This document shows positions 1 through 64,000 of a stretch of DNA of 64,000 nt, in pieces. The notes under the pieces were generated by a model. The model made no database searches, had not been told where the DNA came from, and saw only the letters and a program-made list of their open reading frames with translations. Source of the stretch: Tricharina praecox. Taxonomy: Eukaryota. The position numbers and the translations under genes are program-made. The stretch covers positions 310,001-374,000 of the forward strand of contig NW_026250410.1 of NCBI RefSeq assembly GCF_024521635.1. Reading direction: 5' to 3'. Position 1 is the stretch's first letter; each line of letters begins with the position of its first letter.

Positions 1-1
1 C

Positions 2-1555
2 GGGTATGATGGCGTCTCCACCGCGGACTTTGAGAATAGCAGGATCACGGAGGTGGATGAGGAGGCGGAGGATACGGACATGGGCAATACGACAAAGGAG
101 GTAGAAGGACATGATGTTTCCTTCCGCTTTACCTCTCGCTCCAATGACAAATCCCCCTCAAAACCCTCCGATGACAGCTTCCTCCCCGACCCCCCAGAAA
201 CGAGCATGACACTGGAGCCGTTCACAATCTTCCGCAAGAGGGTACAAGGCTTCATGCGGCGCACCGGAAAAGCTTACACGGCGGACTACGTCGAGGACTT
301 TGGCGTCTCGAGCCACCGCATCATCGCCATCCACCACAAGAAGAAGCCGAGGTCATCCAAGAGCCTGCCATCGCAGATCCTCCGGATCCCCCGCAAGACG
401 AAGCTGTGGACCGACGAGCAGGGAATAAACGTCAACATCCACCACCACGTAGCGGTGAAGGCGTACATCCGGCGGCTGAACTTGACCGCGGGACCGCCAG
501 CGTGGCTGGCGTACGATGCCACCGCCGAGAACGAGCTCGGCTGCGGTTACATACTCGAGGCATTCTGCAAAGACGGTGTTTTGCGGGACCAGATGTGGTG
601 CCGCGACATCGAGACCAAGCTCGACATCTGCGAGCAGGTGATCAACATTCTCACGGAGCAGGGAAAGATCGTGTTCCCCGAAGCGGGAAAGCTGGTGTCT
701 GCATGGAAACTCGCCGACCGCCACAGCGACTACATCAGCGGCATCCAAAACCCGCAGGAACTCTCGACCTCCGTCAAAATCGAAGGCCTGGGGATCGGCG
801 TGCGCATCGCCCCGCAGAAAATCCTCGCCGGCGTCATAAAGGAATTCATCAAAGCGTGGCCCCTCCGCGAAAACATCTGGTTCCTGACCTCTTTCGAACA
901 CATGTGGGAGAAGCTCCGGGTCGTGGCCTTTGAGATGAACCGGCTGCGGTTCTTCGACGACGAGGATAACTACGATTCCGGCGTCTGGAGCCAGGAGGTC
1001 GCGGCGCTGAGCCATGTTCTCTACCACGGTGATCTGGATCCACGGAATCTGGCGGTAACTTCATCCGGGCCTGGGGACAGGATCGTGATCACCGAGATGC
1101 TCGATTGGGACGATACCGTTGCCGTCCCGGCCGTCATCGCGCGAAGGCCGCCGGTGTGGTTGTGGTGTCCCGATATCAGTAACCTGGAACCGAATTGGGA
1201 CGGGGACTACGATACGCTCAAGAAGGAGCCGCCGCTCACTGAGGATGGAAAGAGGGTCAAGGCTTTGTTCTTCAGGAAGATGGAGTATCAGTTCCCCGGG
1301 TATACGAGAGATTGCTATAATCCGAGGAAGCGCTGGACGAGAAGAATCTGGGAGATTGTGAGATATGGGTTCTTTTTGGGAAAGCATTTGGCGAGGTGTG
1401 AGAAGTTCCTTGCGGACTGGGAGGAGTGGAAGCAGGAATATTGTCCATTAGGTGTGCCGAAAATTGAGGATGATAAGACGAGGGAGAGCTTTTGGACGGA
1501 GGAGGATTATGACTTTTCTCAGTTGGAAAAGTTAGCGGAGATGCAATTGTTTTAG
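2..1555 (+). CDS. Aminoglycoside-phosphotransferase/choline-kinase-like (APH family) protein, probably 5'-truncated by the window edge
   Basis: Frame is open from base 2 (first in-frame ATG at 80) to TAG 1555. Brenner-type motif HGDLDPRNL followed by LDWDD, then PPVWLW, as in fungal APH-like kinases. No intron needed. Confidence 0.7.
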   Translation, partial: GYDGVSTADFENSRITEVDEEAEDTDMGNTTKEVEGHDVSFRFTSRSNDKSPSKPSDDSFLPDPPETSMTLEPFTIFRKRVQGFMRRTGKAYTADYVEDFGVSSHRIIAIHHKKKPRSSKSLPSQILRIPRKTKLWTDEQGINVNIHHHVAVKAYIRRLNLTAGPPAWLAYDATAENELGCGYILEAFCKDGVLRDQMWCRDIETKLDICEQVINILTEQGKIVFPEAGKLVSAWKLADRHSDYISGIQNPQELSTSVKIEGLGIGVRIAPQKILAGVIKEFIKAWPLRENIWFLTSFEHMWEKLRVVAFEMNRLRFFDDEDNYDSGVWSQEVAALSHVLYHGDLDPRNLAVTSSGPGDRIVITEMLDWDDTVAVPAVIARRPPVWLWCPDISNLEPNWDGDYDTLKKEPPLTEDGKRVKALFFRKMEYQFPGYTRDCYNPRKRWTRRIWEIVRYGFFLGKHLARCEKFLADWEEWKQEYCPLGVPKIEDDKTRESFWTEEDYDFSQLEKLAEMQLF

Positions 1556-1682
1556 TCTGGATAATTGGGATATTTGTTTGATGCATTCCTTCTTTGTTTC
1601 GTCACGGAATGAAAGTACATGCGAAATTAGACCCAATCATGATGTGAAACTCGACCATTAGTCCAGAACCTTCATCGTCAAC

Positions 1683-2695
1683 TCAAGCCTTCTTCAAATC
1701 CAGAACCATATCCGCCACCTGGACCTGATCCCCTTTCACCACACCCGCCTTCTTCAGAATGCCTAGGGTCTTTTCGACAACCTCCTTCTCAACAACCCCA
1801 CAATCCTTGGAAAACTTGACCGTCTTCAACCACTCCCTCGCATCCTCCTCCGAGTAATCCAGATTACCCGCGATCCACTTTACTGCCTCAGCCAGGTGCT
1901 CATTGAAATACTTCACACCCTCGTTGACAGCCTCGGCAAACGCAGCCACAGCCTCTGTCTTCTGCGAGGAGTGCGCTACAATATGCCAGGACGGCCACGG
2001 CGTGTAGATCTCGCCGATCCTTCGAATTTCCTGGGTATCATAGTATTTCCTATGTACTGCTATCAGTTTCTCCCCTTTACGATTCTTTCTCCCTCCCTCT
2101 GAGGGGAACTTACTTGCTCGTGAAATGTTCCCACATGAACGCATCCGCCTCCTTCCCCTCCTTATGATTCACCGCGTCGCGCAGGTTCTTGAAGTTATCC
2201 AACACGACCCAGTCAAACGGCTCCTCGCCCGGCTTCAACCAGCCGTTCTGGTCCGCCAGCACATATCCCATGACATAGCTGCCGCTGCCGAACCTACTGA
2301 TGCCGAGCTTCTTCTTTCCCTGCAGATCGCTGGCAGAGGCCATTTCTGCGCGCTCGCCCCCGGTCGATATCGCCCAGCACAGCGGCGTGTCGACGTACTT
2401 GCCCGCGAGACGGAAGGCGCTCTGCCCATTGCCGAGCGAGGCGATCCAGCCCTCGGTCAGCCCGATCGCTAGGTCGAGCTCTCCCGACTCGAGGGATTTG
2501 ATCATCGCGCCGGTACCGGAGGGGTAGGGCAGGAGATCGACATTGAGAGAGCGGCTGGTGAAGAAACCGTGCGTTTGGGCGAAGTGCAGCGGCGTCGAGA
2601 AGTGCTCTGTGGCTGTTAATTACCGAAGAGATCATGGAGAGAGCTGAGAACTTACCGGGGACGTAGCCCACGCGTAGAGAAGTCTGGGTAGACAT
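1683..2695 (-). CDS. Periplasmic-binding-protein type II (NMT1/SsuA-like, Ca3427-like) protein, 3 exons
   Basis: Spliced product MSTQTSLRVGYVPEHFSTPLHFA...GTGAMIKSL...DLAIGLTEGW...GISRFGSGS...DAFMWEHFTSKKYYD...GEIYTPWPSW. GT-AG introns 2655-2607 and 2113-2050 restore the frame. Confidence 0.8.
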
Positions 2696-2892
2696 TGCGG
2701 ATTGAGCTTTGGTGGAGGCTGTGGTGATAGAGTGCGTCGAAGCTTAGGAGGGGCAGTTCGATGGTGGGGCTGTTGGTGTGGGTAAACGGACAGGGATGAC
2801 ATCATGAGCGGGAGCCCGCGTTCTAGAATTCGGCGCGTCTGCTTTAGAGTATCTACAGCTACAGATCTCATCTACACCTCTCTCTCTACCCT

Positions 2893-3532
2893 TCAAGCGT
2901 CATTCGCAGCCTCCTTCACAACCTCCTTTGCCCGCTGTTTACTCGCGAAATACTGACCACCGCCGACCACCGCCGCAGCTCCCACCGCAGCCACAGCCAA
3001 TGCCCTCCACCGTCGCGCGCCCACAACCCTCAACGGCTCGACCACCTTCCTCGCAAACCACGGCGCAGCAGCCACACTCGCCGCAACCCTGACGGGCATG
3101 AGAACCTTGACTACAGCATACGCAGTTCCAACTCTATGTGCCCATTAGCCGCGTCGCCCTCTACCTAGCCATCAATCCCACTTACTCCAGCAGAACCCTC
3201 GCGCCACTCTCGCCATTAAACCAGCCATACCCCTTCCTCTCGCTCCACCGGCGGAGACTGGCCATCTTCTCCTCGATCAGGTCCTGCGGGATCCCCGGTG
3301 GCGTCCACGAAGTCGCGTGCATGTACCAGAACAGCCCGCCGACTGGAATTATCGCCGTGAGCTCGTGCAGGATCAGGAAGCTCGTTAGGTATGAGACGGG
3401 TTTGTTCGCGAAGAGCTTGGCGTAGCGGCGGAGGGAGGGTGGGAGCTTGTGCGCTGGAGGAGGCGGAGGCGCTGGGGAGGCGCTCGAGAACCGCCGGTGT
3501 AAAGGACGCGTGAAGAGATCAGGGCGGAACAT
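2893..3532 (-). CDS. MRX11: FLILHELTA-family mitochondrial protein (MRX11-like), 2 exons
   Basis: Contains the literal FLILHELTA motif, an Arg/Ser-rich mitochondrial-presequence-like N-terminus and AYAVVKVLMPVRVAAS. Intron 3185-3134 (GTAAGT...GCTAAT...TAG). Confidence 0.8.
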
Positions 3533-5320
3533 GATGTGGTATTGTGGTGGTGACGGTGGTGGTGGAGTTGGACACCTATGTATCGGTAGTAGGTACTTGG
3601 GCGACGTCTATATATGCAGGTTAGATGCATGGTACCATTGGTACTATTCCCGCTTCACCAGGCTCACGTTACCACTCACCAATTTGCAATTAGAGCATCT
3701 GAGGCGGGACAACATCTGGCCGTTATTTTCCATTTTAGATAGATGGACTTGCACTCACTACTACTGCTCTGGATGTTTCCAATCCCCATCGTCACCGTCC
3801 TCGCTCTCGTGCCGTGAGCGATCAATTCCATTGACACACCTACACAGAAGTGAACATTCTAGTGTAGCAGTGCCTACCATAACCGAGAATCAGAAATAAC
3901 TCGTCGTAGAAAATAGGAAACGACACAAAGATCCGGCTCGCCTAGCAATCCCCCTAGGCCCGGTAAACAGAAGATTTAGATACTCCCTTGAAGCCCCTCC
4001 TCGTCTCCAGAGTCCACCTACCGGAGCAGAACCTTACTTCTCCACCACCGCATCGCGAACCATGTGACCATGTCCGCCACACTCAGAAGTTAACCCAAAC
4101 GCCAGTGGCCTAGGTAGTGCACCAACGTCGTCAGTGGTCACAAGTTTTGCGGCGGTCCGGCGGCTCAGCGCGGCAGTTCGTCAACCTCTGCCCTCGGGTG
4201 GTCCACAAGGAACGAGTAATAACAGCATGCGAGCTGGCCAAAAGTCAAATCGAATGATGATGGTATGTACCAAGCACAGCCAATAAGTCGTGCCTCACCA
4301 CCATTACTACTCATAAGCGCAAGGTGAAGCACCACTTACCCTTACACTCGAGTACTCTACATTGAGTGATATCAAAAGCATGCAGATGAGTTCAACGCTA
4401 GCTGGTGGTATTCGAGCCTCACGAGAATCAATGCATTTGTATTTTGAACTGTCATTCTATCTGCGCCGGCCAAATATCTCCTATCACTCGCAATTTAGTC
4501 TCGCCGTAGTTGCCTCTCAACTTTAACTTCTTTCCTCACGCACTAGGCCCCCCCTTGGCCAATAGGTGGTTAACTTTCACTTTATCACAATTCAGCTATG
4601 TAGGTATTTATTTTCACTTTCTCACAATTCAGCCATCCACTCCACTCGTGACTCCACCGCACACAAGTGCAACGATTATCGAGCTGCCAATTTAAAATGC
4701 GCTGGTTTGTTGAGTCCCCTCGCTTCCAGATCACACATGGGACCACTCTCGTCCGCACCACGGGAAGCAACGAGATCATCGCTCAACGGCCGGAAGGAAA
4801 ACATGACGAGTTGTGCTTGCATGCATGAGAGACTTCTCGAATGTCGGGACGAGACACCACTAGAACTAGACCGTGGACCGAGCAATGCGCTGGAACTTAA
4901 GTAGTAGCGGGGGGAGGACCATGTCGTCGAGTCCTGACGTCCGCTCTCGATTTCTCCAGCTTCGATAAAACCGATAAAACCCCCAATTTGTTATAAATAA
5001 GTTTTGAAGTCACTAACCGGCTATATCGAATCCCCCCCTCCCCCGACCCCCCGTAACTACGTTCTCCCGTTTCCGTGCACGGTCCGACCCATACGCACGC
5101 AGCACGCGAATTGCAGGAGCGTTTCATGATGCGTGGCGGCTTGGCTCGAAATCTAACCCCCTATCACATCTTGTTCCTTCCGAAACGCGACGACGACGAA
5201 GGGACAGAAGAGAGTGCCAACAAAACAACAATTACACCCACAACAGCGAATAATCCCTCGTCGTGGAGCTTCTGGATAATCCACACTTTCGCCCACCCAC
5301 CTCCACTACCATCACCGAAG

Positions 5321-6870
5321 ATGCAGGACCTCATTACGATGACCGATTCCGAGTCCAACGGCCGGGAGCTGCAACAACAGCAACAACAACGCACGCACGT
5401 CCAATCCTCCTCCGTGGACGTATCTCGCACCCGTCCCACGTCCCTTCCGGCCACGCAGCACACCCGTGCATCCTCAATCGCCACGTCGTCACCCGCGGCA
5501 AACCGAAACCGGCTCTCGCTCTCGTTCCCGGTGCTACCGCCGGGATTCACTCCTCCGCCGCGCAACTACTCACCAGCCACGCTGTCGCCCTCGGGGCTGA
5601 TCACACCCCCGAACGGCGAGCTCGACCCGGCCGACTCCGCCGCGTTCCTGACCGCCCTCGCCGGCCAGGAGCGCAGGGTCCTCGAGCTCAAGGAGGAGCT
5701 GGCAAAAGCCGAGACGGAGCTCGGGAAGCTTAAGCGGCAATGGGCCACCCACGAGGCGAATAAATCACGCTACGAGATTTCGCGAAACTCCGGCTTGACG
5801 TCGCCTTCGCCGCGCGGGGATGTGTCCGGCTCCGCCTCGTCGCTGGCTTCGCCTACGAGTAGGGAGGAGTTTCAGCGCCGCCAGAGGGCCACGGCTACGG
5901 GGAGGAAGGTGCTGCCCAGCCAGCGCCATCAGCGCACGCTGTCGCTGCTGTCGCCGGAGCGACAGGAGTTCCGCCAGCCGTTTCCACGGCCGAAGGATGT
6001 GGACGATGCCTCTCCGAGGGAGAGGCACCTGATGAGTCCGCTGGAAATGAAGGAGAAAGAGGTGGTCAGGACACAGTCTATGGATCTCCCCACACGACCG
6101 GGGAGCCAAGAAGTCTTCATCAAGACGGGCCAGCAGATCGCCGCCGATTTCCGCGACGGCCTGTGGACCTTCCTCGAAGACCTGAAGCAAGCGGTCGGCG
6201 ACGACATCTCGCGTCCCGCGCCTCCTCCCTCGGCCCGTCCCACCGCAGTCCGCAAATCCTCCTCCAAGGCCTCTTTGCGAAAGGAAAAAACCGGGAGCGC
6301 AGCGCTACAGCGTCGTGCTTCCCGCGAAGGCGGCAAATCCTCCTCCTCCCGCAGGGGAAAGGAACGTGAAGCTCCAGCAGAAGAGTCGCTCATCGACTTT
6401 GGCGAGGACGAGCCCTCTTCCTGCTCAGAATCAAACTTCCGCTGGAGCACCGGCAGCACAGATAGCATCATCTCGCCGCCGTCGCGCGCCTCGACTCCTC
6501 GCACATCCACCAGGTCCGTCCCCGTATCCCCCAACCCATCCCCAATCCCCCAACCCATCCACCCATCCCGCTAACAACCCCCAGCTCCACAACCTCACAA
6601 TACAAGCCCACCGGCGTCTCCACCACCTCCACCACCCCACCCCTCTGGAACACTTTGTCCACAACGCCCTCACAATTCAAAAAGCACGCCAACGCGCTTC
6701 TCACGCAAGTGGAGAAATCCTTCGCAATCCCACAGGAAGGGGGCGAGACGACGCTAGCACGCAGCAACAGCACGGGCTGCGACCACCACCAGCAGATCCG
6801 ACGGCGCGAGGGGATACGCGCTCGCGCGGCCAGCAGGGACGGCGCTGGCGGCGGCGGCGGTGATGCATGA
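5321..6870 (+). CDS. Conserved fungal coiled-coil/low-complexity protein (DUF4048/Tda11-like), 2 exons; TGA stop in readthrough context
   Basis: ATG 5321 (further in-frame ATGs near 5126). Coiled coil FLTALAGQERRVLELKEELAKAETELGKLKRQW and block FIKTGQQIAADFRDGLWTFLEDLKQA. Intron 6514-6584 (GTCCGT...CTAAC...CAG) joins in frame to ORF 6655-6870. Confidence 0.7.
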
Positions 6871-7715
6871 CTAGCCCGCGCACTGCTGGGCGCGAAGGTG
6901 GCGGGCGTGGCCGCGGGAATGAGCTTGGGCGTGGGAATGGGCGTGTTGGTTGGCCTTAGGGTCGGCGGTGTGCTCGGGTTTGCTGGCGGCGTGCAGCATC
7001 ACTTCTATCACTTGGCGATGCCGAAGTTCTCCTCCAGGAGGTAGCGGGTGCTTGATGATACATATTGCTCCTTCCCCCTCCCCTCCCCCAGTTAATCTGA
7101 ATTTCCTTTCCTTCTGCTCATATACCAGTATTTTTCCCTTTTCCCTTTTTCCCTTCTTTCCTTTTCTTTCCTCTCCTAGTAACGCATTTCCTTATGTCCG
7201 GGGTGTTCTGTTCTATTCTATTTTCCTTATGTTTGGGGTGCTCTATTTTTTTTTCTCTTTTCTTTTCCTTTGATCGATGTTTCAACGATGACGAATTGTA
7301 TTATGTATATGCCACATTAGCCAGCCAAGTAGATAACTTAACTTAACTTATGACAGACAATGATAAGCCCGGGATGGGGTATGATTTCACAATATCCTGG
7401 GCTATGTAGGGTGGAGTGGACGGGCGAGAGTGATATCGCGTGATGTAGAGTAGGTACCTCGAGATTGCGAACGCAAATAACTTAGAGGCTGAAATTGAAG
7501 CTGGAATTCCGTTCCGTGGCGTGTAGATAAACAAGGGGAATCAAACCAAATCGGCACCATCGTAACTCGTAACCGCCAAAGAAGAAGCAGAAGAAGCAGA
7601 ATAAGCAGAACAGAAGCCTCAGGTACTCCATCCCATCCCACCCATCCCACCCAACCCATCCGATCCCATACCATCCCGCAAATCAAAGCAAATCAAGCAG
7701 ACCCACGCTATGATG

Positions 7716-7810
7716 CAAAGTAAACAAAGTAAACAAAGTAAACAAAGTAAACAAAGTAAACAAAGTAAACAAAGTAAACAAAGTAAACAAAGTAAACAAA
7801 GTAAACAAAG
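7716..7810. repeat. 9-bp tandem repeat (CAAAGTAAA) x ~10.5
   Basis: Directly visible perfect array between two convergent genes. Confidence 0.95.
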
Positions 7811-7884
7811 CAGACAAAACACGCAAATACGCAAATACGCATACACTTCCATCGCTCATCGCTCACCAGTGTCGCTAGATGATA

Positions 7885-9290
7885 TCACCACCCCGATCCC
7901 AAACCCGGCATACTCTTCCCCTTCCCCTTGCCCTTGCCCTTACCCCCCGCCCTCCCGCCCTCCAACACACCCCTCAACCTATCCTGTGCGCTTTCCGCAG
8001 CGGCTCCATCCCGCTTCCCACCGCCACCAAATAAGACGCTCCAGCTCCCACTATTCGTCCTTGTAGCCACCGTAGCCGGCTTGGTGAGCAAAATGTTATT
8101 CGTAGTAGTGCTGCTGTTGCCATTAGAGTGGGTGAGCGAGACTCCCGTGGCGGTCTGCGACGCGATGGGGAAGTAGGCGCCCTCGCCGGAGCCGGACGAG
8201 GAGGTGGAGTACCGCGAGGCGGGCGGGATGTCGGCGTTCGTTGGGAGGAGTGTCTTGAGGTGGAGATGCGGGGCCGGGAGTGCGTTCGTGCCGCTGCCGC
8301 CGCCCGAGAGGAGGATCTGGCTTGACGAGGAGAGGCGGCGGCGCAGGGGCGGGTATGTTGCTGCGGGGGTTGTAGTGGTGGCGGTGGTGGTGGTGGGCCG
8401 CCGCCCGCTTCCGAAACAGATATTCAGCTCAGCGGCTTTCCCCACCAGCAGCGTGTGCAGCTTTGGGAAGTGGTTGCGGCTCGCGCTGCTCTCTGGGCTG
8501 AGGCGCTCCTGCGGCGGCAGCATCTCGTCGATTGCTAAGAGTGTGGAGATTATCGAGGTGAGCACCGTGTGCGTCTCCTCGGCGGCTTCGGCAAGCGCGT
8601 CGACGTTCTTGAGCGTGGTGTTTTCGCTGGTGAGGCGGTCGGTGCGCGATTTTGTGGTGCGCAGAACGTGCGAGACTAGACCGTCGGTCATGAGAATGCG
8701 GGATTGCAGGCTGGTTTGCGTCGACGTCAGGGAGTCGACGGAGGCCTGGAGGGTGGTGCGGTAGGTTCCGCAGAGGGTGCCGAAGCTGGCGAGGGCGGTG
8801 TTGACTTGGAAGTGATGTGTCAGTCGGGGAATCGGAGAGCGGGAAGATAAGGCGGTATATACCCTCAGGCTCAACAGCCTTTAAAATCCCGTCCCATGAG
8901 AAGTCGTCGACGCTGGGTAATGGCGTATCCATCTCATCCTGTCTCACATTCTTCAGCATCCGGTCCCGCACACTGCTATAGTACACCCGCACACACCTCA
9001 TCAAAAACCTCATCCAGCAGGTCCTCTCTCGGCGGCGAATAGCTTTTGACGATCACGGGCTGGTCCCACTCGGAGCGAGTATGTCTGTGGCCGTACCGAT
9101 GCCTATTCTGCGTATTAACCGTGACAGACGCGCTCCTATGATGCTGTGGTGTTGTTGTTGTTGGCGCAAGCGATAGCAGCACGGCGGTGGGCAGCGAGTG
9201 GCGGCGACTGAGACGGAGGAGCGCCGTGTGGGCGGTTGAAACTCCTTCCAGGACTGAACTGGAGCTGGTGGTGGTGGTTGTAGAGGGCAT
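7885..9290 (-). CDS. BORCS5/Vab2-like coiled-coil protein (BLOC-1-related complex subunit candidate), 3 exons
   Basis: ATG 9290; introns 8996-8939 and 8862-8805. Helical core LPSVDDFSWDGILKAVEPEVNTAL...coiled coil...LLAIDEMLPPQERL resembles the BORCS5 C-terminal L..L..MLP..ERL motif (recalled). Confidence 0.55.
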
Positions 9291-10424
9291 GGCTGCGTGC
9301 GAGTGGGCTAGCAAATAGAGAGCGAGGAGCCCCCCTCTCGAGCTAGTTTATAAATGCCCACTCTACGAGACTTTACCCCAGCAGCCAGATGTCAGATGCG
9401 CGGGGGAGTGGGGGAGTGGGGGAGGTGTGGGAGCGAGCTTGGAGCTGTGTTGTTTGGTGCTCGCTGTGGACACTGGTGGTGATACAGAGGTAGGTAGGTA
9501 AGGTAGGTAAGGTAGGTCGACGTGGCATGCATACAATGCGATTGTGGAGAGCAGCTCGAACAAGCTGTGGTCCGTGCCCCTAGCTCTGGCGGGAAATGTA
9601 TTTGAGGCATGGTGAAGTTAGAACAACCAACCAAATCTCAATGCTGGGGATTTCTTCGATTTCGACATACACGCCGGTGTTCTCTGCGATTGCCAGCTAT
9701 GCGCCACGCCATCATCATGCAGGTACGTCCACAGCCCTATGGATGATAGCTAGGCGAATGATGGATGATGATTCACGGGTGGCAGGAACCGGTACATACG
9801 AACGACAACCACCACCACTGCATCGTTCTGCGCACTGACATCTAGAAGGGAGAAAGGCAGAGGGAACTGTACAAGGACAATTCTCTCGACCGAGGACCGA
9901 ACGAGAAGAAGAAAAAGAAGAAGCAGAAGAAAGAAAGAAAACGACACTACTGGTGAAGGAACAAAAAAAGCATGACAGGAAAAAAGCCATCGAACCACCA
10001 GTCCTCACGGACGTCATCAACCAATCAGAGGGCGGTCTCTTCCTCTCCAACTCCCGAAAAATGAGAACCTCCAGTGCCGACGCCAGGATCTTGGTAAGAA
10101 CCACAATGCAACCAACGACGACAACTCCTTCCTAAGCAATTAACTCCGATGGTATGACGCGCACGCAAAAAACAAACAACTGTTGCCGTCGGTCGAAAAA
10201 TACAGAAACATTCGGAAAACCACAACTGTTCTCACGTTAGTCCGGTTCGACTCGATCGAGGAAGGAAGCACTCACCTACGTCCGTCGGGTGTAGACCGAC
10301 AAACAAGTAAATGGGTGATCCGGCGCAGTAAGAATCTTGGACAGGTACACGACAGTAGTAACTCCCCATGACTTAAAATGAACCCAAACACCCATATCGT
10401 AGCATCGTCGGTATCCCAAACTCC

Positions 10425-11746
10425 CTAAGCAGAGATGTGTTCAGGAATCTCGTTAGTCATCTTCTCAACAGCCATCCACTGCCAGGCCAGGTATTTCCAG
10501 TTCATGTCAGGGCGCCAGAACAGGCCCAGTCCGAGTCCCTCGTCGATCTTGGCCACCAACGCTCCGGTATGGATCATCCTGTGCTGGAACACCACGAGGC
10601 CGATTCTGCTATGCAGCAGAGCCATGGCGCACATGACGCAGGGCTCGTGCGTGAGGTAGACGTGCATGTTGTGGCAGAGGTAGCTACTGTTGTCGCGGGT
10701 TCCTCCAACCTCAGCTGCGTTTTCAACTCCGTTGCGGCGCTGTCCGTCCAGAGTTTCCATCGACTCAGTGTTGAGATAGACGCGCTCAGTATCGGTCAAG
10801 GCGGTGATTGGGTTGTTTGGCGACACCACCTCTCCCCTCTTCAGCCTCTTCTGGGCCACCATTTCCACGAGTCTCTGCACCGCATGAGAGAGTGGGTTGC
10901 ACCAGCCCATATCACTCTTGCGGAGCCTGCCATCACCGGCAGCGGCGATAACATCACCGGTCTCCGGGTCGACGACCACACCACCGCACGCGTAACCGAC
11001 TCCAGCCTCTCCAACCTCCTGGGCAACCTTGCGGGCCAACGCCATGTACTCGTCCGCGCGGGTCAACTTGACAACCGTGTTCTCGACTAGGGCCGGATGG
11101 GGACCGAACGGATTTCCCCTCTTGTAAACGGTAGGCCAGTACTTCTTGCTCCAATCAGTGCACTGCTCCGGAGAAGTCGGCAAGTTGGCGGGGACCGTGA
11201 TCACGGAAACGACAGGCTTCGGGGTAATCGGACGGCCGTGCTTGCGCTGGAATGGCGACGTCTTCGCAACGATTTCGACGATCTGCTGGATAGAAGCCTT
11301 GTCGGTCTGGCAGATGAGGATGTAGAGCAGCGACTGCTCGGGCGGGAATCCCGGCGGCGGCAAATTTGCAGCCACATTGGGGGGCAGGTAGGCGGGCTTC
11401 GAGAGGCGGCGGAGGTGCTGAAGCTCATTGCCCGGAATGATTTCGCGAAGGGCGAGAAGGACTTCGTTCGCCGTCTTGGAGGGAATGGGGAGGATGTAGC
11501 AATTGACTGCCGTTGCGACGAGTTAGCTTCGTACTAAACACTGTCGATGTGCACCATCAGAGGAATATTCGTGTGTAACGCACTCGTCTGGAGGCCGGAG
11601 CGGATTTCGGCGCGCGTCTTGAGAGCGACCAGAACTCCTCTCGGGGGCGAAGGAGGCATTTTGCGGGCGGCTGCTCTGGTCTTTTTGTGAGGAAAGCCCG
11701 GCGGCAGGGCTGGCTCGATGTAGCGCTTGACGGTGCTGGACGGCAT
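10425..11746 (-). CDS. TAD3: tRNA-specific adenosine-34 deaminase non-catalytic subunit, 2 coding exons
   Basis: LQHLRRL, WSKKYWP, HAV (Val in place of catalytic Glu), YLC...VYLTHEPCVMCAMALLHSRI, LFWRPDMNW. Intron 11583-11507. Confidence 0.92.
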
Positions 11747-12581
11747 TGCAACGGTGGGGGTAGGGGCTAGCAGTGGGGGTGGCTGTTAGTGCTGTGGCTG
11801 TGGGGTGCAACGGGAGCTAGCGAATGAGAGTGGGTGCAACGACGACAGAAGCTGTAATGAATGATTGTCAATCTAGAAAAGGCGAGGGTGAGCTATTGGA
11901 GACATGCGGTAACAGTAGGAGTTAATGCTTACCGACGGGCTGAAAGCAGAGGATTGAGTCTATGAGGAGGTATTCAGCTTGTTGTTGCTGCTACTGCTCT
12001 TCAAGCTCAATGCCGACTCTGCTCAGCTCTGCACGAAGGCGGATGAAGTTGTTGGTGCTACTGGGGTAAGAAATGGGTGCGAACGGGGAAAGGAGTGGTT
12101 TTGTGGATGTAGAGGGTGAAAGAAAGGAAAGAAGAAAGGCGGCCCCTCAAGTAAGGGAGGGGGTCGGTGAGAAAGTGTGAAGGTGCGAAGGTGCGAAGGC
12201 GCGGGAGTGGAGAAGGTCAAAGAAAGGGAGCAAGATAGGTCAAAGAGAAGAAACGGGAAGAGTGGAGCGTGCGGCGTGGAGTGTGGAGCTGGTTTTTCTG
12301 CCAACTCACTCGGCACAATGATTTTACATAGAAAGAAAGAGGTCAAACCCCCAACCCCAAGCCACCAGAAACAGACACAATCGCAAAAGACGGGCGACCA
12401 CATTTCCCGTTTGAGGCTCCTGCCGGGTTAGAGCAATGCACAATGCTGAAAACAGGTCTCAGGGAGAGCAAACACCGCAGAGTAAACATTGATTCGTCCG
12501 AACCACACTCCAGTTCGACCCAAGCTATCCCAAATCAACGCTGTAACTCCAGCTGCCATGACAACCCCCACCCCTCTATTC

Positions 12582-14124
12582 TCAAAGTCTCTCGGCGAAC
12601 CCAGACGTCTCCAGATCAGCCGCATCAACATCCGGTGGCGGTGCATCGTCTTCATACTGCTCCTTTCGGTCTCCTCCCAGCTTTTCCAATAGCTTTCCAA
12701 ATGCTTTTGGATTCTTCTTGGGCCCCGCGGTAGTCTTGAACTGATATCCTCTTAATCTATTTTTCCATTAGCATTCCTCTGATCATCGCAGCCGTGCATG
12801 GGAACGTGAAGAACATGCCTCGGCCCACCGCCCGTCTGCTTCGGCATCTCGTTCTCGTACGCCATAGCAAACATCCGACAATCCTCCTCGAACGTGCCAT
12901 CTGCAATACTCTTCCGGACAGCATCGAAGAACAATTCCGTCACGTGGATATTATGAAGCTGCAACAGCACCCACGCCGTCATCTCCTTCGCCGCGAGTAG
13001 ATGACACACGTACGCCCTATGATGCCGCCTGCAAGCATAGCAATTGCACCCCTCTACCAACGGCTTTGTATCCGTCTTCATCTCCTCTGATCCAGCCCAC
13101 ATATCTCTCGCCAGCGGCTTCCTCTTCCCCTCCTCGCCGCCTTCCACCTTCCCGGGAAACTCAAACTCGAGCGAAAAACCCGCATCCGTGGCCTCGGTCG
13201 GAAATACAAGCGAGAATAAATCGACGCCCCTTGCAATTGCCTGTAAGAGGATATGCGGCGTCGCCGGATCATCCATCGCAAATCTCGGCAAGCCCTCAAG
13301 CTCGCTGGGCATATCCGGTACGAGAGTCGAGTTGTAGAAAGCTAGGCCAGCAAGACGAGTGCTCATCTCCTCGGCGATGGATTGAATATAAAGCCGCTGC
13401 TGCTCGATCTCGATCGGGAGAATCGGCGCAAATATCGGTGTCCTACTACCCTCTGTTATGCGCAGTAGGGTCTCGAGCCAGAGCTCGGTGCGGTCTACCA
13501 TCTTCGGCATGCGGTTCTTCCCCGCCTTCTTTGCAGGTATGTCTGCCAGTCCAATTACAGCATCTGGCTGGAGATGTGACAGGCAAGAGATGTAATCGTT
13601 GACTTCCAGCTCGCGGAAGCCAACGGATGTGAGCATCGATATCGAGTGGTCGGTATTCGTAGCTGGTGCCGGAACCGGCGGACATCTTCTTGCAGCCAGG
13701 AACAACAGTGAGGAAGATGGCTGACCCGTGAAAGCGCGCAGCGGACCGGGGAACTGAAACGCGGGAGATCCAGGAATGCCCTTCTCGATAACTGCTCTCG
13801 GGCACTCACTCGTCAGACCGACCACCCAAACATTGCTATGGAATAGGAAGGAAACACACAATCCTCCAGCGCAGCATAAACCCCCCTAATATCCGTATGA
13901 TCCCTCAAATTATCGTGCGAAAGATGCGGCACCACGCCGCGCGACGTTGGCGCAAGAAACGCCGGCGTATCGATCTGCACATTCCTCGCTACCAGTCTTC
14001 CCAGGCGCGCGCCGTGGGCTGTGGCCGTGGCCGTGGCTGTACTCGGAAGCAGGCGGAACGAAAACATCTCCGAATTGGCAAGCTCGTATTCTGGCGGCGG
14101 TGCGGAGGATTCTGCTTCCATCAT
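12582..14124 (-). CDS. QTRT2: Queuine tRNA-ribosyltransferase accessory subunit, 3 exons
   Basis: ARLGRL...IDTPAFLAPTSRGVVPHLSHD; Zn site CNCYAC...HHRAYVCHLLAAKEM...LQLHN; C-terminal GPRLRGYQF after a GC-AG intron (12818-12757); first intron about 13859-13793. Confidence 0.9.
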
Positions 14125-14424
14125 CAATTTTTGCAGAAGCGTTCCGTTCCGGGCAGGGCAGGGCGTGTGGCGGATCACTCGAAACGCGGGGCAGCAGCAC
14201 TAGCTAACTAACTAGCTTAGCGCAGCAGGTGAGAGCTCGACTAACTAACTAACGACCGGGTAAACGGCGCATCTGGTCGAACGTCCGCGATCCCCGTCAC
14301 CCGTCTGTCTTGCCCGCCAACTATATACACCACCAATCCACGAAGCTCCGGCCGGCATCACCACACCGTCCCCCGCGTCCCCCCGTCTCCCAACCTACCA
14401 TCAAACACAGAAAACCCCGCCAAA

Positions 14425-14765
14425 ATGGCAATCCTTGGCTGGGCCGCCTTCGGTACATACCTCCCCCCCAGTCTTGTGTCCATCCACACCCCCGCCTAAC
14501 GAACCTACGAACAGGTGCCGCCGTCCGCATGTGGCAGCTCGGAATCGAGATGCGCCCGCTCGTGCACAAGAGCACGGCAATCGGCTATCCGATCTTTGCC
14601 AGCATCGGCGGCGCATTCGGCTACTACCTTGAGGGTGTCGAGGATCGGCAGAAGAAGCTGCTCGAGGACCGGAAGGCCAGGCTGCTGGCGAAGCGGGCAC
14701 GACATGCTGGACGGGACGAGACGGAGGCTGGGGCTGGGACTGGCGATAAGGTTCTTGCGTTTTAA
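14425..14765 (+). CDS. NADH:ubiquinone oxidoreductase 14-kDa accessory subunit (fungal NUO-14/NDUFC2-like), 2 exons
   Basis: MAILGWAAFGAAVRMWQLGIEMRPL...GYPIFASIGGAFGYYLEGVEDRQKKLLEDRKARLLAKRAR. Intron 14453-14514. Confidence 0.85.
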
Positions 14766-15033
14766 GTGCGATTGTTGTTGGGAAGAGGGGTGGTTACATA
14801 TGATATGCTCTTGCTTTTCGGGCTTTCGTCAATTGCACAGGGCGGTAGGGAATGAATGGCTAGAAAGGACAGACAGAACCTCGTATTTTGCTCCGAAATA
14901 TCAAGGTCTACAAACTACTCGCGACTTCTCCACAATCATCTGGTATCCTTCGCTCTTGCTGTGCAGGCAAAACAATAACACAGGTATCAAAATTACATCG
15001 CAAACAACACAACCCGCTGAGCCACTGCCCCGT

Positions 15034-17974
15034 CTAAAACTCAATCCTCCAATCCTGGGTGATGGGAGCCCTGGGATCTCTAACGGTCGCCACATTGGCC
15101 TTCCCGTCTTTGCCCTTGATGACGGCGACATCCGCCTCCCAAGTCTTGCCATCCACCTCGACCGTGACATTCTTCTTTGCCAGCCATTCATCGCTGACAC
15201 CAACGATCATAACCTTCTCTACGCGGACATCCTTCATGGTGGTCTCAAAAGCCGCAGCCTTGGATGGGTCAAGGTGGAGATTGCCGCATGCCAGAGACTG
15301 CCCGTTGAAGATGAAGGAGCGGTGGATATACGCACCGTCCCTGTCCGCAAACGTCTCGCCGTCATCGATGTAGAGAACACCACCGGCAACACCCTGTTCA
15401 GCTTGTTAGCAAGATTCTAGGTATACATAACAAATCAAGCTTACCTGGAGATTGAGGTTGATCACGAGCGTGTAAGGATCGAATTTCATCAGGCTAGAGC
15501 TCCGCCTGTGCCTATCCTTCCTTGGGATGATGTGTCCACCCCTCATCAAGAGCGGGATAGTATCCAACGGCGCAGGGACAGTCTTGTAGCCTTTGCCCTG
15601 GTACAGGGTTTGGTTGAAGTAATCATAGTACGGCTCATTGTCGGGAAGGTAAATGTCAACCGACTGGGCACCCTCATTGACAACGGGCTTTACGAGAAGC
15701 CCCGAGTCACCGAGGAATAGCTGGTCGTCGATTGCGAAACCAGCTTCGTCATCAGGGAACATGACGAAGTGGGGGCGGACGACTGGCATTCCTTCGAAAC
15801 TGGCACGGTGGAATGCAGTGTACCAAACCGGCAGAAGAGAGTACCTCAGCTGGATGGCCGAGCGGACAATGGAGCGGTAGGGCTCGTCCATGAGGTAGGG
15901 CTCCCTGCGCTTGGCGTCGATGTGGGCGTGGCCACGGAAGAATGGGTAGAATGCCCCGGACTGGTACCACCTGGTGAACAGCTCCTTTGAGGGGTTGCCG
16001 AAGAAGCCACCAACATCCGCTCCAGCGAAAGGCATGCCGGCGATACCCTGGTTCAGAATCATGGGGAAGGCTTGCGCAAGGTGGCTCCAGTCGGCCAAGT
16101 TGTCACCGGTCCACATGGCAGCACTCCTCTGGCTTCCGGCGAAGAAACTGCGAGTCAGGACGAAAGGTCTCTTCTCGTTCCCCTTGCCCTCCCGCTCGAC
16201 CATTCCCTCATAGGTAGCATTATGGTAGCGCAGTCCGTAAAGATTGTGGACATCGCGGTGCTCCCAGTTCTCGTGGTGGAGGTTGTCCTTGGGCATGGTG
16301 GTTTCTGGTCCGTTGAAAACGGAAGGCTCGTTCATGTCGTTCCAGATGTGCATGTTCTTGGTCGCATAAGGGAACACCTTGAGGTTGAAAAGATTCTTCC
16401 ACCACTTGACAGCTGCCGGGTTGAAGCCATCGATCCAGTGGGAAGATCCAGGCCAACACCATCCATCGTAGGATTTGTCGCCGTTCTTGTCTTTTACAGC
16501 CAATCCCTGTTCGTCCATCTGCTTGCTGACCTCGTACCCCTTCTCATTCTTGATATGAGGATCGATGATGGCGACAAGCTTTCGTTCCCTCTTGGCCAAC
16601 TGGTCCTGCATCGAAACGGGGTCGCTGAAGGTCAAGGGATCCCAAGTGAAGTACTTCTTGCCGTCGGTGTATTCGATATCCAGCCAGATGACATCATAGG
16701 GAATATCAAACTTGTCAAACTTCCGATCCACGTCCTTAACATCGTCTTGCGAGACATAATTCCATCTACACTGGTGGTAGGCAAGGGAGAAGACAGGTGG
16801 AAGAGTAGTGTATCCGGTGAGTGCACCGTACTGCTCGTACAAGTATCCAGCAGTTGGGCCTGGCAAAACGAACACATCAAGAAGGCCACCCTCGGAAAAC
16901 CAATGAGTGTGGGTACTGCGTTTCTCGGTAGACAGGGCTTTGGGATTCGGGTGGCTCTTGGTGATATCGATCCAAGTTTCGGCAGCGTTGAGCCAGAATA
17001 CTCCGACGGTAGAGCCCTTCTTCTGCGCCTGCATGAACGGAATGGATCCGTAGAGGGTCATCGGCGAATTGGTCTCGTACTCGAAGACGTCTGCATTGTA
17101 CAGCCGGTATGGTTCATCATAGTTGCCTTCGCCGCCACGGGTCTCCTTGAGAGCAAGACTAGAGGCGTGCTCGGGAATGCCGTACACGTGCTCGTAACCA
17201 GGGAAGGTAATATCCAACCCGACGGACTCGGGACCTGCACATAGGTCAATACGCGGCGATACAGCGAACGGGAACGTGTTACCAACCTCGGGGCTTAGAG
17301 TCGGTGTTGCCACCGAAGGTCTCATCCCACCAGGTGCTGTCGTCCTCCCCATTCTCTCCTTCCACCTTCTCCCTCTGGGGCCTCCAGTGCTCAACATTCA
17401 TGAGGTTACGCCCATTGAGCACAATATAAGGTTCGCCGTTCCTCAGGAAAGTAAGCTTGAACGGCTTATGCTCGATAATTGCCCGAAAATCGCCAAAACC
17501 GTAGGTAACCGTACTCTCCGTTCCCTTCGTATCGAGCTCGGCCTTGGCAAATACATTCTTCCCGCCGACCAGCACCCACTTCTCAGCCTCATTGTAACGT
17601 TCTTTCCTCGCCTTACTCCCACCCCGCAGCTCAATCTCCCCTTTCTGACGCTTCGCTTCATCGACCGAGACTCGTGCAACGCCGTCTTCCAAGAACGAGA
17701 TAGTAAGCGGCAATTCGACCTTCCCACCATCCTTCTCGCCCACAGATTTCCACAGTTTTCCCGTCAACACGCCATCTGCGAGTTTGACACTATCCGCCTC
17801 GAGCTCGTATGGCGATGCCCACGACGGGCCCGCGGCCGACGCTTCGTCTGCGAGAGCGCGGTTTCTCTGGCAGAATCCTGATTGTAAACACGTCTTGAAG
17901 TCGCCATGCTTAACTGCGGTCGTGAGTTCGAGGACCGAGAGTAGCAGCACTAGAAGGGTGGCCTGCCGCCGCAT
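15034..17974 (-). CDS. ROT2: ER glucosidase II alpha subunit (GH31), 3 exons
   Basis: Signal peptide then VKHGDFKTCLQSGFCQRNR; WDETFGGNTDSKPRGPES; WNDMNEPSVF nucleophile; WTGDN acid/base; C-terminal WRIEF. Introns 17286-17235 and 15444-15394. Confidence 0.95.
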
Positions 17975-18501
17975 CGGAGCTGTAGAATGTCCCAGGCTTT
18001 TCAGGGTTTCCTGAGACGATAAGAAGTTGAGAGGGCCGAGACAACTGAGGTAATGGTAATCGGGCTGCTTCGGAGTTGGGGAAGCTCGAGTTCGTCGGTA
18101 GAATTGGGATATCAAAAAGAAGTTCAGCCGTGGTGTTTGGCCGGCCGAAGAATGTACCTGAATGAATAGCTCTCTCTTGCAGCAAGGTGTTCAAATGTTC
18201 CCTCGATAGCTTTCGGCTTAGCCGCCATGCTGTACGCCGCTAACCGCAAAAAATCAGAACCCCTGCAGATGGCCGATGCTGACTTCAGAGTTAAGGTTGC
18301 TTACCCGGAGAAGCTGAGCTGAGCTATGCTGTGTCTGGAGGTGGGGTTCATCCGCCACTTTTGTTGCTTCTTTCCCAGATTGATAAGCCATCCATTTCTT
18401 ACCTATGATGTGATTGTGTAAAACTCGCGACACTCCTCAATCTCCATAATCAAACTCCTTCAAACACCAATATACGAGAAACGAAACCCGACTTCTTCAA
18501 A

Positions 18502-19438
18502 ATGTCCATGGATAGTGTGAAGCACGTAATACTGGTGCGTTCACTCCACTCACTCGCCCCCGAGTTATACTACGTATAGTGGCTCACACCTTTCAGGTTC
18601 TCTCCGGCAAAGGCGGCGTTGGAAAATCCTCAGTAACCGTTCAACTCGCTCTCTCCCTCGCACGTGCCGGCCATAAAGTCGGAGTTCTCGATGTCGACCT
18701 GACGGGTCCCAACATCCCACGGATGTTCAACGTCGAGGGCGAAAAGGTCACGCAGGGAGCGCACGGATGGGTCCCGGTTCCTGTGGGCGGGAAGGCTGAG
18801 GAGGGGAAAGGCTCGATATGCTGTATGAGTCTGGGGTTCCTACTGCGTGATCGTGGTGATAGTGTTGTCTGGAGGGGTCCCAAAAAGACGGCCATGGTTA
18901 GGCAGTTTATGACGGATGTCATTTGGGGGGAGCTGGACTATCTTCTGATTGATACGCCGCCGGGTATATTCCATCCAGAAAGAGTGAAAGAGGAGCTGGT
19001 ACTAACAGGTAGGAAGGCACGAGCGATGAACACATTTCCCTAGCGGAGCAAATGCGCACCGTAAATCCCGACGGTGCTGTTATCGTCACTACGCCCCAAG
19101 CCGTTGCCACCGCGGACGTACGCAAGGAGATCAATTTTTGCAAGAAAGTCGGTCTGGAAATCCTAGGTGTGGTCGAGAACATGAGTGGATTCGTATGCCC
19201 GCATTGCAGCGAGTGCACGAACGTGTTTTCGTCTGGAGGAGGAAAGACTATGGCGGAGCAGTTCTCGGTGGAGTTCTTTGGCGCCGTGCCGATTGACCCG
19301 TCATTCAACCTCATGATCGAAAGTCAGTCATCGGGAGAAGGGAGGAAGACGCCGCTGGTGGAGCAGTATGGAAAGTCAAAGTTGTGCCCGATATTCAAGG
19401 AAATCACGGATGGGCTTGTAGCGAAGGTCAACCCGTAG
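18502..19438 (+). CDS. CFD1: Cytosolic Fe-S cluster assembly P-loop NTPase CFD1, 3 exons
   Basis: [58 protein letters not shown]. Lacks the N-terminal Cys cluster of NBP35. Introns about 18535-18596 and 18964-19016. Confidence 0.93.
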
Positions 19439-19695
19439 TTACAAAGATGGTGGCTTGATGTTAGACGGGCATGAGCTGGGGCGTACGGTGTTTGGAATTT
19501 GGATTGTCATGTTTACTATGTGGGGAAGTAGAGATACCTTTTCCATATGCGCATCATCTGGTGAATAGGTACATGCATGTGTACAATCGGGAGCGTGCAG
19601 CTCAGTCCGCTCGATGTAGCACAAGCTTCAATCCCCGCCATACTCCACCGACGTCATCCATCCCTCTTCCGAACCTTCATCCACCACGCTCTGCC

Positions 19696-20905
19696 ATGCC
19701 GCCTACGCAAAACTTTCTCCAGTCCTTCCTCCATACCAGTCGCACCACCCTCGTCGCAGCGACCAAAACCACCAACATCCTCCCAATCGTAATTGGCAAT
19801 GAATCCGCCGGTTAGCCAGCCATCTCCCCACCCTTCAGCATACCCACTAACCTTCCATGCAGACCTAGACTCGTTCGCTTCCTCCCTCCTCTACGCCTAC
19901 CTCACACCTACCCGTCCGCAACCCATTCCTTTTCTCGCCATCCCCCGCGCCGACCTCTCCCTCCGTCCCGAATTCCTGCACCTCTTCCACGAACTCTCGC
20001 TGTCTCCTTCCGACATCCTCTGTGCGGACGACACTCCGAGCTTCCACTCGGTCCCTCCCTCGGCGCTCCACCTGCACCTCGTCGACCACAACGTCCCGAC
20101 ACTCCCGCTGCCCGGTTCACAAGTTGTGGGAATAATCGACCACCATGACGACGAGGGTCATTTCCCGTCGGCGTCACCGCGGGTGATCGAGAAGTGCGGA
20201 TCCTGCTCCTCGCTCGTGATCCGCACGTTCCTCGCACAATCCCAACTCCGCAAAGCCGATGAACAATCGCAGATCGCGCGCTTGGCCCTCGCAGCTGTAC
20301 TCATCGATACAACCGACATGACGCAGAAGGTTACGGAGATCGATGAGGCGGTGGTGCAGACGCTGCTGGGAATGCTGCCAAAGGACTGGGACAGGAAGGC
20401 ATTTTATCAGGGCGTGTCGCAGGCGAAGAAGGATGTCGGGAGCCTGCCGCTGAGGGATCTGCTCAGGAAGGACTATAAGGAGTGGGCTGAAGCGAACGTG
20501 TGCAAGATCGGCATCGCGAGCGTCGTAATGGGCCTAAAATGGATGTGCTCCCGCGAGGAGAACAATACTGTGTTCATGAACTGTCTCAAGTCCTATGCCG
20601 GCGAGAAAGGACTGGATGTACTGGGCGTTATGACTACAGATGGGGAGGGCGATGAGTTCCACAGGGAGCTGCTGCTGTGGGGAATGAGTGATGTGGGGAA
20701 GGAATGTGTGCAGCGGTTTGAGAACGGCGCAGATGACGCGGGGTTGAGTTTAGGGAAGTGGGGGGATGGAGAATTGGATTTGGTGCCAGAGCGCAAGGCA
20801 TGGACGCAAGGGAATCTGGCTATGAGTCGGAAGCAGGTTGCCCCGTTCCTCAGGGAGTGTGCCAGAGGGAGGAATGATACCAACAAAGCGAGAGCCAAGG
20901 TTTAA
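19696..20905 (+). CDS. PPX1: DHH-family exopolyphosphatase, 2 exons
   Basis: IGNESADLDS (across intron 19811-19862), LVDHN, IIDHH, GSCSSL, LLRKDYKEW, SRKQVAP. Confidence 0.9.
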
Positions 20906-21782
20906 GGCAGTAGACCAAGTAGAAATTTGAAGATGAGCCTTGGGCAATCACACGAGATCACCTGAAGAAGTTCGGCTCATGTGACCCTGTGCCGGTATTA
21001 GTGAACACTCGTATATGGAACCGCGGTCAATTGAGAGTCGCCCAAAAACCCATAGAGAAAGCTTAATGAAATCGATGCACGTAACTCACCAAAACTAGTA
21101 CGTTCGACAAAGTACTCGCACATCTAGAGGACAGCAACGGAGAGAGAGAGAGAACATAAATTCCCAAATCTAACACGGCTGAGTGCAATATGAAACAAGA
21201 AAATGGAAACAAACCTCCGGAGTGTATTCATCGTTCAACACTACCAAGCATTAGACGCCTAGTAATCTATCATACAGGAATATCTTGTCTACAGTAGTAT
21301 GAGTACATCCACCACACCTACGCCCACCAAATCTCCACCAAATACCAAAAGACAGACCGACAGACAGACAATTCACTCTCTTGGTGCAAATCAAATGAAG
21401 CAGAACAGAACAACGCAAACAAAACGGCAAACGTCATCGCATAAAGGGTTCAATGTTGTAAAAACTAACGCAAAGTAAAGAAAAAAAAGTCCCTTTAATC
21501 AACCGTCCCAGGAGCCAGCAGTCGGGCCTGCAGGTAACATTTGTCAGGCCATATGCCGCCGAGATCGAAGGTGTTGGTGGAGAGATTAATGTATGGTATG
21601 CAAAAACCACCATCCGAAAGCAAGCCGAACGTGTAAGGGAAACAGGGAAACAACGCCGCGCTCAGTATCGAAGTAGTACACAGTTAAAAGAGGGCGGGCT
21701 TGCTGGGAGAGAGCCGGATCTCGTTGCCTGTCCAGTAAATCAGTATGGCGTCCTAAAAGCAAAAGTACGTCATGGATGGCAA

Positions 21783-22668
21783 CTAACTCTTCCTGTTCAA
21801 AGCATTCTTCTCGTACGCCCATAGGTTGCTGGGAGTAACACTACTGTTACCGACAGTCTTGGGGCTGGCATTCCTGGGAGATCCCCACACAGGGCGTCCA
21901 CCCATACGGAGGGGGCTGCCCATCGGCTTTGGGCTGGGCGAGTCCATTGAGAATGAGGAAATTCCAGACATTCCCAAGCTGGAGTTGCCAAAGGTGGAGT
22001 TACCCAAGGCGGAGTTACCCAAGGCGGAGTTGCCCAAGGAGGAGTTGCCAAAGCCCGAGTTACCCGGAGCCGCCTTGCGCGTCAACGTCGGCGATGTATT
22101 CGTGGGAATTGGCGTAGCATTGCGGGAGGTAGGAGTCTTGGAGTAACGAGGAGGCGTCGCAAATTTTTCGGGAGACGCGGCAGCGGCGCTGAGAGGCGTA
22201 TCGGGATTGAGGCCCAACAGCTTACGTTGTCCAGGCGTCATCGAGATGTCGGTAAACTCATCGGCTGGCTTCAGCAGCTTCTTGAGCATAGCGTAGGTGT
22301 TCCAGAGAAAGAGGAGGCGCAACCCCCAGAAAGCGTAGGCGCCGTAGGTGAGCACAATCGCGGGGAAGATGGACGCCAACGAGGTCGCAGACTCACTACA
22401 ATGGGTTAGTTACTGATTGAAAGCAATACACATTGTGGAGACAGGCGCACTTGGTGAGCAGGAATTTGGGAGCCACAAACGAAGCGACGAAAGCAGCCAT
22501 GTTGTAGGTGACCACCATGAAGCTGGCATCGGTAAAGGTATTCTCGGCGATCCTTTTGGTGACCTTGTCTATTTCTGGGTGCCTCCAGGTACCAGTGGGG
22601 GTGATTGGCGTGGAGGGCGCCGAAGTGAATCTCGGTGTCGTTGGTGTTGTTGGAGCGCGTAAAGCCAT
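21783..22668 (-). CDS. POM34: Nuclear pore membrane protein Pom34-like, 2 exons
   Basis: TPTGTWRHP motif, two hydrophobic segments, DISMTPGQRKLLGL, TPPRY, S/T-P-rich tail. Intron 22450-22396. Confidence 0.8.
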
Positions 22669-23057
22669 GATGTTGTGCGAGGTGAAGTGTGTCTGTGTGG
22701 CAGCAGGTGAGAAAGCGAGAAGTAGTAGTGGCAGTAAGTGTTGTGAGAGGAAACGGAGTAAGTGAGCTGGATGGAGCTGAGGTGTGAAGTGTGTGTTGGT
22801 GTAGAGTCGTGTGGGAGGTTCGTGACAAGGAGGGAATTTGTTTGGGTGGGAACCCTGTCGGACTTTGTCTTGGCTCTTGGAAGCGTGACCAGAACGATGC
22901 TTATCATTATTCTTTGCCGATGCTCACTAGCCTGTGCTCACTAGCCGCCCCCCCCCCACCGCACTGCGCTCAACATCCCGCTTAACGGGCGAATGCCTGC
23001 GACCTTAGACGCCGGTTAATTGCCTAGGGATCTTCTTGATTAGCAAAGGCGATGAGG

Positions 23058-23117
23058 TAGGTGGCAGAAGGTGGTCACTAGGTGGCAGAAGGTGGTCACT
23101 AGGTGGCAGAAGGTGGT
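23058..23117. repeat. 21-bp tandem repeat (TAGGTGGCAGAAGGTGGTCAC) x ~2.9
   Basis: Visible direct repeat in the divergent promoter between POM34 and the ACS-like gene. Confidence 0.9.
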
Positions 23118-23232
23118 AGGCGGTGAGGCCACCGCAACTTCGAGCAGATTCACCACCATAGAAGAAGAGGGATCTCAGCTTTCTTCTCTTTGCAGAATCA
23201 ACAACCCCACCGACAAAATAAACTCCACAATC

Positions 23233-25102
23233 ATGATCGATGGATTTGAGCTCGCGCTCGAATTCAATGTCGTCTCCTACACTCTAATCGCCCTTCTCGT
23301 TGGCATCCTCGTGCTTCCCGTCGTGCTCGCGAAGGATCCAGATATCCACCCTTACGCACTCTACCGTCAATCCACGGTCGCTCCGTCCGTACCTTTCGCT
23401 CTTCTTTCTAATTGGAGATTGTTCTAATTGCTTCGTTCAGTGTCCGAAACCCCAAGGAGTCCGCCATCCACCGTTCTCTGCACACTCCTCTCGGCTACCC
23501 TCTCGTCTCGGGTCTTGGACTTCCAAGCGCGCAGAAGTACTCGACGCGTAGCGGTGATATTCGCGACATCTGGAAGCTTGCGATCGAGAAGGGCAATGGG
23601 AAACTGCTGTCGGTCAAAGGTAGCACTATCGAGGAGCATGACATCAGTGAGCCCCCCGCGCTACTCCCCGCTAAATGTCTCAGAACTAACGTCAGGCCCA
23701 AGATGATCTCACGAAGGAAATACACTCACTCGGTTTATACCTGTCGCAAATCGGAGCGAAGAGGGTCGCGGTCCATCTTCCCAATGACACCGAGAATCTT
23801 GTTGCTACTTTTGGTATGTAATGGGATATCCCAGTCTCGTCTGAGCACAGTGTTGACCTGGCATGTCAGCTTGTGCGTTCTACAATATCCCCCTCGTCAT
23901 TCTTCCGTTCGAACCGCAGCCAAAGGATGCCCCGAAAATCAGTGAACTTTTGCAACGCGCCTCGCCGGATGTCTTGATCGCGCAGGGTGGACAACTGCCA
24001 CTTGAGGAGTTTAAGGGAACTGGCCTTAAGCAAGTTATCTTGGTCGTCGAGAAGGCGTCTCAGCATCTTGGGTGGGGCGGACCCATGGGCGAAATCAAAT
24101 GTGTTCAGTACGACGAGGTGGTGGCTAAGGCTGCCGTGCCCATTGATGACCTTAAGCTCGATCTCGACGCGCCTGCGGTTATCATCTTTGGTCCCAAGAT
24201 TGCCGGAAAGATTGATATGGTTGAGTTCAGCCACAGGGTAAGTTCGATGTCCATTCTAGACATGACACCAACGCTGATATGGTTGCTAGAATATCATTGC
24301 CGGCGTCGCGTCCCAATCCGTTGTCCTCCCTAAGGCAGAGAAGTATTCGCCAGAAGACGTTTTCCTTCCCGTCGACACGCTTTCGGACCTGTACACTCGC
24401 ATTCACACCTATGTCGCCTTGTCTTCTGGATCCTTGGTGGCTCTAAACCCTATCGGTGGAAAGCACGCAAACGTCGAACTAGCATGCAAGGCCGTCAAGC
24501 CCACCATTATCTGCGTCTCACCAGAGGCTCTATTGGCCATCCAACGCAAAACTCGAGGCACCATGATGGAGATGTGGCACAACTTGATTCACTGGTTCCA
24601 ACTACGCACGCTAAAAGACCAAGGCCGGATCCCCCAGGGTACCTTTTTCACCAGGCTCAATGACTACGAGCGTCCTCAAGTGGGCGGAAACCTTCGCCTG
24701 GTCTTTGTTGCCGAGGGCGGAGGCGATGTTGCATCACAAGCACTCAATTCCATGGATCTTTCCGATCTTCGGGTGTTCTTCAAATCGAAGGTTGTGTACG
24801 GTCTCAAGCACCACAGGGTAGCTGGCCCCGTGGCACAGTGCAACGTCTACGACTACCGCGTTCAATATCCCCTACGGTTGCCCAACAGGAGCAAACAAAT
24901 CGAGAGATTCTGCGCGCATTTTGGACCCGTCACGCCCGGACTCGAGATCAAGCTGAAGGATGCCCAAGGCTACACGGCTGACGGCCCCGAAGGCCCCAAG
25001 GGAGAGGTGATTGTGTCCGGGCTGCCCGTGGCTGGTGCGAGGGAAGCAGCTTTGGGCTTTGTTGGTAAATGGGAGCCGGAAGGTGTGTTGAGTTATGCAT
25101 AG
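23233..25102 (+). CDS. Acyl-CoA-synthetase/AMP-binding-fold protein with N-terminal membrane anchor and degenerate P-loop, 5 exons
   Basis: N-terminal TM, PDIHPYAL..QS..APVR.PKESAIHRS, RVAVHLPNDTENL, VEFSHRNIIAGV, NLRLVFV, HFGPV..GLEIKL, GEVIVSG. Four GT-AG introns (about 23385-23440, 23648-23702, 23814-23869, 24238-24289). Confidence 0.7.
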
Positions 25103-26962
25103 GCGGTTAGCTTGTTTGTTTGTTTGAGGATCGACATTTCATTAACGAATTCGTGGTAGCCAGTATATCCTAGTGGCTACATTTTTTGTGTTAGACAGAT
25201 GTCATCTTTCTTTTTACGTTCTCGATAAGTGGCTCGATGCTGGGTACTACATGCCAAAATGACTGCACGGATAAATACTTGAAGTTTGCCTCCCAGGCTT
25301 TGATCGTGAGCTGTTATAAACAATTCATGTACCTGCCTAAATCCTGGATTCAGGGCCAAGGGCTCAGGGCTGCCGTGAATCTGCCCATGCATTCGATCAG
25401 TCATTCGCAGCTGTCTGAGCTGCTGACTGGACCTCTAAGCGCTGGAGCATTTATCATCTGCGTGAGCAGGCATTCGGCTCCAAGCTCCAAGCTCAGCAGA
25501 AGAAGCAGTAGCAGCTCCCTCTTACTCTATGTTTGTGTCCCAAGTACCAAGTCGAAATCCCCTGCTGGGAAACGCAGAGGTCACGGTAGCCATCATTCGG
25601 GTAGGTACTCACTCTATTATCCAGAAGCTTTCTGCAGGTGACATGTGTGAAGCACTCTACGGATCCCATGGTCTGGATGTAGAATAAAATCAAAATCACG
25701 GCCATGGCAGAAGAAAGCATCATATCCCATTCAGGTATCCCGCTCCCAGCGTCGGTTCCGAGTAAAACAAATCTTTAATCTCAGCTCCGGCCATACGGGC
25801 AGTGGCTGGCTGACCAAATGAATGGATTAACCTGAGTGCCTATTCAACCCTCCAAGCTATCCTAACCAAGCCGCTCCCAGCCTCAAACACGCGGTCAAAA
25901 AACACAAATCGAGCTCCTGACCGCTTTTCCACTTTCCCCGCCTCATCACGATTGACACCCCGCTTTTCGTCGCGTTCCGACCTATCTAGGCCGTTGTGGA
26001 CGAGAGCTGATTGTTTGGCCGCTTTCCCCACCCAATTGTTGCGGCTCTCTCCGTTGATAGCGTTTCTGGTTCTGGGACTCGCTCTCTCTCTTAGCTGCCT
26101 TTACCACGTCGATAAGTAGGGTGCGTTGGACGCTTTCAACTACTCTCCTCGACAAACCCCCCCTCCTAAAGAAAACCCACCTTACTCGTCTTCCCTCTGT
26201 CTTACCGATCCCCGATTCTCCTGGCCCTTTACCGCTTTGTCTAGAGATTTCATTCGCTCCCCGAAACGGCACACCCGCCCGCCCGAACTGCAATCTTGCT
26301 CACAAACGCGGACGCCCCAACCTGTCGAGACTATCCACTATCTCCTAAGCTTCGCTTTTGACTTCGATCAAAGCCCCAGAACAAAGTTGGAACACCAGGC
26401 TGGCCTTTGAACGGGCCTGGAACTTACAAAGTGCTCCATCTAGCTACTCACTTTAGCTCTCTACTCGCGACCGCTGTCCCCGGTCAAAGCTCGTGCAAAC
26501 TCCCCAAGTCCTCACGCCTCAAGCAACCCCGACCGACCTTTACGTCTGGCTTCTTCCCGACTTTTTAGATCACACGGTTCTAGCGGTCGTCATAGCTGTG
26601 CTCCCACCTCTCGACTAAACACGGTCTAGAGGTGAGCGAGGTTCAAAAGCAGTAGCGTTGCCGACATCCCGCCACAGGCCGCCCTCCCCTCCCCCAAACA
26701 TCGTCCTGGCAACCAGACGACCTCACGCCGACATCTCGTCCTCCAGTGAAAACGAGATTGAATCTCCGCCGACGCCACCTTTGCTGCTACACAGATCCCG
26801 AGGCTCCTCCGCGAACCCCACCATCGCCACCCCATCCCAATCCTCCTCAGAATCTCCGGGAAACAACAGGTATAAACGCAGACGGACCTCCGCTTATAGT
26901 GCAGGAGGACCATCTCCCGCCACGCCAGCTTTCGCAACGCCTAATCCCACTTCCTCCTCCAA

Positions 26963-29137
26963 CATGAGACTTGAGAACAATGGAGTAACTTCCAACTCTC
27001 AGTCGTCAAATGCGCCCGGAGTTGCCAGTAACAATGGACTCGTCGGCAGCAATGGAGCACTCAAGCCGGCTGCATCGGAGATCCACAGCAATGGCTCTGC
27101 TGTGAGGAATGGGATGGCGGGAAAGCTGGACAGCGCGGGGATGGCGTGTAGGGCGGCTCCGATGCGGAGCGACTACTTTGGACACGACCGGGAGGAGGTC
27201 ACCAGAATTTTGATTCAGGCGTTGGGGGATCTAGGCTACGCTAAGGCAGCGATCACGCTAGAAGACGAGAGCGAGTACACGCTGGAAAGTCCGTACGTAT
27301 CGAGCTTCCGCCATGCTGTGCTCAAAGGAGACTGGAACAACGCGGAAAAGCTGCTGGAAGGGATGGAGATCCACCAGGATGCTGACACCAATGTGAGCTT
27401 CACGCGTTAGACGGGTGGGACGGACGAAACAATACCAGATAGCTAATCTTTTGCGAAGGCCCTACTGTTCTACCTTCGACAGCAAAAGTTTCTGGAGCTC
27501 TTGGAGATGAGAGATGTCTCGAATGCGTTATATGTATTACGCACCGAACTCACACCACTCGGCCACAGTAGCGAGAGGGTGCACTTCCTGTCGAGGTACG
27601 AGTCTCCGGTGGCTGGTTCGCGTCTTGTATCGGTGGGCTGACAGTGAAAACCTTCAGTTTAATGATGTGCTTAACAGCCGACGATGTCAAACAACAAGCG
27701 AACTGGGACGGTGCTCTTGGGATATCACGTCAACACCTCTTATCCGAACTGTCAAGTCCGTCGATCTACTGCTGCACCAAAGGGTCGCTTGTATAACTGG
27801 TTTCTAACGATCGTGCAGAGTTTATATCGCCGGCAATAATGATTCCTGAACACCGATTGGCATCATTATTGCAGCAGGTCAAGAAAACGCAGATAGCAAA
27901 CTGCTTGTACCACAACACGTCGAACCCGCCGTCGCTATACTCAGATCACACCTGCGACCGGAATCAATTTCCGTTACTGACGATACAAACACTTTCCGAT
28001 CACACGGACGAAGTTTACTGTGTCAAATTTTCGCATGATGGAACAAAAATGGCTTCGGCAAGCAAAGATAAGACTATCATCATCTGGGACGTCAAGGTAT
28101 GAATAGTCAGTTGAAAAGGGTGTTGCTGGGATGGTTCTGACCGGTCTGCAGAGCTTTATGCCGCTGTGCGTTTTGGAGGGACACACCAAGGACGTGACAT
28201 ACGTAGAATGGTCGCCAGCCGACACTCGACTGGTCAGTTGTTCTCGAGACAAGACTGCAAGGCTGTGGGACATAACGGTATGATATTGAACTCTGATTAA
28301 AATCCCCGAAATGCGGAACATGTGTTGATCAGTGGTCTGGTGTTTAGGAAGGAATCTGCATCAAAACCATGTCGGAATTCACAGAACCCGTCTCTTCGGT
28401 AACATGGGCGCCTGATGGCCAAACATTCATCACGGGGGGCATGGACGAGTACATGATCTCATGGGATGCCCAAGGAGAGAGACTCTACCGAGCATCCGCG
28501 CCACGAACCTACGACCTTGAGATCACCGCCGATGGTTCGAAGATTGTTACAGTGTGTATCAATGACCAGCTACACGTGTACGACTTCCACAATTGGAAGA
28601 ATCAGCGTAGCTACAGTTTAGGGAGTCGGCTCACTGGGCTCGAGACGACAAAGGACTCACGATATGCCATTGTGAATACGGCCGCACGAGAGGTCATACT
28701 GGTGGATCTGGAGAATGGCAGGGTGATACAGAGATATAGCGGACAGGTGCAGGATCAATGGGTCATTCGAGGCTGTCTAGGCGGCGCCAATGAGAATTTT
28801 GTGCTCTCGGGCAGCGAAGGTTAGTTTGATCGAATGCCCGTCGTATGAGGATCGGTACTGATGCGGACAGACTCCAATATCTACGTGTGGCATAAGCAGA
28901 ACGGCCAGCTGGTGGAGAAGTTGGCGGGTCACACTGGCACAGTCAACTGTGTTGCATGGAATCCGTCCAATGCCCAGATGTTTGCCTCCGCGGGAGATGA
29001 CCGGACGATACGGATGTAAGATTTGCCGTCTTATCTCCGAGTTGTCCCTTTTACTGACGAGCCAATCTAGATGGTCACGAGCAGCACGACCACAGACCAA
29101 AGGAAAGATGAAGAATATTATCGACACGTGGGCGTAG
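26963..29137 (+). CDS. GID7: LisH/CTLH + WD40 protein, GID complex subunit GID7/WDR26, 8 exons (true start may be upstream and non-AUG)
   Basis: YFGHDREEVTRILIQAL.DLGY..AA..LE.ES, FRHAVLKGDW, QQKFLELLE, MIPEHRLASLL, CLYHN, SLYSDH.C, multiple WD repeats, FVLSGSED, GHTGTVNCVAWNP. Seven canonical introns join the ORF fragments. Confidence 0.9.
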
Positions 29138-30234
29138 TGAACTACTCGCCATGTCGGACTATCGCCTTCACCGTACATAGTCTCGTTTCCATCCTGCATT
29201 TGCCGTTGGTTTTTTCCTTTCCTTAAATGCTTCTAATTCTCTGGAGAGAGAAAGGGGTTTGGGCTTCACTGGGAAGGTGGTTTTTTTGCTTGTGTTTTTA
29301 TTTACTTTTGTTTCCTTTTACCTCTACTTTTCGATTGTTCTTGGACTAGTTATTTGTTGAGACGGAGTGCAGAGGGAATCGGGTTTGAGCTTTTGTTTTC
29401 GCTTGCTTACTTCTTACTGCGGCAGACAATTCTAACCATCTCGTGGGTTTTTTCATACTATTTTTCCGTTCTCTTCTCATTGGTACTGCTTACTTCTCGC
29501 AAGTGGTTTACGTGTGCGTAGATTTCATTTTCTTCGTCTCAATATGGGATTACTAGCCGGAGAGGCAGTGGATGGAGGGAAATCGGATAGGTAGCATATA
29601 ATTTACGGCGATTGTCCGTCAGTTCATGAGCTCTCACCCACGCATGGCGACATGGCGGCATGGGCCCCATAATTTATGCTATCTATCTGCACCTTTATGT
29701 CATTACCCGGAAACCTCCGGCCAGTTGCGGGGCAGAAACCTTTGTACTCTACATGGAGTACGGTAGATAGAACACTTTACTTCCGAGCAAAGGTCTAAAA
29801 TGCCCTCACATACACTAGAAAGATGGAACGCATGATATCTACCCTCGGTGATGCCAAATGGCCTCGTCAGTGCCATACCCACCTCACCACCAACTGTATC
29901 TAACGCGTCAACGCAAAACGGCAATAGTCATAAATGTTATTGGCTCGCCATGAGTGCACTCATTTACTTTGCTATTGGAATTGATTGACTCACCACTGAA
30001 TACTAGCTTAAAAGTCAATAAGTTATTTATCGATAGACTACATAAAAAAGGAAATAGAAAAAGCGCTTACTTTTGATCTCTTTCTTTCTGTCGAGCCCTT
30101 GCTGCAGGGCTGGCTGACCGTGCATGCTTGCCTTTTATGAGATGTCCTAGCTTACATATAAAACGCTCTCTTCCCCCCACTACTCCACCTCGTCTATCGT
30201 CACTAGGTACTGGAACACAAGCACATTACAAACC

Positions 30235-32729
30235 ATGGGACATCTTGTTACTGTCGCCACATGGTATATATACTTTTCCATGTTATGTTATGTATGTGTG
30301 TAGGGCGCTGATGAACAAACGGGTAGTTCGTTGAACCAATGGGCCCTCGACTTCGAAGGAAATGCAGACCGTATCATCGAGAGCATTCGTATCGCGAAGC
30401 AGCGGGGCGCGAAACTGAGAGTGGGGCCTGAGCTGGAGATCACGTATGCCCCGCCCCTCTCGAGCTGATATTACGTGGGGAGCATCGGTGGGCTGATGAA
30501 GGATGCGGGCAGAGGTTATGGATGCCTTGACCACTTTCTTGAGGGTTCGTGAGTCAGAGAGGGGAAGGCGGGAAGTGGGAGAGGAAAATGTGCTGATGGT
30601 GGATACTGCACAGGTGATACTTACCTCCACTCGTGGGAGATGCTCGGGCGTATCCTGACGCATGAGGACTGTCAGGACATTCTGCTGGACATCGGGATGT
30701 ACGCACTGCTTCCCCACCCCTCGTCAATCTCCCGCGTCTCATTGGAATAGGCCAGTCCGCCACAAAGGCGTCCGCTACAATAGCCGTATAATCGCTCTGA
30801 ACAAGCGGATCCTCTTGATCCGGCCCAAACTCTTCCTCGCCAACGACGGCAACTACCGGGAGATGCGCTACTTCACACCGTGGAACCGTCCGCGCTACGT
30901 CGAGCAGTTTCAAGAGTTCAACCTCCCGCCCGTGATGGCCGAGATCATTGGCGACTCTCTGCCGCCGATTGGAGACGCGGCGATTAGCGCGCTTGATACA
31001 TGTATCGCGGCCGAAACCTGCGAAGAGCTGTTCACACCTCGTGCTCCGCATGTGGAGATGGCGCTGGACGGGATTGAGATCCTGACGAATTCCTCGGGCA
31101 GTCATCATGAGCTCAGGAAGCTTAACAAGCGGATCCAGCTGATGACCAATGCTACCGGCATTTGTGGCGGTGTCTACCTGTATGCCAACCAGCAGGGCTG
31201 CGATGGCGATAGGTTGTACTATGACGGCTGTGCGATGATCGGCGTGAACGGGAAGATCGTGGCCCAGGGATCGCAGTTTTCGCTGCAGGATGTGGAGGTT
31301 GTCACTGCGACTGTGGATCTAGAGGAGGTGAGGAGTTATCGCTACCAGCCTTCTAGGGGAATGCAAGCGATAGACACGAAGCCGTATCCCCGTGTCAAGG
31401 CGGAGATAAAGCTGGGTAAGGATGGGGAGAATGAGGATCTTGCTATCGGTCCCACGCCGGAGATCGAGGTGAGGTACCACAAGCCCGAGGAGGAGATAGC
31501 ACTCGGCCCTGCGTGCTGGCTGTGGGACTACCTGCGGCGCTGCGGGGGTGTATCTGGGTACTTCCTTCCTCTCAGCGGCGGAATCGACAGCTGCGCTACA
31601 GCGACAATAGTCTATTCTATGTGCCGTCTTGTCGTAGCGGACTGCGCAGCCGGCGACGAAACTGTTCTCAGCGATGTCCGCCGGATCTGTGGTGAAGCAC
31701 CAGACTCCACTTGGGTCCCCGCCACGCCGCAAGAGCTCGCCGGGCGGATCTTCCACACCTCCTTCATGGGCACCGAAAACAGCAGCGCCGAGACACGGGC
31801 CCGCGCAAAGGACCTTGCGGAAGTAATCGGCGCCTACCATGTAGACCTGAACATGGACTCGGTGGTCAGTGCGGTCCGCAGCCTGTTCAGCTTCGTCACC
31901 GGCAAGACCCCAGTGTTCCGGGTTCACGGCGGCTCAAAAACCGAGAACCTCGCGCTCCAGAATATCCAAGCACGCCTGCGAATGGTCCTTGCATACATGT
32001 TTGCGCAGCTGCTCCCCTGGGTCCGCGGGAACGCCGGCGGCCTGCTGGTCCTGGGTTCCGCAAACGTCGACGAGTCACTGCGCGGGTACCTGACCAAATA
32101 CGACTGCTCCTCGGCGGACATCAACCCAATCGGCGGCATCTCCAAGACGGACCTAAAATCGTTCATCGCGTACGCGCGCGACGAGTTCCAGCTGCCGATC
32201 CTGCACGACTTCATCACCGCGGTGCCGACGGCCGAGCTCGAGCCCATCACGCAGAACTACGTGCAGAGCGACGAGGCCGATATGGGCTTCACGTACGACG
32301 AGCTCTCGATCTTCGGCAAGCTCCGGAAGAACCACAAACTGGGACCGTGGGGCGCGTTCGAAAAGTTGCTGCACGAGTGGAGCGGGAAAATGAGCCCCCG
32401 ACAGATCGCGGATAAGACGAGGAACTTCTTTTGGTTCTATGCTATCAATAGACACAAGATGACGACTATCACCCCCGCGTACCATGCTGAGGCGTACTCG
32501 CCGGACGATAATAGGTACGCTCGTTCACATATATACCACCTCTCTTGCGCGGCCGATGCTAATACTAACAACGTCGGACAGGTTCGATCTGCGACCGTTC
32601 TTGTACCCCGCGTTCAGCTGGCCGTACAAGAAGATCGAGGCAGCTGTGGCGCGGATGGCGGCGGCGGCGGAGATTGCAGAGAGTGCGGAGGGCAAAGGGA
32701 AGACGGACGACGGTAAAAAGGATGTATAG
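30235..32729 (+). CDS. QNS1: Glutamine-dependent NAD+ synthetase, 6 exons
   Basis: [102 protein letters not shown]. Confidence 0.96.
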
Positions 32730-33860
32730 CATTTGGGTCATGAGATGTCATTCATAGAAGCGAGTGATAGTTAAGTACTAAGTCATCGTACATACCACAC
32801 GACCATCAACACGCGGCCATCGTGCAGAGCGACCGATCAGAGTAAAACTTACAGTGACACGTTTCCACTGAGATAGTTACCATCTGCTGGTGTTTCAACT
32901 TTCGGGGCTATAAGTAACTGGGGATATCTGTGCGCGCATCTGGCATGCATCTCCCCATTGCATCCCCGCCGCACCTGCGGCACCAACGCCCTGCTTGAAT
33001 TTCAGACACGCTTTAGCATTCAAAAACCCGTATACAGGTACCTAGGCGGTCTTGAACTCTTGAGAAGTCATCTCCCGTCCTTGGTTACCGGTATAGTAGT
33101 GGTAGCCCCCCACCTCCACCCCCGTTCATCTACCATTTTCCCAGTGATTTTCCGCGGATGTACAATACACACAGTAGGTAGCAAAATGTGGAGTGCGATT
33201 AATGCCGAAGGTCTCCAGTAGTACTAACGCTGGGGTTTAAATCCAGCAGGCTTGGAGAATACGGATCTAATTTTGTATTTGATTTTTTTTTCTTGGTCAA
33301 TTCTACGGTATCGAAATTTCGAAAGAGCATACGCAGTGTTGGATGATACGCACACTAGAAAGCTGGAAAGACTACTGCGGTTCTTCTGAATACCAAATGT
33401 TACGCACTTTTCGGAATACTGGAGACCTACCAGACCAGACAACTACCAGACACCTACCGTATACGGTATTCGCACAACAACGTAGTGCGGAGAAAACGCT
33501 GTCATGCTAATCACGTAGTTCCCAGACTGTATGATAGTAAACGTACCCCGACAATCGTCCTACGGAGGAAATGCCGTGCTGAGCTGAGCAGACTTCACCG
33601 TCCACTGACTCCGGTGTGGATACGGTATGCATAGAAATCCTGTAGTTTCACGAATACGTGCTGTGAGTAAGCGAGTAAGAGAGTAAGACGTGCTGTACGC
33701 AATGTTCAAGCAAACATTTGCGAAATTGTGTAATGCAGGAAGTACCGTAGGCCTATGGAATAAATACTGTATCTGTAAAGGAAACTACATACCTATGATA
33801 CGAATTGAGTTGGCCACAGTACTCTAGAGCTGCCGAGTGACAGTCCCTGCGGAATTGAGC

Positions 33861-33950
33861 CCATATCAATCCATATCCACCCATATCAATCCATCTCAAT
33901 CTATCTCCTCCCATATCCACCCATATCGATCCATATTAATCCATATCCAC
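33861..33950. repeat. Imperfect 10-bp tandem repeat (CCATATCAAT/CCATATCCAC) x ~9
   Basis: Visible degenerate array in intergenic DNA. Confidence 0.85.
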
Positions 33951-34317
33951 CGAAGGAGACTGCATGAAAAGCCTTTGCAGTGCCTGCACTATGTACCTAC
34001 GTAAACTTTAAAGTGCCTTGTGTGGCGGTGTGAAGGAGGAGCTGTCAGCGAGAGGTGAAAGCGGAGGAGGAATTGTCGGCGAGACGAGGAAATTGCGAGA
34101 GGAGGAGGAGATGTCTGCGAGAGGAGGAGGAGCTATCAGCGACAGGATGAGCTATACATCAGTCACACACCCAAAACGAGTGATTACCCCACAGTATGTC
34201 TACACATTCCGGGCCCCATGGGCTTGGTCCAGACGGACGGACTATCGCGCATCTTATGTAAAAATCCATAGCGCGTATTGTAATCTGTGCCCTATTATCG
34301 TATACCGTACTTTAAGT

Positions 34318-36643
34318 TTATCCGCACCACTGCCACTTCAACCCCGAAAACCCGACGATAGCTCCAAAAGCCTCGTCCCGTCTCCTGCCCATGCGCGTCA
34401 ACTCGACCGTTTCCTCCGTCTCCTCACCCATGCCCATCCCTTCCATCCCATCCACCCCGCCCTCCCCCGCCGGCGTGGGCAAAAACACCAATTTCAAACC
34501 CTCCGCGCCGACCAGCCTACTTCCCGCCCCATCGCTGACCTTCGCGATCTCAACCAGGTCCTTCCACTGTTTCTCCCAGTGGATCTGGCGCTTACCGTGG
34601 CCCTCGAAGCGCACGCCGTCGGGTGCGACAACCAAGTTCCCGCGCTGGCGCTTATGGTGGCACGAGTACATAGCGATGTTTTCCGCACCGTCGAGCGGCG
34701 AGGCGCCGAACGAGTGGGTGCTCCGAAACGATGCCTCGCTGCCGCGATCGCTGTCGCCCTCCTCCCCAACGCCCTCCCCCACGCCCTCGTCTTCCTCGTC
34801 AAGCTTCCGGTAGATGAGCCGCTCCCGGTTCGTTTGCGCCTCCAGCCGCAGCTCAGCAAACGCCCACTCGGCATGCGTTGGCACGCCCCAGAAGGCCCAT
34901 TTCACGGGCGAAACGAGGTATCTATACTTCGGATAGTGGCTCGCGATTGGCCAAGCGCCGAAGAACAGTGCGCCTAAAGCGAAGAACACGAGGCGCACGC
35001 AGAGTTCTCTATCGCCGATAGCGGCGACGAGGAAAACGGAAAAGAAGAAGATCAGTGCGAGCATTGTTGCGCGAGGTGCGTGCCACTCCGTGAAATTATT
35101 GAATACTTCCAGCATGTTGGCCACATCGCTGAGTTGGAGCTGGGCCCAAGGGCCAAGATCCGATTCGAGCGCCGAAAGGACGGCGGAGGGCCCCGAGTGG
35201 CTGAGCATTTGGTTTAGTTTTTGGGCTGCTATGGTGCGGCCCTGCGCCTGGGCTGTGGCTCTGCGGAGGCTGGAAACGGTCGTCGGGATGAAGTAGTTCT
35301 TCAAGGTGCTGAGGATCATGTAGCCCAGCTAGTTTTTCTCTGATAAGTTGCAGGTCGTGATGGGATATGGAAGATACGTACAGCGAAGGAGACGATCTGC
35401 GAGTATTGCCACAGAATGCAGTAGAGGATGGCCCAGCGGGCGGTCTCGTACGGGTCTTTCCATCGATAGACATCGCGTACATGGATCAACCAGTGCTGCC
35501 AAGGTTGCGAGGCAATAAAGATGCGTTCGATGTGGCAGCGGAGACGGTCGACAGTCAGTGGCTCCGGAGGCTGGTTCCAGTCTTCAATGTATTGCGAGGT
35601 AACATCTTGGGTCATGTAGATAAGGTACTGTGATTCATCGTAACGGTTTTATCAGAATCATCGCCAAATCGCACACACACTCGCAGAAAGAAAGAAAACA
35701 AATTCAAAGCAAAAGATTGTTTTTCACTGAACATACGCAGCAGCAGCGGCAACGGGACTGTCGGACTCACCTGACCTAGCCACAAAAGGTAGTCCACCTG
35801 TTCAACGCCCAGCTCGTCCCTAACGACCTCTCCGTCTTTGTCTCTGATCAAGAACTCGCTCTTGTGCGGAAAATCCCTTCTCCGATGCGGCACCACATGG
35901 ACTCTCTTGATATGCCTGCCCATGACCACGCCCATGCGCATATTCCGCATCTGGACCTCGAGATCCTCGATGGACTTGTCAGCCAGTACTGCGCCCTGGA
36001 CATCATCGTAGTGCAGTGCAGATTCCTTGCGCTCATGCGCCTTGACGAAGGCCGAGTGTGCCGAGTGTGGCACGTGCGGAGTATTCAAGTCCGAGACCTG
36101 CTCGGCGATGGTTGAGGTCAATGCCTCCTTTATCGCTGTTCGCGGATGCGTCACGAACGAGGCAAGTTTTGTCTTGCGGCTGCCCTTGTGCGAGGAGGTG
36201 ACCTCGTCGTCGTCATCCTCTGCTTCGTCGTCGCCCGCAGCCTCGTCGGGGTGCCGGCGGGGATGCACATTCCGCTTTATGGCCTCTTTGGTTTTGTTCT
36301 TGAGCCGTGCGAGCTTTTGGGTTGTCATGGGAGGGATCCCGGCCGTAAAGATGTTTTCGTGGTCTCTTGGATCGTCACTCGGGTGGGCCTCCTTCGGTGA
36401 AGTGGGGCCGTTGTCGGCCGCTGTGCATGACAGCGGAGGTGCGAACGACTCGTTAAGGACGGGAAAGGTGGGCGCCGCGACGATCGGTTGTCGCTCGCGA
36501 TTGAGGTTGTCGTAGTGGCTTGGTGCAGCATCGCCGTCTGGCGATGACGAGGCCGGGGGTGTGAGCTGACCCCAGCCTGCTTCTGGGAGGGTGTCATCGG
36601 TTTTGTGGGTCCCCTGTGAGGGTACATCTGGTGGTGCGTTCAT
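34318..36643 (-). CDS. Conserved fungal membrane protein with hydrophobic hairpins and probable C-terminal GRAM/PH-like domain, 3 exons
   Basis: Introns 35770-35628 and 35381-35329 join three ORFs in frame. LRCHIERI...VYRWKDPYETARW, QLSDVANMLE..NNF.EW..PRAT, FF..WPIASHYPKYRYLVSP.KW.FW.VPTHAEW, then a beta-rich tail (RGNLVVAPDGVRF). Family name uncertain. Confidence 0.7.
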
Positions 36644-38530
36644 GACGTTTCGCCGCGCCCTCGCCGAGCGAATGTCAATCAATCTCGATTTGGCAAAGAC
36701 AAGACAAGGGAGGGGATATTCGGAATGGAGAGCGGTGGAGTATTATGTGTCGTGGTTATGGGCAATAATGGAAAAAAGTAACTGGAGTGGAGCTCGATAT
36801 CGATGGAACGTCTCTGGGGTGGAATAATACAAGACGTGGTATGCACCTATGGGCAGCGGCAATGAGGTCACTGCTGCAGGCAATCACAAGTGACGTAGCA
36901 AGGTTGACGTATCTGCTTCATTATCGATCGCTCGGCCTTCGAGTCAGCAGTCATGATGCATACCTCCATCCTCCGGGTCTGCCGGCCGCACTTTCACTGT
37001 CGAGCCTGCAAATACTATTTTATCCATTGCCTTCCTTTTTAGGCGAGCGTTAAAGGCGAAGTGTCTACCTTGGAAAGTCGCCTCCATCCGTGGCTAAGAA
37101 AGCTCCTGGACATTGGCAAAGATTGCGATGACAGTCCATTTTCTCGTTTCCTGGCGAGCTTCACTGCTTTAGCTACCACACAAGTTCTGGCGTCGCTCAT
37201 TCTTTGGGTTACGATGTGGCTGAACAATAGCGGCGATAGCCGTTTGATTATCTCGATAGGTACCCGCAATACCAGCCTCAATCAAACTCGCTCCTCCGGG
37301 ACTTAAACAGCCCTATCACGTTCCATCCATAACCTCCCTGCTGTTGTAGATCACCGTAATAGTTTAGCGATCTCTACGTCTCCGGCAAGTAGCTTGATTG
37401 GGTTCCGTAGTGTAGAATAAACGTAAATCCTACGTTTTGACTTGACTTGGCGACTCCTGCACAAGATGGGGCCTTCTAGCTCTGAGAAACTGTATCATAT
37501 GTATCGATTATGGCGTAGTGGGATAAATATTATCGACATCGTGGCCGGCACGCCGCACCACCGCACCACCGCACCACCGCACCACCGCACCAAAGTAGCC
37601 AGTGTGTTCAGACCAAAGTTATCCTTGACCCTTATCAGAGTCGCCAACGTTCACGAGGTTATTCCATTTTCCTTTATGTTGACAATAGTTAGTCTCAAAC
37701 TTCCTATAATTTCCGTCACTAGAAACCCCCACCGACTTACAATGTCAAAGTTATGCTGTTACTTCGAGGAAAACTCGGGAAAATCGAAGCATGTGTACAG
37801 CGGGTATGTAAGAGGAAAGGCGTGGAGTGGGAGCTCAAAGTAGTCGAAGTTTGCCAACGGGATTGCTCGTTCGGGAGTTGCCTAAGTAGACGTATCTAGG
37901 TGGTTAGCTGGAAGCCGTAGACGAGGACAGCAAACCCACTCAGGGATACCCGAGCAAACGGCTTGGTTGAACTGGGTGGTAGGAATAGCCAAGTTGAAGC
38001 AAACGAGGCTGGAGTACTCAACATTTGTAGGGAGCGGAATGCCAAGGAAAAAGACCTCGGCGGAGATGCGGGGATGTTGGGAAGTGGGGATGCGGGGATG
38101 CAAAGGACCAATAGCATGACGGGAGAAATATCTGAGATGTTCTTCACGAGACAGCTCACAGACTTCGTATCGTCATTTAGTCCTTCGGCCCATCCCATTC
38201 GTCCCATTCGTCCCAGCGCGGGGCGGATGTCCAGAAAAGCAGGTAGGACATCGATTAATGGTTGAAGCCAGCCATTCTTTCCCTGATACTTGGCACCCAT
38301 CTGGGACAACGACTGCTACCTGTTCTATATACTCGTGAGGGTGAAATATGGCCCCGTGGTGGGAAGTGGAGGAAGCTGTACCGTAGTCGCCTGGAGCTTG
38401 TACCTATCTACCGAGGTAGTCTGAATCCACCACCAATACAGCCATTCTGAATATCACTGGCACTCAGACGTTTAGTCATGACTCTTGACTACCTACCGAT
38501 GGAAGTGCTCGTGATTGAGAGTAGTTTGAG

Positions 38531-38580
38531 GATGGAGATGGTGGAGATGATGGAGATGGTGGAGATGGTGGAGATGGTGG
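38531..38580. repeat. 9-bp repeat (GATGGTGGA)n
   Basis: Visible array, about 5 imperfect copies. Confidence 0.8.
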
Positions 38581-38972
38581 GTGGGTAGTGCGGGGTGACT
38601 ACTTCACCCCAACTTCAAGCACTCGAGTCTGGAGTAACCAGGCTGCGGCGAGCAGCAAGCGGACTCATCGCGATGGATGGATGGATTGGATGTCTACCCA
38701 GTTCCATGGATAAGCCATAGCCGTGGCCGTGGGAAAAGGCGACCGAGTGTGTGCTAGTTACCGATGGCTGAGATGGTGGAGTTGAGTGTTGGGTGTTGAG
38801 AGTTGGTTGTTGGTTGTTGAGTGCTGAGTGCTGAGTGCTGAGTCGTGGGAGGGGTCGTGAGAGGGGAAGGTGAGGGGCAGTTACCGTCGTTGTCGTCGTT
38901 GTCATCGTCGTGGACTCGTAGTGGGCATAAGCCCCACTCCCCACAGGAGGGGAACGATATCTATATGACCAC

Positions 38973-39014
38973 CACCATTCCAAGAGCACCATTCCAAGAG
39001 CACCATTCCAAGAG
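38973..39014. repeat. 14-bp tandem repeat (CACCATTCCAAGAG) x3
   Basis: Three perfect copies. Confidence 0.9.
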
Positions 39015-40652
39015 CCCGGTACTATTATGCAAGCGGCCCATTCGGGAATCCAACGTTCCCCACCCAGCACATAGCTCGTCCTGTCCGTTTTGAGGCACGA
39101 AGAGAACGGCTTGCCAAGATCGGCCGCCTCGGATCTCTGTAGGATGTATGTGCCAGATGGTGAGCATGCGGCCAAGCACTGGACCCAGTGGAATACTGCT
39201 GATGCGGCGGGGCTCGCCAATCGCTAATGTTCCGCTTTTTGGATCACTACGGTACATACCAGCAGGTACCCCGCAGTCGGGACGGAAGAGTAAAGTCTGA
39301 GAACCTTGGGTATGGTCTCCCTGCGCTGGAATGTCAACGGCCACGCAGCACACTACTAGTAGGGTGGGCAGGTACACGGCTGAGCAAAAATGGCGGCGGA
39401 ACACTGTTCCATTTGTTCCTTCGGCTTCTTCAGTGATCACTAGCGGCGGAGGATCATGAACCTCGCGTGATCAGCTATGATTCGGAATTCGAGTGAACGG
39501 CGGTAGTAACAGTGCCATGCCCGGCTCTAAGTACCGTACTCCAGAGTACGGTACCTACCGTACCGTATCCCACCGCTAGATAATTGAAATATCTGCTCAA
39601 TGGCGGGCAAGGCGTCTATTTACCATGACAGTTTGGATGTTGCGTGTCAAAGGTAACGTCTGCAATTCGTGACACATCGACCATCGGTCCTTCACAGAAG
39701 ATCAAGGGTCTACTAGGTATACTGGTGTCCGCTGCATGGGAGTGGAGTGGCAGAACTTCAAGTCTGGTTCAACTAGCCTTAAGCTTCTCCAGAGAACTTA
39801 CCATGGTACAGGTAGAGAATAGATGCATACCTCCATCGAAGAGTGAATCCCGATGGAGTGACAAGGTATGAGCCTCAAAGGACAATTCCGTAACGAATGT
39901 TTTCATCCAAAGCCTCCCCGCAATAAACGTTATATGTACCGCTGCCTTGTACTGTACACCTCACCGGTAACTCGCTCCCCAAGGTTCGTCCTGAATTCTC
40001 GGGTGGAATTCCATCGAACCGGTCTTTGGTGTGGATGTGGTCACGAACGCAAAGCAGCAACCCTAACCCAGCAGCCACCCCATCCCACTGCTCCACATCA
40101 CTTCGCTCCACTTCGCTCAACTCCCGCGGCGAATAATCATGCGAACGATGGATGTCAAAGGATTTTTCCCATTTTTCCATTTATCCGTTGTCGTTGTTCG
40201 GGGATCGGTATCACCATAATAATTCCATTCATGATTCTGTGGGGATATCATCATAGGATGTACCCGACCCCGGCTCCTCGCATTCCCATGTATGAAGGGC
40301 GATCCCTCATTGCCGTCACACCCAGGTCCCACGGATGCAGCAGCAAGCAACAAGCAACAAGCAACAAGGTGAGGATGCAAGCTCCGGATCGCGTCGTACG
40401 TGTTCTGGTTCTGAGTCCTGGCCGGCCTGGAAGCACAAGCACACAGGCATACAAGCACACAGGCATACAAGCACACAGGCACACAAGGGAAGGGAAGAGG
40501 GAGCGAGGGAGCGTCGTCGTCGACATCACTGCAGACCTTCGTCATGCCAAACTTCAAAGGAGGGAGAAGTGGTGGTGGTGGTGGTAGAGCACTCTATCGT
40601 ACCTGCGCCCACCTGCCTCCTTCCCCCCGCCCCAGCCACCGCCTCTCGCGCC

Positions 40653-40726
40653 GGTGCTGGTGCTGGTGCTGGTGCTGGTGCTGGTGCTGGTGCTGGTGCT
40701 GGTGCTGGTGCTGGTACTGGTGCTGG
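40653..40726. repeat. Hexanucleotide microsatellite (GGTGCT) x ~12
   Basis: Visible array with one GGTACT variant. Confidence 0.95.
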
Positions 40727-43219
40727 CGCAGAAATCAAGGAAATGTCTCCACCACGTTTTTTTGCCACCAATCTCACTTTCTTTGGGAGGCTTTGTTCCT
40801 CCTCCTCCGAGCGAGGGGCAGCCGACCGACCCCCCCCCCCATGGCTCGCTGTTGGCCGGCCCCCTCTGCAGCAGATCGTCGCTGCTGTGCTGCGCGTACA
40901 TACGGGGGAGGGGAGGGGGGGCGATTCATCATTCGACAGGTCTGCTCTGCTTCGACAGCGGCGACACGAACAGAACAGAACAGCGAAGCAGCCTGTGCCG
41001 ATATCGATGCGCCCGATGCGATGCGAATTGTCATTTGCCCATGGCTGTCTGGCTTGGCGATTCGACTGCCCAGCCACTTCTCGCATTTCGCTGGAGGAGC
41101 GAATTGGTTGGCGTACGATACTTAAAGTAGAGTACACTGGGCACGTTCTGCGACGGATGCTGTCTCCATCCATCATCCATCCTGTGGCTCGCTCCATTCG
41201 CGGTTGGGTTAATTTGTGGCATTTTTTTCCTCGCTGTATGGTGTCTTTGCTTTTTCTTTCTGTGCGTGTGTGCGTCCACCACCGAACCACCTCCACCACC
41301 AAACCACCACCACCACCAAACCAACACACGCAGCCTGCCGGGATGGATGATGGATCCCTTCGGGCGGTCGTTCGTGCGTTCGTTCGTTACCAGCCGTCGA
41401 GACTCTACCTTGTTGCTCTAGATTGCTTGGGGATGAAGGAGATCTCATTGGTACGTCAGCCAAGCCAAGCCGGGGGTGCCAATCGGATTCCGCGAATCGG
41501 AGGATCGGGATGGCTGGCCCGAGGCCGAATTCGATCACCGAGCTGGCCGCTAGCTCCCACCCAGCACTCCCCCGGTGCATGATGCATCCATCTGGCTGGC
41601 TGGCTGCGATTGTAAGTTACCCAGATCGGAAGCGCGTTTCGGGCGTGTCTTGCAACAACTGCACAGACACGAAGGCCAGTCTGTGGGCGATGGCTGATGG
41701 CTGATGGGCGACGGGCGACGGGCGACGGGCGACGGGCCACCAGCTTGTGAAAACGCGAGGCGAGGCGAGACGACACCACCACCACCACCGCCGATAGAGT
41801 GCTTACTCTACTTTGCCAACATCTTGGGGGAGGACTCCGCTATGTCTCCCCGATGCCTCATGTGCTCCACTCTACACGGCACAACCGCAACCTGGAGTAT
41901 GCATAGTACAGCTGCGGGAGACGGGGCAGCACGCGGAGGAGACGAGGGGGCCGGAAAGCAGTACCGTAATGAAATGAACTGCTTAGATAAGTGCCCACTT
42001 AGGTACCTGGCGATGCCCACGCCTCCACCACGAAAGTCCTTGATTCCCACCTTCTCGTCCACGCACGCCCGCGCTTGCCATGCTTTGCCACCAAGTTGCA
42101 ACTGGCCGCAACCCGCCATGTATCTAGAGTTGAACAAGGACTCGCCCCAAGCAAGCAAAGCACGTCGTTGGTGTGTGCACTAGAGTACCTGTACACCGCG
42201 CTACCGTGCTCTACTCTACACTTGGCCAGGTACTGTAGATTGCCCAGGGATAGGTACCTCTAGAGCACTGCGGCTACTCTACTCTGGGTACATGCTCTAG
42301 AGTTCCAAAGCACCAGCAGGTATCCGATCTGCCCTAAATAATGCTCTACCGATACCTGGCCCGCGTTAGCCGCATCGGTCGTAACCTTGACCCCGCGTAG
42401 ACGTCCAACGCCCAGCGATCATGAAATTCGTGTGTGTGTATGTGGATGTGTGGATGTACCTCAACACCACCGGTGCTGCACGGCATCTGTCCACTCCACC
42501 ACCACTCACCCATCTCCGCCAACCAGCTCGCTGCACGCAATGTGCGAGAACCAGGGAAGGGGGCCATAATTCCAGTGGTCAGGTTCCAGCCACTTGCTGG
42601 TGCTGTGCTGTGCGGTTCCCGTGAAGAAGAAGGCGAGGTGAAGAGAAGAGAGAGTGCCCCAACCATCTCCGACCCACAAGTGGCCTAGACCTCGCAGCGG
42701 ACGAGAGCTGGCAGATGGGAAAACAGACATGGCCATTGGTCCAGCCCGTTCAATTGCAAGGAACTGCTCTCTCTACTCTCTGCTCTAGCAGGGAGCAGGA
42801 AAAAAATAAGGAAAAAAAGGAAAAAACAAAGATTGCTCCGAAGAGCGATTCGTCGTCTGCTGCGGCCTGGGGGAAATAGGCGGGTCCTTGCAATTGGCCA
42901 CTCCGGCCAACAAGCACCGTCATGTCACTCTTGCTCCCCCCCCCAAAACGTGTTTGTTTACACGCGTTCCCGGATAGGCATCGTGGGAATTGACTGGCCC
43001 CACCACCCGCCGATGTCCAATGGCCCTCCAGATTTCCCTGGCCTTCGTGTCTCCAAACCCAGGACTTTATAATCCAGACGCATTCCACCACTTCCTGCTC
43101 CCTTCCTTCCCTTTCTCCTCCCATCCAGCAGCAAGCCGAACATCTTCATCCTCCTCCTTAATTCACTCCCCTCCTCAATACCTTGCTCCACCTACCGCTC
43201 CTCCACAACATCCATCAAA

Positions 43220-44022
43220 ATGAAGACCTCTATGATCATCGCTCTCGGCCTGGCCACTGCCGCCGTTGCCCAGAATGAATGCGCCGGATGTAACGACCTC
43301 TCTCAGCTGACGGTCTGCTCGGTCGCCTGGCGAGGAGCCATCATGGCGTACGTCCTTCCCGCACAATGTCCATCCATAACCACCCCACTAACGTCTCCTC
43401 CAGCTGCATGGCCGACCCTTGCAACGTCCCCTTCACCGAAGACCCCATCGCCGCCTGCGCCGCCGCCGCCCAGTCCTCCGCTGCCGCCGCCGCCTCGGCC
43501 TCCAGCGCCGCAGCTGCCGCCTCGTCCTCCGCCGCCGAGGCCCAAGCCTCGGCATCCGCCTCCGCCGCCGAGGCCGCCTCTTCCGCATCCGCCGCCGCCG
43601 CTGCCGCCTCCGCATCCGCCGAGTCCGTCGCCTCAGTTGCCGCCACCGCCGCCGTCGCCTCGGCCTCATCCATCGCCGAGCAGACCTCGGTCGTCGCCTC
43701 GGCCACCGAAGCCGCCGGCTCTGCCGTCGCTTCGGCCTCTGGCGCCATCGACTCCGCCGTCTCGGAAGCTACTGAGGCTGCCAGCTCTGCCGTCGCTTCC
43801 GCCTCCGACGCCGTCGACTCCGCCTCGTCCGCCATCGAGTCCCTCGCCTCCGGCGTCTCCTCTACCATCAGCTCCGTCACCTCGCGTCTCGCCGGCTCCG
43901 CTACCTCCACCTCCACCACCACTGCCACTTCCACCGCCGCCGCCGACTCCGCCGCTAACCGCCACGAGGTCGGTGGCATCGCCGCGTTCGTCATCGCTGC
44001 TGCCGGTTTTCTTGTCCTGTAA
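43220..44022 (+). CDS. Secreted GPI-anchored Ser/Ala-rich cell-surface protein with small 6-Cys N-terminal domain, 2 exons
   Basis: Signal peptide MKTSMIIALGLATAAVA; intron 43348-43403 (GTACGT...CTAAC...CAG) shifts into the Ala/Ser/Thr-rich frame; omega-like DSAA, then hydrophobic C-terminus GGIAAFVIAAAGFLVL. Confidence 0.85.
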
Positions 44023-45746
44023 ATTTAATCGATCCGACACATCATTCCCTTTGTAATATGTAAATGCTGGATGGAGCGGGGTTGGGGTTGCGGGTCTGGG
44101 GCCGATGGATGGTTTTTTTCTTTTCTTTCTGGGGGGATATCACTGCTTATGCTGTACACGAATTCGCATGTTGTTACGATTACACCTATAACTACGGTGG
44201 CGAGCCAGGGTGGGCACAATAATGAAGATGAAGAAGAAGTAATTAATTTACCGGGCTGTCTTTTTTATTCTCTGTGATGTGATGTGATGTGTTGCCATCG
44301 TTGAAGTCGTGCTTTTTCGCACCTAATCATCAAACTTTTGGCACTCAGCCATCCATCCATCCGCCCAAACATGGGGAAACTGTGGATGTGCGTGAGGAAG
44401 GGTGGGAGTACCTGCGCTGGCGGCGCCCCATACCCCAAACACGCACCCTGGCGTTTGCCAATCGAAGTGTCGTCCACAAAGGTGTGGACGCCACCCCATA
44501 TGTGCGCTATCACGCAGAGAGAGACAAGTTGATAACTATTGACGCCACCACACCACCCACGACTACTACGACCACCACGACCACGACCACGACCACGACC
44601 AGCACCAGCACCACGACAATATGAAACAACAACAGCAGGCTGCAGTGTCTCGGGTGGTACGGGCTGGCCACGGTAGGGTGGTGTGGGGTGGGTTATTGAT
44701 GTCACGGTCGCCCAAAAAGGGTGATGTGCAGTGTGCATGGCATGAGTCGGCCGCTTGGAAGTTGGGAGGTCGCATGCCTCATACTTTAGGTACTTGTCGA
44801 CCTACTGGCCTATCTGCATAAGAAAAGAAGTATGTACATGTGTACATGTGTGCTTGCATACTTCGCCGTGGTCTCCGTAGTCGAGCACCCAAGCACCCCA
44901 GCACCCAAGCACCCAAGGGGTCAACCAGTCGCCATTCTCTCCCGTCCAATCCGCGAACAAGCACTGCTCCCACTGTATTGTACACTACAGTTCAGTTGGT
45001 ACACATACGGTAGACCAGAACAGAGCAGAGTAGACCGGAACAGAGCAGAGCAGAACAGAGCAGAGTATAGAAGCCTATCCAGTATGTCCAGTATGTCCAT
45101 ATATCCATAGGTACAGAGGTACATTGGTACACAGCCAACCATCTCGTGACACGCCGTGATACGCCGTGATCCACTGTGACGTGCGCGCTCGATCACTCAC
45201 TCGATCACTCAGGGCTTGCTGTACCAGAGCGAGTGATGATTTGTGTCTGTCCTGTTTGATGTCTGGTGTCTAGATCATGGCGGCTCGCTCGGTGAAATGG
45301 CTACTACCTGCTGTCTACCTGCTATTTACCATACTGTAAGAGTAGAGAGAGTAACGAGTAACATACCGCAGCTGGTACCGTATTCGGTATTCAGATTCAG
45401 TTTGGGCATGGGTTGGAATTGTGGTCTCCATAGCACCTAATTGAGGTCGTATGCGACAATGAATGGGATTCTCTCTCGCTATTCAAGCTTGGATTCAGAC
45501 GAGGGTGTTGTGTAGTTCCAAGCTCTGGCTGGGATGGGCCTGGAAAAAACTAGTCACTCCGTCACTCCTCTACGCTGAGGTCGCGAGCACCAGGCATGGC
45601 AACACTCGTCACTTCCAATTCACCTTCCATCACTCGCATCCATGACTGTCTACCAATACTACCAACAATAGTATTCTCTCCCTCCGGTTCAAAATCTCCA
45701 CAGAAGTTACATGGAAGTTACATAGAAGTTACAAGCCACATAAAAG

Positions 45747-48242
45747 TTACAAGCTCATCCTTGTAACGCCCTTGAGATTCATTTCCGGTTGTGCCCCATC
45801 GACTCGCACGGTGAGGTCCCCCTCGAGCTTCGCGTTAATTTCCAGGACTCCATCGTTCACACACAGCGCGCCCACGCTCTCTCCCTCGGAGTCGACCAGC
45901 TGCGTGGTCCTCCACTTCTCAACGGTGGGAGTGAACACTCTAATCTCCAGATCCTTCGTGTAATCGTACACCACCCGTTTCTCGCCAACTTTACCTAGGG
46001 GGAGGATCGTTCCCTCGCGCACATACAGCGGGATGCTATCGAACGCGTGCTTTTCGGTAACCCACTTCGGGCCGACCTCCGTGTGTCCCGTAAAGAACGC
46101 AGTCCACCTTCCGGCAGGGAGGTAGAGCGTCACCGTGCCCTTCTCGTTGAACACGGGGGCGACCAGCAGCGCGTCGCCGAGCATGTACTGCCTATCGAGG
46201 GACCAGGCCGTGGGGTCGTCTGGGAACTCGAGGAACATTGCGCGCAGGGAGACGGGCAGGCCGGATTCGGTCGAGGCCATCGAGTGCGCGTATAGGTACG
46301 GCATCAAGCGGCACTTCAGGTCCACGAATGTTCGTAGGACGTCGCTGGACTCGTCATCGATCGCCCAGGGGACGCGGTAGGAGTTCGAGCCGTGGAGACG
46401 TGAGTGTGAGCATAGCAGCCCGAAGGCCACCCACCGCTTGTACACGTCGTGCCGCGGCTTGCCCTCGAAGCCGCCGATGTCCACCGACCAGTACGCGAAG
46501 CCGGACAGGCCGAGGGAGAGACCGCCGCGGAGCGACTCGGCCATGGCCTCGTAGGTGGACTCGCAGTCGCCGCCCCACTGCAGCGGGAAGCGCTGTGTGC
46601 CGGCGGTGGCGGAGCGCGAGAACAGGACTGCCTGGTCGGCGCCGTAGCGCTTCTGCAGCGCGGTGTACACCAACTCGTTGTACATGAACGAGTAGAAGTT
46701 GTGCATCTTCGTCGGATCGACGGTTTTGTCGAACCACGCCACGTCCGTGTCCGGGATGCGCTCGCCGAAGTCCGTCTTGAGACAGTCCACGCCCACGTCG
46801 AAGAGGTACTCTAGCTTCGAAACGTACCACGCACACGCCGCCGGGTTGGTGAAATCCACCAGCCCCATACCGGCCTGCCAGAGGTCCCACTGCCATACGT
46901 CCCCGTTCGTGCGCTTCAGGAGGTAGCCCTTCTTCGCCGCCTCGGCGAACACCGGCGAGGCGTCGCCTAGATAAGGGTTGATCCACACGCAGAATTTGAT
47001 GCCGGGGAATTTGGCTCGCAAGCGCGCCATCATCGCTTTGGGATCTGGGAAATGCTCCTCAGAGAAGACGAAGTCGCACCAGTGAAACTCCCGCAGCCAG
47101 AAACAGTCGTAATGGAATACGTGCACGGGGATCTCGCGCTCTTTCATGCCGTCCAGGAAACTTCCGACTGGCAAGAGTTAGCTGTGGGTACATACATCGG
47201 GGCATATGTGGAAGAGGAACGGACCAGTGGCTTCGTCGTAGTTCGTGGTGAACGAAGTTGATAGCCACAGCCCGTACGACCAACTGGGGACTTTGGCCGG
47301 CTTTCCGAGGAGGATCGAGTACTTCCTCAGGATCTCCTTCGGATTGGGACCGTAGATGATGTACCACTTGATTCTGCCGTCCATCAGCCACAATCCTGTG
47401 CGTTCCTAGGAGCACGCAACATACCTCTGTCCCTTGACGCTCGTCTGCAGCCTACAGGTCCTCTCACTTCCGATCTCCAGATCCGTCGGTTCCGGGTGAT
47501 CGATGAAGATACCATAACCGGCACTCGAGATATAAAACGGAACATTCTTGTACGCCTGTTCGCTCGACGTTCCGCCGTCGGCATTGTACAGGGTGACCTG
47601 TTGTCCGACTTTATTGAACGGCGTGAACCTCTCTCCCAGCCCGTATATGCTCTCTCCGACGCCCAGATTGTGCTGTGTGAACATGTAGTGGTTGAACTTG
47701 GTCATGTCCCCTAGCTGCATGGGAGAGCCCGGGGGAGGATTGTAGGCGAAGCCGATGGACCGCGCACCGAGGGAGGTGATGGCCTCGTTGGTGGTGGCAT
47801 CCCGGAACTGGATGTCGAAGGTGTGCGGCGCGCTGGAGACAGTGCAGGAGAGGTTTCCGACTGTCAGGGTGGTCCCCTCCGGTGAAGTGCTGGCCGCACT
47901 GGTGAGAGACGGTTTGCCGTCCGGGTACAGAGGATAGCTGGGACCCAGAACTCGGGCGCCTTTCCAATGGCGGGCGGTGATTGAGATTACATCGTCGAAG
48001 GCTGGCTCGATGTCCTATCGCACAGCGTTTAGCACCCCTCCGTCCTCCTCATAAACCGGAGATATAGCACTCACAATGGTAACCGTGGGCTGATTGAGCG
48101 TGCTACCACGGGCAAGGATCTGGCGTGTGGGGCAGAGCAGACTGAGAGCTCCATCGGGCCCTTGGTCGACTTTATGCACGTCCTCTGCGAACTCGACCCT
48201 GAAGTCCTCCCTGAAGAGCCACATGCCATCGCGGAACCGCAT
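45747..48242 (-). CDS. Intracellular GH31 alpha-xylosidase (YicI-like), 4 exons
   Basis: MRFRDGMW, YGLGERF, DGGTSSEQAYKNVPFY, GLWLSTSFTTNYDE, HYDCFW, KTDFGERIP nucleophile, WGGDC, SHSRLHG. No signal peptide. Introns 48074-48015, about 47424-47374 and about 47224-47168. Confidence 0.93.
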
Positions 48243-48339
48243 ACTGATCGATCTTCTGGTTTAGTATTGTAGGTGTTCTGGTACGAAGAGCGCGCCGCAC
48301 TGATGAGCTCCCATTCCCACCCAGCGGGATTGAGCTTCA

Positions 48340-48476
48340 TTTATACCCCCCTCTGTTCAACTCCGTTTGCCTCGTCGTATGTACTGTGTACATCTCACCC
48401 GGTCCGTCCTCTCCCCCACGTTGCTTGCCCCGCAACACTCTATTCACTTCCCCCCACCGTCTGTGGGTATTTAGCC
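48340..48476 (-). promoter_or_regulatory. Putative alpha-xylosidase promoter: TATAAA, CreA-like GTGGGG and XlnR-type GGCTAAA
   Basis: On the minus strand: TATAAA 48345-48340, GTGGGG near 48414-48419 and 48452-48457, GGCTAAA 48476-48470. Short motif matches only. Confidence 0.45.
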
Positions 48477-49321
48477 GTAACGCAAGGCTGCTGTGGTGAT
48501 GCTCATCGTGCAACTCCCCCGCCCGCGCGCGAACTTCCGGAAAACATTCCTGCGTGCTGGAGCACATTCTCCCGGCGTTCGGCAGGCGTTGCCGGGCCTG
48601 AGTTCCCTGAGAGCCGTTTAGGCAGTCGATCATCCGTAGAGTACCCTAGTTGGGGCCAGGAGCGTCCCCGGGATTGTGGATAAGTTATCAGGTAACCAAG
48701 GCCAAGCCTTAGACAAAGTACGACGAATTACCATGTAGCGTACTGTATTGTACTCTGCACAACACATGATTTTTGAGCTCACAGCTAATCAGGAGCTCAT
48801 CCATCCCCATCTGCACTCATGCGCCGTGGCTCGCAAGGAGTGGCCCCTTCCGGCCAGTCGCCAATCGCGCCGGCCGTGGGACTCGCATCATGTGTGGTGC
48901 TGTTCTAGAAGCGGGCCGCGTCTGGCCGCTTTTTGCCCTGCGATGGTCCGTGCCCCCTGTGTGCCTAACCTGCATGCAGCAGTGCACGACCCTCAATCCG
49001 TGAGAGAGCTCAACTCAGCTTGGAGGACGAGGAGTCAGCCAGTCAGTCAGGCACCCCGTGATTCGGACAGAGACAGACAAGGACACGGCGCGAGTGTCCA
49101 CCGAGTCTTCTTGAACCGGGCTGCTGTGCCCGACGCGGCTGGCTGGTGCTGGCTGTCTTATATCTTGGAAGCTTCCTTCCCTCTTCCTTCGAGCGCAATC
49201 CTGCCTGCCTGCTGAGAAACTTTTCGCTGCCGACCAAGAACCAGTCATAACCTCCATTCGCCAACCACAATCGCCGTTCCGCCTCAGCAGCACCACAACC
49301 ACAACAACCACCACCGCAGCC

Positions 49322-50629
49322 ATGCCCGTAAGCTTCCCACACGCCTCCGCATCCCATTGATTCTTGCGTACTAACAACCCCCAGGACCAAGAACTCTACA
49401 GCGTCGCCAAACCTCTCAACCGCGAGCCCCCGATCCGCGAGCTCGTGTCGTCATTCATCACACCGGACAAAGTCGCCTACGACCGCAACCACGGGTTTGT
49501 CTCGTCCTCTGTTCCCTCCCTCTGCCTCCGCTAACATGTCACAGTCCCTTCCCCGTTCTCGACCCGTCCACCTTCCGCCTCACCGTCACCGGCTTGGTCG
49601 CGCAGCCGCTCTCGCTATCTCTGTCTTCACTACGCGCGCTGCCACAGCACACCGTGATCGCAGCGCTACAATGTGCCGGCAACCGACGGCACACCATGCG
49701 CACGGTGGTGAAGGAGGTGGACGGCATCGACTGGAACGACGGCGCGGTGTGCAACTGCACGTGGAGCGGGCCGCTGCTGGCCGACGTGCTGGCGCTGGCG
49801 GGCGTCGAGCTGAAGCAGGGCGACGAGAAACATGTCGTCTTCAATTGCGAGTGCGCCGATGTGCAGGATGATAAGTACTATGGCAGCTCTATACCGCTAG
49901 GGAGGTGCTTGGATAAAAAGTCCATGGCGATGCTGTGTCTCGAGGTATGTCTTTCCTCTCTCACCCCTCTATGACGTGCCGCTAATGGCAGCCACACAGA
50001 TGAACAACGCCCCGCTCCCCCTCTCGCACGGCTACCCGCTGCGCGTCGTCCTGCCCGGCATCGCCGGTGCGCGCTGGACAAAGTGGCTCGACCGGATCCA
50101 CGTGCAGCCGCATGAAAGCGGGAACTTCTACATGCAAAAAGACTACAAGATCCTCCCGCCGCACATCGACACCAAGGCTTTAGCCGAAGCCCACTGGCCT
50201 TTAGTCCCAGCGATCCAGGGGCTCCCGATCAACAGCATAATCGCGTACCCTGCCGCGAACTCCGTGCTCCCCTCCACGTCGCCCATCAAGGTGGGAGGGT
50301 ACGCCCTCCCCCAAGCCGACGACGGCCCCGTCGTCGCCGTCGACGTCTCCACCGACCAAGGAAGGTCGTGGCATCCTGCTACGATAACTACGCCGACGGA
50401 GCCGGCGGAGAAATATAAGTGGGCGTGGGCGATTTGGAAGTACACCCTTACGAACGAACAGGCTAGGGCGCTGAGCAGGGACACCAAGATCTGGAGTCGT
50501 GCCAGAGATAGAGGCGGGAATGTGCAAGACGGGGAGATTCGCTGGAATTTTAGGGGCGTCGCGTATAATGCGTATGGAGAGACGGGCGGGTTGACGGTGG
50601 AGGGGGCGAGGACGGATGCGAGGTTGTAG
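49322..50629 (+). CDS. Sulfite-oxidase-family molybdoenzyme lacking a cytochrome b5 domain, C-terminal ARL, 4 exons
   Basis: 6-nt first coding exon (ATGCCC). PLNREP, YDRNHG, LQCAGNRR (Mo-ligand Cys), YGSSIPL, HGYPLRVVLPGIAGARWTKWL, WNFRGVAYNAY. Introns 49328-49384, 49495-49544, 49945-49999. Confidence 0.92.
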
Positions 50630-51110
50630 GGCTTTAGAGGGGGATGGGAAGGGTGGGAGGGGAAGGGGGAGGGGGGACGGAGGTAATGGGAGGGGGAGGG
50701 GATTGGCGTTGGGTTGGGTTTGCGGGTTGGGTTTGCGGGTTGGGTTTGCGGGTTTGCTTGCGTGGTTGGTTTATACAATGTCTGATGGCTGATGAGTGGG
50801 ACTGGGTGGGATGGGTGGGATAGATGCGTGCTTGGATTGTTATAGGCAGGAATAGAATGGATGGCTAGATTATTTGTACTTGGAACTTTGTGGTTGCTTT
50901 GTAGAGAGCGGTGGACGACGGGCGATATTTGATATTTGATATTTGATAGATCGATTTACTATGTCACTCAGACTCATATATCACTTTCATCTATCAAGCT
51001 ATTTCACTCCCGCTCTCCCACCATCTCACCACCCATATCTCCATATCTCCATCCCACAATCCCACCATCATATCCCCATCCACGCACCCAGCGTCCTTAC
51101 CCTCGATCCA

Positions 51111-51184
51111 CCAATACCAATACCAATACCAATACCAATACCAATACCAATACCAATACCAATACCAATACCAATACCAATACC
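51111..51184. repeat. Microsatellite (CCAATA) x ~12
   Basis: Perfect array. Confidence 0.95.
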
Positions 51185-51901
51185 CCTCCCCTTCCCGTCC
51201 ACTTCCCGTCCCCGTCCCCCTCCCCGTCCTTTCCGTCCATCCATCCATCCAGCCAAAAAGACCAAAAAAGACCAAAAAAGACCAAAAAGCCAATCATGAC
51301 TTTTTCTTCTTTTTTCGCCAGATATGACGGGAAGGGAAGTGAAATGCTTGCAAGTATTAGAGCTTGATGGGCGGGATGGTGGGCGTGTTGGGATGGAGAT
51401 ATAGACCGAAGCATAAGGGGATGGTGGGAGTCAAATAACTAGCAAAGGACCATCTATCGTGGTCGAGGACAGACAAGATACAACCAGAACCGCTTCATTC
51501 CACTTCATTCCTCCAGCCCAGCCCAGCCCAGCCCAGCCCAGCCCCAGCCCCAGCCCCAGTAGTCCAATCCAATCCGATTTCCTCAATAACTCAATAACTC
51601 AATAATACATACAGGTAGACATACAGGTAGACCCCCCCTTACACACGGACACATACGGAGACAGACATGAGATAAAAGTCGATTCGCTCAAAGCAAAGAC
51701 AAGCCAGCAAAAGCAAGCAAAACAAGAAAGACAAGAAAGACAGAAAAAAACGTAAGGAAACCGCTGAATACACAGTTAACTACAAGCAAACAAAATCCAG
51801 AGACCCACCAGTACAAACGATAGAAAAATACAGGAGATATCCACCCCACCCCGCCGTCTTTGAACCCACCGAACCAGCCCAACCCAACCCAACCCAACCA
51901 T

Positions 51902-51976
51902 ATCCAATCCAATCCAATCCAATCCAATCCAATCCAATCCAATCCAATCCAATCCAATCCAATCCAATCCAATCCA
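51902..51976. repeat. Microsatellite (ATCCA) x ~15, flanked by (AACCC)n
   Basis: Visible array in the 3' region of the Acm1-like gene. Confidence 0.95.
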
Positions 51977-52089
51977 CCAAACCAACCCACACATACCACT
52001 AGGTACCAGAAACGACAGTCAAGAACCCAACCCAACGAAAGTAAAGATCAAGAAAAGAAGCGTGAAAAGACACATAAGCAGACAACCGA

Positions 52090-53833
52090 TCAAATCTCCG
52101 AATCCGAGCTCCCACCCAACGAGTCCGCATCATTCCCCCAGGATTCAAACTCCTGATCGGCGAGCTCCCTCTCTAGCTCTAGATCCACTTCGTCATCCGG
52201 CAACGCCACTCCCGCAGCGATAGCAGCTTCATCAACACCATCCTCCCTTGCCTCCTCGTCCTCTTCGTGATCACTCTCCCAGACGACGAAGCCGGGACTA
52301 TCCGGCGACTTCGGCGTGACATCGCCCAGCTTGTGCGGGTGGGGGTAGCCTCGCTCTTTCTTTGGCGGCGTGAACACAGGGAAGCGATCGCTCGCGAGGG
52401 TCGGGAGGTTATTCTCGACCGCCGGCGTCTTTTCGGGGAGTGCAAGCTCCTCTTTCAGCATTTCCCTAAGCGGATCTCGCCGGGATCCTCTCCGCTGCGG
52501 GATCGTCTTCTCGACGGCGTCGACGCGCATGGCGTTGCCGCGCTCGATCGGGGCGACGGCCAGCAGCTCTGCCAGCCGTGCGGGCGCAATGTTTTCCTTG
52601 CCCTTCTCGTGCAGCTCGCTGGTGACCGACTCGTCGTCGTCCGAGTCGTCCGAGATGTCGAGCGTGCACGTCGAGTGCTCCATCAGGTTCTGTAGCGTCT
52701 CCTCGGGCGAGTCCTCGTAGATCTCGAAGGCCCACGAGTCGGGGATGTTGGGTGCCATTAGCGGGACGGGCTCGGCGGCTTTGCGCGCCGCGACATCGGC
52801 GGACGGTGGTGGGTCGACGAAGAGTGCAAGCTTTGAGGGTCGGCTAACGGCGGCGAGGAGGGAGTCGATCGAGTCAATCGCGGCGGGGCCGAAGGATGGT
52901 GGGTCGATGCGACGGAACGCGGGGGGCTTGATGGCGCTGCGGCGGGGCGAGGGCGGAGCACGGACACGGGCACTGACACCCGAGCGGCGTGACGGTGAGG
53001 TCTGCTTGTGGTGGGTAATGGGCGAGGCCTTCTTGGGGCTGAGGACTGTTCGTGCGGGCTTCACAGACTTGCTCGAGTTCTTTTCCGCGAGCGCACCACG
53101 GGACTTGGATGGGGCTTTGCCGGTGATGGAATCACTTTTGTCGCCTGCGCGAGTGTTCGTGATATCGACCAATGTTCCAAAGGCCCGCTTCGGTTTCGGG
53201 CCGACAAGGTTCGATGACGACGCCGACGAGATGGCACTCTTCAATACCGCGTTAAGCGAGTCCGACAGCGCGGACTTTACGCGTTTGCGTGACGACTTTG
53301 TGGCAGTGGGCAGGGCAGACAGGACATCACTGTTCTCGTCATTCTGCGAGTGTGTGCGCTTTGTGGCGGTGGGGCAGGCTGTTTCAGGGAAAGCAACAGA
53401 TTAGCGATGAGCGGGGGTGTGACTGATGCGCTGGCGGATGGATTGGCAGGGATGGGGCGAAAGGGGTGGTGGGCTGCGGCAGAGCAGAAGAGGCGCAATT
53501 TGCGGACATTTGAGACGTCGCCCAGACGGCTGTGCCTGAGATGGGTGTGGGTATACTCTATGAATTCATGGAGAATATTGGGGTGGGGGGCTGGGAGACC
53601 GAAGATAGAAGAAGAGTGGATCAAGTGTGCGAGGAGCGGGGGTAGCGGGGACGGGGAGTTGATAATAGAGGGGGCTGGGAGGAAGAAGAGGAGGGCTCAC
53701 AGTTCATGTTCTTCACATCGCCCTTCAACTTGTTCGAGTTCCGCAATGACTTCATTGCGTTCGGCTTCATGGGGGATAACTGCTGTCGCCGAGACGACAG
53801 AAGTGTGGGTGCAGTTGCTGTTGCCGAAGACAT
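52090..53833 (-). CDS. Acm1-like disordered APC/C-Cdh1 pseudosubstrate/regulator, 2 exons
   Basis: Exon 1 53833-53701 and a 322-nt intron (GTGAGC...GCTAAT...CAG, 53700-53379) join in frame with ORF 52090-53244. ABBA-like FEIYED followed by EETLQNLMEH, KEN box GKENIAP, D-box-like RGALAEKN and RDPLREM, many SP/TP sites. Confidence 0.65.
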
Positions 53834-56800
53834 GGCTGGCTGGCTGTAGTGGAGGGTTGTGGGTTGTGGGCTGTGGGTTGTGGGCTGTGGGTTGTGGAGA
53901 GGTGAGAGTAGTGAATCTGGACGCGTTCCTCGACGTGAACGGAGAGGGCAGCACAGGTGGCAGTTGAAACCAAAAGCGAAAGGCCAATCAATTCCCTCGG
54001 ATCGGGAATGTGGGAGTAGAAGCGGGAGGATCTTCCTCTTTTGCGTCTTTTCGGTCTTTTCGGTCTTTTCGGTCTTTTTCGCTGGCTCTTTTTCTTTGTT
54101 CTTTTTTTCTTCTTCTTTTGGTCGTCGTCGTCGCGTTGGGATGGGACGATGAGAAGCAGGAGGTCGGAGCAGCAGAGGGCGAAGTTGAGGGCGGAGGGGG
54201 AACGGAGCGAAGGGAAGTGAGTAAGAAGTGAGTGGTATTTAGAGCGCGTTCCGGGGGAGGGAGAGGCAGAGTTGTGAGTGAGAGCGCCCGAGCTTGGCGA
54301 GAGGGAGGAGGGTGAATGACCTGAGCGAGACTGAACCGAGCGCACGCTCCGCCTAGGCAAAAAGCACTTTACACCAACACCACCAGTTTCGTTTTCGCGT
54401 AAAGTACTTTGCTTGCGGGACCCATGGCCGCATCAGCACCACCCACCCAGCTCCACCACCAACCCACATATCTTCCCACCTACCACTGCCCAAGGACAAT
54501 GCCTTGTAACGGGATGAGACAGGATTCTCTTCTCCAAGCTAATGTACTGGCCGTCGTACAGCAGAAGGCGAAACGGAACAAGGTGCTATTCTTCTCCACG
54601 GAGCCGCTGGCACTGGCACTGGCACTGGCACTTGCGTCACGGCGGATGTGAGCTTCGGTGCCCAAGTAACAGGTATTCAAGCATTCAAGCGTCCAAGTAC
54701 TCAACTGCCCAAGTAGGTAAGTCCGTACTCCACCGTATGTACGGACGACGTCCTCTGATTTGTGCGCGAACCAAGCCATGCACACCCCCTTCCGCTCGCT
54801 CGCCCACAGCCAGCTTGGAGATCCCCGATCTCAGTGTGTCCAATACATACAATACAAAAAGCAATCACGGTGAACACCCACCAGGAGAGAAGCTGAACGG
54901 CTGCTAGCTGAGGACGCACGCCCGCAATCCCATCGATATGTAGCTGTGGAGTAGGTACCCCACCAATGGTCAATGCAGAGATAGGTAGATATCCCCCGCA
55001 CTCCTCCTCTCTGAATCTCTGATCCCCCCACCCCACACACATCGTTCAGCTGTGAGCTTCATTCGTCTTTTCGTCTTTCTCGTACAGTACAGTACAGCAA
55101 GCTGTGGGATGATTCGTGGACACGGCTGCGCATGATCACACATGCCCGATTGTTGGCCTGTAGAAATCGTGGTTGCCTCTGCGTATCCATCCATGTGACC
55201 ATCGGTTTCGATATCGGATTTGTGAGGATCTCGACTCGAATGAGGATTCTACCCCACGGCTTGGAGGGAAAGTGGGTGGGATACGTATCCACGGTACCTA
55301 CCTACATCACAGTCGAGCTTCAATCTGCAACCTGCCAGTCTGCCAGCCCCATTCGGGCAATGTTTGCGAACTTCAAAGTTCAATGGCTATAAATTCCCCG
55401 TGGAACCGTGGATAGCCTCAATGATAGGCATGTACGATACCACGAATCGCGCCACTCACACCCGAGTCAAGACTCAAGAGTACCGAGCAGGTGAATTGAC
55501 CACCTCGCCATCTGGAACCAACGTCAAAACATTCAGCCTAGGTATCTATCATAGGTAGGAGAACGAGTTCTAGTCTACTGGTAGGTACCGTAGGTATCAA
55601 CCGCGCAAGCGACGATCCAGGATTCAATAACACATCCATCTCCGTACCCATTGTTCCAAAAAGAAGGCACCGAATTATTCCACGCTTTCCTCGGGTTTGT
55701 GCTGCCATCCGGACAGCCTACAAGCGCAGCTCCCCGTCTGGGCTGCGAGCTGTCAGTCAGCACAAGGCGGCTACCTAAGCGCCCCCCCGTCTCCCCCAGT
55801 CTCCCAGTCCCCCCCCCCCCCCCCACCCTGAAGTAGAGTAAGCCCTCGCAATCCCCAATCCCCAGAACCAAACAAGCGACCGAGCCCACAAACCAAAAAC
55901 CAAACAGGCGGAGTGTTTATCCTACCCAGAGACTCAGAGAGAGCCATCCGGGACGCTTCCCGGCCGTCTCTGGTGCCGTGTATGTAGTCGGCGTCATTGT
56001 GCACGACCACTGCTCCAAAGCTACAAATAGAAGGTAGGTCCCGACCATGGCACCATGATGCCGCCTACTACTGCCGGGTACTTGGGGAGGTTTGGGAAGT
56101 TTGGGAAACGATGGGCATTGGGGAGAACTACATAGGGTCGGAAAGCAAAACAAAACAAAGCAGGTAGATGTCACTTGCACTCGCCGCGCTCGCCAATGCA
56201 GCCAGTGAACTGTTTCGATCCTGCAGCTGGCTGTCCGCCAATGGTTGAACTGGGGAGATGGTTGGAGTTGGGTGGAGCGAGGATTGGATGGATTCTGGTG
56301 TGCACAATACAATGCATACGGACGTAACCCGGTGGGGAAAATTCAAAGCATGCACCCGGGGGCAGGCTTGCATACCTCATCCTTCATACATACAAACACA
56401 CATGCATATTTACGGCATGGACTGATCGGTTCCGGCGTTTTGCTGGCTATGGACCATGGACCATGGTGGCGGACATACATATCGTACGCATACTACTTTA
56501 TTCTTCCGCCGGGCATGCCACTGGCACAGCGATTTCCCCAAGTTTGGCGGGGAATTGTTCATGCGCGATTAGAGTGGAGTACATGGAATATGTACCTGTG
56601 GAGTGGATATGTAGAGGGCATAGTGGGCACTGATGCATCCCACATGCAGCCAGCGCCATGGACATGCATCTCCCCTCCAGGATCCAGATGCTCAATAGCA
56701 AAGTCCCGGGTCACTATCGCTCACCCGAGCGGGCCATATCAATCAATCAAGCAGGGTTAGGTTCCGTCGGGCTCGTAAAAAAAACTTTTAGTTAGCGCGA

Positions 56801-56981
56801 ATGTTTGGATCCCGGTGCGTATGATTTTGTTGCCCCTCCTTTTGCCCCACCATAGCCCCTAGAGGAACAAATACAAATACAAACAATCCCACGAAGCCGA
56901 AGTCGAAACCTTACAACCACCACCCACAACAACAAACCCATTCCTTTTCGCCGCAGCAGCAGAGCAGCTAGCATAGCAGGA

Positions 56982-59900
56982 ATGGCCTCCTCCGCCTCCG
57001 TAGAAGAGTTCCTGGCCCTCCCGGGCTCTCCTGCATTCTCCCCGTTCCGATTGTCCGAGCTGAAGGACAGTCTGAATGCGACACTGCAAGCGGAAGCGGG
57101 AGGTGCGCACACGAAGGTGACGGAGGTGTCCTCGATCCACGTGCACTACGTCGCACCAAAGACCGCCGAGGCGCGCGCAACACTGTCGAATCCCGCCGCT
57201 CCGGAGAGGAAGATCCTCAGCAAGATGCTCGGGTACGGCATCAAGTCGGCGGCGGCTGCCAACACAGACGAGGCCCTGGCGAAGGCACTGGAGGGATTGA
57301 CGGTCGAGGGCGATGGCAGCAGGAGGTTGTTTCTGTATGTCGTGCCGGTAAAGGGTACCATCAGCCCGTGGTCATCGAAGGCTACGTCGATAGCGGCTGT
57401 GTGCGGCCTCGGCGGCATCGTGCAGAGGATTGAGCGCGGCGTGATGATCTCGATCACTTTCGAGGGGGAGTATGAGAACCGCAGTGGGCCGTTCCCATTT
57501 GCGGATGTGTTGCACGACCGCATGACGCAGGTGGGTTCTTCATTCCGAGTGATTGATGGCGTGCATGCGTTGGTTGGTTGGGGGGCATAAGGACTGATTG
57601 TTGGGTCGCAAACAGACGCTCAGTGTGAACCCGCCAACATTCGAGGGTCTGTTCGGCACGCACACGCCGGATCCCGTCGGAATTGTCGACCTGCACTCGT
57701 CGACTGCGACTCCGCGCGAGTCGCTGGAGAAGGCGAACAAGACGCTGGGGCTGGCGCTCGACGAGTCCGAGATCGACTACCTGCTCGAGGCGTTCTCGAA
57801 GAGCGGCGCGTGTCCGCGCAATCCGTACGATGTGGAGCTGTTCATGTTTGCGCAGGTCAACTCGGAGCATTGTCGCCACAAGCAGTTCAACGCCTCGTGG
57901 ACGATCGACGGCCAGGAGAAGCCCCACTCCCTGTTCGGCATGATCAGGAATACCCACAAGATCAGCCCCGACTACACCGTCTCCGCCTACTCGGACAATG
58001 CGGCCGTCCTGGAGGGAAACGAGGGTGCGTTCTGGGCGCCGAATCCCACAACGAACGTCTGGGAGGCGACAAAGGAGGAGGTGTATATCGTTGCCAAGGT
58101 CGAAACCCACAACCACCCCACAGCAGTGTCTCCCTTCCCCGGAGCCGCCACTGGTTCCGGCGGTGAGATCAGAGACGAGGGAGCCGTTGGACGTGGTTCG
58201 AAGCCCAAGGCTGGTCTGTCGGGGTTCAACGTCTCCGATATGTTGATCCCTGGCCACGTCCAGCCCTGGGAGCTGAATGTTGGAAAGCCCAACCACATTG
58301 CGAGCCCGATCGACATCATGCTCGAGGCGCCTATCGGATCGGCCGCATTCAACAACGAGTTTGGTCGTCCGTGCACCCTGGGATACTTCCGCACCCTGAC
58401 CACCACCGTTCCCGTCGACGGAAAGGACGAGATCCGTGGTTACCACAAGCCCATCATGCTTGCCGGTGGTCTCGGAACGGTCCGACCCATCCACGCCATG
58501 AAGCTCGCTGGATTGATCGAGCCTGGCGCGTACCTCGTCGTCCTGGGCGGACCGGCGATGTTGATTGGCCTCGGAGGAGGAGCTGCCAGTTCCATTGCTT
58601 CCGGCGAGGGATCGGTCGACTTGGATTTCGCGTCCGTTCAGCGTGGAAACCCAGAGCAGCAGAGGCGGGCACAGATGGTGATCGATGCTTGCGTTGCTCT
58701 CGGAGAGAACAGCCCCATCCGCTCCATCCACGACGTCGGTGCCGGCGGTCTGTCCAACGCTCTCCCTGAGATCGTGCACGATGCTGGCCTCGGTGCGACA
58801 TTCGAGCTCCGCGAGATCGATAGTGCCGATAGAGGCTTGAGCCCCCTGCAGATTTGGTGCTGCGAGGCCCAGGAGCGATACGTCATGGCCGTTGCCGAGG
58901 AGGGACTCAAGACTTTCGAGGCTATTGCGCAGAGAGAACGTTGTGGTTTCTCGGTGGTCGGGAGAGCCGAGGGCGGAAAGGAGGAGGACCAAAGGCTCGT
59001 CTTGACCGACAGGGACTCCAAGGAGAATCCTAAGGTTATTGACCTGCCTATGAGTACTCTCTTCGGAAAGCCTCCCAAGATGAAGCGTGTTGTCGAGAGC
59101 CGAAAGCTCCAGCTGCCGGAGTTCGACAACTCTCTCAAGTCCTACGCCCCCGAGCTTTCGGAAGACAAGTTGGTGTCCGAGGCCGTGGACCGCGTGATGC
59201 ACTTGCCGTCGGTTGGCTCCAAGAACTTCCTGATCACCATCGGAGATAGAACTGTCACTGGCCTTATCACCAGAGACCAGATGGTTGGACCATGGCAGGT
59301 TCCTGTTTCGGATGTCGCTGTCACTGCGACCGCCCTCGTGGAGGGAATTCGTACTGGTGAGGCGATGGCCATGGGCGAGAAGCCTACTCTGGCTTTGATC
59401 TCTCCTGCGGCTTCGGCCCGCATGGCGGTTGCAGAGTCCTTGATGAACTTGATCGCCTCCGACGTCCAGGATGGAATCTCCCGTGTCCGTCTCTCTGCTA
59501 ACTGGATGGCCGCCGGTAATCACCCCGGTGAGGGTGCTGCCCTGTACGAGGCTGTCGAGGCCATCGGTATGGACCTTTGCCCCAAGCTTGGTATTAGTAT
59601 TCCGGTCGGAAAGGACTCCATGAGCATGAAGATGAAGTGGAACCAGGATGGAGCGTCGAAGGAGGTTACCGCGCCCATCTCCCTGGTCATCACTGCTTTT
59701 GCGGCTGTTGAGAATATCACCAGGACATGGACACCGCAGCTCAAGAGGATCGCCGGAAGCAAGCTTATCTTCGTTGATCTGGCCAAGAGGAGTATGGCTA
59801 TGGGAGGCAGTGCCGTCGCTCAAGTTTTCAAGCAGGTCGGCAATGCTTCTCCTGATGTCCGGGACGTCGAGGAGTTCAAGGCTTTCTTCGACGCTTGCAG

Positions 59901-61209
59901 GCAGGCGCGCAAGAGTGGACTGGTCGAGGCTTACCACGATCGGTCAGACGGTGGTCTCTTCACTACGATCGTCGAAATGGCGTTTGCTGGTCGTGTCGGT
60001 GTTGATGTCGACTTGAGCAAGTATGCCAAGAGTGCCAGCACCGAGGACATCATCCCCGCGCTGTTCAACGAAGAGCTCGGAGCGGTGTTCCAGGTCAAGG
60101 AGGAGATGCTTGCGGCTTTCTACAGCACCTTCACAGCTTGCGGTGTGGCTAAGGATAGCATCATCACCATTGGAGCCGTCAAGCCCGTCGCTGCCGGTCA
60201 GGAGATCACATTCACCCACGGATCTACGCCAGTTTTCGCTGCGCCCCGAGGAACCCTTCAGCAGGCATGGGCGGCAACTTCGTATGCCATGCAGCGTATC
60301 CGCGACAATCCCGCTTGTGCGGACTCCGAGTACGCCGCCATCCTCGACGACGCCGACCCTGGTCTCAGCTACAACCTTACCTACACCCCGAGCACTGTTC
60401 TCCCCGCTCCTAGCGCGCAGCGCCCCCGCGTTGCCATCCTCCGTGAGCAGGGTGTCAACTCCCACGCTGAGATGGCTTTCGCCTTCCACCTTGCCGGCTT
60501 CGAGCCCGTCGATGTGCACATGACGGATCTGATCAGCAAGCGCGTCTCACTCGCGGACTTCAAGGGCCTCGCCGCATGCGGTGGGTTCTCGTACGGTGAT
60601 GTTCTCGGTGCTGGAGCGGGATGGGCGCACTCTGTCCTCCTCCACGCCGACACCCGCCGCGACTTCGAGGCATTCTTCAACCGCGCGGACACCTTCGCTC
60701 TCGGCGTCTGCAACGGCTGCCAGTTCTTCTCCCGCCTGAAAGATCTCATCCCAGGCGCCGAGGACTGGCCCACCTTCGAGCGCAACGAGAGCGAGCAGTA
60801 CGAAGCCCGCATGTGCATGGTTGAGCTCAGCTCGCCCGCCTCTGCCCCCTCCGTCTTCATCGACAAGGTCGCCGGCTCGTCGCTGCCCATCGCCGTTGCC
60901 CACGGAGAGGGTCGCGCCGTCTTTGATTCCCCGGCGGATCTGGAAAGCCTCGAGAAGCGCGGCGGTGTCGTCGTCCGCTACGTCGACAACGCCCTCAAGC
61001 AGACCGAGAGGTACCCTTTCAATCCCAACGGATCGCCGAACGGAATCGCCGGTATCCAAAACAAGGACGGACGTGTTCTGGCCATGATGCCCCACCCCGA
61101 GAGAACGACGTTGGCGGGAACGGGAAGCTGGATTCCGGCTGGTCTGGATAAGGAGCGCGTTGGCGCTTGGGTCGCCCTCTTCAAGGGCGCCAGGAACTGG
61201 GTCGGATAA
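56982..61209 (+). CDS. ADE6: Phosphoribosylformylglycinamidine synthase, 2 exons
   Basis: [85 protein letters not shown]. Intron 57531-57615. Confidence 0.98.
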
Positions 61210-61677
61210 ATAACGGATTTGTACGGAATGGAGGTTCGGTTCGGCGTTGGTGTTTTCTTGTGTTCCTTTCTTTTTCGTATAATTGTGCAGACAGAGCGTG
61301 GTTTAGAGATCCCCCCAGAGGAAACAAAATGGAGACATACTGGAGCTATGGTTTCGGTATCTACATACTCTATTGTAGACATGGTTCCTAAACGAAACGT
61401 GCACATGACGATCTATCCGCACTGACCGGCCAACCAATGCAACCATAGCTCCAGTTCTCTGCAGGGACCCCGCGGAGCCATGGCATATGTAGCTGCCAGC
61501 GCACAGCACAAGCCTACATACCTACCCCTCGAATACCTACCTCATACATACATACCATCCATATCCCCCCAAGGCCCTCTCTACATACTATAGTTACTTA
61601 TCAACGAGCACCCCGTCCTCACCGCGCAACCGTCCCATCGTACCATCCCATAGCCTACTTTCCATTACACTCCGACG

Positions 61678-62376
61678 ATGGGCCAACTCATCTCCACCCC
61701 CTCAACACCCGCACACCTCGCGCCGCCGCCGGAAGTGCAAGCCTCCGAGCTCCGCGCGGCCGCGAAAGCCGCAGGCGACCTGCGGCGCAAGTACTCCGAG
61801 GAGTCGCAGGCCGCGTGGCACGACAACCGCAAGGGCGACGCGAAGGCGCTGTCCGATCGCTCCAAGGAGGCGGGGTTGGAGGTTGAGCGGCTCAATGCCC
61901 GCGCTGCTGAGATTATCTTTACGGGTCTCAATCCGAACTATCCGATTGAGGGGGCGGGCGCAGGCGGTGTGGGGGTGGGGGTGGCGTGGGTGGCGTGGTT
62001 GTTTAGTGCTGGTGGTGGAGGGGGGGATGGGGAGCCTGCGGGGGGCGGGGGGAAGGCGGGGAACAAGGCGGGCGGCGGCTTGGGCATGGTCGATCTTCAT
62101 GGCCTATATGTTGCCGAGGCGATCGCGAGGGTCAAGAGGCACCTTGAGAGGTGTGCGGAGGCGGGGGTCGACAGGACTACCATCATTACCGGGCGTGGAC
62201 TGCACAGCCAGGGCGGGGTCGCGAGGATCAAGCCCGAGGTCGAGAAGTGGCTGGGGGAGCACGTGGCGCAGTATAGAGTGCTCGCTGGCGCGAATGGAGG
62301 CGCGTTTACGGTCGAGCTGATGCAGGAGGAGCAGAAGGGCGTGTTGGGTGGGGTGTGGAAGTTTCTTGGGTGGTAG
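61678..62376 (+). CDS. DUF1771 + Smr (small MutS-related) domain protein
   Basis: SQAAW...AKALS...LNARAAEIIF..LN helical domain, then VDLHGLYVAEA, IITGRGLHS..G.ARIKP, NGGAFTV. Confidence 0.88.
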   Translation: MGQLISTPSTPAHLAPPPEVQASELRAAAKAAGDLRRKYSEESQAAWHDNRKGDAKALSDRSKEAGLEVERLNARAAEIIFTGLNPNYPIEGAGAGGVGVGVAWVAWLFSAGGGGGDGEPAGGGGKAGNKAGGGLGMVDLHGLYVAEAIARVKRHLERCAEAGVDRTTIITGRGLHSQGGVARIKPEVEKWLGEHVAQYRVLAGANGGAFTVELMQEEQKGVLGGVWKFLGW

Positions 62377-62793
62377 GTGGGAGGGAGGGCAGAGGAGGAT
62401 CTTTGGGCGTTGGGTTTTGGGTTTTGGGATGCATGCTTTGGATCGGAGTTTGTTTGTGCGCGGATATCTACCGGCGGCGTTTGGGTTTATGTAGCGGCGA
62501 TAGTTTGTGTGTTTATGCTTTGGTTGTACCGCCTCTGATGATTACTGTTTGGATCATCTCCCTATGGTGAAGAACTTCATGAATACTTCCAATTGTTGTT
62601 TTTTTCTTTGGCCCGTGCGCGATGCATGTCTACACGCTAGCGTGTGTAACATCAGGCAGCTGAAAGCACCGTGGTTTCACAGCAACGCCAGGAACATCAC
62701 TTTACACAGCTCAGCTCTACGACAGACAAACAACCCCCACCATTTCCAAACCTGTCGCCCTACCTACACCGTCGCCCTACCTACACCGCACAA

Positions 62794-64000
62794 ATGCCAC
62801 CACCACCCTCGGCGCCGTCGCTCCTTGGAGACAGCGGCACTGTTGCGGCTCCGGTGTCAGCGCCGTCGTCCCGCAAGAAATACCAAACTGCCCCAGCGTC
62901 GAACCCCAAGATGGAGGAGTTCCTCAAGAACTGGAGGCAAGATGCGCTGAACAAACATCAGTACGATGCGGCGATCTTCATCGGTGATAAACTCTTGGCA
63001 TTGACTGGTAAGTGCCAGGAAACAAACGTCGTTCGACGCCCGGAGGTGCTGACGTTCGCTAGGTGATCCGAAAGATGCGTTCTGGCTTGCGCAAGTGCAC
63101 TTCAGCACCGGCCACTACAACCGCGCACAAACGTTCCTGACGCGTAACGATCTAATCTCGCGCTCCACGTCGTGTCGCTACCTCGCCGCGCTGTGTTTGA
63201 TCAAGCAATCGAAGTACGACGAGGCGTTGACAATCCTCGGCGAGAAGAACCCGTCGCACCTCACCATCGGCAGCACACCCCAGGCGGCTAAGCGTCGCAG
63301 TGGGAAAGGAAACAGTAAAGACCGCGATGAGTACGGAAATAATATTAAGTTCGAGGCGGCGATGTGTTACCTCCGTGGCCTGGTCTATGCGAAGCAGAAT
63401 GCTTTCGACAAGGCTAAGGATTGCTACAAGCAGGCGGTGTTGATCGATGTTAGATGCTTTGAGGCATTTGACCAGCTGATGAAGAATGCTTTGATGAGTC
63501 CCGACGAGGAGTGGAAGTTCCTTGAGAGCCTCGACTTTCAGTGTTTGAGCAGCGATGGAGACGAGGGACAGGAGGCCCATTTTGTTCGCATGCTTTACAC
63601 TACCCGCTTGAGCAAGTATAAGAACCCGGCGGCTTTCAATGCGGCGACTGAAACGTTGGGCACGAGCTACAACCTAGCGCAGAATGCGGACTTGGTAATC
63701 TCTAAGGCGGAACTGCTTTTCACCCAATGCCGGTTCAAGGAGTGCTTGGGGCTCTGTGAGGGCGTGATTGCGGATGACAACTACAACTTCTCGGTCTACC
63801 CGCTGTACTTGGCATGCCTACACGAGCTCAACATGAAGAATAAGTTGTTTCTTGTTGCTCACGACATGTCCGACAACTACCCCGAGGAACCCGTGACGTG
63901 GCTGGCTGTTGGGATCTACTACCTCACCACCGGTAAGATCGCGGAGGCTCGACGGTTCTTCTCCAAAGCGTCAATGATGGATCCCCACTTTGGACCCGCC
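62794..64000 (+). CDS. CDC16: Anaphase-promoting complex TPR subunit Cdc16/Cut9 (3'-truncated by window)
   Basis: MEEFLKNWRQDALNKHQYDAAIFIGDKLLALT, DAFWLAQVHF, CRYLAALC, MCYLRG, DVRCFEAF..L, TWLAVGIYY, ARRFFSKAS.MDPHF. Intron 63008-63062; alternative start at 62911. Confidence 0.95.

Follow-up and report, generated by a model that had tools for sequence, protein, structure and literature searches.

The annotated stop codon of a DUF4048 gene of Tricharina praecox, a UGA in the context UGA-CUAG, is conserved together with this context and with a downstream in-frame coding segment in at least four lineages of Pyronemataceae. Since the stop context and a hydrophobic tail have been kept in related fungi, a small share of the host protein is probably made longer. 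We consider it likely that the extension is a translated and selected coding segment reached by decoding of the UGA. The best reading of the data, to which we give an even chance, is that of a programmed and conserved UGA-CUAG readthrough producing an extended isoform that would be attached to membranes via its tail. If the extension is indeed translated and selected, an action of the tail through membrane binding appears somewhat more probable than one of another kind.

The host gene and its annotated stop

The feature is carried by a two-exon DUF4048 gene located in the 64,000-nt stretch of DNA that was analysed (hereafter the window; Table 1). Its product is identical to an annotated 492-aa protein of Tricharina praecox (P0002), a hypothetical protein terminating at the UGA of the UGA-CUAG context. 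Exon 1 holds a stretch resembling a coiled coil, together with the DUF4048 domain, which matched Pfam family PF13257 above the gathering score (72.6 bits for a cutoff of 25, E = 6e-20, exon 1 residues 204-376); this domain was present in all of the at least 120 DUF4048 homologs among the matches listed. The coding part of exon 2 contains the conserved motifs QFKKHANALLTQVEKSF and SNSTGC, and Pfam searches with exon 2, the extension and the readthrough product returned no family at E-values up to 1. The host protein is uncharacterised, largely disordered and coiled-coil, its family is fungus-wide, and a full-text literature search found no paper on the DUF4048 family. The main ORF is devoid of any hydrophobic segment (best 17-residue Kyte-Doolittle mean 0.52). 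Hydrophobic N-termini were seen in nine distant homologs; they resemble over-extended gene models and were not counted as support.

Table 1. Features of the DUF4048 locus, in coordinates of the window
Feature	Position	Strand	Evidence
Exon 1, ATG to splice donor	5321..6513	+	PF13257 match, identity to P0002, CDS rebuilt and checked
Single intron, 71 nt, GT..AG, GCTAAC at 6570-6575	6514..6584	+	Sequence; RNA contigs of runs X1 and X2 join across it
Exon 2 coding part, ending ...GGGDA	6585..6867	+	Translation, ortholog alignment, dN/dS 0.05-0.25
Putative leaky-stop element TGA-CTAG (annotated stop 6868-6870 and CUAG context)	6868..6874	+	Invariant in four lineages
Putative in-frame readthrough extension, 57 codons	6871..7041	+	Open in four lineages, dN/dS, indels, unspliced in RNA contig
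Hydrophobic Gly/Val/Ala/Leu-rich stretch, candidate membrane segment	6898..6957	+	Extension residues V10-L29, between K9 and R30
Most conserved extension core, VLVGLRVGGVL	6943..6975	+	Alignment columns V120, V122, G123, L124, R125 invariant in four lineages
Basic, His-rich extension end (QHHFYHLAMPKFSSRR)	6994..7041	+	SRR/RR end common to window and L001
Second, terminal stop TAG	7042..7044	+	Sequence
3' UTR, to limit of RNA contig	7045..7623	+	X1 record 1; contig stops at a repeat, transcript may continue

The first-pass annotation had placed CTAG (6871-6874) directly after the TGA and had described an in-frame 57-aa peptide open to the terminal TAG; the sequence bears out the former and the translation is an exact match to the latter. 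It had also proposed that the GC-rich composition gives way soon after 7044, and the GC content, which runs from 0.73 to 0.65 over 6825-7049, indeed drops to 0.43 to 0.34 past 7050. Within a single genome these features do not rise above chance. The TGACTAG heptamer is not enriched in the window (2 occurrences, 5.25 expected from shuffles), and an open frame of 57 codons is by itself unremarkable at 70% GC: longer open stretches, of 106-176 codons, occur in other frames and on the antisense strand of the window genome. The second TGACTAG (45550-45556, minus strand) lies about 190 nt past the point where the nearest long ORF terminates, in surroundings that are not coding-like.

The two arms of a stem proposed just 3' of the stop, GCCCGC (6874-6879) and GCGGGC (6901-6906), both occur in the sequence and are complementary to each other, and this part of the proposal stands. 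The stem itself is not conserved, its 3' arm being located in a 27-nt stretch unique to the window genome, and the segment 6865-6965 folds no more stably than shuffled sequences do (z = 0.21; 109 of 200 shuffles fold at least as well). Folding the four lineages together gave 8 pairs at -5.5 kcal/mol and no consensus structure, and an Rfam search of 6700-7900 gave no match. Nor did the sequence favour recoding of the UGA as selenocysteine: Rfam matched no SECIS element at E-values up to 1 on either strand of the same interval.

Conservation of the stop context and of the downstream frame

The case against chance comes from relatives, in which the feature is conserved. Among 162 pattern matches in metagenome contigs, five orthologous loci (L001-L005) were identified, all of which carry the exact TGACTAG. 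As L001 and L002 are near-identical, and likewise L004 and L005, the five loci add three lineages, making four with the window (WIN). All four belong to one family, Pyronemataceae; three of them are close and L004 is the most distant. The C-termini of the orthologous proteins coincide in the alignment (...GGGDA, ...SREA, ...DGNA and ...DNQS), indicating that the stop is ancestral rather than a strain-specific nonsense mutation, and a sense codon was seen at this position in no ortholog. The heptamer is invariant, with variation on both sides: the third positions of the two preceding codons vary (GAT/GAC; GCA/GCC/GCG) and the codons 3' of the element differ among the four lineages. The first post-stop codon is CTA in every lineage, a codon that encodes only 6.1% of the leucines in 15 long ORFs of the window.

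Past the stop, the frame stays open over 46 codons in L001/L002 and 71 in L004/L005, and over at least 23 in L003, whose contig then ends; the terminal stop of the extension is TGA in both L001 and L004. No relative showed a frameshift in the extension. Conservation begins at the first post-stop codon (L-A/V/E-R) and the added piece can be divided into three parts: Leu-Ala-Arg, a Gly/Val/Leu-rich stretch of 17-21 residues ending in VGLR, and a basic end rich in His and Arg. The conserved part consists of the Gly/Val/Leu-rich stretch and the basic tail that follows it.

The idea of a leaky UGA-CUAG stop yielding an extended isoform withstood the comparison of relatives proposed in the first-pass annotation, in that all four lineages conserve the TGACTAG heptamer and a downstream frame whose dN/dS lies below 1. 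The dN/dS ratios were computed by the Nei-Gojobori method on a codon alignment guided by the frame-0 protein, which biases the comparison towards frame 0. For the WIN-L001 pair, dN/dS was 0.20 over 46 codons, 30 of which encode identical residues, and the differences were distributed 13/4/23 over the three codon positions (Fisher p = 2.3e-5). The other pairs gave 0.23 for WIN-L003 (p = 0.006), 0.37 for WIN-L004 (p = 0.006), 0.36 for L003-L004 (p = 0.03), 0.45 for L001-L004 (p = 0.03) and 0.34 for L001-L003 (p = 0.08); the Fisher p-value was therefore below 0.05 in five of the six lineage pairs, with dS between 0.4 and 1.6. The same alignment read in the +1 and +2 frames gave omega values of 0.44-4.0 and 0-8 stops, and the antisense frames gave 0.35-5.3. 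Sense frame 0 is the only one of the six frames that is stop-free in all four lineages. In a frame-blind DNA alignment, which agrees with the codon alignment for the three close lineages and in which L004 is misaligned, the gaps inside the extension measure 27 and 3 nt, as against 10, 3, 10, 26, 7, 39 and 3 nt beyond the second stop when compared to L001. Furthermore, DNA identity drops from 0.69 to 0.58 past the second stop (0.58 to L001). On the strength of these alignments, the extension is under purifying selection acting on its sequence, beyond its composition.

Protein databases were searched for carriers of the extension. An exhaustive search using exon 2 and the extension as query gave three matches, among them P0005 and P0006, which are ortholog fragments ending at the stop. 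P0007 (227 aa, E = 6.6e-4) crosses the stop position and was rejected: it is an unrelated helical protein with a glycine-rich tail of its own, and we read the similarity as compositional. Word-based searches returned P0002, P0003 and P0004 only, none of which aligned to more than 62% of the query, the part up to the stop; as 8000 candidates were scored in each, these searches lend weak support to an absence of extension-carrying proteins. A protein atlas search with the extension produced no usable match, and an extension-like tail lay within the annotated ORF in none of the at least 120 DUF4048 homologs among the matches listed.

The stop and the extension in assembled RNA

RNA data consisted of assembled contigs from runs X1 and X2. 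In X1 record 1 (2809 nt) the 71-nt intron is removed and the RNA is unspliced across 6581-7623, so that the stop and the extension are retained in a spliced RNA; no other letter appears at the stop, and a single 1-nt gap falls somewhere within 6581-7623 at an unplaced position. X2 record 9 spans 6884-7356 with no difference from the window, the listed X2 pieces leaving 6803-6883 uncovered. The sole joint within the gene in these contigs is the known intron ("skips 71, GT..AG (cut +4)"). A splice bypassing the stop was accordingly not seen in the assembled RNA, in which X1 covers the stop and from which rare variants drop out during assembly, so that a minor spliced or edited form is still conceivable. 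Loose ends at 6865 in both X1 and X2 were examined as a splice and discarded, as there is no GT at 6866; they were assigned to another contig sharing a GGC-rich run. The soil metatranscriptome runs X3 and X4 cover only 5584-5901 and 7578-7610, away from the stop.

Hydrophobicity and glycine pattern of the extension

The best 17-residue Kyte-Doolittle mean of the extension is 1.93 in the window and 1.83-1.98 in its relatives, and a Hessa-type insertion sum of +1.1 to +3.7 across the lineages makes the stretch marginal as a membrane segment. The extension carries a net charge of +6 in the window, +5 in L001 and +10 in L004. As in tail-anchored proteins, a single hydrophobic stretch with basic flanks is located near the C-terminus, and neither a signal peptide nor a further hydrophobic segment is present. 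Unlike in these proteins, hydrophobicity is marginal, the stretch is followed by 27 residues up to the C-terminus in the window and by 45 in L004, whose stretch is also interrupted by an Arg, and only some of the molecules would bear the predicted anchor.

In the window, glycine occupies extension residues 12, 16, 20, 24, 28, 32, 36 and 40, a period of four repeated eight times consecutively, which the first-pass annotation had interpreted as a GxxxG zipper. This run of eight was reached by none of 20000 residue shuffles, and TRF found no tandem repeat in 6871-7044, ruling out such a repeat as the origin of the periodicity. Strict periodicity as a conserved feature is not supported: the run is 5 in L001 (96 of 20000 shuffles), 5 in L003 (26 of 20000) and 1 in L004, so that the pattern occurs in the close lineages and is lacking in the distant one. 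An AlphaFold2 prediction from the four-row alignment gave no confident model (mean pLDDT 50.1, pTM 0.13).

A proposed mechanism and its alternatives

Following published work on the motif, a minority of ribosomes would decode the UGA with a near-cognate tRNA, adding an amino acid there. Translation of the 57 further codons would then yield an isoform of about 550 aa beside the main 492-aa form. Its tail, a candidate anchor, would most likely attach this minor isoform to a membrane post-translationally, in the manner of tail-anchored proteins; weak hydrophobicity and basic flanks are predicted to favour the mitochondrial outer or the peroxisomal membrane. One gene would in this way supply both a soluble and a membrane-bound pool.

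Readthrough could also be real and conserved with a tail that is not an anchor and serves instead as a hydrophobic degron tuning dosage, as an oligomerisation or aggregation element, or as a binding peptide. We regard this as possible, if rather unlikely. The moderate hydrophobicity and positive insertion sums would suit it, and the period-4 glycines of three of the four lineages would fit helix-helix packing equally well; in addition, BAG6-type quality control is reported to clear hydrophobic readthrough products in animals (PMC10364623), and a stop-loss extension to destabilise Dbf2 in Fusarium (PMC13123824). A generic degron, however, has no need of the invariant V.VGLR core or of the Arg-flanked layout shared by the four lineages, purifying selection appears to act on more than composition, and the quality-control work cited is animal, not fungal. 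A further account dispenses with translation: the segment would be 3' UTR, its open frame a product of chance in GC-rich DNA and its conservation that of an RNA- or DNA-level element. It could call on the abundance of long open frames, on the lack of TGACTAG enrichment, on conserved islands found further downstream as well, and on the absence of the extension from every protein database entry matched (within the 8000 candidates scored per word-based search). We nevertheless hold it to be improbable given the codon-position bias of the differences (13/4/23), the dN/dS of 0.20-0.45, indels that are multiples of 3 inside the extension only, a frame 0 that alone is free of stops in the four lineages, and the lack of any conserved RNA structure or Rfam match.

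Three other routes would bring the same codons into a protein without readthrough of this stop. Sexual-stage A-to-I mRNA editing could convert UGA to UGG and confine the extended isoform to fruiting bodies. Such editing during sexual development is known from distantly related filamentous ascomycetes (PMC5381528, which mentions Pyronema), stop-loss editing is reported to be common in filamentous ascomycetes (PMC11156358), and a stage-specific edit could be hidden in assembled contigs. The same work (PMC11156358) nonetheless describes a strong fungal preference for U at -1 and for hairpin loops, which directs editing to UAG and UAA, whereas the A of UGA is preceded by G and no hairpin is favoured at this stop; editing would, moreover, leave the invariant CUAG and the retained rare CTA codon unexplained, and the RNA contig covering 6868-6870 shows no letter change, so that editing has in our view a low probability. 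Still less likely is a minor mRNA form in which alternative splicing cuts out the stop and links exon 2 with the extension. Fungi do add C-terminal targeting signals by this means (Freitag 2012, as cited in PMC9549241) and rare isoforms are lost from contigs, but X1 is unspliced over the stop with the 71-nt intron as its only joint, there is no conserved donor near the stop (GGTGATG in the window, no GT in L001 and L004), and splicing to CTAG as the acceptor site would shift the reading frame. Finally, the extension might be an independent small ORF expressed by reinitiation or from an internal start, for which the window extension offers two ATG codons, M17 and M23. The 71-codon L004 extension contains no Met at all, which excludes a separate AUG-started ORF there, and conservation starts with the first codon after the stop; this last explanation we consider extremely improbable. 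Readthrough of a conserved UGA-CUAG into a tail that would attach to membranes is the reading that we retain.

Comparison with known readthrough systems

Readthrough of UGA-CUA(G) adds a cryptic peroxisomal signal, PTS1, to cytosolic enzymes, namely Tpi1 and Pgk1 of Ustilago maydis and mammalian MDH1 and LDHB, and UGA CU(A)(G) is described as enough to bring about readthrough both in Ustilago maydis and in HeLa cells (PMC4207609). The present case has the same stop codon and 3' context, with a context and extension likewise conserved in relatives and a longer isoform that would be minor and would carry a C-terminal sorting element. It differs in its payload, a hydrophobic and basic tail of 46-71 residues ending in SRR, SRR and TRF in place of a short extension closed by a PTS1 tripeptide, and in its host, which is not a metabolic enzyme but an uncharacterised, largely disordered coiled-coil protein predicted to undergo readthrough. 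Readthrough extensions with predicted transmembrane helices have been listed for 8 cases in Drosophila and for 8 readthrough products in Arabidopsis (PMC3840789, PMC9293766), and these share with ours a predicted membrane helix on the extension of an otherwise non-membrane protein. Whereas these animal and plant cases came from ribosome profiling and TMHMM scoring, and several of the fly cases are given negative PhyloCSF scores (PMC3840789, PMC9293766), the fungal one draws on context conservation and dN/dS in four lineages. Closest in approach are the four mammalian UGA-CUAG readthrough genes of Loughran 2014, which were also found through conserved coding signatures past the annotated stop (PMC4132726), in a context of TGA CTA with G at +4 as summarised by PMC4207609. 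The extensions of these genes, unlike the candidate here, are not described as membrane anchors in the abstract (PMC4132726).

In the accounts of PMC4207609 and PMC9549241, fungal UGA-CUAG readthrough appears almost only as a PTS1 tripeptide hidden behind the stops of metabolic enzymes; here the same signal is conserved and precedes a long tail, hydrophobic and basic, in an uncharacterised protein family found fungus-wide. If translation does proceed past the stop, the cargo known for fungal readthrough would come to include, besides PTS1, a membrane or hydrophobic module, a selected coding segment would prove to be overlooked by genome annotation, and DUF4048 would gain its first testable property, a dual soluble and membrane localisation. 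The case also offers a clean example for conservation-based recoding searches in fungi. More tentatively, and as a proposal that we think unlikely in its full form, the UGA-CUAG switch may divide the DUF4048 protein between a soluble form and one that is tail-anchored and self-associates through a glycine-rich helix, in Pyronemataceae and possibly in many more Pezizomycotina; it would then be the first readthrough-made membrane anchor in fungi and the first functional handle on DUF4048. Room for a wider spread of the switch is left by the annotated DUF4048 proteins across Pezizomycotina, which frequently end in ...K-K-A or ...K-K-D just after the conserved last motif.

Conservation of the stop context and of the frame behind it

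The DUF4048 gene product is identical to P0002, annotated as a 492-aa hypothetical protein in Tricharina praecox, in which we detected no hydrophobic segment (best 17-residue Kyte-Doolittle mean 0.52); a full-text literature search for 'DUF4048' found nothing. The layout behind its stop is exactly as the first-pass annotation had described it, with TGA abutting CTAG, an open 57-codon frame, a fall in GC content from 0.65-0.73 over the extension to 0.34-0.43 past 7050, and Gly at each fourth residue eight consecutive times, a run reached in 0 of 20000 peptide shuffles. Taken within one genome alone, the window features do not exceed chance: the window holds two copies of TGACTAG where 5.25 are expected, long open frames are frequent in its GC-rich DNA and the RNA fold around the stop is not better than that of shuffles (z = 0.21).

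Features of the DUF4048 gene and its extension (window positions)
Feature	Position	Strand	Remarks
Exon 1	5321-6513	+	DUF4048 domain, Pfam PF13257, E 6e-20
Intron	6514-6584	+	71 nt, GT..AG; spliced out in RNA contigs of two runs
Exon 2	6585 to stop	+	contains coding 3' end of the DUF4048 gene
Stop TGA	6868-6870	+	directly before CTAG
CTAG context	6871-6874	+	directly after TGA
Extension	6871-7041, second stop TAG 7042-7044	+	57 codons in the stop's frame; encodes LARALLGAKVAGVAAGMSLGVGMGVLVGLRVGGVLGFAGGVQHHFYHLAMPKFSSRR

Metagenome contigs were scanned with conserved exon-2 motifs, yielding five orthologous loci: the near-identical L001 and L002 (exon 2 81-83% identical to the window), L003 (79%, its contig stopping 23 codons into the extension) and the near-identical L004 and L005 (52%). 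Database matches to their exon-1 products were P0008, P0009 and P0012, the last being close to an annotated Wilcoxina mikolae protein. All these loci read GAY GCN TGA CTA G, and TGA-CTA(G) is kept in all four lineages, all of one family. The wobble bases ahead of it vary (GAT/GAC; GCA/GCC/GCG) and the codons behind CTA differ (GCC, GTC, GAG). Across 15 long window ORFs, just 6.1% of Leu residues are encoded by CTA; rare yet invariant here, the codon points to a constraint at the nucleotide level. The orthologous proteins, whether annotated or predicted, finish at the aligned position (...GGGDA, ...SREA, ...DGNA, ...DNQS), indicating that the stop is ancestral and no recent nonsense mutation.

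Behind the stop, the frame runs on for 57 codons in the window, 46 in L001/L002, at least 23 in L003 and 71 in L004/L005; the second stops differ, and this is the sole stop-free frame of six across all four lineages. In a codon alignment guided by the frame-0 protein and covering lineages of one family, the Nei-Gojobori dN/dS of the extension stayed below 1, as anticipated for the downstream frame, at 0.20-0.45. The lowest value came from the window and L001 (46 codons, 30 residues identical, Fisher p 2.3e-5), with 13/4/23 differences per codon position and a dS of 1.1; the other pairs gave 0.23 (window-L003), 0.37 (window-L004), 0.36 (L003-L004), 0.45 (L001-L004) and 0.34 (L001-L003, p 0.08). 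For the 80 codons before the stop the ratio was 0.05-0.25 where dS was unsaturated. Shifted to the +1 and +2 frames, the same alignment gave omega values of 0.44-4.0 with stops in 9 of 10 frame readings, and the three antisense frames of the extension 0.35-5.3. A frame-blind DNA alignment, in which L004 was misaligned, contained gaps of 27 and 3 nt within the extension and of 10, 3, 10, 26, 7, 39 and 3 nt past the second stop, identity dropping from 0.69 to 0.58.

Conserved elements of the tail

In a four-row protein alignment of the extension, L-x-R immediately behind the stop is followed by a 17-21-residue Gly/Val/Leu/Ala-rich stretch closing in an invariant V-x-V-G-L-R, and then by a basic, His-rich end; the window extension's net charge of +6 compares with +5 in L001 and +10 in L004. 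The best 17-residue Kyte-Doolittle mean reaches 1.83-1.98 in 4/4 lineages, and the Hessa-type insertion sum is marginal (+1.1 to +3.7). The strict glycine zipper initially proposed is not the conserved feature, since the period-4 Gly run declines from 8 in the window to 5 in both L001 and L003 and 1 in L004. The stem suggested just 3' of the stop is not conserved either: its 3' arm lies within 27 nt unique to this genome, and no consensus structure was found in the four lineages. Among the database candidates scored, no protein contained the extension, and 0 of 120 listed DUF4048 homologs had a comparable tail in their last 45 residues.

In P0007, an unrelated 227-aa helical protein, a C-terminal glycine-rich hydrophobic tail leads to ...VAVPRLMSR, similar to the ...LAMPKFSSRR end here. 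We read this likeness as compositional, though the common layout is curious.

Transcripts and the probable route to the proposed extended protein

A 2809-nt assembled contig of sequencing run X1 joins 4800-6509 to 6581-7623. Being joined over the intron, it represents spliced mRNA of the + strand, and this joint confirms the RNA nature of the runs, which had been a guess. It retains the stop and the entire extension, with no joint around either and no letter change listed there, assembled contigs losing rare forms and this one having one unplaced 1-nt gap in 6581-7623. A contig of the second run covers 6884-7356 without difference to the window.

The core signal published for efficient readthrough, in a fungus as in human cells, is UGA followed by CU; a +3 A and a +4 G assist it (PMC4207609). 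Readthrough lengthens about 4% of human MDH1 (PMC5133446). The seven bases TGACTAG are invariant across lineages with near-saturated synonymous sites, and the in-frame segment behind them is under purifying selection; we therefore read this as programmed readthrough, which would add a minor isoform of ~550 aa beside the main protein. The comparative test across relatives that the first-pass annotation had called for backs its central interpretation. Other routes to the extension appear less likely. We discount its independent translation because the L004 extension contains no Met. Alternative splicing past the stop was not seen in the RNA contigs, and no conserved donor lies near the stop; for selenocysteine recoding of the UGA, an Rfam search of 6700-7900 found no SECIS element. 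A-to-I editing of the stop does occur in this group of fungi, but it favours a U ahead of the edited A, hence UAG and UAA (PMC11156358), and leaves the conserved CUAG unexplained.

As for the function of the tail, a single weakly hydrophobic, Arg-flanked stretch near the C-terminal end of an otherwise soluble protein is reminiscent of a tail anchor, and we hypothesize from sequence a membrane role for the extended isoform. As a rule, low hydrophobicity combined with basic flanks would favour mitochondrial outer or peroxisomal membranes. The main rival to such a membrane role is that the tail renders the long isoform unstable or self-associating: animals clear hydrophobic readthrough products (PMC10364623), and in Fusarium an edited stop-loss extension destabilises Dbf2 (PMC13123824).

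The recoding signal and logic match those of fungal and mammalian PTS1 readthrough cases. Transmembrane helices are predicted in 8 readthrough extensions of Drosophila (PMC3840789) and in 8 readthrough products of Arabidopsis (PMC9293766). Among the titles and abstracts listed for readthrough with tail-anchored or transmembrane terms, there was no readthrough-made membrane tail from a fungus; the supplement of PMC4207609, on U. maydis ORFs that end in TGA CT, might include hydrophobic extensions. We file the present case as a putatively functional UGA-CUAG readthrough with a cargo unusual for fungi, a candidate hydrophobic and basic tail.

Gene models and flanking sequences

In both X1 and X2, another contig matches the window as far as 6865 and then continues into unrelated sequence without a GT-AG joint; it is probably another transcript with a common GGC-rich run. 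The spliced RNA contig begins 54 letters ahead of 4800 (window ~4746-5320), leaving ~575 nt before the annotated ATG 5321; either the 5' leader is of unusual length or an adjacent transcript has been merged in. Many database models of the gene (P0008-P0017), including the annotated Wilcoxina mikolae P0011 and several metagenome-derived ones, run through the single intron after ...PRTSTR to a stop inside it and consequently lack the conserved last exon; in L004 the stretch concerned is 2915-3000. Annotated DUF4048 proteins of Tuber, Morchella and several Dothideomycetes (P0018-P0023, P0042, P0055 and others) end in ...K-K-A, ...K-N-A or ...K-A-D shortly behind a conserved EKSL-P motif. Three distant DUF4048 homologs, P0057, P0061 and P0068, have in common a hydrophobic N-terminal stretch (...WVSWLKGGLVLRVLGVPIALFAWHLE...), which may be a genuine membrane segment of that lineage or come from gene models that were over-extended.

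In the 3' UTR, islands at 7091-7126 (...CTGAATTTCC..GCTCATATACC) and 7305-7330 (GTATATGCCACATTAGCCAGCCAAGT) are conserved with L001 amid poor alignment. Between the DUF4048 gene and a convergent minus-strand ORF (7885-8880), at least 9 units of GTAAACAAA occupy 7719-7800, where the very high word depth of the RNA runs indicates further copies of the repeat in other transcripts or loci.
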